From positions 74,712,918-74,776,917 of the forward strand of contig NC_090390.1 of assembly GCF_036365525.1 (NCBI RefSeq): a stretch of DNA of 64,000 bases, in the 5' to 3' direction. Each line of letters opens with the position of its first letter. Within the stretch, counting starts at the first letter, position 1. Origin of the DNA: Heterodontus francisci (lineage: Eukaryota). The notes beneath the pieces were generated by a model. The model was given only the letters and a program-made list of their open reading frames with translations, made no database searches and had not been told where the DNA came from. A program made the translations under genes and the position numbers. Of this stretch, positions 1-64,000 are shown in pieces.

Positions 1-89
1 CCATTATCTCAGTGGAATTACTTTACCTTATGTGGTTTCATCTCACATCACATGGACAAAGGAAAAATTTAAGAGTGCAAGAGACTGTA

Positions 90-193
90 GCCTAGATTTT
101 CCAATTACATCACTATAGCGCTGCTGTTAACCCTGTTATTTAAGAAGAGAATAATACCGTCAGTTTTTTGCAGCTCATCAGGAAATCTACACC
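90..193. mobile_element. Possible short TIR element (MITE remnant)
   Basis: Imperfect inverted ends GCCTAGATTTTCC (90-102) and GGAAATCTACACC (181-193), resembling the TIRs of the GC-rich elements elsewhere in the window. Confidence 0.3.
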
Positions 194-344
194 ATCATTT
201 CCAGCAAAGCCATTATTTTGTACCTATTATTGCAATAAATACTTGGTTCTTGAGACCTGTAATATAATGGGAGCTGACAGGAAATGGATAGATTGACAGA
301 AATAGTTCATCTAGTTAACTTGGTAGATGTTGTGGGACTCCCAA

Positions 345-975
345 TAACAACAACTTGCATTTATATGGTACCCTTAATGTAGAATCTCCCAAGAGTGTTA
401 ACAAACAAAATTTGACATCAAGTCACATAAGATGATATTAGGACAGTTGACCAAAAGCTTGGTCAAAGAGATGTGTTTTAAAGGAGGAAAGAGCAGGAGA
501 GATTTAGGGTGGAAATACCACAGCTTAGGGCATAGGCAACTGAAGGCACATCCGCCAACTGCGGAGTGGTTAAATTTCGAGATGTGCAGGAGGCCAGAAT
601 TGGAGGAGCGCAGATATCCCGGAGAGTTGTAGGACTGCAGGAAGTTGCGGAAATAGGGAGGGGTTAGACCACGGAGGGAATAGAAAATAAGGATAAAAAT
701 TTTTTAACTTGAGATGTTGCCAGACCGGGAGCCAACATAGGTCAGCAGGACATGGGTGATGGGTGGACAGGATTGAATGCAAATTAGGCAGAGGTTTGGG
801 AGAGCTTAAGTTACTGGAACGTGGAAGATGACATACTGGTCAGGAGAGCATTGCAATAGTTAAGTCCAGAGTAACAAAGGCATGGATGAGGGTTTCAGCA
901 TAAGATCTGAGGCAGCTATGGTGCTGGACGATGTTACAGCAGATGTCAGGAGGTGGTCTTGGTGATGGAGGCACT
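345..975 (-). mobile_element. L2-type LINE 3' fragment
   Basis: Begins with the reverse complement of an L2-like tail (caacaacttgcatttata); similar to 7180-7390, 19425-19735 and 63225-63625. Confidence 0.7.
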
Positions 976-1244
976 GAATTGGTTAGGATCGAATGGATGA
1001 TAAAACTAACCCTTATCAATGCAGAAACATGTCAAAGACTGATCAACTAGAGATGGGAAGGATTCCTCAAGCAATCCATAGGATCCGAACTCTTGGTTGA
1101 ATATGGGGGAGGGGGTTGGTGGGGAGTGGAGTTACGTAATAGTCCTTAGAGTGGTCAATACAGCAACAGCGGAGACAGCTCTTTCAAGGCAGGCTCTTGA
1201 TACAGCTGTTTTTGCCTGTTTGAGAAGCTGGTTGATTTATTACT

Positions 1245-1450
1245 AAACAAAAGCAAAATATTGCGTATGCTAGGAACTGAAACAAAAACTTAAAGTGCTG
1301 GAAATACTCAGCAGGTCTGGCAGCAACTGTGGAGAGAGAAACAGAATTAATGTTTCAAGTCGAGGCTTTCATCAGAACTGGAACAAGTTAGAGATGTAAT
1401 CTCTTACATCTGCCCGAGCTACTGAGTATTTCTAACATTTTCTTGATTTA
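1245..1450 (-). mobile_element. Penelope-like short element with degenerate hammerhead motif and a short inverted arm
   Basis: Same family as 8392-8529 and 55891-56042. The reverse complement of 1345-1379 reads AGTT-CTGATGA-AAGCCTCGACTT-GAAACAT-T-AATT; 1400-1450 is an inverted partial copy. Confidence 0.7.
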
Positions 1451-1712
1451 TTACCATTCGCCCTGTATAGCATTGATCTTAAAGCTATTTGAAGATAATC
1501 TACAACAAGACTAACGATCAAGGCTACTAAAGTCGACTGGATTTCTCGATTCCACAGGAGCAATTGAAAGACGAATACACACAGCCAGACAACACTAAAA
1601 TGCTGGGGATAGCACCGACCACCTCCTTTTCACTAGGAAAGGCAATTAATGAACACAGAAAAGATGAAAAGGATCCCACATATTCCTGTCCAAGGCAAGA
1701 TATTTTTCACAA

Positions 1713-1800
1713 GAACAGAAGAAGTAGGAGCAGGAGTAGGCCATTCAGACCCTCGAGGCTACCCCGCCATTCAATAAGATCATGGCTGATCTGTCCAAGG
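1713..1800 (-). mobile_element. CR1-type LINE 3' tail
   Basis: agaagtaggagcaggagtaggccattcagaccctcgag...gatcatggctgat, shared with 6483-6622, 34474-34772 and 51193-51562. Confidence 0.75.
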
Positions 1801-2776
1801 CCTCAATTCTTCTTTTGGGCTGCTCTGCATAACCCGCTAAGTGCCGGCCGAGGCCATTCGCCTGCCCAGAGGCCGATGGGCACCGCAGCTGGGGCGATCC
1901 GCAGGAAGGGCCCGGTGTGTGTTCAGAGTCGCCACCGCCCTGGAGGGCGGTGCCTCGTCCAGCCGCTGCACATGCCCAGTCCTGGTTTGCACCCCACCCC
2001 GACCGACACCAAATATTTCCCCAAATATGGCCTCCTTTCTAGCTACCTGAACAAAACCATCCAATAATGAGATCATAATGACAACCACAGATAATTTAAT
2101 GAGTCCAATCTGAGCTCCGTTGAAAGTGAACTGATGTGTGATCCTGTCCCACAGAGACAGGAGGGCTCCCTATCGCAAGCTTACCACCTCCAATCACTGA
2201 GGCTAAGGGTAAGGTCAAGCATGGAGGAGGAGAAAGAATTTGCCAAAGTTCCCACTCCCCCCAATAACTGACCTGGTGTACACGTTGGGCAAAAACAGCA
2301 TCAGATATTGACTGTGATATCCTCCGTAGCTGGATAGCTTGTGTGCATTTTTCTCTCTTAATCCAAGCACGAAAGCCAGCCACTTGGAGGGAGGCAGGGA
2401 CGGTATTAGGCCCAGCCCCACGGAGTTGTATCTCATCACAAGTCAATTCCTTCAGGAGAGAGTGGTAGGAAAAGAAACATCCAAATCAACTTGACCTTTA
2501 TGCAGCACTGATCATTAAAGTAACTTCACCCAGTAAATAAATATTTCATTTCCATAATAATAAAATGGAATTTAATATTACAACTCACTGACACTCAGTT
2601 TCTTGGGAATGTGGGAGGGCATGATCTCCTAGAAAATACTGGTACATTTTGGTTAAATGTAAACACATTTTTACTTCACAATTGTTCAAAGATTACAGGG
2701 AAAAATAAGTGTGATTTAAGTCTATCCACATTCAGCAGACCAACTAGATTCGAACTTCTCCAAAAACATTCTCCAC

Positions 2777-3160
2777 AGTGTGGTGAGGGAGAGGGTGAGA
2801 GGGAGAGGAGAGTATCGTGTGTGTTGGGTGAGAGGGTGAGAGGGAGGGGAGAGTCTATGAGTGTTGGGGAGAGGGTGAGAGGGAGGGGAGAGTCTATGAG
2901 TGTTGGGGAGAGGGTGAGAGGGAGGGGAGAGTCTAGTGTGTGTTGGGTGAGAGGGGTAGGGGAATCTCTGTGTTGAAGGAAAGGGTTAGAGGCAGAGGAG
3001 AGTGTGTGTGTGCTGAGGGAGAATGTGAAAGGAAGAGGAGAGTCTAGAGAGTGTAGGGGGAGACGGTGAGAGGGAGGGGAGAGTCGGTGAGTCTTGGGGG
3101 AGAGGGTGAGAGGGAGGGGAGAGTCTGTGAGTGTTGGGGGAGAGGGATAGAAGGAAAGGG
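2777..3160 (+). repeat. G/A-rich minisatellite, ~39-bp unit
   Basis: Tandem agagggtgagagggaggggagagtctatgagtgttgggg units; produces the 13-aa repeat in ORF 2611-2976. Confidence 0.9.
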
Positions 3161-4621
3161 TGAAGTTAATTTTTTCAGAGACTATGTCCTCCGTCTCACT
3201 GTCTCCACAACAATCAGAGACTCTCCTCTCCCTCTATCCCTCTCCCCCAACCCACAGATAGCTTCCCCCCTCTTCCCCAGTCCATGTTGTCGCCTTTAAA
3301 TCCACCCCCCACCCCTCCCTCAGTTCTGTCAAGTCCTTTCCTCCACCACTCTCAACACCATTCCCTGTTCCTATCTCCTGCATCTCCAAGAGAAAAAAAT
3401 GCTTATTGCAGATGAGGTTTCTCAAAATAGTTTCATCTGATCATGGTGTAAGAGTTGAAATTCAAACACGGGGAAACTGGACTGGGAAAGTCCTCGGGGG
3501 TAAGGGGAAAATTCCCCCATTTCCCTGCAAGGGATGGGCTCGTGCTACAAGGGGAACAAGATCCACTCAATGAAAAGAATTTGTAGCTTCCTCCATTATT
3601 CTAAGGGGTGGGGGGGGGGGGGGGGTGGTATTAGGAGGCTTGCATTTAAAAATGTCTTTCTCCTTTTTCTTTTGGGAAAGGTCAGGACCATGATCCTGAA
3701 ACCCAAATAATCCTCACACTATTGATCGTCAATAAGTACCTCTGTCAAGCATGTGCTTGGTTGCTCAGAAGGCCCTGAGTCACAGGAACTTCCAATGTTG
3801 GGAGTCCTTGTACTTAGCCCTGCCAGTAAATTACGGCATTGGCCATGTTTTTGGTGGGTACAACAATCCACTGCAAGGCGGGTTCCCAGTTACATCATGA
3901 GTATGTTTGAATGTCCATGGATTTTAGGGACTATTATTTTCATTTGCAATTATAGCATAAGATGCATACAGTGCACCAGAATGTCTTACCGTATTAAAAT
4001 AAGAGCAAACACACTTATCATATTTACCAGCAATTATTCACTCAATAAAGAGAGTGTGTAACATTAAGTTATGTGTCTATTAAAGCTGTTCTTAGGGATT
4101 TGTGTGATTATAATGCAAGGCTATTATCAAGGGGAAGTGTATTTATGTGTGGTACTTAACAGCTTGCATCTGAGTTTTAAAATATCTTGCAAAAATGCAA
4201 GTCTGTTCCACAAGAGTGGATGTCACTCACTTGCCAATCTTGACAAGATGGTAGAATACATGAGGGAACACCATCCTCAGGAGATAAAGGGAGAGAGCTG
4301 GGGAGAACAGTAAAACACCAAGGAATACCAGACAGGAATTCCTCTTCTGGTATACTGTATTTGGACAATCCTTTGTATAAGGAAATTGAATTTAGCTGAG
4401 AACAGCAAGATTTTTTGTAAAATCAGTGCAGGCATGATTAATATTACGATAAACAAAACAGCATAGAATCATATGGCACAGAAGGAGATCATTCAGCCCA
4501 TCGTGCCTGTGTTAGCTCTTTGAAGGAGCTATCCAGTTTAGTCCCACACCTTATTGAAACACACAATATTCTGAGAGGGTTGATGCTGCGAGACTGTTTC
4601 CCCTGGCTGAACAGTCTATAT

Positions 4622-5227
4622 AGTAGCCATATAAATACCGTGGCTACAAGAGCAGGTCAGAGGCTAGGAATCCTGTGGCGAGTAACTCACCTCCTGACTC
4701 CCCAAAGCCTATCCACCATCTACAAGGCACAAGTCAGAAGTGTGATGGAATACTCTCCACTTGCCTGGATGGGTGCAGCTCCATCACTCAAGAAACTCGA
4801 CACCATCCAGGACAAAGCAGCCCGCTTGATCGGCACCCCGTCCACAAACATTCACTCCCTCCACCACAGACGCACAGTGGCAGCAGTGTGTACCATCTAC
4901 AAGATGCACTGCAGCAACGCACCAAGGTTCCTTAGAGAGCACCTTCCAAATCCGCGATCTCAACACCTCGAAGGACAAGAGCAGCAGATGCATGGGAACA
5001 TCACCACCTGCAAGTTCCCGTCCAAGTCACACACCATCCTGACTTGGAACTATGTCGCTGTTCCTTCACTGTCGCTGGGTCAAAATCCTGGAACTCCCTT
5101 CCTAACAGCAGTGTGGGTAGACCTACCCCAAATGGACTGCAGCGGTTCAAGAAGGCAGCTCACCACCACCTTCTCAAGGGCAATTAGGGATGGGCAATAA
5201 ATGCTGGCTTAGCCAGCGATGCCCACA
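4622..5227 (+). mobile_element. 3' fragment of the CR1/L2-group LINE family of 41466-45346
   Basis: Encodes HINTVATRAGQRLGILWRVTHLLTPQSLSTIYKAQVRSVMEYSPLAW..., nearly identical to 44738-45330; tail truncated by a GC-rich element. Confidence 0.9.
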
Positions 5228-5731
5228 GGATGGCAGTGTTGGAGGTGGGAGAAGTGGGAAAATAGGGAGGGGATAGCTATGGCGGGACGGCTCCCCCACC
5301 CATCCCTGCCATTGGGGAGCTTGTCCGGGAAGGCCTGGGATCCAGTGGCTGCATTCATGAAAGGCCGCAATCAAGGCCAAGATTAATCCATCGAAGGTGT
5401 TTCCCTTCCACCCCAATTGACTTACCGGTTTTTACTGTTATTTAATGACTGATGTGCAGGCTAGCAAGGACACCTCCAAGTTGAGGCGAGGCGCCTATGC
5501 TTTCTCAAACCTGCCTCAGCAGTGCTCGCCTCTCCCGTGGGGCTGCTGAGTCGCCAGAGCTGTCAGCCTTCTGATTGGACCAGCAGCATTGCGAACCCGC
5601 CCAGCACCCTCAATAGGATGGCGAGCTCGGAGGCAGCCAATCAGGAGTGCGCCTCCTGGTCCTGCTGCTGGCAAGTGTGGGTTCGGGACCCCCATTTGGT
5701 TCCTACGTCAGGCCATGGCAAAATCCAGCAC
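5228..5731. mobile_element. GC-rich TIR element fragment (PIF/Harbinger-like MITE)
   Basis: Ends GGCAAAATCCAGCAC, resembling the family TIR AAAATCCAGCCC; internal ccaatcag/ctgattgg motifs shared with other copies. Confidence 0.55.
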
Positions 5732-6482
5732 GTGGACAGCTCCCTATTCTCTGCTCCAACAGTGTAACCCAACCTCAAACTCAGCTCCCCCCATTGCACC
5801 AACATGACATTGGCATGAAATCTGACTTCAGTGGTAACACTAAATGAACAATGGCAAAGCAGCAGTCTGTTTTCAACCGCACTTGACTTTCTTTTTTTCC
5901 ATTAAAGTCCATGTTTCCTGGTGACTGACAAGTACTTGGTACTGTAATTCACAGGCACAAAGCTTAGCCTGCCATCCTTTTGTTTTATTCGATTTTCCTC
6001 TTGGCAGCTTGGTCTTGTAATGAGTTCATAAAGACACACAGTATTCACACACAGCGAGCATATATTTGCAGATCACTGCACACACAGAGTTTAATAATCT
6101 GTGCTGCAGCATTTCCTTCATATGGAAAGACAGGTTGTAATAAAGTTCTGGCATTGCTTTTGGGGAAATAAAACAGCAGTAATAATAAAAAAGTAATGGT
6201 GTTGCTAGTAGGAGCAGCATTTCCCAGTGGTAGATCTAACTGTTTACAAGAACAGGCTACCCATGGAAACCCATTTGATGCGAGGCACTGATGTAGAATT
6301 CTGGTGCTCATGCTATTGACTCCGAATAAATACATACATGATCCAGGCATGGATTGGATTTTCAAGAGCAAAGCCCGTTCCAATTTTCTCCTATTGTAGA
6401 AAACCTCAACGGAGTAAAGTGCTTCCCATTCATTCCCATTAAGCGAAGTTCCATATGCAGATAGGGCTGCAATGATGTAATA

Positions 6483-6622
6483 GAAACATAGAAAATAGGA
6501 GCAGGAGTAGGCCATTCGGCCCTTCGAGCCTGCTCCGCCATTCATTATGATCATGGCTGATCATCCAACTCAGTAACTTGTTCCCGTTTTCCCTCCCCCA
6601 TATCCTTTGATCCCTTTCGGCC
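6483..6622 (-). mobile_element. CR1-type LINE 3' end
   Basis: tagaaacatagaaaataggagcaggagtaggccattcggcccttcgagcc, a reverse-complement CR1 tail with octamer-like repeat. Confidence 0.8.
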
Positions 6623-7066
6623 CACCTGAGAAGCTGATGTGGCTTTCCCAGAAGGCCAACCTAGCTGTGAAGAGGCATCAGAGCCAGAAAAGGACCAAAA
6701 AGGTAAAGGTGTGTTTTTTAATTTTATTTGACTTTCCTTGTGGAGCGCAGGGGTTCACTCCTGCTCAGGCCTCCCCCACCCCAGACTTCCCGACCTCCTC
6801 CAACCGCAAAGCCTTCCTGAACATACTCCCAGCTACTTGCCTGAGTGTGGGCGCTGTTGCCTCAATCCCTCCAGATTGAGCCCTATGGCTGTTTGACAAT
6901 CTGACCCTGTCCACTGGCCAGCTGCTGCTTCTCGCCCACTTTGGACAGGAGACTGTGTCAAAGAGTTAAAATCTGCCGGGCCTCACGCTGCTGAGCTTGG
7001 CACTATCTACTGCCCACCTTGGTCCTTGGCTGCTCGCTCGCTGCCCCAAGTTAGAATCAGGGCTCC
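6623..7066. mobile_element. GC-rich repeat fragment (probable TIR element)
   Basis: GC-rich with motifs shared with the 9478-10543 and 12780-13362 elements; termini not clearly resolved. Confidence 0.4.
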
Positions 7067-7179
7067 AGTGTCAGACTGCTGAGTTGCAAGGAAATGTGAG
7101 AAAAACCTGGGCTTCAAAATTCTAATTCCTGTGATCAGCTGAAGCAAGTATCATGGGCTGGAAATTCAGCCCAACCAGC

Positions 7180-7390
7180 ATTCCTAAGCTCTGGAATTCC
7201 CTCCTTAAACCTCTCTGCCTCTCCCCCTCTTTTAAGACCCTCCAAAAAACCTATGTCTTTGCCCAAGATCTGCTCTAATGTCTCCTTCTTTGGCTCTGTG
7301 TCAATTCTTGGCTGATTATGCTCCTGTGAAGTGCCTTGGGACATTTTACTGTGCTAAAGGCACCATATAAATGCAAGTTGTTGTTTTTGT
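7180..7390 (+). mobile_element. L2-type LINE 3' end
   Basis: cctaagctctggaattccctccttaaacctctc...tataaatgcaagttgttgtt. Confidence 0.75.
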
Positions 7391-8146
7391 TCTGATATTA
7401 CATGCTATTCCAATGAATCAGATTGCTTACTATCCAAAAAACAAACCAGGATCCCTTGATTCAATTTTCCTATGTATCCCGACTCTACAAAATCAAGGAA
7501 TAAGATTGGATTCGAAACAACTGACTTAAGCTTGCAGCATGCATCAATTATTTAGTTTTTGGTATTGCTGAATCTATTGAACACCGTCAACAAGGATCTG
7601 TCTTCCCTGGAGACACCTTTTAGAAGTCAAATCACTTTTCAGCAATCACTGATTTTGTTTCATATTCTTTTTCTCTTTTAAATAAATTAAATTTAACTAC
7701 TGAGTGGTTGAGCCAAAGGAACCAGGACTAGTGTCAGGTTTAACCTTGATCTGTGCGGAGCAATTGGTTTTTGAAATTGTTGCGCAGGTTAATCGGAGAG
7801 AGCCATTCTCATCTTTACCACTTGGGTAGTGAACTGGTTGAGTTGATTGCCCATCCATTATGCAGACCATCCCATTTCAATTCCATTGATTTTATTGCAA
7901 ACCAAAAAATTGGGCAGGTGGGAAATTGTACCGTTCCGCCAATTCAACATTCAGCCGGTGAAGGTGAAAGTTACCTCCACTCAAGGAGTCTACATTCATT
8001 AACAGATATCCATAAGGATAAGTAGGGTTGTACCTCGATTAGGGAGGTCAAACATGTTATTCACTGATCCAATGAATGTGCGACTTCATGATTCTTTCAA
8101 AAACTGGCAGAAAGAACCCATCCATCCACATAAGTTTAACCACAAA

Positions 8147-8230
8147 AGAAAGACTTGCATTTGCACAGCACCTTTCATGACCTCAGAACGTCCCAAAGTG
8201 CTTTGCGGCCAACGAAGTGTAGTCACTGTT
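8147..8230 (-). mobile_element. DeuSINE (SacSINE1-like) 3' fragment
   Basis: Reverse complement of the tail seen at 22080-22132 and 28220-28280. Confidence 0.65.
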
Positions 8231-8391
8231 GGTCTGCACTGCATGCTGCTTGAGTGCACAGAGTGTGAAGAAGGGAGTTTGGTAAGTGACAGGATTTTAA
8301 GGGTTAATCTCTGTCTAAAGTCTAGTTTTGTGTTCACATTTGCAATTAACCAAAATTACTGTTTAAGTTGAGAGGCAAGTTGGTCAGTGTG

Positions 8392-8529
8392 CCAGTTCTG
8401 ATGAAAGGTCACAGATCTGAAACATTAACTCTGTTTCTCTCTCCACAGATGCTGCCTGACCTGCTGAGTATTTCCAGCACTTTGCTTTTATTCCAGATTT
8501 CCAGCATTTGCAGTATTTTGCTTTTATTT
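8392..8529 (+). mobile_element. Penelope-like short element (pLTR-derived) with hammerhead motif
   Basis: ccagttctgatgaaaggtcacagatctgaaacattaactctgtttctctctccacagatgctgcc...cagtattttgctttt; several related copies in the window. Confidence 0.75.
8394..8430 (+). ncRNA. Minimal type I hammerhead ribozyme motif (stem III palindrome broken by CpG decay)
   Basis: Stem I AGTT/AACT, core CTGATGA (8398-8404), stem II AGGTC/GATCT, then GAAAC-AT-T. Confidence 0.55.
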
Positions 8530-9477
8530 CATTGGGGTAGCGAGTTCCACATTATAACCACTCTCTGGGTGAAGACATTTCTCCTGAATTCCCTATTGGA
8601 TTTATCAGTGATGACATTATATTTATGGCCCCTCGTTTTGGACTCCCCACATGAGGCAGCATGTAAATAATAAACTATTACAATTCATTAGCTGTTTGCA
8701 TACACATAGAAGGACAATACTTGAAATTGAAACCTCAACTATCGATGGGGAAACTGGGATATGTAAGTTTTCAGCCTCTGAATGAACGATATTCTAAACC
8801 ATTGGATTCCATCCTTACGATAAATATTATTAAATTTGGAACTATAGCTCCATCAAAAATGGATAGTACTTTAGAATCCATTTTTATAATCGCAGGCAGA
8901 TATCAAAAGCCAAGAAGTAAGGAACTGTTCGAAAACCCTTGAAAGCTGCGTGACAACTGGTAACATTACTCATTGCTCATCTCCTTTTATGTTAGACTTT
9001 TCACCCAGTCATATCAGGACTAATGATGCAGACTTAAGAGTAAATGCCCCCATCAGCACCCAGTTTTAAAAATGAATTATTACTGACTAACCTTTTTTTC
9101 TTAAAAAATTCTTATTTTGATCAATAATTGCTGATCACATAATTAAGGGAACAAGCTTCGAGGAATTACTGAGGCTGACAGCAAGAAGGAGCTGAATTAA
9201 CACGAGTTTACAAACAAACAACAAAGAAAAGTACAGCACAGGAACAGGCCATTCGGCCCTCCAAGCCTGCGCCGAAAATCAGTCTTTGAACAGAATTCCA
9301 CTTCAGTAATTTTGCCTCTTTGTGTGGTTCTGTTAAGTCTGCTTTCAGTGTGTCTGTCCCATGTGGTCCCATTCACAACCAGCTACGAAAAGAACCAATT
9401 TTGCTATGTTAATATAAAAACAGAAAATGCTGGAAATACGCAACAGGTCAGGCAGCATCTGTGGAGAGAAAATCGCT

Positions 9478-9890
9478 GGGCTGAAATTTTCCACTGATCT
9501 GGAATTCCTGCCGCTGGGGCTGAAAATGAGAGGCGACCGCTTTGGCGGCGACGGGGACCTGGGGCGGCATACTGCCGGCTGCGGCCAATTAAGAGGCTGC
9601 CGCCAGGGTCACTGTTCAATTAACTGTGGCCTCCAAGAACTGCCCGCCCAATCAGAGGGCCAGCAGTTCAGCTGTGCTACTGCTAGTCCTGAGCCTGTAG
9701 CTCCAGGGAGAGGACGCCTCAATAGCTCAATTAACTGGCAGACATGTGACCGACTGCCATGTTTTCCGCCGCTGACAATATGTCATAGCAGTGGGAAGAC
9801 GTTGGGCTCCCCTCGTGACACCTTCCCCTGCCATATTGCCAGCCCACCCGCCTGCCAGCCCATCCCCAATGGGCCAGGAAAATTCGGTCC
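9478..9890. mobile_element. GC-rich TIR element (PIF/Harbinger-like MITE)
   Basis: Ends GGGCTGAAATTTTCC / GGAAAATTCGGTCC; 3-bp flanks GCT/GTT. Confidence 0.65.
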
Positions 9891-9901
9891 GTTAACTCTG
9901 T

Positions 9902-10543
9902 GGGCTGGATTTTGTGTTGGAGGCAGGGCTTCCAGCGCTGGCCGTAAAGGCGGGGGGAAGCCCACTTCTGCCTTTTCGTCCGCCCTCCACAGCACCACCG
10001 GGAGCGTTGGCTATTGCCAGTACTGCAGAGCCCTTGGATCCAGACCCAGTGCTGGAACACCAGACCTCAGGTAAGTGAGGCAAGGTCCCTGGGGCCAATC
10101 CCGAAGGCCGTGGTGAAGTGGGGGGTGTTGGTTGCGCAATCCAGGGGGATGGCGGCCCCAGGGGTAAATTGGTTCCTGGTGGGGGTCCTCTATGGACCAC
10201 AGAGTGCCCATTGAGGAGGGACCTCCCCCACACAAGCCCGCATGGAGGGTTCTTCATGTTACAAGGCATTCTCCCCTCGTGGCGTTGGCACCCCCCCCCA
10301 CCGTGCTGAAGATCCCAGTAGCGGCAGGAAGAGGCCCTTAATTGGCCTGTAATAGGCTGCTTAAGGGCCTCAATTGGCCTCTGGGCAGGAAGCACACTGT
10401 CAGCCTATCCCACACCTGGGAAGATCGCTTGACAATGGGCCCTCTGTCCCTCTCGCCCCTCCGTCATGATATTCCGTTCCCCCCCCCCCTCCCATTGCCC
10501 CTGCCTCCGACCTTGCCTCAGAGGGCCACATAAAATCCCGGCA
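9902..10543. mobile_element. GC-rich TIR element (PIF/Harbinger-like MITE)
   Basis: Ends GGGCTGGATTTT / AAAATCCCGGCA; TSD TGT (9899-9901, 10544-10546); homologous to 50677-51750. Confidence 0.7.
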
Positions 10544-11062
10544 TGTATCTCTCCACAGATGCTGCCTGACCTGCTGAGTATTTCTCGCATTTCCTGTTTT
10601 TATTTCAGATTTCCTGTATCTGTAGTATTTTGCTGCTGTTGTTATGTTGATAAACTGTTCCTAGACTATACAGGAGCACATGAACCGGTACTTAACAGAT
10701 GAATCAAACTATTACAGTTCATTAGAATTGTCACCCAATCTTAATTATTATAAAGGATGATATCTGTTCAGGCATCAATGCCTCAATTGCCCCTTGTTAA
10801 GGGGTTTTAAACCATCAGTTATAGGAAACCTGAGAGGATACATCTTATCTGGAACTCTTTGTGATGTGTCATCACAAGGAATCTTACACAAACATCTTTT
10901 CCCTTGTGTGTTAGTTAAACAAATCCATAAATGGATTTTTTTTGCAAATGCATTTATAGATTTCTTAATCCGAAGAAACAGAAAAACAGAAATATTAGAG
11001 CACAAACCGGAACACTGTGCGATAGTGCCAATTTGCAATGTTACTGGAGCAAAACTACAGAA

Positions 11063-11422
11063 GGGCGGCACAGTGGCGCAGTGGTTAGCACCGCAGCCTC
11101 ACAGCTCCAGCGACCCGGGTTCAATTCTGGGTACTGCCTGTGTGGAGTTTGCAAGTTCTCCCTGTGTCTGCGTGGGTTTTCTCCGGGTGCTCCGGTTTCC
11201 TCCCACAAGCCAAAAGACTTGCAGGTTGGTAGGTAAATTGGCCATTATAAAAAAATTGCCCCTAGTATAGGTAGGTGGTAGGGAAATATAGGGACAGGTG
11301 GGGATGTGGTAGGAATATGGGATTAGTGTAGGATTAGTATAAATGGGTGGTTGATGGTCGGCACAGACTCGGTGGGCCGAAGGGCCTGTTTCAGTGCTGA
11401 ATCTCTAAACTAAACTAAAACT
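11063..11422 (+). mobile_element. HE1-type V-SINE, full length
   Basis: tRNA-like head (TGGCGCAGTGG A box, GGTTCAATTC B box), V-domain-like tgtgtggagtttgcaagttctccc, CR1-type tail gggccgaagggcctgtttcagtgctg and (TAAAC)n end. Confidence 0.85.
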
Positions 11423-11474
11423 CTATTCTATCTCATCAGGGGAATTGTAGGATAGAGCCTGCTCCAGAAGCTGT

Positions 11475-11620
11475 GGACTGGATTTTCCCACGGGCTTCAG
11501 GATCCCGTCGTCGAGAACAAATGGGGGTCCTGATCCTGACCTTGCCGGGAGCCAGGCTGAGGGAGGGGGAGTTATTTGCCTGGAGAGGGTGGTGGTGGGA
11601 GGGGGTGCTTGCAGTTAATG
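11475..11620. mobile_element. GC-rich TIR element, left-end fragment
   Basis: Starts GGACTGGATTTTCCC, like 35718. Confidence 0.45.
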
Positions 11621-12104
11621 GTTTCTGTGGAACAGTAAGCTAAGTGGTGGAATGGCCTCCCCAATCTGTCCCTATCTTTCTACAACTGCTACACATTGAA
11701 GCGTGTGGTTATCGCCATCACTGGTCTGAGGCACATAGGCTCAACCGTGATGGTCTTTGTTGAAACAGTACAACTTGGAAGTGCAACTTGGATTGTTGGC
11801 TAGGAAGGTGATTCAGGTCTGGATGGACATTTGGCAGTGAAAGGGATTGAAGTGTATGAGAGAGCATACAATATGGTACTTTCCAAACTTTTGAGAATAG
11901 CCAGATGACCATAATAGTTTCTTCCAGTGCCATGCATTCCTGTTGAAAAGTAGGATTAGGTGCTGCACAAAAGTGGGTGTAATCAGAGCAAGGAATTTCA
12001 ATGTTCATTTTCATATAAATGATTTTGGCAAACTCCTTGCTCCTGTTAGACAACATTATTATAATCGAAACAATGTGTAGGTGTGTTTTTTTAAATGAAT
12101 AAGA

Positions 12105-12510
12105 GGGATAGTAGCATTGGCTGAGTGACAGGAAACAGAGAGTAGTGGTGACAGTTGTTTTTCGGACTGGAGGACAGTAGATAGAGAGTTTCCCCAGGGT
12201 CGGTATAGGGACCACTGCCTTTCTTGATCTGCATTAATGACCTAGACTTGGGTGTGTGGGGCACCATTTCAAAATTTACAGATGACACAAAACTTGGAAG
12301 TATTGTGAACTGTGAGCAGGATAATGATAGACTTCAAGAGGACATAGACAGGCTGGTGGAATGGGTGGAAATGTGGCAGATGAAATTTAATGCAGAGAAG
12401 TGTGAAGTGATACATTTTGGTAGGAGGAACGAGAAGAGGCAATATAAAATAAAGGATGCAATTCTAAAGGGGTTGCAGGAGCAGAGGGACTTGGGGTCTG
12501 TGTGCAAAAA
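12105..12510 (+). mobile_element. CR1 LINE reverse-transcriptase fragment (pseudogenic)
   Basis: ORF 12224-12517 INDLDLGVWGTISKFTDDTKLG...LQEDIDRLVEWVEMWQMKFNAEKCEVIHFGRRN is a typical CR1 RT C-terminal region; FADD is mutated to FTDD. Confidence 0.9.
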
Positions 12511-12779
12511 TGGTTGAAATTGAAGAAGCTTACAGTAATCTACCTGCCAAGCTGGGAGTGAGTCAAGGATTGGGCAAAGGGATTTAATCTTTGAAGCTCA
12601 ATTCCCTCACTCCACGCTCACAAACATCCCTAAATGTACTTAGGGAGGATTATACTGATTTTTCACATGATCTTAAATGGATTTGCATGTTTATCAGTGC
12701 AGCATGGTTACTCTAGGTTGTACTTTCGGAAAGATAGAACTTATATTCATTTAGAATCTTGACATCCTCATCACATCAG

Positions 12780-13640
12780 TTAAGTATCTCATTCGCACCA
12801 CTGACAATCAGAACTCCGTCAACACCACAAGCGAGTCTCCACCTAGAAATGGCCCTGATAATAATGGGGAAGCAGGAAGATTGTGGCGTGTGTAGTAGCA
12901 TGGGGAAGAACCCCGAAGATTGAGGATGTGGAGGCCCTGCTGTTAAGTGAATTTTGTGCAGGCTCCTGCCAGCCAACCAGTTAAAGTGACAACCTGGGAG
13001 GGAAATCAGGGATGAGGAAACTGAAGGCTTCCTTGTGAGGCCTGGGAGAAGCACTCCTCTCACAAAATGTGCTAAAAGGAGATGATCTTCGGCACTTACC
13101 GTGGCCAGTCTCAGATCTGCTGGCAGGAATCCCCAACATGTGCCTACCCCCCCTGACTTAGTGCTAAGTTTAACTCGCGGTGCAGTGATGTCATTTGAAT
13201 GTTAATTTTCAGGAGCCTAGTCAGTGGCTTGATTACGTTTGTAAAAATGTAGATGGACAGGAATGAAGTCGGATTTCTCAATCCCAATATTTTAACTACC
13301 CCCTCCCCCACCCCAGCTCTCGCCTGCCCATTGGAGTGGGGTGGGGGAATCAAAAATGAGGCCAGTCTGCTTAATTACTGGAATGGGGCTTGAACGCACA
13401 ATCTTCTGACTCCGAGGGCCTGCCTGACTGGCCCCTCTAAAATATTTAATTATCATTACACCTCCAAGGGCGCCTGCATTTTGAGGTGCCCTCTTGATCT
13501 CCTACCTGTCTCAGCAGCACCCACCTTTCTCGATGCGGCTGCCGAGGCTCTAGTGTTGCTGGCCCTTTGATTGAGAGCTTGCCAACCTTCCTTGAGTGGA
13601 CAACGAGTTTGGCATCTGCTGGCTGTTGAGTGATTTGACC
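12780..13640. mobile_element. Degenerate GC-rich repeats with a short DeuSINE head (~13376-13415, minus strand)
   Basis: Motifs shared with other GC-rich elements; TIR-like end caaaaatgaggcc near 13351-13363. Confidence 0.35.
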
Positions 13641-13764
13641 TTTACAATCCTACCTGGTGTTAATCACTCTTTGCGTGAATTTTTTACTTCAATCTTGGAA
13701 CTGCTCTTTGACCAATTCCTATCCATGACCCTCGTCTCACAGTCAATGTTAGCTCGGACCTGCA

Positions 13765-14175
13765 GGACAAAGTAGCCCGCTGATTGACATCCCATCCACC
13801 ACCTTAAACATTCATTCCCTCCACCACCGATGAACAGTGGCAGCAGTGTGTACCATATACAAGAATCACTGCAGCAACTAACCAAGGCTCCTTAACAGCA
13901 CCTTCGAAACCCGCGATCTCTACCACCTCAAAGAACAAGGGCAGCACCTGCATGGGAAGACCACCAGCTGCAAGTTCCCCTCCAAACCACACACCATCCT
14001 GACTTGGAACTATATTGCTGTTCCTTCACTGTCGCTGGGTCAAAATCCTGGAATTCCCTCCATATCAATACTATGGTCGTACCTACACCACAAGTACTGC
14101 AGTGGTTCAAGAATGGATGGGCGATAAATGCTGACTATGCCAGTGATATCCACATCCCATGAACAAATAAAAAAA
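13765..14175 (+). mobile_element. 3' fragment of the CR1/L2-group LINE family
   Basis: caggacaaagtagcccgc...cacatcccatgaacaaataaaaaaa, matching 44925-45346. Confidence 0.85.
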
Positions 14176-15094
14176 GTGTTCAACTTAAAATACTGCTGCA
14201 AATTTACCTTTTCTATGCTGCTTTGTAACTTGTAGAGCCCGACAAGATTCCTTCTCAGTTACTTCTTTTCAAGGTTGATTGGAGCACCTTACAGCACCAG
14301 CAGGGCAATCTTGTGCTCTACTTATTTTGCTTAGAGTGCAGCATTCTGTCAACGTTATGGATTGCAGTTTCCCCATGACTGGATATGCTCAGTATTCAGT
14401 CTACCATAGCTCCCAGATCTCTATCAGTTTCTCCACCATTCATTGAGTAGTTGTGTCTCCTATCCCATGGGCTTGTGCCCTATGCTACTATTCTCTCTCT
14501 GTGGTTAAAAGCTTTCTAATTCCAACAGTGCAAGATTTGCAAGTAGCCCTTGCTTTCTTTATAATGTTCGAAATGTAGCTCAAAGAGAGAGGACAGAGTC
14601 TGACAGTTTGGAATCCATTGATGGATCTTCCCCTCAGCAATCCAGGCAAACAATGGCAGCAGAAGTTTCACAGACAGACATTCACACAGAAGTACAATTT
14701 GCAACAGGCACATTTAAATAAAAGTGATTTTGTGTCAGATTGCGCCCATGTGAACTGCAGAAATAAAATGCCATCTCAGGGATTCAACATAAAGAGTGGA
14801 GGAGGGAAACACCATTGGCTGCAATGGTTTGGCATGAGCCGAGTTAAGTTAGTATTGACCTAGTTTCTACTGATATAAGTCATACACATAAAAGGGATCT
14901 TGACAAGCAACATTAAGCTGGCAAGTATACACCACAGGGGTCACTCTGAGTTTGGCCAATAGTGTGAACAAGCGATAGTGAATCGCCAGCACTATTTTCA
15001 GTTCTATTGAAATCATCAGGAATAAAAATTGGGAGAGATGTAAAACAGGCTGCTGTTCATTGTATCCGTTTTACAGTGTTGCGTAAAATCAAAG

Positions 15095-15378
15095 TTACTC
15101 TCTGCCCTCAAGTGGAGGTAAAAGATCCGTGGCCTTATTTTGAAAATGATCAGGGGAGTTCTCCTGAGCAATATTTATCCTTCAACCAACATCGTTTAAA
15201 CAAATGATCTGGTCATTACTACAATGCTGTTAATGGGAGCTTGCTGTGCACAAATTGGCTGCAGCAGTTTCCACATTGCAACATTGATTACACTTGAAAA
15301 GTACTTCATTGGCTGTAAAGCACTTGGTGATGTCAGAAGGCCCTAAAAGGTGTTACATAAATTGTACATCTTTCTTTT
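15095..15378 (+). mobile_element. DeuSINE (SacSINE1-like), 5'-truncated
   Basis: ctctgccctcaagtggaggtaaaagatcc...gggagcttgctgtgcacaaattggctgc...cttcattggctgtaaagcac. Confidence 0.75.
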
Positions 15379-16377
15379 CCAACATGGGCTTCCCTCCCCA
15401 AAATGAGCTCATATAATTCAAGGAATAAATGTCTGTATTTTCTGTCTGTACTTTACTGCCAATGTGTTAGGAGTTTATCAACACTGCATTAAACAGTTAG
15501 CACAGGTGCACCAGAAATAAATCATTACAAATCAATCACTAATCTGTTTTGTAGGTAGCAGAGGCCTGGTTTCAGTAAATTAGCAGCATAATATCAGAAC
15601 CAAGATATTAAACTGGAAGCGACTGACACCTCTTGCCTCTATTTCAGTTCCCTTTGATAAAAAGATGATTTGCTGAAGTGGTAACTCACATCTCATTATT
15701 ACCAGACTGTGAAGTGAGCAGCAATAGCTGGTGGTCAACTTTCTAAAATATTGAACGAAAACATAATCAGATACAAGAACAAATCGTGCTCATTCCAGAG
15801 ATTTAAGCTCAATAGTTTAGGTCATGCACAAGCGCTCTTTGTTCAATGCATTCGTGGCTCAGTTACATTGTTAGCATTTCATATTACCAACGTGAAAAAG
15901 TTGCAAATTCGAAATCGATTATGATTCAAAACCAAGTTCGAAGGTCAACTTAGCTTAGCTGCTAGCACTTTTGCATCTGAGTCAGAAAGTTGTGGGTCCA
16001 AACTCTACTCTGGGGAGTGTTGCACTGGCACGGGTGGCTCTGATAGAAGCAGAACTCAATGGGTAAAATGTCTTTAATTCATCCTTTCCATGTGAAACTT
16101 TAGACAGGCCAAATTTTGTGAATTGAAAGCAGATTTCCGTGAGTGGTACCTCAAGGGAAGTTTGCCGTATCTGTAGCAATTAGATTGCCCAGACTAAAGC
16201 CTCTGAATTTAGCCTTTGAATTCACACTAATCCAATTATAAATCTTTTGAATGACAATGGGCATAATATTTCTAAACAAGAATCATTTCAACTGCAGGCA
16301 GCTGTGAAAGAATTCAAACTTACAGGTGTATAATGGATGAGCCATCAAAATGAGTTCCAGTCCAAAGAGGAATATAT

Positions 16378-16740
16378 AAGAAAATAAGTAATAGGAGTTG
16401 GAGTCAGCCATTTGGCCCCTCAAGCCTGCCCACCACTTGAAAGGATTATGGTTGATCCTCTATCTCAACACCACCTTCCCACATTAATTCCACATCCCTT
16501 AATTCCTTCAGTACCCAAAAATTGATCAACCTTGGTCTTGAATATGCTCTGAATGTGTTCAATGACTGAGCATCTAAAGCTCTCTGGGGTGGAGAATTCT
16601 ACAGATTCCCAACCCTTTGAGTGAAGAAATTTCTCTACATCTCAGTCCCGAATGGCAGACACCTTAGTCTGAGATTGTTACTTTTTGTTCTAGATTCCCC
16701 AGCCGGGGGAAAATTTTCTCACAATCTACCCTGTCTACAT
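16378..16740 (-). mobile_element. CR1 LINE 3' fragment
   Basis: Reverse-complement CR1 3' region, homologous to 34474-34772 and 51193-51562. Confidence 0.75.
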
Positions 16741-18069
16741 TGTTTAAAGATTAGAAAACCCTGGTCGAAGCTGACAGGATGTGTCAATTAACACGCAGCC
16801 TGTCCCACACAACTTGTGCATCACAATATGGACACTCCACAGCCCATCTCCACCTGAAACCAAGTGATTTCCATGTTGCTGAACACTTCCCTTGGACTCC
16901 TGTTTTAATTTCACACTCCTGAAACAACCCCAATCTGCTGCGAACTGGCTATGCTGAGTCCCAGATTAATGCCAGATACTCGGCCTCAAAGAAAACTGGA
17001 ATAAGATCGAAGGCTGGTGCTCCGAATGTGATGAGGAGCGTTGGCATCCTGATGGGCACTTCCTGTCCTGGACCCCTTGAAAAAAAAGTGTTTTTTATTT
17101 AATTAATGATAATTATTACAAAGGGACTGGATTTTCTGGTCTGTGTGGGCTGGCAAGTACCTGACAAGTGCCCCTGGTAACAGACGCTAATCCGCAATAT
17201 GTAAACTGGATGACCTTCCACTAACCCCTCATACTCTGGCCGTGTCAGCGACAGATGTGATCCCAGCATAAATACCAAATCGTATCCTGCAGCAATTTCT
17301 TGGCCTACCTCTTTGAAGCAGCTTATTGAGAGTACTCCATCCAGAATATATATGCCATCTTTTCCTTCAATCCTTATGTCAGTTTTCAAGTGCAGAGTGC
17401 ATCCATTAACTCTATTTCAGTTACTGATACTTAATTCCATGCAGTAGGCTAGAATATTGCCTTACCTCCATACAAATATTGCACCAAAAAGTCTATTTCC
17501 TCCAACAATATTCCCTATTATCCAACTGTGCAAGAAAAATGTTCAGAAGAATATATTTGAAACTTTGTGGATTGATTCAATCTTTCTTATTTTATAAGTT
17601 ATAGGGATTTTGCTTTCAATGATCACTGCTTATAAGGACCAGATATAGGAACCAAATTCCATTAGCCAAAACCCATTCATATTTTGTATCCTTTTCCCCC
17701 ACCACCAATCAGAGAGAAAGGGAAAATACTTACAAGAGAAATTATAATGGTATTGCCTGTTGTTTGTTAGACTGCTCACCTTAAATTTTAAACTCTAAAT
17801 AGCTGAGCAGTACTGAGGGTAGGCACTTCCAATATATGTGAACCAATGTTTCAGACATTCTATTCATGTTTACTATTAACATTCCTTCCGTTACATGAAA
17901 CTAATTTTTATTCAAGAGCATCTTGGATGGTTTGACAGTTTGTGCTGTTTATTGATCAGTTGCTTAAATCCACAGAACGCTGATCAAAGTAGCTGTGTGT
18001 TATTCACAGATTTAGCCTGCAAAATTTATCATAACAGGTTTTCACTGTCGTTATCCCATCAGTTTCTTG

Positions 18070-18445
18070 CATAGAATTTACAGCACAGAAAAACAGGCCA
18101 TGTGGCCCAACTGTCTATGATGGTGTTTATACTCCACATGACCCACCTCCTATCCCTCTATCAGCATAACCTTCTATTCCTTTCTCCCTCGTGCACTAAG
18201 CTGGGTTCCCCTCTAATGCATCCATGCTATTCACCTCAATTATTTCATGTGGTAGCAAGTTTCAAATTCTAACCTGAATTCTTTATTGGATTTATCAGTG
18301 ACTCTCTCATATTTATGGCCCTTTGTTTTGTAGTCTTTTGTAGTCTACTCTATTAAACCCTGTCATAATTTTAAAAACCTCTATTACTTCACCCTTCTCT
18401 TTCCCAGAGAAGAGAGGCCTGGCCGTTTCAGTCTTTCCTGATCAT
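18070..18445 (-). mobile_element. CR1 LINE 3' fragment (degenerate)
   Basis: catagaatttacagcacagaaaaacaggcc...; the reverse complement matches 20610-20975. Confidence 0.65.
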
Positions 18446-18769
18446 TAAATTGTCTTACTGTATTCTTTTCCTTTTGTATAATTCTAAATCTTGTAAATGC
18501 ATTTAATAACTAGTTTTAGCCTGAATGATGGTCTGATCGCACAGCATTTCCCATCTGTCAGAGAGAGCAGGAAGCCTGTACAATTCCAGGCACAAAGTAA
18601 CTTGGTTAAAAATAATGGCTAATTCTGTTGCACACAACTCACATTCGCGGATAAAGTTATAATCATAGATAAAGGTATAGGAGATATAAGCCTGCCGATG
18701 GAAACTGCAGCTTGCTGTGTTTGTGAATACAGTTGAGAGAAAACCCATTTGTAAAAGTGTCTTCATTTG

Positions 18770-19030
18770 GATAAAGTGTTGAATTAAGACTCCAGCTGCC
18801 TGTTGAGATGGACATAAAGAACCCATGGCATTATTTGAAGAAGAGCAGAGAGTTTTACATTTGTCCAACCAATATTTCTCCCTCACCACCACCATAAAAA
18901 ATGGATTAATTGGTCTTCATCTCTTTTCTGTTTACGGGATCTTGCTGGGTGCAAAATAGTCACTATGCTTGCCCACAAAGCAGTGGGAACTTCACTTCAG
19001 TAATTAATGTGAAGCACATTAAGAGGCTTC
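18770..19030 (+). mobile_element. Degenerate DeuSINE
   Basis: ggacataaagaacccatggcattatttgaagaagagcag...caatatttctccctcacc...gggatcttgctg. Confidence 0.6.
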
Positions 19031-19424
19031 AAGTCCAGTTGGTCATACAGTTTGTGCTTCACATGCGCTCCAATATATCTCAGTTAGTCCACTGTGTGCT
19101 ACTCATTTCATTTTGAATCAACACAATTTTAGCAGAGAGCTGATGTTACTACCAGCTTTTTGCCAACATTAAGATTTAACTGACATTAAGTTGCTCATCA
19201 TTGCTGTCCTGACAAAAACCTGGGACTTGGCCATGTAATTGCCATCTGCTATCTCCACATTGCACTGTCTAAGTACCCATTTGAGACAGGTGCTTGTAGC
19301 ATAACTGGCCCCTGTAGACTAGACAAATAAGTACCAATCACATGGCAAATGTGCCAATTGGAAATGTTAACACACCAAGAACATGTGCACTCTTCAGTGA
19401 ACAGACCTGAACTTAGAAATTCAG

Positions 19425-19735
19425 CAATAACAAATTATAGTGCGTCTTTAACATAGTAAAATGAAATTTGACACCAAGCCAGGTAAGGAGATATTAGAAC
19501 AGATGGTCAAAAGTTTGGTCAAAGAGATAGGTTTTAAGAAGCATCTTAAAAAGGGGAGAGAGGCGGATCGGTTTAGGGAGTGAATTCCAGAACTTAGAGC
19601 CGAGCCAGCTGAAGGCATGGCTGCTAATGTTGGAGCAAAGAAAAATGGGCAAGTGCAAAAGGCCAGAATTGGAGGAGTGCAGAGATCTCTGAGAGCTGTA
19701 GGGCAGAAGGAGATGACAGAGATAGTGCAGGAAAG
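19425..19735 (-). mobile_element. L2-type LINE 3' fragment
   Basis: Homologous to 345-700. Confidence 0.7.
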
Positions 19736-20609
19736 GACAAGTGCTGACTTAGGAGAAAGCAGGAAGAAACTGTTTCCCCAGTGGTAATTTTGAGGTTACA
19801 TTTTGAGGTCCAGTGCAGTAAGCTGTGTACCAGCCGCTTCATTGAGTCAGAACAGTTTGATGCAACATTAAACTACAATAATCTAACTGATTTGAGATCA
19901 CTTGTTGATGCAAGATATGGTTATCTTTTACAACTGGCCATTTGAGTTCTTCTGGTATTTGCTAAAAGATTGGAGTAAGTTAGAGTCTCAATGCATTTCC
20001 ATGCTGCCTGTTCCACCAGCATCCCTTTAACGCCTACTAGGCTTTGCAATAGAACCACTGGATTTCCCATCCCCTCCAATTGGTGAGCTTCTCTAAAGAC
20101 ATAGATGTTAATGAAGTCTGACCACAAACATGGTTTGGGACCCAAAATGCTCCACCTGTCTCGTCCCCAGTGAAAGCACTTACCTGAAAATCAACCCTGG
20201 TGTGTCTACTATTTGCACATGGGGTCGATCGATCTTTCTAAGTCCATTGATCTCAATGCCACAGGTTGGATTCTGGTATTTATTTTTATTTTCTCTTCTC
20301 ACTCTCAGACTGCCCAGGCCGCTCACCATTTCTCAGTTCACACAGGAGGGTGTCCGGTAATATTCCTCAGGAGTTAGCTGCTGGGAAGTGACCGTGAATG
20401 ACTCAGGTGAGCAGCTCATCCTCCTGCGTCCTTCCCTCTCTATTCAGGGAAGTGCCTCCCTTTCACTTGGCGACTCAGAGATGAGAATACTCATCATGTG
20501 ATCAATGGGAGCTGGGAGGAGCAGAGTTAGAACCACACCCTCTTAATTTGCAGCACAAACATAGAAAACACTGAAAAAGAGATGTCTAGGCTACATAGGT
20601 TACTGCTTC

Positions 20610-20975
20610 TGATAGAGGTCTTTAAAATTATGAAAGTGTTTGATAGGGTAGATGTAGAGAAGCTGTTCCCACTTGTGGAGGAGTCCAAAACTAGGTGCCA
20701 TCAATATAACATTATTCTTATTGGATTTATTAGTGACTAAGGAGAAACTTCTTTACCCAAAGAGTGGTTAGAATGTGGAACTAACCACCACATGGACTAG
20801 TTAAGGTGAATAGCATAGAAGCCTTTAAGGGGAAGCTAGATAAGTACATGAGAGAGAAAAGAAGGATATGCACATAGGGTTCGATAAAGAAGGGTGACAG
20901 GAGGCTTGTGTGGAGCATAAACACTGACGTGGGACAGTTAGGCTGAATGTCCTGGTTCTGTGCTGTAAATTCTAT
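20610..20975 (+). mobile_element. CR1 LINE 3' fragment
   Basis: gatagaggtctttaaaattatgaaag...ttctttacccaaagagtggttagaatgtggaac...ggctgaatgtcctggttctgtgctgtaaattctatg. Confidence 0.8.
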
Positions 20976-21693
20976 GCTGCTCTATGTCTGCTTCGGTCAT
21001 ACGAATGCTATTCCAGAAAGATCTGCCTGGGTTCTGCCTGTTCCTTCCAATCTGATAAACCCCGATGTCTTCCTCGAACAGGTCAAACTCGGAACCACCT
21101 CAACCCCCAGAAAACTAAGAAACAAAGAACCTGGTTCCCTCCTCAACTCTCTAGCGCCGCTTCTGAAGTACCCAACCACCCGGCCTTACGGAGTGACGGG
21201 CAACCCACCAGTTGAAAGCTCACGGGCCTTCTGGTTGACAAGTGCGATTGAGCCAACAGGCTGCTGAAGTTGCTTCTTGTACAGAATTACAGCAGAGGAT
21301 GATTGAAAGCACCTCATCACCAGTGACCCACTAATAGCAAGCTTGTCCAATTGAGCTCACACCTCACCAATTGGCTTAGAAGTGGAGATACATTTCATTT
21401 GGACTATTCTCCATAAGCGCTTTATCATTATGTGCAATTTGTAATGGGAAGAGCAAGACATTCAAGCTTAGTGCAGAGACTTATTAAATGTGCTGTAGAT
21501 CTGCTACGGTGTTAATAAATATTATGTGATTAGCTGAAAAATTAGATTTTTCATTTTATTAGCCACAGAAGAATTGGATTTTTTTTATCATATAAAATGT
21601 TCATGGATGACTCTCTATAATGATTCTTTTAAATAATGAGTCACTTTAAGGTAAAATCACAGTACCATTCCTGCTTTATATTAAAATATGTGT

Positions 21694-22132
21694 GTCAGCT
21701 GTGGTTCAGTGTGTAACACTCTGGCCTCTCAGTCACAAAGTTCTGGGTTCAAGTCCCACTCCAGGGCTTGAGGATAAAAGTCAAGGTTGACACTCCAGTA
21801 CAGTGCTGAGGGAGTGCTGCATTGTTGGAGGTGCTGTCTTTTGGACAAGATGTCAAACCAAGGCCTCATCTTGGATGGATGTAAAAGATCCAATTGTACT
21901 ATTTCAAAGAGCAGGGGAGTTATCCCTCATGTCCTGTCCCTCAATCAACATCACAAAAACAAATTATCTGTTCATTATCACATTGCTGTTTGTGGGAGCT
22001 TGCTGTGCCCAAATTGGCAGCAGCATTTCCTACATTACAACAGTGACTATACTTCAAAAGTACTTCATTTTCTATAAACACTGAGATGTCTAGTGGTCAT
22101 GAAAAGTGCTATATAAAGGCAAGCTTTTTTTT
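21694..22132 (+). mobile_element. DeuSINE (SacSINE1-like), near full length
   Basis: tRNA-like head with GGTTCAAGTCC B box, Deu-like body cagtgctgagggagtgctgcattgttggaggtgctgtc, L2-like tail. Confidence 0.85.
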
Positions 22133-22224
22133 ATATTACTGTATGTGAAATGTATGGTTAATATTTATTTATGCATTAATGATAAAAGGACTTTCATGCT
22201 TCAACCTTCAATTAAGTGTAGTCT

Positions 22225-22745
22225 TACGCATGGAAACGATGAGCTGAATGGTCTCCTTCCGTGCTGTCACCATTCTATGATTCTATGATATAGGCAAATG
22301 AGGAAGTCAATATCCATAAGGCAAGGTTTTACAACAATATTGAGATAAAGGACCAGATCTTTTTCTTTTTGTAATGTTGTTGAAGGATAGTGCTTGTAAA
22401 GGGACAACGTACAGGTCTATGGGGAAAGAGCTGCCAAGTGGGACTAATTGAATAGCGCTTACAAAGAACCAGCACTGGCATGATGGGCTGAATGGGCTTC
22501 CTACTGTGCTGTATGATTCTATGAATGTTGGTAGGGGAACAAGGAACACCCCTCTTCATAGGATCATGCGACTTTTCACATCCACCCGACTAGGCAGGTG
22601 AGCCCTCAGTTTAACATTTTCATTGGAAAGATAGGATTTAGAACAATGCATCGTTCCTCAGTACAGTATGCAAGCTCCTAATGTGAAGCTTGAATCCATA
22701 ACCTTCTAACTCAGTGCTGGGAGTGCTCCCACTAACCCGAGCTGA
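22225..22745. mobile_element. Cluster of CR1 3' tails (+, 22225-22290 and 22395-22525) and a DeuSINE 5' part (-, 22555-22745)
   Basis: gggctgaatgggcttcctactgtgctgtatgattctatga tails; reverse-complement DeuSINE head. Confidence 0.6.
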
Positions 22746-23029
22746 CATTATGAACTGAAAGGGGTGTTTCATTTGGTCTTTTCTCTCCTACCTCTTCTCC
22801 CTTCATCTACTCATCTTTGCCCTAAGCTACCATGAGCACCAGTCGCCTTGTTGTACCTCACCCAAGTGGGCATTAGTCACATGCAGATATCAAGAGGATT
22901 TTCAACTACAGTGGGTAGTATTGGTGAGTTTGATTCTGTCCTCATGCGATGTTCATGGTTGCACACTTCCAGCAAGGCTGCAGAGAAGAGGGTGGGGTTG
23001 GTGGATGGTGGGGGAGGGATGGGGGCGTG

Positions 23030-23220
23030 CTCTCCAGATAGCAAACAGGAGATTGGGAAGGTTTTCCTTTTCCTAACCCAGAAGAAGCCAATTTCAGCGT
23101 CACTTCCATCGTCCCCAGCTAAGGTCAATGAACCCAGCACAGATCAGGAATTCAACCCTGGGGCCGTTGTGGTCTGCAGGCCTCAGCTATTCACTGGTTA
23201 GAGTGACTGTGCTGAGCCAG
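23030..23220 (-). mobile_element. Degenerate SINE-like repeat (further family)
   Basis: The reverse complement resembles 26020-26140, 52070-52260 and 58240-58310 (gctgagttagctgatc...agggaggg...cagggttcc). Confidence 0.4.
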
Positions 23221-26149
23221 AGCAGGGTGCTGTCAAACTCATACATTTACATTCTGATTCTCTGGCATGTGCACAAGGCAGGAGAGGCCTGAGAACTTTA
23301 TAATGGCTCAAAGGCATGTGCGAAAACCTTGAAAAAATATTCTCAGTGAATCATGCAGCTGCTGAATGCCAGCATCTATCAAGCTGCTATACTTTATGCC
23401 CTGGGTTACAGCACTTACCAAGCACTGAGTGTCTGCTGGAAAGATAACTGTACGGGAGAAACTGCTAGCGTTTATGGTTGGTGAGATTTTCATACTAAAG
23501 TGTTATGTTTCATCACGGAATACAAATTTGACAAAAGTGAAACTCGGCTCTTGTGGGAAACCACTTATAGTATTTGGAGAAGTTTTTTTACTGACTCCGA
23601 TGCAAGGTCAGTAATGGAAAAATTATTGTCTTCTCATATTTTTGTAGTGAGTCTCTGTATCAAGCACACTCAGATTGAGTATAGCAAAGCCAAATGTAGC
23701 TCCTTCTACTGCCACAATATATACGTACCTCCGACCTCAGAAGAAGGGGCACTTCTATTATAGCAAGTGTACATTTACTGCTTCCTGGATAAAGCATCTC
23801 AAAGTTTCTTTGAATGAGATTAAGAATTTAGTGCCAGTAGCAGAAGTAAGGCATTTATAATAGAACCTTATCAAGTGTCTCAGAAGCATCAAACCAGTTT
23901 TGTGTTATAGACCCATGCACACAAGGAACTGGGATGAGACTGCTCCACTGAATTATAGGCAATGTAAAAAGGAGACTTTCATTCCTTAAGTCTGCTAGTA
24001 CATAAATAAATAAAGGCAAATACAAACATTTGATAACCTCGTGGGCTCTCTGGAACTTACCTTTATTAACATGGTATTGAATGTGGAACAGAAGCTCATA
24101 TTTAAATTCAGGTGCAGAAGTGAAGAGCTGGTGAGTTAATCCTCTGCCTCAGCCTGTACAGAATCTAAACCTCTTTTGGTTTCACTTTGATCTGGTGAAA
24201 TCCAACGAAATGGAGGTTATCTCTTTGAGACTATTTTCCTGGATGGAACGGCATTTTAACTAGTTGACAATGAAGTGCAAATCCCTAGATCGGACAACAA
24301 GATGGGAAAATGCAGACCCACAGCTTGGAAGTTTTTAATTCATTTGTCTTACTAGGAGGAAAGTCAAGTGCCGTGGACCCACGATTATGCACCCTGCGCT
24401 CTGTGTGAGCTCCACACCTCACTGAGATTCAGCCCTTTAGTTAACATCTCGGCTGCAAGTCCTCTGTCATAACAACGCAGCTGAGATCAGACAACCAAAC
24501 GGTGTAGTGAGGGGGTGGGTGGGGGAAGAGATGGGACCTTGCTCCCAGTATGTGTCAATATTTCATCAAGCTACGCCACCATGCTGTGTAATCACCCGTG
24601 ATTAAAATGAGTGACTAAAAACCAGTTTCACAAATGCAACAGAAACATTGCTGCCCCCTTGCAGCTTTTAACACTGCAGGAGTGAGGCCATCAGACAGAG
24701 AAAGTCCCCAAACATCAGTGAGGCAAATGACCAGTTACTTGACTGAGGAAAGAATGTTGGTCAGGACATCTCCCTCCTCTTTATCCAACAATGCCGTGGG
24801 ATCTTTAATATCCATCTGACGGGCCTTTGGTCCAGCATCTCATCCCATAGGATGGCACCTCCAATAATACAACACTCCCTCAATATCATTAAATCTACCC
24901 TCATAACTTAATGTGTACATGACCAATTGGAAATTAATTAAAACACAGCGATATAAAGAAACACTAGTCTTAAAATCGCAGTGATTGATTTTGTCTCTAA
25001 TGGCATTTTCTGTGATTTTTCTGATTGTGTCAGCTGATGGACGGTCCCTTCGATGAGACAAACATCATGCTAGACTCTTAAACCCATTTTCCATTGAATA
25101 CAGGGTGCTAAACAAACAGGAAGTTGAATGTGGAACAAAAGTGAATGCATTAAGTTGCATGTGTAACATTTATACAAGACTCCCTCTGCTTCTATTGATA
25201 AAAGAGCTGTTCAACTGACTCATTATGACAACAATTTATGGTCCACAGCATTATAAACTGGGCAACTGTAGCCATATCACAGCACTTTAGGAACTGGAAA
25301 CCTGTTCAATGGCTTTCCTTGTCACATAATTTCAAGGTTCTTTGGCCTGAAATGTCCTCATTCGCAATTATCACTTCATTTATCCGACTCCCATCCCCTT
25401 AGCTTTTCTCTCAGTATCAGTTCATTCACAGGCCATCTACCTCTAGCAGGCAAGAGAGTGAATTAAGGCATCTTGGTCAAATCTATAACAACTTGACCAG
25501 CGCAAATGCCATTCAAGATGTTTGCTCCATTATTTTTCTTCCCCACCCCTACAGGGCTTCTCTCACTGTCCCTCTAACAGCAGTGCAGCTGAAGTCCAGT
25601 ACTGGAAGGATTAAACCTGGGCTCCAGGTGGAGCTCAATATTTCAGTGAGCTATAATCATTCCGCACTATCAACAATGCTTTACCATTTGCCAATTTTAA
25701 CTCCACTTGAAAACAACTGCTGACGTCCAGCAGGTTTAGCCTTCAGTAAGGCTGGAGTCCTTGTGCAGCTTTACGAAACATCAGCAGACCAGTCAAATAA
25801 CAAGTGGCTCTGAATCTAGCTCATTCATTTCAATAAAAATGGATCCACTCTGCAAAGGCATGCACATACATTCAATACATCAAGCAGATATTTACACATG
25901 CTATCCTCCTGAACCATATGAAACCCATACTGAAAATGCGGTTAAAGGTCCAGAACAAACTCCTTCTAAGGTTCAGTGGGTAAAGGCAAGGTTCGGTTCA
26001 TCCAGGATGGGTAGATGCTGCTGAGTTAGCTGATCTGAACAAAAGATGGAGAGAGGGCTGCTGCTGAGGGGCTAGTGATGAGGGGGAGGGGGAGCTGGAA
26101 ATAACCCAGGATTCTCAGTTCCGATCTCTGAATGATATCTGCCGGAACA

Positions 26150-26700
26150 TGTGAATTTCCCAATATTTGTCCCTGAACCAATAGGGACTTATTTATTTCA
26201 TTGCTGTTTGTGGGAGCTTGCAGTGCGCATATTGGCTGCGGTGTTTCTGACATTACTTCAAAAGTAGTTCATTGGCTGTGAAGCACTTTGGAACATGAAA
26301 GGTGTTTTTTAAATATAAGTCTTTCTTTCATCTTTCTTTATGTTTGGTAAGGAATTGGCTATGCTAAACTCCCCCTCCTCCCCTCCCTCCTTTATTGGAA
26401 TAGTCCACCAACAGTTGTCTCTGCTCACACACCAACAGCCAGCTTGGGCCAATTTATCTATGGAATCTCAATGGGTAGCACTCTCACCTCTGACTCAGAG
26501 TCCCACTACAGAGATTCGGACAGAAAAATCTAGGCTGAGACTGCACTGCAGTACTGAGGGAGCGCTGCTCTGTCGAGTGGCCATCTTCCAGATGAGACAT
26601 TAAATCGAAGCCCTGCTCTCTCAGGTGGGCATAAAAGACCCCTTGGTTCTCGCCTAGTGTCCTGGCCAATATTTATCCCTCAATCAAAATCACAAAAAAG
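26150..26700 (+). mobile_element. Two DeuSINE fragments (26150-26338 3' part; 26470-26700 5' part)
   Basis: Deu-body and tail motifs as in 27830-28280. Confidence 0.7.
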
Positions 26701-27829
26701 CATTGAACTCAGTAAGAACCACTGCCTACAGGTGAGGAGATGAACGAAAAGGACATTAGCTGGTGAGAGCAGAGACAGAAATGCAGGCACTGTTTCTTCA
26801 GCATCAGTTTTTATTCAATACTTTTTTTTTAAAATGATAATTCAAGGCTGATCTGACCACTGGCACAATGTACGACCGATTTCACCTTCATCCTCCCAAT
26901 ACTATTGCCAACCCTCGATTTTATTCTAACTTTGCACAACATTCTGTGCCACCCATATATACTGAAGTGATGGTGATTATACTTTGATTCGTCGAAACCT
27001 GTTATTGTTACAGCCCAGCAAAAGTAACAATGATATTATACAGAGACACCACCGAGTGGTTCGACAAGGGATCACACCCACAGTTACTCACATTAGATTT
27101 CAGATTCTAATCCTGGTGCAATGGAAATGAAGGGCTCTGAATTATGACAATACTGTTGCTAGGAGGTATTTTTAAGGAGATTGTCTAACTCATATTCCAG
27201 CTGTCCTTATCTTTTCTTTGAGTGAGATTCACCCAAGCTTCTTCAGTCCTTTCCCCACTGCAATGCATAGAGGAGCCGAAGACGATTTTGATCCTTTCAA
27301 TTGTCACCAACATATTACACTGGCAAGCATCGGACTACATAGAATTTGAGAGCAAAGAAACAGTTCATTTGTTCCAACTGGCCTATGCTGGTGTTAATGC
27401 TCCGCATGAGCCTCCTCCCACCTTTGTCTAACCCTATCTTGTATTCCTTTCTCCCTTATGTACTTATCCAGCCTCCCCTTCAGAGCATCTAGTACTGAAT
27501 CAATATTGACTCCATCCAGAGCCATGTGCAGCACAGGCTGACCAATTACTATATGGTTTCCCATATGTAGCACCGGTTATTGTAAGGGCTAGAGAACACT
27601 GAGTGAGTCAGTAATACTATTATTGTATACAAAGACTTACTTATATCCATTAAAGGATACAGACGTAAAACTGGCACAGTACATCAACAAAACAAGTTAG
27701 TCACTGATTACCATTTCTTATTCCCCCCAAAAATATGTTTATTAAACTTGCATATTGCCTCTTCAAGCTCATGTACAATAAACAAAATGATATGCAGAGA
27801 AGTCTGATCTTGAGCTCACTTTTATTTAT

Positions 27830-28280
27830 GGTGGCTCAGTGGTCACAGTCTCACCTCTGATTCAGAAGGTTGTGGGTTCAAGACCCACTGCAGAGATTAA
27901 GGCACAGAAATCTAGGCTGACACTCCACTCCAGTACTGAGAGAGTGCTGCACTGTCACAAGTGCCATCTTTCAGATGAGACATTAAACTGAGTCCCCGTC
28001 TGCTCTCTCGAGTGGACATAAAAGATCTGTAGGCATGAATTCAAAGAAGAGCAGCGTGCCCTGGCCAATATTTATCCCTCAATCAAAATCAGAAAAGGTA
28101 AGCAGATTACCCGGTTATTAACATATTGCTGTTTGTGGGAGCTTGCTGTGCACAAATTGGCTGCTGCATTTCCTACATTACAACAGTGACTACACTTCAA
28201 AAAAAATCTCATCGGCTGAAAAGCGCTTTGGAACATCCTGAAGTCATGAGAGGTGCTATATAAATGCAAGTCTTTCTTAC
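27830..28280 (+). mobile_element. DeuSINE (SacSINE1-like), full length
   Basis: gtggctcagtgg A box, gggttcaagaccc B box, Deu-like body, tail gctatataaatgcaagtctttc. Confidence 0.85.
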
Positions 28281-29194
28281 TTTGAGAAATTCCTGTTACT
28301 AATTCAGTCATCCCTGTGGGTTACAAGTTATTTAATCTCTCTCTTTCTCTCACAAGGAAATACACAACTGATATTAGACTCCTCGTCACGTACTGTCCTC
28401 TCTTCCTCCTGTGGGCACTGGGCATTGTTATTCCTTTTACAGTCACTGAGGTGATGGTTCATGACACCAGTGAAGATTAAAATGATGTGTTTGAAAACAG
28501 CATAAAAAAACGATGCTTCAGAACATTCTCAAACTCTGAATAGCCCCAGGACCAAACATTATACAAAAACACAAAAAAATTGTTAACTGTGTTCGCTTCT
28601 TGAGCCGTGCAAACAGGATTGACAATACAGCTCACTGGATCCGCTGTTCATTCATCTTCTGAGGAAAACCTTCAGAACTCCACTTCAAGTCCATGTCTTA
28701 TTGCCTGTTACCTCCACTGCATCTAAATTTCTCCCTCAGAAATCTTTTTTGCACTGTAGCAAGTTGCAAACGTGAAGGTCCATGTTTCAATGTATTGGTA
28801 AATCTTGGGATTCAGATGGTTTACAGGAGGCATTACAGCTATGCCCATATGATTTATCTGCTTTCTTCTTCAATGTTCTTCTTTCTTACCCTCCTCAAGG
28901 TGAAGACTCGTGCAGATCCACGAATGATGGCTGCCCTTTGGTGCCTTGCCCAAGTGCCATGTCTTCGTGCAATGAGTATTTGCATTGCCCATTGGACAGC
29001 CTAAATACTTGTGGAGTTTATTACAGTCTAATGCAATCTTATCTTCTCTTGGCATCTGCACATATGCAGTTCCACCTGGAGACAATAACCCTGGCCAATT
29101 GCTCTTGTACAAGTGCTGTTAATCTTAGTGTGTCCTGTTTAGGGTTTTTCTCCAAGCTGTTCAATTGTGTCAGTTTCATTCAGTCGCTCACACT

Positions 29195-29605
29195 CAGACC
29201 TCAGAGTCAAAGCTGTAGGGTCAAGACACAATCCAGGACACAAGTATATAATACAGACTAACATTTCAATGCAGTAATGTCAATGATGCATTGGTGGAGG
29301 TGATGTCCTTCAGTTGAGATATTAAAGCAAGTTCCTACATACGACATATAGGGGCATAAAAGATCCTGTGCCACTATTTGAAGTTCTCTTGTTGTCCAAG
29401 CCAATGGTCCTTGGCTCAACTTATACCACCAGAAAAATAAACCCAACTGTTTGTCTATTTACTGGAACTTGCTGTGCACAAAATGTCTGCCATGTTCACA
29501 CACTTGCAACAGTGACTGCAGTTCAGATCAATTAATTGTGTGTAAAATGCTTTGAGGTGTCTTCAGGGGTATGATAACATAGTATATAAATGTAAGTTCT
29601 TTCTT
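29195..29605 (+). mobile_element. Old degenerate DeuSINE
   Basis: Colinear but diverged match to 27830-28280. Confidence 0.6.
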
Positions 29606-29741
29606 CCCCAGTCTCAAATTACTAACAGACTACAAATAGCTAAGCATTATGAGGTGGGATATGTTCTAGGGGAGATATATTGATATTAACATTATGCTGA
29701 ATATCGATGAAAATAAGTGACAGCCATTCACTGGCTCATTC

Positions 29742-30025
29742 CTTAGGACAATGCCTTGACCAATCACAGTCAAGCTGCCTGGTTTAAAGTTCAAACAAAG
29801 CTTGGCAGTTAACTGTCAGTCACCATAAACTGGTGCATTCTCCATGGCAACACCTCTACCAATCAGAGTCCACTTGCCAACCAATCAGCACTCTCTTCTC
29901 ATACTGTATAAATTTGTTGCTTCCCTTACATTAGTATTCTTGCGAATTGTCCTGATGATTGCAAGATGAAAAGCTTCGACAAAATGTCTAATTTTCAGCA
30001 ATACTCAAATTCCATACTACCAAAC
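29742..30025 (+). mobile_element. Penelope-like pLTR / retrozyme-like unit with CCAAT boxes, TATA box and hammerhead
   Basis: Three CCAATCA boxes (~29760, ~29859, ~29881), TATAAAT at 29907-29913, hammerhead core at 29947-29982. Confidence 0.55.
29938..29982 (+). ncRNA. Minimal type I hammerhead ribozyme motif (second family)
   Basis: Stem I TTGTC(29947-29951)/GACAA(29978-29982), CTGATGA (29952-29958), GAA (29968-29970), palindromic stem III AAGCTT (29971-29976), cleavage triplet TTC. Confidence 0.65.
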
Positions 30026-30223
30026 AACTATTATCCTGAATGTTGTGAAGACGACACTTGTACAGTTGAGCGTCTCTCATCCACTCCTTGTAAATGTGTC
30101 TTAAATTGCTAGTTAGAAGCAGCCTGGGAGCAGTCATTTTGTGTATTACATCCCCAGTGCAGCACACAATGAGGTTCTGCCTTGCCGGCCCCATGAATGG
30201 GAATGATGGGCTGTGGGCCACAC

Positions 30224-30569
30224 TAGGATTGTCAACTCTGGTTGAAAGCATTCCTGGAAGTATCATCTTGTGACCTTCATCCTCCAAGTATCCCACGCTC
30301 CCACCAGACACGTCCATCCTTGTTGAGTACTGCCTTCCCTGGCCAATCGGAAAGTGAATAGACGCTTCCATTATCTGCTTGGATGATTCTCGAATGGCAG
30401 TTTATCAATTTTTTTCCCAATATAACTCAAACAAAAGTGTTCAAAGACATTTTTCTAAAAAAAAAACACATTTTTTAAAGTCCCAATGATTTTTCCTTTA
30501 GCAGTGTCCTGGAGATTAGTCTTTAATTCCTGGAGACTCCAGGGCAATCCTGCAGGGTTGACAACCCTA
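30224..30569. mobile_element. hAT-type non-autonomous DNA transposon (MITE)
   Basis: TIRs TAGGATTGTCAAC / GTTGACAACCCTA; 8-bp flanks GGCCACAC / AGCCAAAC (6/8 identical), consistent with a decayed hAT TSD. Confidence 0.75.
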
Positions 30570-31321
30570 AGCCAAACTCACTACTGATGCTTTTCCATCA
30601 GGGGAATTACTATATGAAATGTCTGCTTCCAGGCTGCACTTAACCAGCAGCTTTGGAATATAAACAGTTATATGTGCTGACTGAGATATTAATTAGTGCA
30701 CAATTATCCCTTTCAAGAACACACATGTGGCATTCATCAGAATACATTTCTTCTTTAAATAAGAAGGTTCATGTTGAATGTTACCTTTACCTCAAGGTCT
30801 GGACAAAATGAAAAACACAGTTAGAGAAAGCAAACAGCTTATTTAACACCAGATACATGCATTCTGCAGGTAATTGCTTCTTTCGACAATACAACAAGCA
30901 GACTACAGGTCACAGATTCATATTCTCAGTACTGGTTCAGTCCTCAGGGCCTTGCCATAGGCTTCTCAGCATCCAATTAATAATAATATCCCTTCTATCT
31001 CCCAACATAGTGGCACAATACCTTTCATCGACCCCGGGCCCAATCACCAACCTCCCGTTCTTTACCAACTGCCAACTACCCCCTCCTGCCACAAATTGCA
31101 GGCCTTCACCACCCTCCCAGCCTTCCGGATGGTGGGCTTCCTCCCCATCAGCCCTCTCACCCACCACTCAAGCTGCTTATTTGACCGGCTGCTGGGCAGC
31201 GGGTTGACGTACAAGATGCACCTGAGGCCCTGTCATGAAGCTCTAGCTGGGTTCAGGCTGGCCCGCACCATCCTTGTGAATATCAGGGTCAAGATGTCTT
31301 CAGTGCCCTACCTGGCACCCT

Positions 31322-31770
31322 GGGGGATATGGTAGCACAGTGGTTATGTTACTGGATCAGTAATCTAGTAAACCTAGACTAATAATCTAGAAATGCGAGT
31401 TCAAACCCCATCATAGCTGTTATGAAATTTAAACTCAGTTAATTAAATACATCTGGAAAAGAAAGCTCCTATTAGGAAATGTGACCACAAAACTATCAGA
31501 TTGCTATAAAAATCCAACTAGTCCACTAATGGCCTTTCGGGAAAGCAATCTGCTGTCTTTACCTCGTCTGACTTATATGCAGCTGAGGACACACAGCAAT
31601 GTGGCTGACTTTTAAATAGCCTAGTAAGCCACTCAGTTGTATCAAGCCTCTGCAACCATCATCACGTGGACTGTCGAAGCCACCTCATCTGCACCTTCTC
31701 AAGGATAACTAGGGAAGGGAAATGAATGCTGGCCTTGCCAGTGACTCCCACATCCAGTCATTGGAAAAAA
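31322..31770 (+). mobile_element. tRNA-headed bipartite SINE (LINE 5' part + LINE 3' end), old long variant
   Basis: Head ggtagcacagtgg...gagttcaaaccc, body as in 41466-41765, 3' part as in 45230-45346. Confidence 0.75.
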
Positions 31771-33324
31771 TTCTGGGTTTGGGTTTCCAATTGATTGACA
31801 GTTCATTGTTTCCATTGCCCATACTAATCAAAGAGGTCATCTACAGTGGTAACATGGTCAACTGACAATGTTTTAGAATGGCCCATTTTGGGATTGTTGA
31901 TCAATTTTCTCTTCATAGAAAGAATTTTGGGATCCAAATATGTTTTAAAACAAACTGAATTCACAAAGGTTTAACTCAGGCGATGAAGAATAGATTAGAA
32001 GTCCGATAGGCCCATCTATGAGGGTGGGGCTGTGGAGCTGATCAGCCATGTCACAGTTCACACTCTAGATGCCTGGGATCGGTGCATTCGAAATAGTGTG
32101 GCAAACTCACCCACTCCTTTCCAACCCTGGTCTGACCAACTGCAATTTTAAATTGTGAAACTTAATTGCGAGGACAACCACCCAAAATAGTGGGGTCCTC
32201 TTGAAATATGCATTGCATCACCGGGCCTGATTTACTATTTTTTTTCTGGAGGCCTGAGCAGGAGTGATGGAGTGATGGCTAAACCTGCCAGAAACTGGAT
32301 CATGAGTCAGGAGAGGCCCAGGCAGGTAAGTTTTTAAAGATTCTTCTAAATTCTTTTAGGTTTCTCTGCAGGTCTTCCTTACATCTCCCCACCAACTCCC
32401 ACCGCCTCCAGTTCGCAATCTTATGTGGAAGAAAACCTTTGGCCTCAGTGCTCGTCTGTCATGCTGTTATTGATGTGATTTCGCAATGAATGGCACATTG
32501 TGAAGTAGGAGACTCACAAGAGTACAATACAGCCAGGTTAAAGTGAAACATCTGCAAAATCCCTTTCGCTCTTTTAATATGACAGATCAGCACCATTTTT
32601 ATATTGAACTGATGTTTGGGTATATTAAAATCTGAGGTTGAATCATAAGAGTAGGAATAGAATTATCAAGGGTTTACAACAACTTTACAATAACTTACAA
32701 GCGCCACCTTACCAATGATTTCACTGCTCCAATCCACTTCCAGCTCATTCTGCCTAATTGATAAATTTTCAGGTATTGATCATGAAGTGATTGCCTATAA
32801 ATGCCCAACTGGTCTAAAGAGAATGTCTATAAATGCATATACACTTAACATTACAACTCGTAGAGTCATATATGACACAGAAGGAGGCCATTCGGCCCAT
32901 CGAGTCCAATTAAATGAAATTAAACGCACACAGTGTTTTAAAATGTCAAAACAACTGCATCACAACAGCCGCCAATTCAATTCCAGAAGAGCACAATGAT
33001 GTGAAATAATTCATGCCAACACTTGATTGTACACTGCCAGTGATAACACGAGTCTGTCTGAAGGATAGCGGGTATTTCGGGGAAATATTACCAGGCTGTT
33101 CGTGATTGTGGGAAAACAAAACATGTTTTACCTTTAACCAATGATCCCTGTAAGCTACACATGTGAGGCTGCGCAGAAACCTGGACGGTACTAGGCAGGC
33201 CGTTCAAAGGCTGCTCCCTTTAAGATACTGCTCGTGCATGGCCAGGCAAAAAAATTTAAATGTACCATGCATTGGACTAAATAAGCTGCAGACAATGAAA
33301 AGAATTTCAAGGGGACTTTGCTCC

Positions 33325-33440
33325 TAGCTGCCCTCTAAGTGGCATAGCAAGCCACTCAGTTGCACAAGGGCAACTAGGAATGGGCAATAAATGCCAGCCT
33401 TGCCAGCGATACCCACAACCTGAGAATGGATACAAAAAAT
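33325..33440 (+). mobile_element. 3' fragment of the tRNA-headed bipartite SINE
   Basis: ctgccctctaagtggcatagcaagccactcagttgcacaagggcaactaggaatgggcaataaatgcc. Confidence 0.7.
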
Positions 33441-34069
33441 GCCATCAGATCGAATCAGCAGCTCCCAGACTCTAGTGTGTGACTATCCCCACATTCAGTT
33501 GGCTTTATTTTCAAATTCATACGATAAAATACTTTTGAATTGACCATGGATAAATGAAAGAAATCAGCAACACAATCTTTTTTTCCAAATCCTAATCTGC
33601 ATAGTTGTGCAACAATTTAAATTGAAACCAAGTCACAGCACCTCAAAAGTAATTCATTGTGCGAACTGCCTTGAGATGTTTCATTGTGATTGTGAAAGCA
33701 AGTATTATTATTAATAAAATACTTCAATTGTGATGATTTGCAGCCAAAAATATCCCTGAGCATTTTGTGCTACAATCCTGATTAAAACATCCGGTCACTG
33801 CTTCAACAGACACTGCTTTTATTAATCCTTCTGCAGAATAGTCAGTTTTTGCCTATAGTCACTGAAAGCATTCGTTATCACTCATAAAGAATTCATTGCT
33901 CAGCCATCTGCAGTCATTTACATACAGTACATAGGCTGGCAACCAGCAGATTGACTGGAGGGAGACATTAAATAAAGTAAATCCCATTAACTCATACAGA
34001 GCATCTTTCTTTTACTAGTATAATTATTGTATGCAAAATTGTATTTAAAAATTGTAATGGGAGCAATTT

Positions 34070-35408
34070 TTTTTTATTCATTCATGGAATGTGAACATCA
34101 CTGGTAAGGCCAGCATTTGTTGCGCATCCCTAACTGCCTTTGAGAAGGTGGTGGCAAGCCGCCTTATTGAACTGCTGCTGTACGTGTGATGTAGGTACGC
34201 CCACGGTGCTGTTAGGAAGGGAGTTCCAGGATTTTGACCCATCGACAGTGAAGGCAGGCGATATAGTTCCAAGTCAGGATGGTGTGTAAATTGGAGGGAA
34301 ACCTGCAGGTGGTGGTGTTCCAATGCGCTGCTGCTCTTGTTCTTCTAGGTGCTGGAGGTCAGGGGTTTGGAAGGTGCTGTCTAAGGAGTCTTGGTGAGTT
34401 GCTGTAGTGCATCTTGTAGATTGTACACACTGCTGCCACTGTGCATCGGTAGTGGAGGGAATGAATGCTTAATATAGAAACATAGGAACAGGAGTAGGCC
34501 ATTCAGCCCATTGAGACTGCCCCACCATTCAATACAATCATGGCTGATCATCCACTTCAATGCCTTTTTCCCAAACTATCCTCATACCCCCTTATGTCAT
34601 TGATATTTAGAAACCTACCCAATGACTGAGCTTCCACAATCCTCTGGGGTAAAGGATTCCAAAGATTCACAACCTTCTGAGTGATGAAATTCCTCCTCAT
34701 CTCTGTCCTAAGTGGCTTCCCCCTTATTTTGAAATAGTGTCCCCTGGTTATAGACTCCCCAACCAGGGGAAAGGTGGTCAAGGGGTGCCAATCAAGTGGA
34801 TTGCTTTGTTCTGAATGGTGCTGAGCTTCATGAGTGTTGTTGGAGCTGCACTCATTGAAGCAAATGGGGAGTATTCCATCACACTCTTGACTTGTGCCTT
34901 GTAGGTGTCAGAATGGCTTTGGGAATCAGGTGAGTCATTCGCTGCAGAATTCCCAGCCTCTGATTTGCTCTTTTAGCCTTAGTATTTGTATGGTTGGTCA
35001 ATGGTGATTCCAGGTTAATGGTGAGAAATTAGATGATGGTAATGCCATTGAATGTCAACAGGAGGTGGTTAGACTCTACCTTTCTAGAGATGGTCATTGC
35101 CTGGCATTTATGTGACAAGAATGTTACTTGCTACTTAAAGCCTGAATGTTGTCCAGCTCTTACTGCATGCAGGCATGCTGCTTCATTATCTGATGAGGTG
35201 CAAATGGAACTGAATGCTGTGCAATCATCAATGAACTTTACTGATGATTGAGAATAGACTGATGGGGTGGTAATTGGCCAGGTTGGACTTGTCCTGCTTT
35301 TTGTGTACAGGACATACCTGGACAATTTTCCACATTACCGAGTAGATGCCAGTGTTGTAGCTGTACTGGAAGAGCTTGGCCAGGGGCTCAGCAAGTTCTG
35401 GAGCACAG
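34070..35408 (-). mobile_element. CR1/L2-group LINE fragment with internal deletions, interrupted by a CR1 piece
   Basis: Reverse-complement match to 43540-45346. Confidence 0.85.
34474..34772 (-). mobile_element. CR1 LINE 3' fragment nested in the LINE above
   Basis: ORF 34557-34781 FPLVGESITRGHYFKIRGKPLRTEMRRNFITQKVVNLWNPLP is a typical CR1 C-terminus. Confidence 0.85.
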
Positions 35409-35660
35409 GGGCCTCGGGAGGAGACTGCAATGGATTATCCACTCGGCACTTCCAGCTGAAGAGGGTTACAAATGCTTCAGCCTTGCCCGTTGCACTCCAG
35501 AACACCAACACTTTGGGTCAAGATATTTATTTTCAGGTTGCAGTGGGACAGGGTAAGTAGTTCTGACCATTGGGAGATTAATATTTAATTATTTTAACTT
35601 TATTTTGTTCAACATATTTCATCTCATCTTCTAACCCCCACTCCCTCTGTAGGCAGCTAT

Positions 35661-35674
35661 CCACTAGATGGCAC
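35661..35674 (+). promoter_or_regulatory. Candidate CTCF core motif
   Basis: CCACTAGATGGCAC matches CCACYAGRKGGCRS in non-repeat sequence; motif match only. Confidence 0.35.
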
Positions 35675-35873
35675 GTGTTTATCTCCTATATGGTTATGAT
35701 TAGAATTGAAAGATTAAGGACTGGATTTTCCCTCCAGGTGCAGGAATCAGGGATCGGGACTGTTTCCGTGCGCTGAGTCTGCCTTAGGCAGGGAAACAGT
35801 TACTTTTTTTCAAGGGGGAGCCCGCCTTAATTGGCCTGGAGTAGGGTTCACTGTCCAGTTAAGGATGGTGGGC

Positions 35874-37437
35874 TGTAGCAATCCTGGGAAATCCCTACGT
35901 CGGGTTTTCTTGCTGATTAACAAAATCTAACTTAAGTACTATGACTAAAGACCATAGAGATCCATGGCAGTCAACCTTCTGGGAAGAAGATGCCACCAAC
36001 GAATGAATGAACTATGACTGAAGTATGTAAATTGGAGGCTTCATTAGTTGATATGCTCTGGGTAAAGACGTTGAAAGGTGACATGTTGGGAAACTGTGGT
36101 TTGGACTTTCATTGACCAAATGATTTATTGGCCCAAAAGGTGTAAAAGGAACCAAGTGGTCAAAAAGTAAACTTCAGCAAAATTCTATTAGTATGTGAAA
36201 ACAGACAGCTTGCTGTGTGGGAGCTACAGAATAAACACCCTTTGCAGGATCTCAGAAGCCCAGATGTGAGTTAAAGCCGAGACAAAATAACTAGGTGCCA
36301 AGGCCACTGCGTTTGCCCTGCTTTGGCTCAGCACTAGCATTGGCATGTTTACGAGCTGATAGGTGTTGGATCGTGGGAAGCCAGAGATCTTAAGTGTTTG
36401 ACCTGGCTTGGGCGAGCAGATAGTTCAATGACATCTTTTGTAATTGGGCCGATTAAATAATTTTTAAAAATTCGTTCATGGGATGTGGGCGTTGCTGGCT
36501 TGGCCAGCATTTATTGCCCATCCAGAATTGCCCTTGAACTGAGTGGCTTGCTAGGTCATTATAGAGGGCATTTAAGAGTCAACCACATTGCTGTGGGTCT
36601 GGAGTCACATGTCAGCCAGAGCAGGTAAGGACGGCAGATTTCCTTCCCTAAAGGACATTAGTGAACCAGATGGGCTTTTACGACAATCGGCAATGGTTTC
36701 ATGGTCATCATTAGACTAGCTTTTTTAATTCCAGATTTATTAATTGAATTCTAATTTCACCAACTGCTGTGGTGGAAGGCGGTGGCATAGTGGTAATGTC
36801 ACTGGACTTGTAACCCAGAGACCCAGGCTACTGCTCTGGGAACATGGGTTCGAATTCCACCATCGCGGATGATGAAATTTGAATTCAATTGATCTGGGAA
36901 TTAAAAAACTAGTCTAATGGTGACCATGAAACCATTGTTGTAGAAACCCATCTGGTTCACTAATGTCCTTTAGGGAAGGAAATCCACTGTCCTTACCTGG
37001 TCTGGCCTACATGTGACTCCAGGCCCACAGTAATGTGGTTGAAATAATAGTGAGGTAATGATTGGGTTAATTCAGTCTTCATAGACATTGTTGTGAAAAG
37101 GGGTAGAGAGATTTCCAGCCAGAGGAGGTTTGGAACCATCTCGCAGATGGACCCTCACAGAAGAATGGAGCTGACAGAGGAACCACCTGTATATGTGCCA
37201 CATTACCTGGCATGACCAGGGAGTGATTACATGGAGATCATGCTTCTACCCAGAGTATAATGGTAATGTTGCTGCGCTTTGATATGACTGCTTAGATGTT
37301 GGCATGTGCAAAGTCTTACTTAAACTGAATAAAATATAACCGCTGTCACTAATAAGGGTTATCACATCGAATCATTTCAGTATTTGGGAACAGGGGGATA
37401 AAAGGTTAATTGACTCCAAACCCCAAAATTTCTAACA
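35874..37437 (+). mobile_element. Solo LTR (probably Gypsy-type), ~1 kb net
   Basis: TGTAG...TAACA termini, AATAAA at ~37328, 4-bp flanks GGGC/GAGC; cleanly interrupts the TIR element. Confidence 0.6.
36462..37041. mobile_element. Head-to-head inverted dimer of the tRNA-headed SINE (minus 36462-36775, plus 36776-37041)
   Basis: Both arms match 42977-43362; the whole unit is flanked by AAATAAT (36455-36461, 37042-37048). Confidence 0.85.
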
Positions 37438-38745
37438 GAGCAGGCTGTCGAAGCTGGAGGGCCAATCAGAGGCCTCCCAGCTTGAGAGGAGCAGCATGAT
37501 GCAATGAAAGGTAAGTGAGGGAGAGGCCGCTTCAAAACGGAGATGCCCTGTCTCCAACCTTTTAAAATAATTAATAGATTCAGCAGCCAGGCCACCACAG
37601 TGGCTGCTCCTGCACCCAGGCAGGCAAGTAGGCCCTCTAGGTCTTCCTGGAGCACTGGCCCCCTCCAGTCTGCCAGAGTGCCCACCTCCAGTCACCTAAC
37701 CTGGCCACTGCCACCTGCGGGAACCCGGAGGCAGGATGGAGCCGGGGAACTGGCACGCCAGCTGGCGCAGCTATTATTAGCTCCCAACCCAGTGGGGACT
37801 GAATTTCCAGCCCTAGGTGTAGTTAATGGTCTATGACTCGCAAACTGAATAGGTTTGGATTTAGTATTTCAGCTCCAGTTTGAAGCCTTAAGCTATGGGT
37901 TTGAAATCTGGCTATACCAAGGGTTTATCAAAGCAAATTCAATGGATAGATGGAGCCTTGCAATAGAAATAGTTTGGGAAGCTGATGGAAAAAATGAATG
38001 CATGTTAGGCACAGAAACTCAAGGCTGGGAAAGACGATAGATTCATCTTGTCAACCTTCCTGCTATCCTGTTGGTAATATCCAATAATGTGTTTCTCTTC
38101 AAGGTATTTACCCAATTTTGTCCTGTAATCTTTGATTTACTTACATCTTTGATATCGTGCTGTAAGCTGTTCAAATAACCCACCACCCACTCAGTAAAAT
38201 AAAGCATGCTTATATCTGAATCTATGTCTTCTCAGCATAAACTCATATTGCCTCATTCAGCTAACCTCCACATCTGTAAGTCTTATTAGTGTCAAGACAC
38301 AATCCCCCTCAGTTTTCTCCATTCGACTGCTTTGATTCAGTCTTCAATTTTTATTCTGACGTCTCATCTTAATAGCTTTCTTTTTTGTTAGCTGTACAGC
38401 CTTTCTATAGTGTGGCTTTCAAAGTTGCACACAGTACTCTAGGTGGGCCTGCACCAACGTTTTATACAACAGCAGATTTAGTCCCTTTGATCTAATCTCT
38501 ATTCCTCTTTTTATACAACCCAACTTTGTTGACAGCTGCTGAATATTGGCTTGAGAGATCAGTCTATTGTGGTGCCAATATCCCTTTACTGATCCATCGT
38601 TATCAGAATGTTCCCAATAATCTTGTAATCCCTCTGCAACACTATATATTTAACTACATTAAACTGCATCTATCAATTATCAACCCATTTTCCACAAAAT
38701 ATATAGCTTAGAAATTCAAACTGGGAACAATCCTTTGGATTCTTA

Positions 38746-39365
38746 AATAAATACTGTGGCTACAAGAGCAGGTCAGAGGCTGGGAATTCTGCAGTAAGTA
38801 ACTCACCTCCTGACTTGCCAATGCCTTTCCACCAACTACAAGGCACAAGTCAGGAGTGTGATGGAATACTCTCCACCTGCCTGGATGGGTGCAGCTCCAA
38901 CAACACTCAAGAAGCTCGACACCATCCAGGATAAAGCAGCCCGCTTGACTGGCACCCCATTCACCACCTTCAACACTCACTCCCTTCGCCCCAACACACA
39001 GTGGCAGCAATGCGTACAAGATGCATTGCAGCAACTCACCAAGGCTCCTTCAACAACATCTTCCAAACCCGTGACCTCTACCACCTAGAAGGACAAGGGC
39101 AGCAGATGCATGGGAACATCACCACCTGCAAGTTCCCCTCCAAGTCATACACCATCCTGATTTGGAACTATATTGCTGTTCCTTCATTGTCGCTGGGTCA
39201 AAATAATGGAACTCCCTTCCTAACAGTACTGTTGGTGTACCTACACCCTAAGGACTGCAGCAGTTCAAGAAGGCGGCTCACCACCACCTTCTCAAGGGTA
39301 ATTAGGGAGGGGCAATAAATGCTGGCCTAGCCAATGACGCCCACATCCCATGAATGAATTTTAAA
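38746..39365 (+). mobile_element. 3' fragment of the CR1/L2-group LINE family
   Basis: ORF 38858-39088 MEYSPPAWMGAAPTTLKKLDTIQDKAARL; ends cacatcccatgaatgaattttaaaaa. Confidence 0.9.
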
Positions 39366-40199
39366 AAATTTTTAGGACACACGTAGACTTGGTTTTTGTG
39401 AGTGCAGCTGGCACCGGCTGCATTCAGGGGAATCCAGTTTTGGAAAGGAGTCCTCAAATAGGATTTAGACCCACTATTTTCATATGTAAAGGAGATAATA
39501 CCTGTTTCAGGTGCTGGGCCCTGATGCACTTCCAGCTGATTGCCAAGCCTCTACAAATGCTGCTCTGAAAGTGGCCACTGGTGCACTGTGAAAATGTCCT
39601 GGGACCTTTAGAACGGGCAGCAGAGAAAGAGGAGCAATGGAACTTCAGACAGACAATACTGTGGCACTGTGGAGAGCAGTAAGAAGTGGGTATGATGTTA
39701 AAAAATGATTATTGTCAGTGGCTCCATTGATAATATAAGTTTTAATGTTGAAACCATAAGCTTTTGGATATTGCTTTTTGGATTTTGTTCATTAAATGGA
39801 CAAGTGTCCATTACAACCAAATCCCCCTCCCTGCAGCCATCTGGATCACGTTTCTCCAGACAGCAAGGACCACTGACACAAGTGGCGACCAGAGTTCCTC
39901 AGGCCACCAATCACATCTGCTGCGTAACTGTGATGGGATCATGCTTAATGATTTAGCAGCAATGTTTCCTTGTTTAACTGGCAACAGTAATCTTGGTCCC
40001 TCTACTGAATAACTCACGATGCAATGTCATGTACAGCTGAAGAAACATTACGCAGAATTGGCAGTTCCAACTCAACCAGTCCATGTTGATATTTACCCTC
40101 CATATGAGTAGCAATCCTAATCTCATGTGTTAGCCCAGTTCCCATATCCCTTTAATTTCCCTTTTCTTCAACCATCTAACTAACCTATTTGGAGACCTG

Positions 40200-40823
40200 A
40201 CCAAAATAAGGTTGGGGTCCCTGTCAATCCCTCTTACTCTCTGCCTTGAAACTAAAGTTGGTATTGGTTTGCAGTTGCTCTGCTTCTGCCTTGAACAAAT
40301 GAATGGCCAATAGGAGGTCCTCCAGCACTGCCTTTTCAGTCAGGTAAGTTAGAGAGAGGGCCACCTCAAGATGGAGGTGCCCTCTCTCCAACTTTTGTAA
40401 AATGTTAAATAAAAATGCCTTCAGCAGCTGGGCCATCATTGTGGAGGAGAAGCCCCTCCAGAGCACTGCCTGTGGCAGCAGCTGAATTCAGGCAAGCTGG
40501 CAGAGCCTCAAAGCCTGCCTGAAGTACTGGCCTCTCCCCACTAGTCTGCTGCCGGAAGGCCACATCCAGGCAGCTGCACCGTTCTCCAAAGACTCCGGCG
40601 GACTGGAGGCCGACTGGAAAATTCAAGTCGGCCTCTGACAATAGGCCTTTAAAAGCCCTTAGCTGGCGACGGGCGGGTGGACCTGCCATCCCCCCTATCC
40701 CACTTTTGGAAATATGGCCCAAGGGTGAGTTGATGCCAGCAAACCTGCACGCCAGCCGTCGGTGCAAATTTCTGTGCCCACCTGATTCCATGTTTGTCCC
40801 CATCGAGGCTTAAAAATCAACCC
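40200..40823. mobile_element. GC-rich TIR element fragment
   Basis: Internal motifs as in 37438-37813; TIR-like end TAAAAATCAACCC. Confidence 0.5.
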
Positions 40824-42976
40824 ATAATGATAGATTAAAGGTTCTGATTTTGCGGTCAGCGGTGATGCAAGGGCGCCCACCACTGACATCGAAGGTAACT
40901 GCCCATATAGATCTAATGATCTCTGGCAGAATTTCCTCTTTCCTGATGACAGCTAAAATCTGGCCCCCAAGTCAGGGGGATCTCCAGACATGCAGCAGCA
41001 GTGATGTCAGCAGCTGGTAGGCAACCAATCAAATTGAATTATTTACACATAGCAAACCAGAAAGTTAAATGCACTTAATATCCTTCAATTTTAATGGAAA
41101 TGTTCAGATTGTGAAATATATGTTTGACTGTATTAAGGTAGAAGCTAAAATAAAGATAAACAGACTTCTAAAAAAATGTTTTTTTAAAAATGTGATTTAA
41201 AAAAAAAATCTGTGTAAAGATATTTGACATTCTAGAAATTTAAATGAGCTTTTCCAGGTCAGTGAGGGTATATGACTGTAATTTTGAAGTTAGTATGGTG
41301 TTAAATGCCCAGTTACACCCTATTCAACAAGGTTTAACTTTTGCCAGAATTTTACAGCCAGACTAAAACTATTGAAGTCAACAATCTTGTCAACTCATGA
41401 TTGCAATGTAAATTGCAGTCTGTGGGAACCTCTACGGTGCACCCCTGGAGGAGCGTAGACGCACTAGTAACCCAGGGACCCTGGGTATTTCTCTGGGGAT
41501 CTGGGTTCAAATCCCACCACAGCAGAAGGTGGAATTTGAATTCAATTAAGAAAAAGATCTGGAATTTAAAAAAAAGCTAGTCTAATGGTGACCATGAAAT
41601 CATTGTCGATTGTTGTAAAAACTCATCTGGTTCACTAATGCCCTTTAGAGAAGGAAATCTGTAATCCTTACTTGGTCTGGCCTACATGTGACTCCAGACC
41701 CACAGCAATGTGGTTGACTCTAAAATGTCTTTGGAAATGACCTAGCAGCCCACTCAGTTGTATCTAACCGCTACGAAGCCAATAAAACAGAATGAAACCA
41801 GACGGACGACCCGGCATTGACCTAGGCACCGGAAATTACAACGGCAAACCTAGCCCTGTCGACCCTGCAAAGTCCTCCTTACTAACATCTGGGGGCTTGT
41901 GCCAAAGTTGGGAGAACTGTCCCACAGACTAGTCAAGCAACAGCCTGATATAGTCATACTCATGGAATCATACCTTACCAACAATGTCCCAGACACTGCC
42001 ATCACCATCCCCGGGTTTGTCCTGTCCCACCGGCAGGGCAGACCCAGTAGAGGTGGCGGCACAGTGGTATATAATCAGGAGGGAGTTGCCCTGGGAGTCC
42101 TCAACATCAACTGCAGACCCATGAAGACTCATGGCATCAAATGAAACATGGGCAAGGAAACCTTCTGCTGATTACCACCTACCGTCCTCCCTCAGCTGAT
42201 GAATCAGTACTCCTCCATGTTGAACAGCACTTGGAGGAAGCACTGAGGGTGGCAAGGGCACAGAATGTACTCTGGATGTGGGACTTCAATATCTATCACC
42301 AAGAGTGGCTCGGTAGCAACACTACTGACCGGGCTGGCCGAGTCCTAAAGGACATAGCTGCTAGACTGGGTATGTGACAGGTGGTGAAGGAACTAACAAG
42401 AGGGAAAAACATACCTGACCTCATCCTCACCAATCTGCCTCACGCAGATGCATCTGTCCATGACAGTATTGGTAGGAGTGACCACCGCACAGTCTTTGTG
42501 GCGATAAAGTCCTGCCTTCACATTGAGGAGACCCTCCATCGTGTTGTGCGGCACTACCACCTTGCTAACTGGGATAGATTTCAAACAGATCTAGCAATGC
42601 AAAACTGGACATCAATGAGGCGCTGTGGGCCATCAGCAGCAGCAGAATTGTACGCAACCACAATCTGTAACCTCATGGCCCGGCATATCTCAGGAGCAGC
42701 ACCAGGCATACCTCAAAATGAGGTGTCAACCTGGTGAAGTTACAACACAGGACAACTTGCATGCCAAACTGCGTAAGCAGCATGCAATAGACAAAGCTAA
42801 GCGATCCCATAACCAATGGATCAGATCTAAGCTCTGCAGTCCTGCCACATCCAGTCGTGAATGGTGGTGGATAATTAAAGAACTAGTTGGAGGAGGTGGC
42901 TCCACAAATATCCGCATCCTCAATGATGGGGGAAACCCAGCATATCAGTGCGAAAGAGAAGGCAGAAGCATTTGAA

Positions 42977-43362
42977 GGTGGTGGCATGGTGGTAATATCA
43001 TTGGATTAGTAATCCAGAGCCCAGGCTAATGCTCTGGGGACATGGGTTCGAATCCTACCACGGCAGATGGTGAAATCTGAATTCAGTTAATGAATCTGGA
43101 ATTAAAAGCGAGTATAATGATCACCATGAAACCATTGTTGATTGTTGTAAAAACCCATCTGGTTCACTAATGTCCTTTAGGGTAGGAAATCTGCTGTCCT
43201 TACCTGGTCTGGCCTACATGTGACTCCAGACCCACATCAATGTGGTTAACTCTTAACTGCCCTCTGAAATGGCCGCACAAGCCACTCAGTTGTCAAGGGA
43301 TGGGCAACAAATGCTGGCCTAGTCAGCGATGCCCACATCCCACAAACTAATAAAAAATAATA
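42977..43362 (+). mobile_element. tRNA-headed bipartite SINE, full length, nested in its partner LINE
   Basis: A box TGGCATGGTGG (42982-42992), B box GGTTCGAATCC (43045-43055), 3' tail matching the LINE tail. Confidence 0.88.
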
Positions 43363-43903
43363 ATTTTCAGCCAGAAGTGCTGAATTGATGATCCATCTCG
43401 GCCTCTTCCTGAAGTCCCCAGCATCACAGATACTAGACTTCAGCCAATTCGATTCACTCAACGTGATATCAAGAAACGACTGAAGGCACTGGATACTGCA
43501 AAGGCTATGGACCCTGACAATATTCTGGCAATAGTACTGAAGACCTGTGCTCCAGAACTTGCTGCGCCCCTTGCCAAGCTGTTCCAGTACAGCTACAACA
43601 CTGGCATCTCCCCAGCAATGTGGAAAATTGCCCAGGTATGTCCTGTACACAAAAAGCAGGACAAGTCCAACCTGGCCAATTACCACCCCATCACTCTACT
43701 CTCAATCATCAGTAAAGTGATGGAAGGTGTCATCGACAGTGCTATCAAGTGGCAATTGTTTAGCAATAACCTGCTCAGTGACGCTCAGTTTGGGATCCGC
43801 CAGGGTCACTCAGCTCCTGACCTCATTCCAGCCTTGGTTCAAACATGGACAAAAGAGCTGAACTCAAGAGGTGAGGTGAGAGTGATTGCCCTTGACATCA
43901 AGG

Positions 43904-44222
43904 GGGAGGCACAGTGGCGCAGTGGTTAGCACCGCAGCCTCACAGCTCCAGGGACCCGGGTTCAATTCTGGGTACTGCCTGTGTGGAGTTTGCAAGTTCT
44001 CCCGGTGACCGCGTGGGTTTTCGCCGGGTGCTACGGTTTCCTCCCACAGCCAAAGACTTGCAGGTGATAGGTAAATTGGCCATTGTAAATTGCCCCTAGT
44101 GTAGGTAGGTGGTAGGGAATATGGGATTACTGTAGGGTTAGTATAAATGGGTGGTTGTTGGTCGGCACATACTAGGTGGGCCGAAGGGCCTGTTTTGGTG
44201 CTGTATCTCAAAATCAAATCAA
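43904..44222 (+). mobile_element. HE1-type V-SINE nested in the LINE RT region
   Basis: Highly similar to 11063-11422; TSD ATCAAGG (43897-43903, 44223-44229). Confidence 0.9.
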
Positions 44223-45410
44223 ATCAAGGCAGCATTTGACCGAAAATGGCATCAAGGAGCCCTAGCAAAACTGAAGTCAATGGGAATCAGAGTGAAAACT
44301 CTCCATTGGTTGGAGTCATACCTAGTGCAAAGGAAGATGGTTGTGGTTGTTGGAGGTCAATCATCTGAACTCCAGGACATCACTGCAGGAGTTTCTCAGG
44401 GCAGTGTCCTAGGCCCAGCTGCTTCATCAATGACCTTCCTTCAACCATAAGGTCAGAAGTGGGGATGTTCGCTGATGATTGCTCAATGTTCAGCACCATT
44501 CGCGACTCTTCAGATACTGAAGTAGTCCGTGTAGAAATGCAGCAAGACCCAGACAATATCCATGCTTGGGCTGATAAGTGGCAAGTAACATTCACGTCAC
44601 ACAAGTGCCAGGCAATGACCATCTCCAACAAGACAGAATCTAACTATCTCCCATGAAATTCAAAGGCATTATGATCACAGAATCTCCCACTATCAACATC
44701 CTGGGGGTTACCATTGACCAGAAACTGAACTGGAGTAGCCATATAAATACTGTGGCTACAAGAGCAGGTCAGAGGCTAGGAATCCTGAGGCGAGTAACTC
44801 ACCTCCTGACTCCCCAAAGCCTGTCCACCATCTACAAGGCACAAGTCAGGAGTGTGATGGAATACTCTCCACTTGCCTGGATGGGTGCAGCTCCAACAAT
44901 GCTCAAGAAGCTCAACAACACCCAGGACAAAGCAGCCCGCTTGATTGGCACCTCATACACAAACATTCACTCCCTCCACTACCGATGCACAGTGGCCGCA
45001 TTATGTACCATCTACAAGATGCAATGCACCAAGGCTCCTCAGACAGCACCTTCCATACCTGCAACCTCTACCAACTAGAAGGACAAGGGCAGCAAATACA
45101 TGGGAGCACCACCACCTGCGCAATTCACACACCATCCTGACTTGGAACTATATCGCTGTTCCTTCACTGTCACTGGGTCAAAATCCTGGAACTCCCTTCC
45201 TAACAGCACTGTGGGTGTACCTACCTCAAATGGACTGCAGCGGTTCAAGAAGGCAGCTCACCACCGTCTTCTCAAGGGCAATTAAGGATGGGCAATAAAT
45301 GCTGGCCTTGCCCGCGATGCTCACATAACATGAATGGATAAAAAAAACGCACTGACAGCAACCTCTGGATTTCCACGTTATTCTGCGCATATGCAGGCTC
45401 CTGAAGTCAG

Positions 45411-45632
45411 TAATAAAAACAAGAAATGCTGGAAATACTCATCAGGTCTGGCAGCATCTGTGGAGAGAGAAGCAGAGTTAACGTTTCAGGTCAGTGACCC
45501 TTCATCAGAACTAGACCTGAAACATTAACTCTGCTTCTCTCTCCACAGATGCTGCCATACTTGCTGAGTATTTCTAGCATTTCTTGTTTTTATTTCAGAT
45601 TTCCAGCATCTGCAGTATTTTGCTTTTATTTT
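45411..45632. mobile_element. Fold-back Penelope-like element (antisense arm 45411-45512, sense arm 45513-45632)
   Basis: ~80-bp inverted arms of the 8392-8529 family. Confidence 0.8.
45476..45512 (-). ncRNA. Minimal type I hammerhead ribozyme motif, intact core
   Basis: Reverse complement AGTT-CTGATGA-A-GGGTC-ACT-GACCT-GAAACGT-T-AACT. Confidence 0.7.
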
Positions 45633-45721
45633 ACTCCTCACGTCAGTGCCACTTTCCCGAGTAATGACGGTGAACGCTGGTAGTTTTGCCTTCATTATCA
45701 CGACATAACCCGGATCAAAAT

Positions 45722-46200
45722 ATTTACAGCATGGAAACAAGCCATGCTGATGTTTATGCTCCACAAAAGCATCCACCCACCCTTTTTCATGAACCATCAA
45801 TATCTCCTGTTCTTTTCTCCCTCATGTCTCTCTAGCTTCTCCTTAGATGCATTGATGCTATTTGCCTCAACTACTCCCTGTGGTAGCGAGTTCCACATTC
45901 TAGCCACTCTCTGGGTAAAAACATTTCTGCTGAATTCTCTTTTGGATTTATTAGTGACTATGTATAGCCCGTAGTTCTGGTCTCCTTCGCAAGTGGAAGC
46001 ACTTTGTTTACATCTGCCTGATCAAACCATTTCATAATCTTGAAGACCTCTTCTAAGGTCACTTCTTAGCCTTCTCTTTTCGAGAAAAGACAGCCCCAGT
46101 TTGTTCAATCTTTCCTGATAGGTATAACCTATTGATATCAACCTAGCAAATCTTTACTGCCACTTCTCCAGTCTTTTTATATCCTTTACATAATATAATA
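45722..46200 (-). mobile_element. CR1 LINE 3' fragment
   Basis: The reverse complement matches 20610-20975. Confidence 0.7.
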
Positions 46201-46874
46201 TAATGAAAGCAAGCTCTAGCATAGAATAAAAAGGAAATCCAATCGAGGAAGCTTCTACTCCTGGAACATTCCACTGCCTTCCCACCTCCCCTGTGCAGCC
46301 ATGTTTATCCTCTAAAAAAAAAAGGTGACTAAATCAGCAAACGTCCTCACCTCCATCTCAATTCTGAATCACAAGCGTGGCAAGCTTATAAATCAGAATT
46401 GAAACAGAGACGAGACTTACAAACAGCCTATGATTTACCCAATAAATTCCCTGGCTGGCCATACACTTTTGTAAAAAAAGATAAGCTATCTTGTCCTAAC
46501 TCTGTCAAACACTCACCTACACCAGCCAGACCGGAAACCAGATACTACGCGAGGAGGTGAGGGAGCTTTGTCAGAACCCATTTCTGTTAGTACTACCCTA
46601 TTTATGAGAGAAACAATTATGATACAAGACACTTCTTTAGTTGTCGGATAACACAATTCTTAGAAAGGAAAAGTATGTAGTTATTCTTTGAGGACAACAA
46701 TGTTGAGAGCTGTTCACTTATTACATGGGTCAGAATTTTTGTATAGAGATATTTATTCTGTCTTTTGAGCATCTTTTAAAACGGTTTCGTCTGACAAGAC
46801 AGCCTACTGCTTGTGATGTGAAGTGGAAGAGTGCAGAATATGTTCCTGGTATATTTGTTGATTTTATTTTTGGT

Positions 46875-48595
46875 GTGGGCTATGGCTCAGTGGGTAGCAG
46901 TATTGCCTCAGGGTAAACAGATTGTGGGTTCAAGTCCCACTGATGAGAACAGGAGGAGGCCATTCAGCCCCTTGAGCCTGTTCTGACATTCAATTAGATC
47001 ATGGCTGATCTGTATCTTGGAGTCATACCAAGCACAAAGGAAGATGGTTGTGGTTGTTGGCGATCAATCATCTCAGCCCCAGGACATCGCTGCAGGAGTT
47101 CCTCATGGTAGTGTCCTCGGCCGAACCATCTTCATCTGCTTCATCAATGGTCTTCCCTCCAAAATAAGGTCAGAAGTGGGGATGTTTGAAGATTGTACAG
47201 TGTTCAGTACCATTCGCAACTCCTCAGATACTGAAGCTGTCGATGTCCACATGCAGCAAGACCTGGACAATGTTCAGGCTTGGGCTGATAAGTGGCAAGT
47301 GACATTTGTGCCACACAAGTGCCAGGCAATGAACATCTCCAACAAGAGAGAATCTAACCATCTCACCTGGACATTAAACTGCGTTACCATCACTGATTCC
47401 CCCACCATCAACATCCTGGGGTTCACCAATGACCATAAACCGAACTTGGACCAGCCATATAAATACTATGGCTGCAAGAGCAGATCAGAGGCTGGAGATT
47501 ATGCGGCAATTAACTCACCTCCAGACTCCCCAAAGCCTTTCCACCATACACAAGGCACTAGTCAGGAGTGTGATAGACTAATCACCACTTGTCTGGATGG
47601 GTGCAGCTCGACACCATCCAAGACAAAGCAGTCCGCTTGATCGGCACCCCATCCACAACCTTCAACATTCGCTCTCTCCACCACCAGGGCACAGTGGCAG
47701 CAGTCTGTACCATATACAAGATGCACTGCAGTAACGCACCCAGCCTCCTTCGACAGCACCTTCCAAACCTGTGACCTCTACCACCCAGAAGGACAAGGGC
47801 AGCAGATGCACGGTACACCACCACCTGCAAGTTTCCTCCCAAGCCACACACCATCCTGACTTGGACCTATACTGCCGTTCCTTCACTGCTGCTGGGTCAA
47901 AATCCTGGAACTCCCTCCCTAACAGTTCCATGGATATACCGACAACATATGGACTGCAGCAGTTCAAGAAAGTGGCTCACCACCACCTTCTCAAGGGTGA
48001 TTTGGGATGGACAATAAATGCTAGCCTTGTCAGCAATGCCCACATCCCATGAACAAATTTAAAAAAGAAACTGAATTGGCAATTTGGTCCTGTAACCCTT
48101 AAACACCCTTATCTAACAAAAATCTGTCAACATTAGTTTTGAAATTTTCAATTGACCTCCCAGCCTCCACAGCTTTTTGGGAAAGAGTAAATCAAGTTTC
48201 CATTACCCTTTGTGTGAAGAAATGCTTCCTGATATCACCCCGATCGGCTTTGCTCTAAATTTAAGGTTACGCTCTCCGCTCCCTTGTTCTGGACTTGGCC
48301 ATCATAATTTCTCTCTCGCTACCCTATCAAATCCTTTAATCAGCTTCAACGCTTCAATTGGGTCCCCTATTAATCTTCTACATTCAAGTGAATATAAGCC
48401 TAGTCTTTGCAACCTGTCTTCACAATTTAACTCCATTAGCCCTGATATGACTCGAGACCTGTTCCACCATTCAACTTGGAAACTACTCACTGCCACACTC
48501 CAGTGTATTTCTGAGGGAGTGCTGCACTGTTGGAAGTGCCATCTTTTGGATGGCACATTAAAACAGGTGGACACAGAGGATCCCGTAAAAGATTT
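46875..48595. mobile_element. Nested set: DeuSINE (head 46875-46942, body 48490-48595) interrupted by a minus-strand CR1 (46945-47016 and 48085-48450)
   Basis: Head ggctcagtgggtagc...gggttcaagtcccact resumes as cactccagtgtatttctgagggagtgctgcactg; ORF 48302-48688 ends RLQRLGLYSLECRRLIGDPIEALKLIKGFDRV (CR1). Confidence 0.65.
47017..48066 (+). mobile_element. CR1/L2-group LINE RT and 3' fragment
   Basis: ORF 47017-47640 QRKMVVVVGDQSS...AGVPHGSVLG...WADKWQVTF; matches 44310-45346. Confidence 0.9.
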
Positions 48596-48607
48596 CACAT
48601 CATTGAC

Positions 48608-49580
48608 TGTTGTGGCGGACTGATAGGAGTGGTTTCCCTTTTCACCTCTTAATGGACCGCAGACAGTGTTTTTATTAGTTTTTTTCAACCCTTGAGCTTT
48701 TTAATTATCATAAACAGACAAATGACAGGTTTTCCTTATAGGTTTAAAGAATGATAAATATTCATTGAAGAAAACCCGAAAATTCGCACTTTACTCACAC
48801 ACATGAGAAAAGATAGAGATTAAAAGATAACATGCATTTAGATCTGTTTTTTTTTTAAACAGTTTGTTGTGAAACCTTGTTTGTTTTCCCAGAGGAAAAT
48901 TTAAACGGTACAGGCCTGTTCTTGCTTTTCTCCTGGTTCATTGGAGTCAAGCGTTGGAGAGTTTCAGGTGCACAGATGCTTGGCTGTAGACTTCTTTGGT
49001 TAAATCTCAGTTACAGTCCATTGACAAAGATCTGTTTTCAATCTCTCAGATGGAGACTTTTTTGTCTCTGTCTCGATGTTTTTTTTAAAAGACAGTATTT
49101 GGCAGGGTTGTCTTCTTGGCTGGAATAGATCTCTCTCAGTCTCCTGGCTGCTGATTTTCCTGTCTCTGCTCCGGCTTTCTGCACAGAAAAGTCTCTTTTT
49201 AAAACACTTCATCAGGCTTGTTTTCTGTCAGGTGCCCAAAGTTGTTCTTCCCCGGCATTTGTCTCTGAATGTGTGGCCATTGTTAAGACAATGGTGTTTG
49301 AATGTTGTTCATCTTGATAAAGTGGTGTTGCGTGCTTGCTTTTAACAGCGATGATTCTTTAAGATTTTAGTATGCTAATGAGCCAAGTACAAGGATGCAG
49401 TCATGTGACTACATGCCAGTCTCACTCGGTAACTGTAACACCAAGAGGCAAGTCATGAAAATAGTTAGCACTACACTATGTATACTTGTAAGCTGTAATA
49501 AACTGGAACTCCACGCATCTCATTTATGTTGCATCAGACAACATTAAAAAGCTTCTCATTACAAGTGGTGTTTGGTCACA
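48608..49580 (-). mobile_element. Probable solo LTR (reverse orientation)
   Basis: Reverse-complement end ...aataaaaacactgtctgcggtcc...ccgccacaaca resembles the 3' end of 49594-50651; candidate other terminus TGTGACC at 49580; no convincing TSD. Confidence 0.45.
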
Positions 49581-49593
49581 TCTACTATCCTTG

Positions 49594-50651
49594 TGTCAAG
49601 AAAATCTTATGTGCCAAATGAGAAATATTAATTTCTTAGGTTAGAAACTTGCATTAGAAGGTAATGGAAATAAAATCCTACAGTAACTTTTACAAAACGA
49701 GCAGCCAATATGGCCACTGCAATTAACATCTGAAATACCAGGAGATTGAACTGGAGACAAAAAGTCTAACAAGAAGCCCATCCAGGACAATGGCTTGCTC
49801 TAAGTGATTGAATTACCTAAAATGGCTTCATTAGCATGACAGTCAAGGCAATCCTCAAATATTGACTTTGAAAGAGCAAACCCCTTCCAAGTGTAAATTG
49901 ACATCCCGGGGCATGTGAAACATTGCATTTCATTAGAAGGTTCCAGAAAAACCTGAAGCAACTAGATTACCATCTGTCCATCTCGGGGGAGTTGTTACAC
50001 AAAGAGACAAGCAGTAACTGAGTGTGCAGCAGCAGAGAAGGCTGCAGGCCTCCCTTTCTCTCTCTCCCTCTCTCTCTTTCTCTCCAGAAAACATCAAGTT
50101 TGAAAACTGTCTGCGACTGGGGGACCCTTCAAGCCTATAGACTGCTACAGCCAGCAACCAGGGGAAGAGAGCCAAATACAATTCTGCCTTCAGGGAAACA
50201 CTGAGCAAAGCAAGCCCGCCGAAATGCACTTTGACCAGCAAGGGCTTCAAGAATATAGTTTCAGCCGAGGATTACTGGATCACCTACTTCACAGACTGTG
50301 CACTTAAGTTCCATTTATTCTGGACTTTAATCCAACCACCAAATTTATTTTTCCCTCTGTCATCTATTTGTGTGTGTGTGATTTTCATGTGAATGTGTGC
50401 GTGAATGTGTAATGTATATTTTTAGCATTTTAAAATCGGGATTAGAGTGTTAAACATAATAAACTTACCTCTTTCTTGTTTAAACTCAAGAAAACCTGTC
50501 CGATTGGTTCCTTCACAATCACAGCAAAGGTAAATCACTCACAGAAGTGGTAAGCACAACAACTGTTTAAAAAGGAATAAACCCTGTTGCGGTCAAACAA
50601 GAGGAAGGGCAAGAGGGGAGCTTGAGACCTCCTCCTCATCTGGCCGTAACA
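49594..50651 (+). mobile_element. Solo LTR, 1058 bp
   Basis: TGTCA...TAACA termini, AATAAA at ~50458 and ~50576, flanks CCTTG (49589-49593) / CCCTG (50652-50656). Confidence 0.7.
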
Positions 50652-50676
50652 CCCTGAGTTTGGGTCTGGAGACTCT

Positions 50677-51750
50677 GGGCTGGATTTTGTGTAGAAGGTG
50701 GGGCTCCTGGCACAGAGCCGAAAAGGCGGAGTGACCCCATCTTGGCCTTTTCCTGCCCCCCCCAAGGAGCGTTCCTCTCAGCTTTTTATATCAAAGTTTC
50801 ATGATCCAGGATCCCCGTCCCTGGAAAGACAGAGATCCCTCCTCCAAGAGCTGCCAGCCAATCAGATGGCCTGCAGCTCAGCAGTATCGGCAGTGCTAAC
50901 GGGAGCGCTGGCCACTACTGGTATTGCAGAGGCCTTGGACCCAGGCCCAGTGCTGGAACCCTGGACCAGAGGTAGGTGAGGCTCCAGCAAGGGTGCACAA
51001 GGGGATGATCATGCAGTCCAGGGGGAGGGTGTCCCACGGGGTGAGGTGGTTCCTGGCAGGGATCTTCCATGGTCCACAGATTGCCCAGAAATAAGGGAAC
51101 CCTGTCCCACAAGCCCGCAGGGAGGTTGCCTCGTTTTTACAAGGCGCAATCCCCCCTCCCTCCACACTGCTGTAATGATCCCAAAGGTGGCACGAACATA
51201 CAAACATACAAATTAGGAGCAGGAGTAGGCCACTCGGCCCTTCAAGCTTGCTCCGCCATTCAATAAGCTCATGGCTGAACTAATTACGCCACATTTCCAC
51301 CCACTCCGATAACTTTTCACCCCCCTGCTTGTCAAGAATCTATCTACCTTTGCCTTAAAAATATTCAAAGACTCTGCTTCCACCACCTTTTGAGGAAGAG
51401 AATTCCAAAGACTCACGACCCTCAGAGAAAATAATTTCTCCTCATCTCTGGTTTAAATGGGCGACCCCTTATTTTTAAACAGTGACCCCTAGTTCTAGAT
51501 TCTCCCACAAAGGGAAACATCCTTTCCACATCCTCCCTGTCAAGACCCCTCAGCATCTTATATGAATAGGCCACTTAAGGGCCTCAACTGGCCTCTGGCT
51601 GGGAAGGCTGTCCTTGGCCTATCCAGGCCCAGTTAGATCACTTGGCGAAGGGGAGGTGATGGACCCTCTGCTCCCCCCCCCCCCCCACCACCCACCTGTC
51701 ACCCATCGCGATTCTCCGTGCCCCCACACCTCCGACCCCGGCTCGGTCAC
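50677..51750. mobile_element. GC-rich TIR element (homolog of 9902-10543), interrupted by CR1
   Basis: Starts GGGCTGGATTTTGTGT; shares gaggccttggacccaggcccagtgctggaacc and cacttaagggcctcaactggcctctgg with the 9902 copy. Confidence 0.7.
51193..51562 (-). mobile_element. CR1 LINE 3' fragment
   Basis: ORF 51213-51416 SLWNSLPQKVVEAESLNIFKAKVDRFL; tandem ACATACAA-type tail. Confidence 0.85.
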
Positions 51751-52289
51751 TGTTAGTCCAACATTAATATTGAATTTGACCATTAGCATTTCTCATCCTT
51801 TCCTCAAGGCTGGTCCAGGCATGATGGTGGGTTCAGTCTTCAGCAGTCACTATGTATATTTGCAGTACAGGAGAAGTCACCTGACATCTTACTCCATTTT
51901 GTCTGTTAGCAAAGGTGTGTCCATTTTTTGGGAGGTTAATTCATCAGTTCATTTTTTTATAGTTCATAATTACTCCTTGCATGTAAAGCCCTGCTGGATG
52001 TCCCAAGTTCATGAAAGATGTTTTGTAAATACAGGTTTTCTTTCTTCTATTTTATATTCAAACAATGTACGGCCCAGATAACTCTGTTGGCAAGGACACT
52101 GTCTAGTGCAGAATTGAACCATACAAAATAGGAAAAGCACTGGTTCAATCCCCAATCCATTCTGAGTTACTGCTACCAGGTGATTGCTACAGTTGGCTGA
52201 AGAATTCTAGGCTAGGGAATGAACAAAAAAAAAAACAGGTTCCCTACTCTTGATGGTTATCTTACTGCATCCTTTGGGCAAATGATTTA

Positions 52290-52680
52290 AATCACATTGA
52301 CATTTTGCTTTTCATGATCTCTGAATGCCCCAAAGGCTTTACAGCTAATGAAGTGCTCATTCGCTCTTGTTATGTAGGGGAATGCAGCACCCAAATTGCA
52401 AACAGCAAGATCCCACAAGCAGCAATGAAACAAGTGACCAGATAATCTGTTTTAGTGATGTTGTCCGATGTTGGTTGGTACATCAGAAACTTCACTGATC
52501 TTTGAGTAGTGCCATGGGATCTTTTAAGTCCACTTGAAAGAACAGACAGGGCCTTGGTTTAATGCCTCATCTGAAAGATTCCCTCAGTACTGTAATAAAG
52601 TGTCAGCCTAGACTCAAGTCTCTGTAGGGGGACTTGAACCCATGATCTTCTAATTCAATGGCGAGAATGCTACCACAACT
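52290..52680 (-). mobile_element. DeuSINE
   Basis: Reverse-complement match to 27830-28280. Confidence 0.75.
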
Positions 52681-53179
52681 AACTAGCATAAGCTCAGAGA
52701 CAAACATATCACTCACAATCTTTTGAATGTATACTGAAAAAAAGATTATGAGACAGGTTTGGGTTTTTCTGCACTGCTTGAAAGGGTATTGGAGGCAGCT
52801 TTAATAATAAATATTGGCAGGGCTTTGGGGAAAAGGCAGGTGAGTGGGAATCATGGAAAAACTCTTTCAAACAGCCGGCTCAGATGGGAAAAAGGGTCTC
52901 TTTCTGTGCTGTATCATTCTATTCTCTAACCTATCTCTTGTACCGACAAATGCAAAATACTGTGGATTCTGAAAATCTGAAACAAAGACTGAAAGAAACT
53001 AGAAGCACTGAGCAACTGTGCAACAGGATTCAGGCAACAAAGATTTGGATGAGTTGCAGTGTGAGGAGGCTGAAAGATGGGAGGCTTTAGCTGCACAAAA
53101 TAATTCTAATTTTAGTTATGACTGATTTTTATAATGTTATTTTTGTCATTATTTAGTTTTACTTATCAGAAAGTGAGTG

Positions 53180-54030
53180 TCAGTATGGTCCCATTGGTGG
53201 CCGCATCCCCTCCAGGCCGAAGCTTGTGGGTTCAAGTCCCAGTTCAGACCTTGAGCGAACAAGCAAGCTAAGCTAACACTCCAGGACATACTGAGGTTAG
53301 CCGTGGCTCAGTTGGTAGCACTCTTACATCTGAGTCAGAATGGATTGTGGAATGGGACTTGAGCACAAAAGTCTAGACTGACACTCCAGTGCAGTGCTGA
53401 GAGTGTTACATTGTTGGAGGTGCAGTCTTTTCGATGAAATGTTAAACCGAGGACCCATCTGACCTCTCAGGTGGCAAAAAAGATCCCATTTCAAAGAAGA
53501 ACAGGGGAGTTATCCATGGGGTCCTGGCCAATATTTATCCCTCAATCAACATCACAAAAACAGATTATCTGGTCAGTATCACATTGCCGTTTGTGGGAGC
53601 TTGCTGTGCACAAACTGGCTGCTGCATTTCCCACTTCAATAGTATTTCATTGACTTTAAAGCACTTTGAGACGTCTGATGGTCATGAAAGTTGTTATGTA
53701 AATGCAAGTCTTTCTTCTTTCTTTGAGGGACTGCAAAACTGTCAGAGGTGCTGTCCATCAGATGTGATGTTAAAACAAAGCCCTGCCTGCCTGCTCTAAA
53801 TTATGTAGTTGGATATTAAGATCCCCAATGCACTAATTGAAGGATTTCCCCAGTGGTATGGGTAACATTCCTCCTTCACTAAAAACAGCTTAACCTCTTC
53901 AACCAACTTGCTCTTCTTGCATGGGATAATGTTACGTGCAACCTCATAGTTACTTCAAGTACTTCATTGCCTATCAAACATTTTGAGCTGTTTTCTGAGA
54001 GATATAAAAAGTGATGTATAATCCATTCTA
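53180..54030 (+). mobile_element. DeuSINE (53298-53722) inserted into an older DeuSINE (53180-53297 and 53723-54030)
   Basis: The older head ends ...catactgagg and resumes tgagggactgcaaaactgtcagaggtgctg after a complete younger copy. Confidence 0.7.
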
Positions 54031-54724
54031 TTTTAGTTATGTTAATAAAATCCACTTTTGTCTCAGTCTGCAGCTTCCTCACACAACCATTGTGTCGATA
54101 ACACAGTGTAGCCTTACATGCGAACAAATATCAATAAAATCTTACTCGAAATCGAGATGTTAACCTTATGCGGTCATATATAATCATAAACTATTCCAGA
54201 TTCCTTTCTACCAATTAGCCAGTAAATGTCAAGAGCCCAATTGATACTCTTCTGCATCATTTACAATCCTACAAACACAATTTGCCAGCTTTTTTGTACA
54301 CTGTAGGAGCTTTCGAGACACAATAAATTGTTACAAAAAGATTAATTGGAGAGATTTCATTGTGCATTTGATTGCACAGGCCCAATATTAAGGCAGTCAC
54401 TAACCAATAACATTAATAAGAGGTTAGAGCAGTGTTAATCACTAACCTTTTCTTCAGGACCTAGATCCAAAAGCAATATTCTGTTCAAGAATGCTGCAAC
54501 ATCTACACAATGAAATGCTGGAACAAGAGTCCACAGCAGTTGTTGGTCACATGCTGAACTCCATTCGTACTTTGAAAATGCTGGATAGAAAAGGGACTAC
54601 TATTCCATCCAGCCTGTCCCATACATTGTGACACCATACACATTATTACTCTAATTTTAATTCATGCCAGAATGGATTGTGGTCTAGTTGAAGTCAGACA
54701 CTTCTCCAGAGAGAGAGAATTACA

Positions 54725-55520
54725 CAGATGTTGTAACATGGAAACAAGCCATTCGGCCCAACCAGTCTGTACAACATTTCTAATCACATTTACCTCTCCT
54801 GTGCCCATCTCTCTTCATTCCCCCATCCAGTCTAATCTTGACTGTTTTGGTTTCTATGTCAACTATTAATCCTGGAGAGTATCGACAGCCTCACCACTCT
54901 CTGTGTAAAGAAGTTCTTCCTTCCCTCTGCTCTAAATGTCTTATGTTTAATCTTACATGGCACATCACTCTTGACCCTTCAAATATTGGGAAGAGTCTGA
55001 TTCTACCAGCTCTGACCCATCATAGGAACATTAGGAACAAGACTACACCATTCAGCAACTCAAGCCTAATCTGTCATTCAATTAGATCATGCCTGATCTA
55101 TACCTACACTCCATTTACCCACCTTTGCTCCATATCTCTTGATACTCTTATCCAACAAAAATCTATTCATCTCAGTTTTGAAAGCTCCAATTGATCCAGC
55201 ATCCACTGCTGTTTTGGGGAGAGAGTTCCAGATTTCTACTAACCTTTGTGTGAAGTGTTTCCTGATTTTGCTTCTAAATGGCTTGGTTTTAACTGCAAGA
55301 TTATGTCCCCTTGTTCTTAATTCCCTCATCAGAGATAATAGTCTCCTCTCTCAGCTATCAAATCCTTTTTAACATTTTAAACCCTCAATCAAATCAGCTC
55401 TCAATTTTCTATACTCAGGGGAACCCAAGTCAAGTTTATACAACCTGTCCTCATACTTTAACCCTCTAAACCCAGTATTGTTCTGGTGAATCAGTGCTGC
55501 ATCCTCTCCAAGGTCAACCC
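54725..55520 (-). mobile_element. Two CR1 3' fragments
   Basis: ORF 55087-55329 RTRGHNLAVKTKPFRSKIRKHFTQRLVEIWNSLP. Confidence 0.75.
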
Positions 55521-55890
55521 TTCCATCCTTTTATCATTTTTTTTGATTCATTTCATGGGACGTGGGCATTGCTGGCAAGGCCAGCATTTGTTGCCCATCC
55601 CTAATTGCCCTTGAGAAGGTGGTGGTGAGCCGCCTTCTTGAACCTTGGGGTGTAGGTACATCGACAGTGCTGTTAGGAAGGGAGTTCCAGGATTTTGATC
55701 CAGTGACAGTGAAGGAATGGCGATATAGTTCCAAGTCAGGATGGTGTGCGACTTGGAGGGGAACTTGCAGGTGGTGGTGTTCTCATGCGCCTGCTTTCCT
55801 TGTCCTTCTAGGTAGAAGAGGTTGCGGGTTTGGAAGGCGCTGTCGAAGGAAGCGTGGAGAGTTGCTGCAATGCATCTTGTAGATGGTACA

Positions 55891-56042
55891 TAATAATAAA
55901 TAAAAGCGAAATATTGCAGATGCCAAAAAGCTGAAATAAAATCAGAAAGTTCTGGAAATACTCAGCATGTCTGGCAGCATCAATGTTGAGAGAAACAGAG
56001 TTAACGTTTCAGGTCTGTGACCTTTCATCAGAACTCATTGAT
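55891..56042 (-). mobile_element. Penelope-like short element inserted in the LINE
   Basis: Flanked by ATGGTACA (55883-55890, 56043-56050); same family as 8392-8529. Confidence 0.8.
55999..56035 (-). ncRNA. Minimal type I hammerhead ribozyme motif, intact core
   Basis: Reverse complement AGTT-CTGATGA-A-AGGTC-ACA-GACCT-GAAACGT-T-AACT: stem I AGTT/AACT, perfect 5-bp stem II, palindromic ACGT stem III, GTT triplet. Confidence 0.72.
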
Positions 56043-57929
56043 ATGGTACACAATGTGTGTTGGGGGTGGAGGGAGTGAATGTTTAATGTGGTGGATAGGG
56101 TGCTGAGCAAGTGGGCTGCTTTGTCCTGTGTGTTGTTAGAGCTGCACTCATCCAGGCAAGTAGAGAATATTCCATCACACTCCTGACTTGTGCCTTGTAG
56201 ATTGTGGACAGGCTTTGGGGAGTCAGGAGGTGGAGTACTCACCATAGAATTCCCAGCCTCTGACCTGCTCTTGTAGCCACAGTACTTGTGTGTCTGCTCC
56301 AGGTCAGTTTCTGATCAATGGTAACCCCAGGATGTTGATAGTTGGAGATTCGGCAACGATAACACCATTGAATGTCAAGGGGAGATGGTTCGATTCTCTC
56401 TTGTTGGAGATCGTCATTGCCTGGCACTTGTGTAGCATTAATGTTACTTGCCACTTATCAGCCCAAGCCTGAATGTTGTCCAGGTCTTCCTGCTTATGGA
56501 CACGGACTGCTTCAGTACCTGAGGAGTCACGAATGATACTGAACATTGTGCAATCATCAGCAAACATCCCCACTTCTGACCTTATGATGGTGGGAAGGTC
56601 ATTGATGAAGCAGCTGAAGATGGTTGGGCCTAGGACACTACTCTGATGAACTCCTGCAGTGATGTCCTGGAGCTGAGATGATTTGCCTCCAACAATCACA
56701 ATCATCTTCCTTTGTGCTAGGTATGACTCCAACAGCGGAGAGTTTGAAATAGTTCAATCATATGGTAATCACATAGTAATCTGCATTGTTGGACAAAACA
56801 ATACCCTAACTGCGGTCTTATTAAGGTTTTAAATAGACTTGTCATTATCTCTTGGCTTTTGCATTCAGTACATCTTGTGATAAAACCTTGAATTGCATTA
56901 GCTTTTTTCCATGCAGCCTCATCAACCCAGAATTCTACCTTTCATACCCTGTGAACCTGTTCCACCAAATCTCCCTGCTCTTTCACTACACCAAGCCCAC
57001 TCCCATCCAAACTATATTTACTGCTGCTACTATTTTTCTTTTTATCAAATTGCATCACCTCATACTGAATTTCATCTGCCACTTGCTCTTGCTATCAAGA
57101 CCAGAACTTCTCTGGTCCTCACCAGAACTTCTTGCTCTTCTGACAACTACTTCGGAGTTTCTGGTGGGAACGGCCAAAGATCTGGCTATGACCGGATGTT
57201 TACGATATTGAGGTTACACTGCAGTTGACTTCACAGATTGATTTTACAGTGATTTTGTATGCACTATGTACCATCTTGATGTATAAAGTAAATATTAGTT
57301 AAGATGATCTTTAATAAAAATGCTATAATGGAATATGTGCTATTTTAGTGACAATGAATTGTCCATTGTAAGAACATAGGAAAAACCTAATTTATGTGAC
57401 AATTCAAGTGCTGTAATGTAGAGACTAGATGTGATAATATACATTATTTAGTAACTAAATCTAAAAAGATTACGGGCCACGTTAAAAGAAAAAGGTAGAC
57501 TGCATACTTATAATTGAAGTGACGCAATGTAATGTTCAACTGTTGCACATTTGGCATGTTTGAGCATTTCTCTTTTAAGATGGCGACAGAGTTTGAATAT
57601 GTTCTTGGTGACTTCCATCCATTTGGCCCTACTAGATATTTTAAAAAAGTAATGTAGAGAACTGCTGTTGCAAAATGTTAAATTCCTGCATTAAACTTTT
57701 TTTTATAAAGTTTTATCCTATCTTTCAGTAGTCCCCTTCCAACTCTTCCCAAAACAGCAGTAATATTTTCCTTTATGTTTAGGACAGGTGGTTAGATATT
57801 TTGTTTAGGTGTTTGAATATTGCGAATTTTTTTTAACTGAGTCATACAGAAGAGAAGGCTAACATCCGATTCTTGGCCTGTTTCGCAATTGGTGTTCTTG
57901 GGATGATGATTGTGGCTTTACAATTACGA

Positions 57930-58200
57930 ATATACAAACAATGACAGACAGGAAACTATCATCTGGTCCATCCAGCCTGTCCCATTTAACTGAAATGCTT
58001 TGTGTATCTCAGTATATACAATCCCCACCCAGACAGAAGCCATGCAATCTCCTGAGAGAGGCAAAGAACCGGGCAAACACCCCCGCCAATTCAGGGGTGA
58101 GAAGAATCTCGGAGATTCTTCTTCTGACCCCTTAGGCAATTGAAACTGGTCTAGGAGAGCACTCTGGCCCTGATTAATTCCATGCAGTAACTACCCTTTG
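57930..58200 (-). mobile_element. Old CR1-type 3' UTR or CR1-tailed SINE fragment
   Basis: Reverse complement ...aggggtcagaagaagaat...tgggacaggctggatggaccagatg; related piece near 54590-54640. Confidence 0.45.
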
Positions 58201-58511
58201 TACAAGGCGATACAGGTCAAGCTCCACTTGAAGGAATTGCCCTCAGCACTTATAAGCCAGGGAGGGCAAAAATCAGCCAGAGTTGATGATCCTGATCTCA
58301 TCAGATCTGGTCCATTCATAAACCACGTATAATCTGCCCTGTCTCAATCATTGCAAGAATTGAAGTTTCTCATTATGCATCTACTGCTGCTGATCAATTG
58401 CGGGAAGGAGAAGCAGAGGGCATGAATCCTGAGACCTCACTCTCCCTATCACAAGAGACATTAGCTATGATTCATCTCACTGGAACACATGATGGTAACA
58501 TGAAAACATGC

Positions 58512-58580
58512 AGCAGGGTGATGCAGCGGAAGCGTGCTGGCCGCATAACCCAGAGACCAATGGATCAAAGCCATTCTCTG
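58512..58580 (+). pseudogene. Initiator tRNA-Met (CAT) pseudogene fused to a CR1 3' tail
   Basis: AGCAGGGTGATGCAGCGGAAGCGTGCTGGCCGCATAACCCAGAGACCAATGGATCAAAGCCATTCTCTG differs at 11 of 69 positions from the vertebrate tRNA-iMet sequence as I recall it; anticodon CAT at 58544-58546; stems disrupted. Confidence 0.85.
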
Positions 58581-58987
58581 GCATGGACTCAATAGGCAGA
58601 ATTGCCTCCTTCTGTGCCGTAATGACCCTAAGATCTCAGAGAAAACAAAGCAGTTGTTGCAACAAAGAACGAGTGGGCAAAGGCTCCACTTGAGGTGGTA
58701 CTCTAAAGGCCAGACAGATTCAGAGGTTTTAATCTCTTTCCTGTGTCCAATGACAACAGGGCTTGGGTTTTGTCATGATGCTCACCATGATCGGTCAGAC
58801 AGCCTGCCAATGCTCGACGTGTACGATCACACATGAAGAATGTTTGACCGTGAAAGGTAGGATTCCATGGGACTGAACACAGCACAAGTAAAATTTTGGA
58901 GTCAAGAGGAGGAAAATATTGGGTGGGGGGAGTGGGCGATGGGACAGAAAAAATGAGTGAAAAATGCAATCTGTTCTTGGCTAGCAA

Positions 58988-59190
58988 TTTTAGTTTAGTT
59001 TAGCTTAGTTTAGAGATACAGCACTGAAACAGGCCCTTTGGCCCACCGAGTCTGTGCCGAACATCAACCACCCATTTATACTAATCCTACACTAATTCCA
59101 TATTCCTACCACATCCCCACCTTCACTATATTTCCCTACCACCTACCTATACTAGGGGCAATTTATAATGGCCAATTAACCTATCAACCC
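58988..59190 (-). mobile_element. HE1-type V-SINE, 3' half
   Basis: (TTTAG)n followed by the reverse complement of 11225-11405. Confidence 0.85.
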
Positions 59191-60189
59191 TTTTAACCCT
59201 TAACGTTATTCCGAAGATCTTTAAATCTTCAAATATTAAGCCAGGACATAAATGGTTAATAAGTCTTACTTTTTTGCATTCAGGCAGAATTAATAAATTC
59301 CTAATATTGATCCAATGCTGGGAGATTTATTGGAGGTTGCAGCATAAAGTCCTACTTCTGGCTGACTAAAACTCCACCTGTCACTGAGAGGTGATTTAAG
59401 TCAGTTAAAAGTACACCAGCTGCACAAACTAATGATTCCATTTGGAGAGCCAACGGCACTGAAACCAGTCACTCTGTCACATTAATATTGAATGAATGAA
59501 ATTCTGAGTGGGAAGACAATAATTAAATGGTAGGAATAATGCGCTGAGCACAAGACACGACAAGGTTCTGCGACACTTTTGCTAATAAGGGTGCTGTGAT
59601 TCGTCAATGACATGTTTGTGGAAACCCAAGATTATTCACACCTGTGGAGGATGTCAAATTTTGTTTGAATACTTATTGTTCTCTTTAATTAAAATGGGCA
59701 GCCTCTGGCCAAGTGGATACACCCCTGGTACACTCAGCAGATAAGTGTGAGCTCAAGTCCCAAGGCTACCTTGGTTCCTCGAAGATGCTCCCCTCTGTTG
59801 GAATTGAGTTTTTGGGAGTTTCAAGTGGAGCATTTCACCACAGCAGGATATTCCCAGTGGATGAATTGGTGCCATTGTTTAAAATGCACTTCTTTTACAT
59901 TTTGGCCTGGATTTGAATAGGTTAATGAGGTACAAAGCATTCTCTCGCTCTCTGTTTTTTTGGTGCAACGTAACTTAAGTGTCTCAGTCAAGGTCTCAAT
60001 GGATTTGTCAGCAGAAACAACCTCTTCAAAATTTAGTATAGTAATTCATACCAATTTATCAGTCTCATTTAAACTGCAAACAAGAGGGAAAAGAGTATAT
60101 AGAAATTGCTAGACTAAGAAAGACCAAGGACCAACTATTCAATTCACCTTCTACCATTCTGGTAGTCATATGATACAACCAGAATGGAG

Positions 60190-60578
60190 TTTTTTTCTTT
60201 AATCTGTTCTTGGGATATGAGCATCACTGGCAAGGCCAGCATTTGTTGCCCATCCCAAATTGGCCCTTAAACTGAGTTTTTACTAGGCCAATTCATAGGG
60301 CAGTTAAGAGTCAACCACATTGCTATGGGTCTGGAGTTACATGTATGCCAGATAGGATAGGAACTGCAGCTTTCCTCCCTGGAAGGACATTAATGACCAG
60401 ATGGGTTTTTACAACAATCCAGTAGCTTCATGATTATTGTTAATGACACTAGCATTTTATTCCAGATTTATTAATTGAATTTGAATTCTTCCAGTTGCCA
60501 TGGTGGGATTTGAATTCATATCACTGAAGTGTTAATCCAGACTACTAGTCCAGTAATATAACCACTGTGCCACCATCC
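60190..60578 (-). mobile_element. tRNA-headed bipartite SINE, full length, diverged
   Basis: Reverse-complement match to 42977-43362. Confidence 0.8.
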
Positions 60579-61171
60579 CCTCAATTGAATAATTGTAGGA
60601 ATTAGTCCCTGTAATTAATCTACAACAGACCCAGACATGGGGCAAGGTCAACCCTAATGATGGAAAGCTAACATCACCTCTTGTCTCATTCCATGCCTGT
60701 CGTGCAAGAGTTGAAGATGAAAATTTGCTTGAAGGAGGAAAAACCTTTCCTATTTACCTTACACTCTGCCCCACATTTTGAAATATAGCTGCACAGAAAA
60801 GAAGCAGATTATTCCTGCTAAAGGAAGAATTGTCAAGTCCCAACAAGTTCACTTCCTGTCACCTGACCACAGCATAAGCATTATCAGCAAATCTCTCCTC
60901 AAAAAGACGTTGAGGCTAGCAGGTCAATTGAAAATTTCTAAACTGAGACCGATGGATTATTGTTAGGCAGGGATATTTCAGGTTACAGAACTAAGGCGGG
61001 TAAGATCTAGATCAGCCATGATCTAACTGAATGTCGGAACAGCCTTCAGGAGCTGGGCGGTCTACTCCTGTTCCTGTTTCCTGATGTTCCCAATTCCAAA
61101 GACCTGAAACCTGAACTGTCTTGTCCTGTCCTTTACACTTGAGGGAGAATTGGTGGAGTTGAGCGGTATCA

Positions 61172-61475
61172 TGGGTGGATAGTGAGAGTCTTTTTCCTCG
61201 GATGGTGATGGCAAACACGAGGGGACATAGCTTTAAGTTGAGGGGTGATAGATATAGGACAGATGTTAGAGGTAGTTTCTTTACTCAGAGAGTAGTAGGG
61301 GTGTGGAACGCCCTGCCTGCAACAGTAGTAGACTCTCCAACTTTAAGGGCATTTAAGTGGTCATTGGATAGACATATGGATAAAAATGGAATAGTGTAGG
61401 TCAGATGGTTTCACAGGTCGGCGCAACATCGAGGGCCGAAGGGCCTGTACTGCGCTGTAATGTTCTAAAAAAAAA
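61172..61475 (+). mobile_element. CR1 (HER1-like) LINE 3' end
   Basis: ORF 61175-61399 LFPRMVMANTRGHSFKLRGDRYRTDVRGSFFTQRVVGVWNALP; tail gggccgaagggcctgt shared with the HE1-type SINE. Confidence 0.88.
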
Positions 61476-62291
61476 CAAGTAGGAAGAACCATGGCGTACA
61501 GTTTTAAAAAGCGAGGAAGGTGTGGATGATATCCCACCGATGATGATGAGTTCGTGGTGTGCTTATACAAGCATCAAACACAGGAGCGGAGCGCACTAAC
61601 TGCAAGAGGAGAAACAGGATCTAAAAGGCTAGAGCAGTTTATTAACATTTGTGGCATCCTGAGGTAAATGAGGCTTCCTCTTTGGCCTGCTTTTCAGCTG
61701 CTATTCCAGTTCATGGGAGAGAAAATGGGACAAGGCCCAGTTACACCAGATTCCACCCAATTCTGGAGGCATTGTATTTTTCAATGGCTCTTCTGTTGAG
61801 CCAAGTATGGGGGGAACCATATTTTAAAAAGACATTAATGATGGTGTGACATCATGTCAAACTTTCCATTATTGCCACCTCATCTGTGTTGGCCGTAATG
61901 TGCTTGTATATAGCCAGTGTCCAAAAGTTGCTAAGAAAATGGAAAACAAAGGTTGAATTTTAAATGGTCACCACAGTTATGTTACTATAGAGCGGGATGA
62001 TCAATCTACATATTGTTGGCAGTCTCTTTCACCAGTGGATGCAGCAACATGATTACTGTCCGGATTGTATTGGAATCTTGCAACAGCGACCAGTTCTTCC
62101 AAATCCCTCCTCCAATGGTGAGCTCTCAAGAGCAGGTGGGAATACTGCTAGGGGCCCACTGAAAATACTTAAATAATGCTTACCCTGGAAATTTGACCAA
62201 CACCAGCACTGAGTTCATGGTGTGAGCAGGACACACCGTTGACCCTAGGCAATCATACCAGAGAGGAAAATCTCAGCCATTATGCCTTTGC

Positions 62292-62588
62292 AAGGATGTG
62301 AGGGTCCTTGAGAGGGTGCAGAGGAGCTTTACCAGAATGGTCCCAGGGATGGGGGATTTTAGTTACAAGGTTAGCTTGGAAAAACTGGACTTGTTTTCCT
62401 TAGAACAAAGGAGATTGAGGGGAAATTACGATCAATGACTTCAAGAGGAATTTGGATGGCCATCTGAGAGAAACAGACTTTCAGGGTTACGGTGATCGAG
62501 CGGGGAGAGGGACTGCATAGCTCCGTGGAGAGCTGGCATGGACTCAATGGGCCAAATGGCCTCCTTCCATGCTGAAAATTACTCTATA
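62292..62588 (+). mobile_element. CR1 fragments with internal deletion
   Basis: ggaaggatgt-like...gagagggtgcagaggagctttaccagaatgg...ctggcatggactcaatgggccaaatggcctcc. Confidence 0.7.
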
Positions 62589-62622
62589 ACACATTCCAAA
62601 CCACATTGCTTTTTTTATACAT

Positions 62623-62845
62623 TTAATAAAAACAAAAAATGCTAGAAATACTCAGCAGATCTGGCAGCGCATCTATAGAGAGGAACCGAGTTAATGTTTC
62701 AGTCAATAACCTTTCACAAAACTGGATTTCAAGTTCCCAGTTCAGATGAAGGTAACGCTGTTTCTCTCTCCACAGATGCTGCCAGATGTGAGTATTTTCA
62801 GCATTTTCCAATTTTATTTCAGTTTTTCAGCATTAGCAATAATTT
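62623..62845. mobile_element. Degenerate fold-back Penelope-like element
   Basis: Antisense arm followed by sense arm of the 8392-8529 family; hammerhead cores decayed. Confidence 0.7.
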
Positions 62846-63224
62846 GCCCCTGAGCTCCTGTGGTGTTGCTCACTGGCAGTCTGAGGACCGGTGTGATGTT
62901 TAGAGTTGTAGAACTCGAGCAGGGAACAAAAGCATAGCAGAGCACAGAGTGTGTGTGGGGGTGGAGGGAGATCAGGAGGGGTGACGCTGACAGAAACCAG
63001 GAGCACACCATCAACAGGCAACACATATGTCACTCCTTTAATATGGAAAATATTGGTAAGTTACACACCTATTCACTTGTGAATTACTGGTATTTTCAAG
63101 AAAACTTATCAACAAGGAACGAACCTACATTTAAGCACTTTCAGGATGTCTGAAATAGGTGGAGCACCTTGATTTACATAACAAAACAGTTTTATGCCTA
63201 TTTTGGATTGGTTGAACGTGCTGG

Positions 63225-63625
63225 AATGAAACTTAAAAGCTTACCTTGCTCATCCTTGTTTTCAAATCCTTGCTCAGCCTCACCCCTCCCTATGTCCGTA
63301 ACCTCTTCTGGCCCTACAATCCTCCAAGATCTCAGAGCTCCTCTAATTCCGGCCAATAGTACATCCCCGATTGTCTTCGCTCCATCATCTGTGCCATCAG
63401 CTGCCTGGACCCTATGCTCTGGAATTCCCTCCATAAACCTCTTGGCCTCTCTTCCTCTCTCTCCTCCTTTAAGACGCTCTTTAAAACCTACCTCTTTAAT
63501 AAAACCTTTGGTCATCTCTCCGAATACCTTCTTATATGGTTCAGTGTCAAATTTTGTTTGACAACATTCTTTGAAGTGCTTTGAGACATTTTACTACGCT
63601 AAAGATGTTATAGAAATGCAAATTA
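63225..63625 (+). mobile_element. L2-type LINE 3' end
   Basis: ctcatccttgttttcaaatcc...ctctggaattccctccataaacctc...atagaaatgcaaattatt. Confidence 0.75.
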
Positions 63626-64000
63626 TTACTGCCTGAAAGTTGATTCAGGTAGGCAAATGGGCACACACGGTCAACTGGAAGTCGCCCATTTTTCAGGCAG
63701 GAAATGGGTAGCCAGCAGCTAAATGTCTCCTGCATAGTCATTAGCCATATCGTTATTTCATTTCTGTGCACTGTTTAACTCCATGCAATGGCCGTGAGGT
63801 AGAATTCCATCGTGCTGGAAGACCTGTGCTATGTTTATCCAAGATGCAGTTAAAGGACTGAAAGAAGGTCACTAAGAATTTTGTGATTCATTGTTATTCT
63901 AGCTTCAGAAAATGGTTTATTCATCACTGTAAGTAGAATAATGTTGAGGTTTTTCAACTGGTTTATTTTACTTCGTTATAAACTTATGTATCACAATAAA

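Follow-up and report, generated by a model that had tools for sequence, protein, structure and literature searches.

A hammerhead motif lying between a TATA box and an AUG codon in the Heterodontus francisci DNA analysed here (a stretch of 64,000 nucleotides, referred to below as the window) belongs, by sequence homology, to the pseudo-LTR (pLTR) of a truncated Penelope-like element (PLE), and its loop II pairs with the leader just 5' of stem I in a seven-pair helix that covaries across PLE lineages. The family to which it belongs retains a stem II of a single pair. The earlier note on this DNA had described a compact promoter-plus-ribozyme module of Penelope-like character; the module is not free-standing, being the pseudo-LTR of a retrotransposon, and the Penelope-like origin is borne out by the reverse transcriptase (RT) and GIY-YIG frames upstream of longer copies, by the domains found in homologues and by the layout of the most complete copies.

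A search of the H. francisci genome (6.0 Gb) gave 3,737 candidates, the best matches among the 40 scored being 92-94% identical to the window. In dispersed copies the homology begins at 29710 and stops near 30003-30012 or 30028-30035. Upstream of the longer copies lie YVDD-type RT and GIY-YIG frames, whose homologues match RVT_1 and GIY-YIG in Pfam; four of the element's own ORF fragments, searched alone, gave no Pfam match. The 20 fetched loci align along an 841-aa homologue, P0005, with sister copies covering residues 4 to 839, and a single ORF with RT followed at the C-terminus by a GIY-YIG endonuclease, the hallmark of EN+ PLEs, is present in sister copies and absent from the truncated window copy. 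The ORF N-terminus matches P0005 from residue 4; three near-full-length loci, L107, L109 and L111, run from the AUG into the ORF and display the pLTR-ORF-pLTR layout. This layout, together with RT and GIY-YIG in longer copies and homologues, therefore identifies the window copy as a 5'-truncated PLE; it carries a 1-nt deletion near 29990, within the first codons of the ORF. The copies in this genome also show the other hallmarks of EN+ PLEs: partial tandems that form pseudo-LTRs, inverted copies truncated at the 5' end, and a 3' tail. The motifs of the Penelope/Poseidon clade given in bioRxiv 2021.04.23.441226 (DKG, two cysteines inside GIY-YIG, no extra zinc-finger linker) were judged in the homologues by eye. 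Genome-wide, exact patterns detect at least 4,779 copies of the hammerhead motif. Among 151 overlapping loci, most of them too short to show a full tandem, one motif was present in 102, an inverted pair in 40, a same-strand pair in two and none in seven. A covariance model found no second copy of the motif within the window, and the window copy is an ordinary decayed, solitary repeat. Dozens of near-identical broken copies with a 160-aa frame and one TGA (G000 C35, C50, C1806, C1395, C712, C1960 and others; L116, L117) have a pseudo-LTR match that ends at 29972, and probably represent one copy carried by a larger amplified repeat.

Table 1. Features of the Penelope-like copy and its hammerhead, in window positions
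Feature	Position	Strand	Basis
5'-truncated Penelope-like element copy (ORF end, pseudo-LTR, ORF start/tail)	29710..30035	+	dispersed copies share the segment
Last 25 codons and stop of the RT/GIY-YIG ORF	29710..29787	+	longer copies end the ORF in the same frame
CCAAT box 1, inside the last ORF codons	29760..29766	+	sequence
CCAAT box 2	29859..29865	+	sequence
CCAAT box 3	29881..29887	+	sequence
TATA box (TATAAAT)	29907..29913	+	sequence; spacing in representatives
Predicted start of transcription (A29936, 29 nt downstream of the TATA T)	29935..29938	+	inferred from TATA spacing and conserved A/T columns
5' strand of the seven-pair pseudoknot helix	29938..29944	+	covariation
Stem I, 5' strand	29947..29951	+	sequence, copies in the same genome
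Hammerhead core C3-A9 (CTGATGA)	29952..29958	+	sequence, other copies
One-pair stem II (G-C in the family, T/T in the window copy) closing the 7-nt loop II	29959..29967	+	copy counts, alignment
Loop II, 3' strand of the pseudoknot	29960..29966	+	
Core G12-A15.1, palindromic stem III and C17	29968..29977	+	GAAA at 29968-29971; predicted cut after 29977
Palindrome AAGCTT (stem III)	29971..29976	+	
Stem I, 3' strand	29978..29982	+	sequence, copies in the same genome
AUG and first ORF codons, forming the PLE tail with two preferred 3' ends	29984..30032	+	near-full-length copies L107, L109, L111

All parts listed in the earlier note (stem I, CTGATGA, GAAA, AAGCTT, C17, TCTTGC/GCAAGA, TATAAAT and three CCAATCA boxes) are present letter for letter where it placed them, and the motif has the type I core of CUGANGA, GAAA and a UH site with stem I. 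Stem III, said there to be palindromic, remains so when it changes (AAGCTT/AACGTT), with two-sided change in two of the ten aligned rows described below. The single copy by itself would be weak evidence, since a loose core pattern, with nine matches in the window against 6.9 expected, shows no enrichment there, and 6-bp complements to the window loop occur in 24 of 2,552 window stretches (~1%). Rfam gave no match in the window at gathering score, and at E up to 10 the window copy returned only snoRNA and miRNA noise and no hammerhead; with no such match and no enrichment, the case rests on the relatives. At the family level the evidence is strong, the short-loop core pattern giving 3,802 matches as against 195 for a reversed control. 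The search for a second family of the G-N7-C type in the same genome led to 84 matches, all of which looked like variants of the same family, and such a family was rejected. A different hammerhead-like repeat family occurs in the window at 8398-8422 (+), 45484-45508 (-), 56007-56031 (-) and 1353-1375 (-); its stem II of five pairs, an additional base behind A9 and its palindromic stem III fit the published minimal PLE type.

Stem II had been regarded as essentially absent, the window copy having T/T at positions 10.1 and 11.1, with the advice to examine the consensus pair across genomic copies. That consensus is G-C, and the T/T reflects the decay of one copy. In the genome-wide exact patterns, an unbiased set, G stands at 10.1 in 4,386 of 4,779 copies and another base in 393. 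Among 118 other copies, which are selected sets (73 by likeness to the window, 45 by pattern), 105 have G and none has T at position 29959, and at position 29967 there is C in 62 and T in 54. The following dinucleotide in the first 100 listed G copies is CG in 41, TG in 31, CA in 23 and another in five, a spread with the signature of CpG decay. From the G counts and these dinucleotides, the family therefore keeps one G10.1-C11.1 pair that closes a loop of 7 nt, and T/T represents damage: the window copy lost the pair by a rare G>T change and CpG decay. The pair is G-C in eight of the ten cross-lineage rows as well. Within the first 100 listed rows, T occupies 11.1 in 38 of 76 A10.1 copies, 31 of 100 G10.1 copies and nine of 14 T10.1 copies; because it is also frequent in the last of these, age rather than selection may lie behind the combinations within the genome. 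The T at 29959 lengthens a competing hairpin (-10.7 kcal/mol, against -9.1 kcal/mol for the intact copy L060; ViennaRNA), and the window copy is probably slow or inactive. Low activity is possible, since a U-U mismatch at 10.1/11.1 is tolerated in some natural hammerheads (PMC3088659).

The complementarity of TCTTGC (29938-29943) to GCAAGA (29961-29966), described earlier as perfect over six bases, is true as a pairing, and its extent is larger: G29944.U29960 adds a seventh pair, and the helix takes up the whole of loop II. Of the 118 copies within the H. francisci genome, 105-115 retain any given pair of the seven, and no compensatory change was found, a pattern that would be expected for neutral decay. 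The covariation for which the earlier note had proposed to look appears across lineages. These were sampled by protein alignment, which retrieved 80 of 194 metagenome loci and three genome-contig loci, most of them one redundant family. At the lineage loci the same architecture with different letters follows the ORF end or precedes the ORF start, and seven PLE lineages have six distinct loop/leader pairs, with the loops TGCAAGA (window family), TGTCGGA, TGTCAGA (two lineages), CGCTGGA, TGCGTCA and AGCTAGA. Every loop has its complement in its own leader, in a stretch that begins 13-17 nt ahead of the core. Protein identity is 42-55% between the window family and the other lineages and 50-74% among the latter. 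All lineages have exactly seven loop bases within a retained G-C pair and a fixed gap of 7-10 nt between helix and core. In the ten aligned rows, 69 of 70 cells are paired and four of the seven pairs have changed on both sides, as against 19-46% of cells paired in slid registers. The covariation score was reached by none of 500 shuffles and the count of two-sided pairs by 12 of 500, controls that lean toward the helix since the ten rows were chosen by the authors and the structure was derived from the same sequences. The model gave 61 matches, 55 being strong, and across them 93% of 270 cells are paired. Watson-Crick runs measure 5-6 pairs with the own leader and 2-5 pairs across lineages; when G-U is allowed, some cross-lineage combinations also reach seven. 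Three of the seven pairs barely vary, and the lineages are related. Loop II thus pairs with bases 5' of stem I and does so with covariation, which is what defines a pseudoknot hammerhead, and the two-sided changes across lineages indicate that the helix is real.

Some of the related loci deserve separate mention. Locus L153 has a degenerate core and an intact helix. The largest related metagenome family (L157, L166, L175, L185 and related loci) mostly has U for C at core position 3, only L158 and L177 within it keeping the C; this may be a U3.G8 variant that is tolerated, or else a subfamily that spread despite being dead. None of the three genome-contig loci has the pseudoknotted motif with a one-pair stem II. 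Viral contigs contained no protein relative, and their five pattern matches, in which leader-loop pairing was absent by eye, were taken as chance. An archaeal-MAG contig with a PLE-like RT match (L233 2664, +) bears a conventional hammerhead-like motif; its DNA is probably eukaryotic and misplaced in the bin.

Six of eight representatives have a TATA motif 45-50 nt ahead of the core and two have none, and the A and the T directly before the pseudoknot strand are each kept in nine of ten aligned rows. Spacing and conservation place a putative Pol II start near 29936, about 2 nt before the pseudoknot strand, in which case the ribozyme would be the whole 5' UTR, of about 48 nt. The AUG at 29984 directly follows stem I, with the predicted cut 6 nt upstream. 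Three lineages have 3-6 nt between cut and AUG, one has 14 nt and another three have about 45-55 nt, so that tight abutment is not universal. Loci L159, L162 and L163 have a common motif of ~20 nt between stem I and the more distant AUG. An intron spanning the ribozyme (29934-29998) was rejected, as it would remove the start codon common to homologues; the corresponding splice joint was not among the 15 of 108 joints listed. The family is present in assembled contigs from four runs.

The ends of the copies bear on the template of retrotransposition. The 5' ends of 39 ORF-start copies are scattered: 15 extend beyond the predicted start, three, too few to mark a start, begin at 29938-29939, and none begins at the cut site (29978), where there is no pile-up. 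As 25 of the 39 run through that site, cut linear RNA is not the usual template. Most copies also pass the cut site 3'-ward, to two preferred ends about 25 nt apart. Since copies cross it in both directions, the templates would be either uncut more-than-unit RNAs, which agrees with the green anole element (PMC11167929), or re-ligated circles, which agrees with the circle model (PMC4209133); the copies alone fit both.

By analogy with known pseudoknot hammerheads, the leader-loop II helix is probably an activating pseudoknot that braces stems I and II, with cutting dependent on a second copy for stem III. The seven-pair helix would hold the two stems together, and cutting, 6 nt upstream of the AUG, would follow once the stem III palindromes of two copies have paired. 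The dimer could form within one transcript, between its 5' and 3' pseudo-LTR copies, or between two transcripts, perhaps aided by the element's protein, and cutting would give unit-length RNA, possibly re-ligated into a circular template. Directly supported are the PLE identity, the family's G10.1-C11.1 pair, the covarying helix and the location between TATA and AUG. A one-pair stem II with a 6-bp pseudoknot is reported to cleave with kobs above 1.2/min and to be rescued by compensation (PMC3088659), the crystal structure 8YDC combines G10.1-C11.1 with a 6-bp PK helix (PMC11300833), and PLE hammerheads are described as needing dimers (PMC4209133) or protein (PMC11167929). Against this reading speak the absence of compensation within the genome, where only decay is seen, the two representatives without a TATA motif, the dispensability of the anole PLE ribozyme for insertion in vitro (PMC11167929), and predicted folding. 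In ViennaRNA minimum-energy folds, from a program whose model excludes pseudoknots, the leader-loop helix forms without stem I in five of seven sequences, and a downstream hairpin can take the 3' strand of stem I. In two lineages this small hairpin captures the AUG as well (window 29978-29988; L177 3879-3892), possibly as an alternative fold between cutting and translation. A broader proposal, held with little confidence, is that in a whole Penelope lineage the ribozyme makes up the complete 5' UTR, with the pseudoknot strand supplied by the capped transcript's first bases and the cap removed a few bases upstream of the AUG by dimer-dependent cutting. If true, this would be a concentration-sensing switch from capped mRNA to an uncapped or circular template, or to cap-independent translation, limiting the element's own expression.

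The same folding results would suit a conserved brake, in which the leader-loop helix, folding ahead of the rest as a nested hairpin, would hold the ribozyme inactive on the capped mRNA so that the ORF is translated, and would have to open or be remodelled by the element's protein before cutting. Its pair probabilities are about 0.7-1.0 in the window, L060, L154 and L159 (for L177 the comparison comprised the minimum-energy fold only) while stem I is unformed; integrated copies derive mostly from uncut templates, and the ribozyme of the anole element, PAc, is reported to cleave only with protein (PMC11167929). However, helix and stem I are mutually compatible, and the seven loop bases within the retained G-C pair and the 7-10 nt gap match the geometry of activating pseudoknot hammerheads, making a brake unlikely, if somewhat less so than the other alternatives. 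Less probable still is that the fold persists chiefly because it serves the element's RNA in binding or in starting translation, with cutting incidental or lost: the prevalence of U at C3 in the largest metagenome family, the degenerate core beside an intact helix in L153 and the report that PAc insertion is unaffected by hammerhead mutants (PMC11167929) fit such a role, yet lineages with 42-74% protein identity have retained the core, G10.1-C11.1, the UH site and the palindrome. That the complementarity is chance or an echo of common descent, to which the ~1% background in the window, the relatedness of the lineages and the three nearly invariant pairs would lend themselves, is very hard to reconcile with four pairs changed on both sides and six distinct loops each fitting its own leader at one register.

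Among known systems the activating pseudoknot hammerhead proposed here is closest in setting to the minimal metazoan PLE hammerheads (Cervera and de la Pena 2014, PMC4209133), which are likewise type I, lie in pseudo-LTRs, have a short stem I, a dimer-suited palindromic stem III and G10.1-C11.1, and exist as thousands of solitary truncated copies. In all 56 rows of Fig. S3 of that paper, however, helix II has at least three pairs, usually with an extra base after A9, whereas the window family has a one-pair stem II and no extra base. PLE hammerheads are usually without tertiary contacts according to a review (PMC6155905), in contrast to the loop II-leader pairing found here; the window family thus departs from this type in all three respects. 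The short-stem-III variants of Lunse, Weinberg and Breaker (2017), palindromic and cleaving as dimers as summarised in PMC6765202, share with it the PLE link and the short palindromic stem III. Pseudoknot hammerheads, known in all three types (Perreault 2011, PMC3088659), resemble it in the one-pair G10.1-C11.1 stem II and the loop engaged in a helix of 6-7 pairs (PMC3088659; 8YDC, PMC11300833; RF03152). The Rfam family RF03152 (RAGATH-1-hammerhead) shares the G-N7-C consensus and is the only ribozyme family matching the intact copy L061, at 14.6 bits (E 9.1), far from the gathering score of 56.3; its stem III is long. In 8YDC loop II pairs with a hairpin loop (helix IV) and a minor-groove triplex is described (PMC11300833), whereas in the window family loop II has a single-stranded leader as its partner, and the mere 1-4 nt between this and stem I leave no room for helix IV. 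With a palindrome of 6 nt in place of a closed long stem III, the window family, unlike 8YDC and RF03152, would need a second copy to build stem III. Thousands of these motifs per genome escape annotation, since neither standard descriptors nor Rfam pick them up.

Hammerheads of type I are also present in the 5' UTRs of chryso- and fusariviruses (PMC13725137). They too have a short helix II, one of them cuts 7 nt before the start codon, and cutting can reportedly permit cap-independent translation; these are viral, have a longer helix III, are reported without loop-loop contacts and, where helix II is short or missing, cleave slowly (1e-2 to 1e-3 per min). In the green anole Poseidon element PAc (Frangieh 2024, PMC11167929), two reverse-transcription start sites 3' of the ribozyme give the tail, comparable to the two preferred 3' ends here, and the main template is likewise uncut RNA, but the ORF of PAc starts inside stem II and the cut falls 26 nt after the AUG rather than 6 nt before it. 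The combination of a PLE with a one-pair pseudoknot hammerhead was not found in the literature, although the variants of Lunse, Weinberg and Breaker (2017), known here through a summary, may include it; nine-letter motifs from three lineages were not found in 11 supplements of PMC3088659. With promoter, ribozyme and start codon set side by side, the 48-nt system makes the effect of the cut on translation and retrotransposition directly testable. Hammerheads in PLE pseudo-LTRs, one-pair pseudoknot hammerheads and fungal-virus hammerheads cutting just before an AUG are each known separately. PLE hammerheads are usually described as minimal, slow and contact-free; that one PLE lineage combines a one-pair stem II with a pseudoknot that covaries suggests that selection has favoured a fast fold under the control of dimer formation.

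What the first reader, a model, noticed from the sequence alone, without database searches (positions are those of the whole stretch)
41466..45346. LINE with a tRNA-derived Pol III head, no ORF1 and no TTTT: candidate Pol III-transcribed autonomous retrotransposon
Seen: one TSD (ACGCACT) brackets the head, EN, RT and tail, so they inserted as a unit. The first ~300 nt (41466-41765) equal the local tRNA-headed SINE, including a B box (41504-41514); this copy lacks the first ~30 nt with the A box. The endonuclease frame begins only ~110 nt later, with no room for ORF1 and no in-frame ATG upstream; the ATG at ~41793 opens an overlapping out-of-frame short ORF. By eye, ~3.1 kb of sense strand has no run of four Ts apart from the nested HE1 SINE and one junction run (43364-43367). 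I saw none in the bodies of the six other family fragments either, whereas neighbouring CR1 pieces (12105-12510, 61172-61475) have T4-T5 runs. Established: T4+ terminates vertebrate Pol III, and LINEs normally use Pol II promoters. Inference: the element may be transcribed end to end by Pol III and translated non-canonically.
Basis: partly seen in the sequence, partly recalled or inferred. Interest (0 to 1): 0.8.

Follow-up and report, generated by a model that had tools for sequence, protein, structure and literature searches.

The report
Shark LINE with tRNA-type promoter head
This is a dead copy of an abundant shark jumping gene (Zenon) whose full-length copies all begin with a tRNA-type promoter and whose coding strand avoids the T-runs that stop RNA polymerase III, so it is likely a protein-coding retrotransposon made by the polymerase normally used for short non-coding RNAs.

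Summary
Observation confirmed and family-wide. The element is the elasmobranch Zenon LINE (CR1 group). Its lack of ORF1 and its poly(A) tail are already published (PMC13343379), but that paper's text does not mention the head. Of 56 copies picked by their coding region only, 33 carry the whole tRNA-Thr-like A/B-box head, 11 part of it, 12 are cut just downstream, and none has another shared 5' end. All 7 published elasmobranch Zenon consensus sequences (5 species, one a ray) start with the same head. Full-length copies start at one G, 10 nt before the A box. The sense strand avoids T-runs: TTT 5 vs 13.6 expected (P=0.0005), and no family-fixed TTTT. Same-genome CR1, a composition-matched RTE and 55 distant relatives keep TTTT runs. 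TTTT absence alone is weak (P about 0.06-0.1), and RTE shows partial depletion. The 975-codon EN-RT frame is under purifying selection, but its first in-frame Met is codon 284. A conserved upstream AUG is out of frame. The local SINEs are internal deletions of this LINE with at least four different junctions. Pol III transcription is inferred (about 60%), not shown.

The parts
41459..41465 (+). left target-site duplication ACGCACT
41466..41525 (+). 3' part of the tRNA-like head (anticodon arm, long variable arm, T arm); first 33 nt with the A box lost in this copy
   Evidence: ARAGORN calls the homologous SINE heads tRNA-Thr(agt); Rfam tRNA-Sec only E=5.3
41504..41514 (+). B box GGTTCAAATCC (family mostly GGTTCGAATCC)
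41526..41759 (+). leader body of unknown origin, shared with the short derivatives and conserved in five other elasmobranchs
41767..41775 (+). ACCGCTACG, complementary to the A-box region; predicted helix closing the leader, no covariation found
   Evidence: not formed in the single-sequence fold
41792..41932 (+). conserved AUG and 46-codon overlapping ORF; the EN frame is -1 to it
41746..45285 (+). single EN-RT frame (975 codons in the family); here broken by stops, frameshifts, a deletion of about 70 nt and two insertions
42975..43363 (+). nested SINE: the family's own head joined to its own tail (internal-deletion derivative)
45273..45346 (+). 3' end shared with the SINE: last codons of the ORF, 3' UTR with AATAAA, A tail
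45347..45353 (+). right target-site duplication ACGCACT

Best explanation
This is a dead copy of the 3.3-kb elasmobranch Zenon LINE, whose own 5' end is a tRNA-like A/B-box head and which is likely transcribed end to end by RNA polymerase III. Shown: the head-leader-ORF-tail unit is the family's normal form; full-length copies start at one G 10 nt before the A box; the EN-RT frame was under purifying selection; T-runs are depleted on the sense strand; the short SINE-like copies join the LINE's head to its tail at several different junctions. Inferred: TFIIIC binds the internal boxes and Pol III starts at the first G, runs about 3.3 kb because the body holds no terminator, and stops at a T-run in flanking DNA. 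The uncapped RNA would be translated by recruiting ribosomes to the conserved AUG near nt 352. The EN frame would then be entered within about 10 codons by a -1 shift or an AUG-independent start (the least certain step). The protein would copy its own RNA from the A tail by target-primed reverse transcription, often stalling at the 3' edge of the folded leader. Because the promoter travels with the head, any deletion that keeps head and tail yields a ready-made SINE.
For: Head: 39 of 39 junction-search copies fetched (biased by design). In two searches that used coding DNA only, 33 of 56 copies carry the full head, 11 a partial head, 11 start at nt 328-356, 1 at nt 416, and 0 have another shared 5' end (self hits and 2 duplicates dropped). 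Head joined to ORF also in older copies 75-85% identical. All 7 elasmobranch Zenon consensi from 5 species begin with it; the first 400 nt of the 3 hagfish and coelacanth ones do not. GGTTCGAATCC occurs 3 times in that file (first 400 nt of 1,003 CR1-group consensi visible), all in elasmobranch Zenon. 5' end: G in 48 of 60 LINE heads at the boundary, with near-random bases one position further; extra G in 15 of 60 vs 17% background, P=0.08. T-runs: no majority T4 over 3,303 columns of 26 copies. In copy L043, TTT 5 vs 13.6 in codon shuffles (P=0.0005) and TTTT+TVTTT 1 vs 5.2 (P=0.0055); third-position T before a T-starting codon OR 0.17, P=2e-6. Controls: CR1 in this genome 4.2 T4/kb, rho(TT) 1.14 vs 0.71, OR 0.93; RTE of matched composition has about 4 fixed T4/T5 runs and TTT 25 vs 25.7; 0 of 55 distant relatives with open frames of 450+ codons lack T4, minimum rho(TT) 0.86 (55 of 80 loci). 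Phe 1.9% vs median 4.0% in 127 relatives. An older group differs at 112 of 2,154 columns, also has no majority T4, and its lineage T differences sit next to another T less often than private changes (OR 0.47, P=0.016). Selection on the ORF: shared variants S:N 32:28 vs private 434:1326, P=3e-6. TTTT and TVTTT are the shortest Pol III terminators (PMC8466645, passages). Type 2 Pol III promoters can drive translated reporter RNA (PMC8223928, passages).
Against: No transcription data: the runs laid were contigs only. TTTT absence by itself is P about 0.06-0.1. The RTE control is partly depleted too (TTTT+TVTTT 6 vs 11.3, P=0.014; junction OR 0.43-0.51), so some T avoidance is not Pol III-specific. 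About half of the young copies carry a TVTTT at nt ~57-60 of the head (13 of 26; TATTT in the alignment), a moderate terminator in B2 assays. CR1 also shows a small TTT deficit (259 vs 283.5). A 3.3-kb natural Pol III mRNA has no precedent in the papers I found. The closing helix has no covariation support, and the leader folds no better than shuffles (z -1.4). No slippery site was identified by eye. Copies of one family are not independent samples.
Confidence: 0.6

Rival explanations
1. The LINE captured a tRNA-derived head as its 5' UTR but is transcribed by Pol II from it. T-run scarcity reflects other constraints, such as avoiding U-rich splice or cleavage signals, or the lineage's codon habits.
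For: Partial T depletion in the headless RTE. TVTTT tolerated in the head. Slight excess of G at the 5' boundary (P=0.08). Pol II use of a type 3 Pol III promoter is raised as a possibility in PMC8223928 (passages). LINEs swapping 5' UTRs is recalled, not from a call. The closest relatives P0018 and P0014 are also Phe-poor, so part of the bias may predate the head.
Against: Both boxes are kept across five species while the variable arm between them diverges (by eye). LINE and SINE start at the same G. TTT depletion is strong in Zenon and absent in RTE. The leader carries AATAAA hexamers.
Confidence: 0.2
2. Split roles: Pol III makes the RNA that gets copied, but the protein is translated from other, Pol II-made RNAs (host read-through transcripts) and acts in trans.
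For: Explains the T-run avoidance and the 5' end without needing translation of uncapped RNA. The abundant short derivatives show that the enzyme works in trans.
Against: Purifying selection on the ORF in the lineages that spread is easiest to explain if each master encodes the protein that copies it.
Confidence: 0.12
3. The head works at the RNA level only: masters are co-transcribed from host promoters and the tRNA-like fold is cut out to give the precise 5' end.
For: Sharp 5' end; cloverleaf-like fold retained.
Against: The end lies 3 nt upstream of tRNA position 1 if the A-box T is position 8 (inference), not at the RNase P site. No ribozyme family hit at E<10. It does not explain T-run avoidance.
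Confidence: 0.08

Closest known systems
Elasmobranch Zenon (CR1 group), PMC13343379
   Same: By eye the same family: published consensi of 2.9-3.3 kb start with the same leader and run into the same ATG and EN start; single ORF, no ORF1, poly(A) tail.
   Different: The paper's main text has 0 hits for tRNA, Deu, promoter and polymerase. The head, the T-run avoidance, the out-of-frame AUG and the SINE derivatives did not appear in the parts I read (1-4 of 8, plus term search). Hagfish and coelacanth Zenon 5' 400 nt lack the head and hold T4+ runs.
tRNA-derived SINEs (SINE2) and the bipartite-LINE model of SINE origin, PMC5786205
   Same: A tRNA head with A/B boxes; short elements that share both ends with a LINE.
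   Different: In that model a Pol II LINE (only RTE or Vingi found) is first deleted internally and a small-RNA head is added later (passages). Here the coding LINE itself bears the head, and SINEs arise in one deletion step, repeatedly.
SacSINE1 / Deu-SINEs of sharks, PMC5499810
   Same: tRNA-headed shark SINE of similar size.
   Different: SacSINE1 has a Deu domain and an L2-2_CM tail. The tail here is Zenon's. Its consensus could not be read, and the leader does not resemble bivalve Meta or Deu domains by eye. Identity not established.
RTE-clade and R2 single-ORF elements without a canonical start
   Same: The RTE in this genome also lacks an in-frame ATG before EN. A 43-codon overlapping first ORF in RTE-1 and AUG-less translation of uncapped R2 RNA are recalled (paper not held).
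   Different: No tRNA head at the RTE's 5' end, and fixed T4/T5 runs. R2 is a Pol I co-transcript (recalled).

Membership tests
Zenon (CR1 group LINE) | APE endonuclease plus RT in one ORF | tested here: met
   Pfam Exo_endo_phos and RVT_1 pieces, below curated cut-offs on fragments; 975-codon frame; alignment A1
Zenon (CR1 group LINE) | no ORF1 | tested here: met
   about 350 nt of leader only; no other shared 5' end in 56 copies
Zenon (CR1 group LINE) | poly(A) tail | tested here: met
Zenon (CR1 group LINE) | matches published elasmobranch Zenon consensi | tested here: met
   motif search and by-eye comparison of the first 400 nt only
Zenon (CR1 group LINE) | RT phylogeny places it in the Zenon clade | tested here: inconclusive
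   outside the clade that holds the in-genome CR1, base unresolved, no named Zenon reference
tRNA-derived SINE (SINE2) | tRNA-like head with A and B boxes | tested here: met
   (strict A box in 18 and B box in 16 of 26 decayed copies, some 5'-truncated); best tRNA match Thr among the two isotypes fetched
tRNA-derived SINE (SINE2) | short and non-coding | tested here: not met
   3.3 kb with a selected 975-codon frame; met only by the derivatives
Pol III type 2 transcription unit | start about 10 nt upstream of the A box | tested here: met
   5' ends of 60 LINE heads; the expected geometry is from my own knowledge
Pol III type 2 transcription unit | no internal terminator | tested here: met
   no fixed T4; exception: TVTTT at nt ~57-60 in 13 of 26 copies
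Pol III type 2 transcription unit | made by Pol III, triphosphate 5' end | not testable with these tools
   contig-only RNA data
Deu-SINE / SacSINE1 | Deu domain and L2-type tail | tested here: inconclusive
   supplement unavailable; Nishihara 2006 not held; no likeness to bivalve Deu or Meta by eye; tail is Zenon's
T+ SINE (AATAAA plus terminator before the tail) | encoded T-run before poly(A) | tested here: inconclusive
   16 of 30 tails have one T and 14 have 2-9; such T gain is an ageing effect in B2

The most novel reading that the evidence does not exclude
Elasmobranch Zenon is an autonomous, protein-coding retrotransposon transcribed end to end by RNA polymerase III, held in that state since before sharks and rays split. 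Its 3.3-kb uncapped RNA is translated through a structured tRNA-derived leader with an out-of-frame AUG, and it spawns SINEs by simple internal deletion: a LINE that is at once the parent of its own SINEs.
Probability: 0.55. Interest if true: 0.88.

Novelty: new variant of a known kind. Interest (0 to 1): 0.72.

Why it matters
The textbook split is LINE = Pol II and coding, SINE = Pol III and non-coding. A natural 3.3-kb Pol III mRNA encoding a ~960-residue enzyme would break that split. It would give a test system for how uncapped Pol III RNA is translated and how far Pol III can run. It also offers a one-step route to new SINEs that differs from the published bipartite model. A terminator-free EN-RT cassette with an internal promoter may interest people who build retrotransposon insertion tools. 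Even if Pol II is used, a tRNA-headed LINE conserved across sharks and rays was not found in the papers searched.

Tried and rejected
One-off chimera of SINE and LINE: rejected. My first label for the head, 'SacSINE1/Deu', came from recall and is withdrawn as untested. 'L2 clade' was dropped. Rfam: nothing at gathering score in the window; only E 2-5 hits on the leader, no ribozyme or IRES. The head has no match in 80 metagenome relatives (best E 0.08), and ARAGORN's 4 relaxed calls there were not followed up. Long-range A-box helix: 92% of cells paired but no compensatory change, below the shuffles. Variable T-runs before the A tail as a terminator signature: explained by ageing. Cap-derived extra G: not significant. 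RNA runs: contigs cover the whole element but cannot give strand, start or polymerase; 3 of the 4 laid were only guessed to be RNA and no silent-stretch control was laid. A short RTE piece first looked T-poor; full copies hold fixed T4/T5. The CR1 search was not used further. The tRNA source was compared with only two isotypes. No structure was predicted. Literature searches that found no description of a Pol III or tRNA-headed LINE, judged from listings and abstract starts. Repbase, Dfam and subscription journals could not be searched.
Full report
1. Observation. T4 runs occur only at 43364, 44018 and 44193. Against other copies, this one lacks 33 nt at the 5' end and about 70 nt at 42689/42691, and holds two nested SINEs. 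It is dead.

2. The head belongs to the family. A search with the head-ORF junction gave 5,590 candidates; all 40 scored spanned it. Most of the 39 fetched copies are about 3.3-kb elements beginning at the tRNA 5' end. Because that search is biased, I ran two with coding DNA only (30 loci of 40 scored in each, self hits and two duplicates dropped). Of 56 copies, 33 have the full head (one interrupted by an insertion), 11 are cut inside it, 11 start at nt 328-356 with unrelated flanks, 1 starts at nt 416, and none shows another shared 5' end. The 328-356 cluster holds 11 of 23 truncations (0 of 20,000 uniform draws did as much). Older copies at 75-85% identity also join head to ORF.

3. What family. 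Homologue searches gave single-ORF EN-RT proteins at up to 40% identity, apart from three short proteins at 76-81% (one a whale-shark fragment) and an 88% partial hit in a shark protein. The RT tree puts the element outside the clade with this genome's CR1, with an unresolved base. PMC13343379 (parts 1-4 of 8 read, term search, supplement searched) reports Zenon in elasmobranchs, coelacanth and hagfish, always without ORF1 and with a poly(A) tail. In its Table S2, where only the first 400 nt of each cell can be seen, all 7 elasmobranch Zenon consensi (white shark, stingray, whale shark, catshark, three from dogfish) begin with this head and leader. Six of the 7 have the same ATG; the three hagfish and coelacanth entries lack the head. 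The main text has no hit for tRNA, promoter or polymerase. GGTTCGAATCC occurs three times in the file, all in elasmobranch Zenon. So the family and its lack of ORF1 are known, and the head appears unremarked.

4. Promoter geometry. Sixty LINE heads end sharply: G in 48 of 60 at the boundary, and A25/T16/G15/C4 one base further. The A-box T is nt 11. The 27 SINE heads end at the same place, less sharply. ARAGORN reads the SINE heads as tRNA-Thr(agt). A genomic tRNA-Thr gives the best partial alignment among only two isotypes. By eye both boxes persist across species while the variable arm changes; the stingray consensus has a degenerate B box.

5. T-runs. Across 26 near-full-length copies no majority column run reaches T4 and only 8 reach T3. 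For TTTT alone P is about 0.08-0.13 (dinucleotide) or 0.056 (codon shuffle). The graded signal is stronger. In L043, rho(TT) is 0.71, TTT 5 vs 13.6 (P=0.0005) and TTTT+TVTTT 1 vs 5.2 (P=0.0055). A codon-final T precedes a T-initial codon in 5 of 102 cases vs 166 of 702 elsewhere (OR 0.17). A4, C4 and G4 runs are near expectation. Controls: 28 CR1 open-frame pieces (18.5 kb) give 4.2 T4/kb, rho(TT) 1.14 and OR 0.93; 55 distant relatives give median rho(TT) 1.06 and none is T4-free. A young RTE family with the same T and GC content, no ORF1 and no tRNA head has about four fixed T4/T5 runs and TTT at expectation. Against my reading, that RTE is partly depleted for terminator-like motifs (6 vs 11.3, P=0.014) and at codon junctions (OR 0.43-0.51), and 13 of 26 Zenon copies carry a TVTTT at nt ~57-60 of the head. 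Phe is 1.9% vs a median of 4.0% in 127 relatives, with all eight conserved Phe positions kept; one relative is as low. Segments 80-85% identical to a young copy have 0 T4 in 11.8 kb, whereas simulated neutral decay of 13-18% gives 0.5-0.65/kb. The <80% and 85-90% bins match neutral decay from a T4-free start. An older group differs at 112 columns, 67 synonymously, and stays T4-free. That TTTT and TVTTT are the shortest terminators is from PMC8466645 (passages).

6. Coding and translation. The family frame is open for 975 codons from a stop in the leader; its first Met is codon 284, beyond EN. Shared variants are enriched for synonymous changes (32:28 vs 434:1326 among private ones, P=3e-6). 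The ATG near nt 352 opens 46 codons, and EN is in the -1 frame. Both shared non-CpG variants in the overlap (+31, +124) are silent in the EN frame and not in the ATG frame. So the EN frame appears to be coding by about codon 10 after the ATG, through an Arg-rich stretch like the N-termini of P0014 and P0015. The spacer before the ATG is 38 nt in four genomes, 37 in dogfish and 34 in whale shark (by eye), so the frame is not set from further upstream. I infer entry at or just after the AUG. The RTE control also lacks an in-frame ATG, so this oddity is no evidence for Pol III. Translation of reporter RNA from type 2 Pol III promoters is reported in PMC8223928 (passages); Gunnery and Mathews 1995 was seen only as a reference title there.

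7. SINEs are deletions of the LINE. The short elements join the LINE's first 323-345 nt to its last 75-150 nt. The tail begins inside the ORF's final codons, and there are at least four junctions (323/3217, 326/3189, about 345/3167, 337/3150). Some keep LINE-only leader sequence. PMC5786205 (passages) found such two-ended sharing only for RTE and Vingi and placed the addition of the head after the deletion. How the head first joined the ORF (captured from a lost SINE, or a tRNA added to the LINE's own UTR) is not resolved. The leader body was not identified; supplements that could not be read (PMC5499810; file 1 of PMC4824008) bear on that.

8. Verdict. A known LINE family with an apparently undescribed, ancient tRNA-type head and a T-run deficit that Pol III transcription would explain best. 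Pol III use is inferred at about 0.6. Earlier AI notes on other genomes say much the same; they are not independent evidence. Other papers seen: PMC5499810 (parts 1-2 of 6 and passages), PMC11481361, PMC4824008, PMC4120745 and 10.1101/443036 (passages; supplement searches for PMC11481361 and PMC4824008).

Noticed in passing
L260-L267 (e.g. G000 C1:133467400-133473400); fragment nested in L048:3170-4025: Young RTE-clade family (copies 95-98% alike, about 4.3 kb) with open frames of 1,013-1,069 codons, TSDs in several copies, no in-frame ATG before the endonuclease and a C-rich 5' UTR.
   Followed up: partly
window 31325-31760: Old short derivative of the Zenon element with a different head-tail junction from the common SINE; ARAGORN calls its head tRNA-Thr.
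   Followed up: yes
window 36470-37040: Two SINE copies back to back on opposite strands, meeting at 36773/36775.
   Followed up: no
family nt 186-202 (L074, L086, L090, L091, L274, L296): A second cluster of 5' truncations (6 of 23) inside the leader, unexplained.
   Followed up: no
window 41767-41775: LINE-only 9-mer complementary to the A box, 16 nt before the ATG; seen in most published consensi; the main truncation cluster lies at and just 3' of it.
   Followed up: partly
proteins P0018 (lancelet) and P0014: Two of the closest relatives are also Phe-poor (1.8% and 2.4%): candidates for other T-poor, possibly tRNA-headed elements.
   Followed up: no
family leader nt ~120 and ~341 (L034:5330-5710, minus strand): AATAAA hexamers in the leader, the second just before the ATG.
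   Followed up: no
L033, L048, L049, L286: Zenon copies lie directly beside or behind other Zenon copies or fragments.
   Followed up: no
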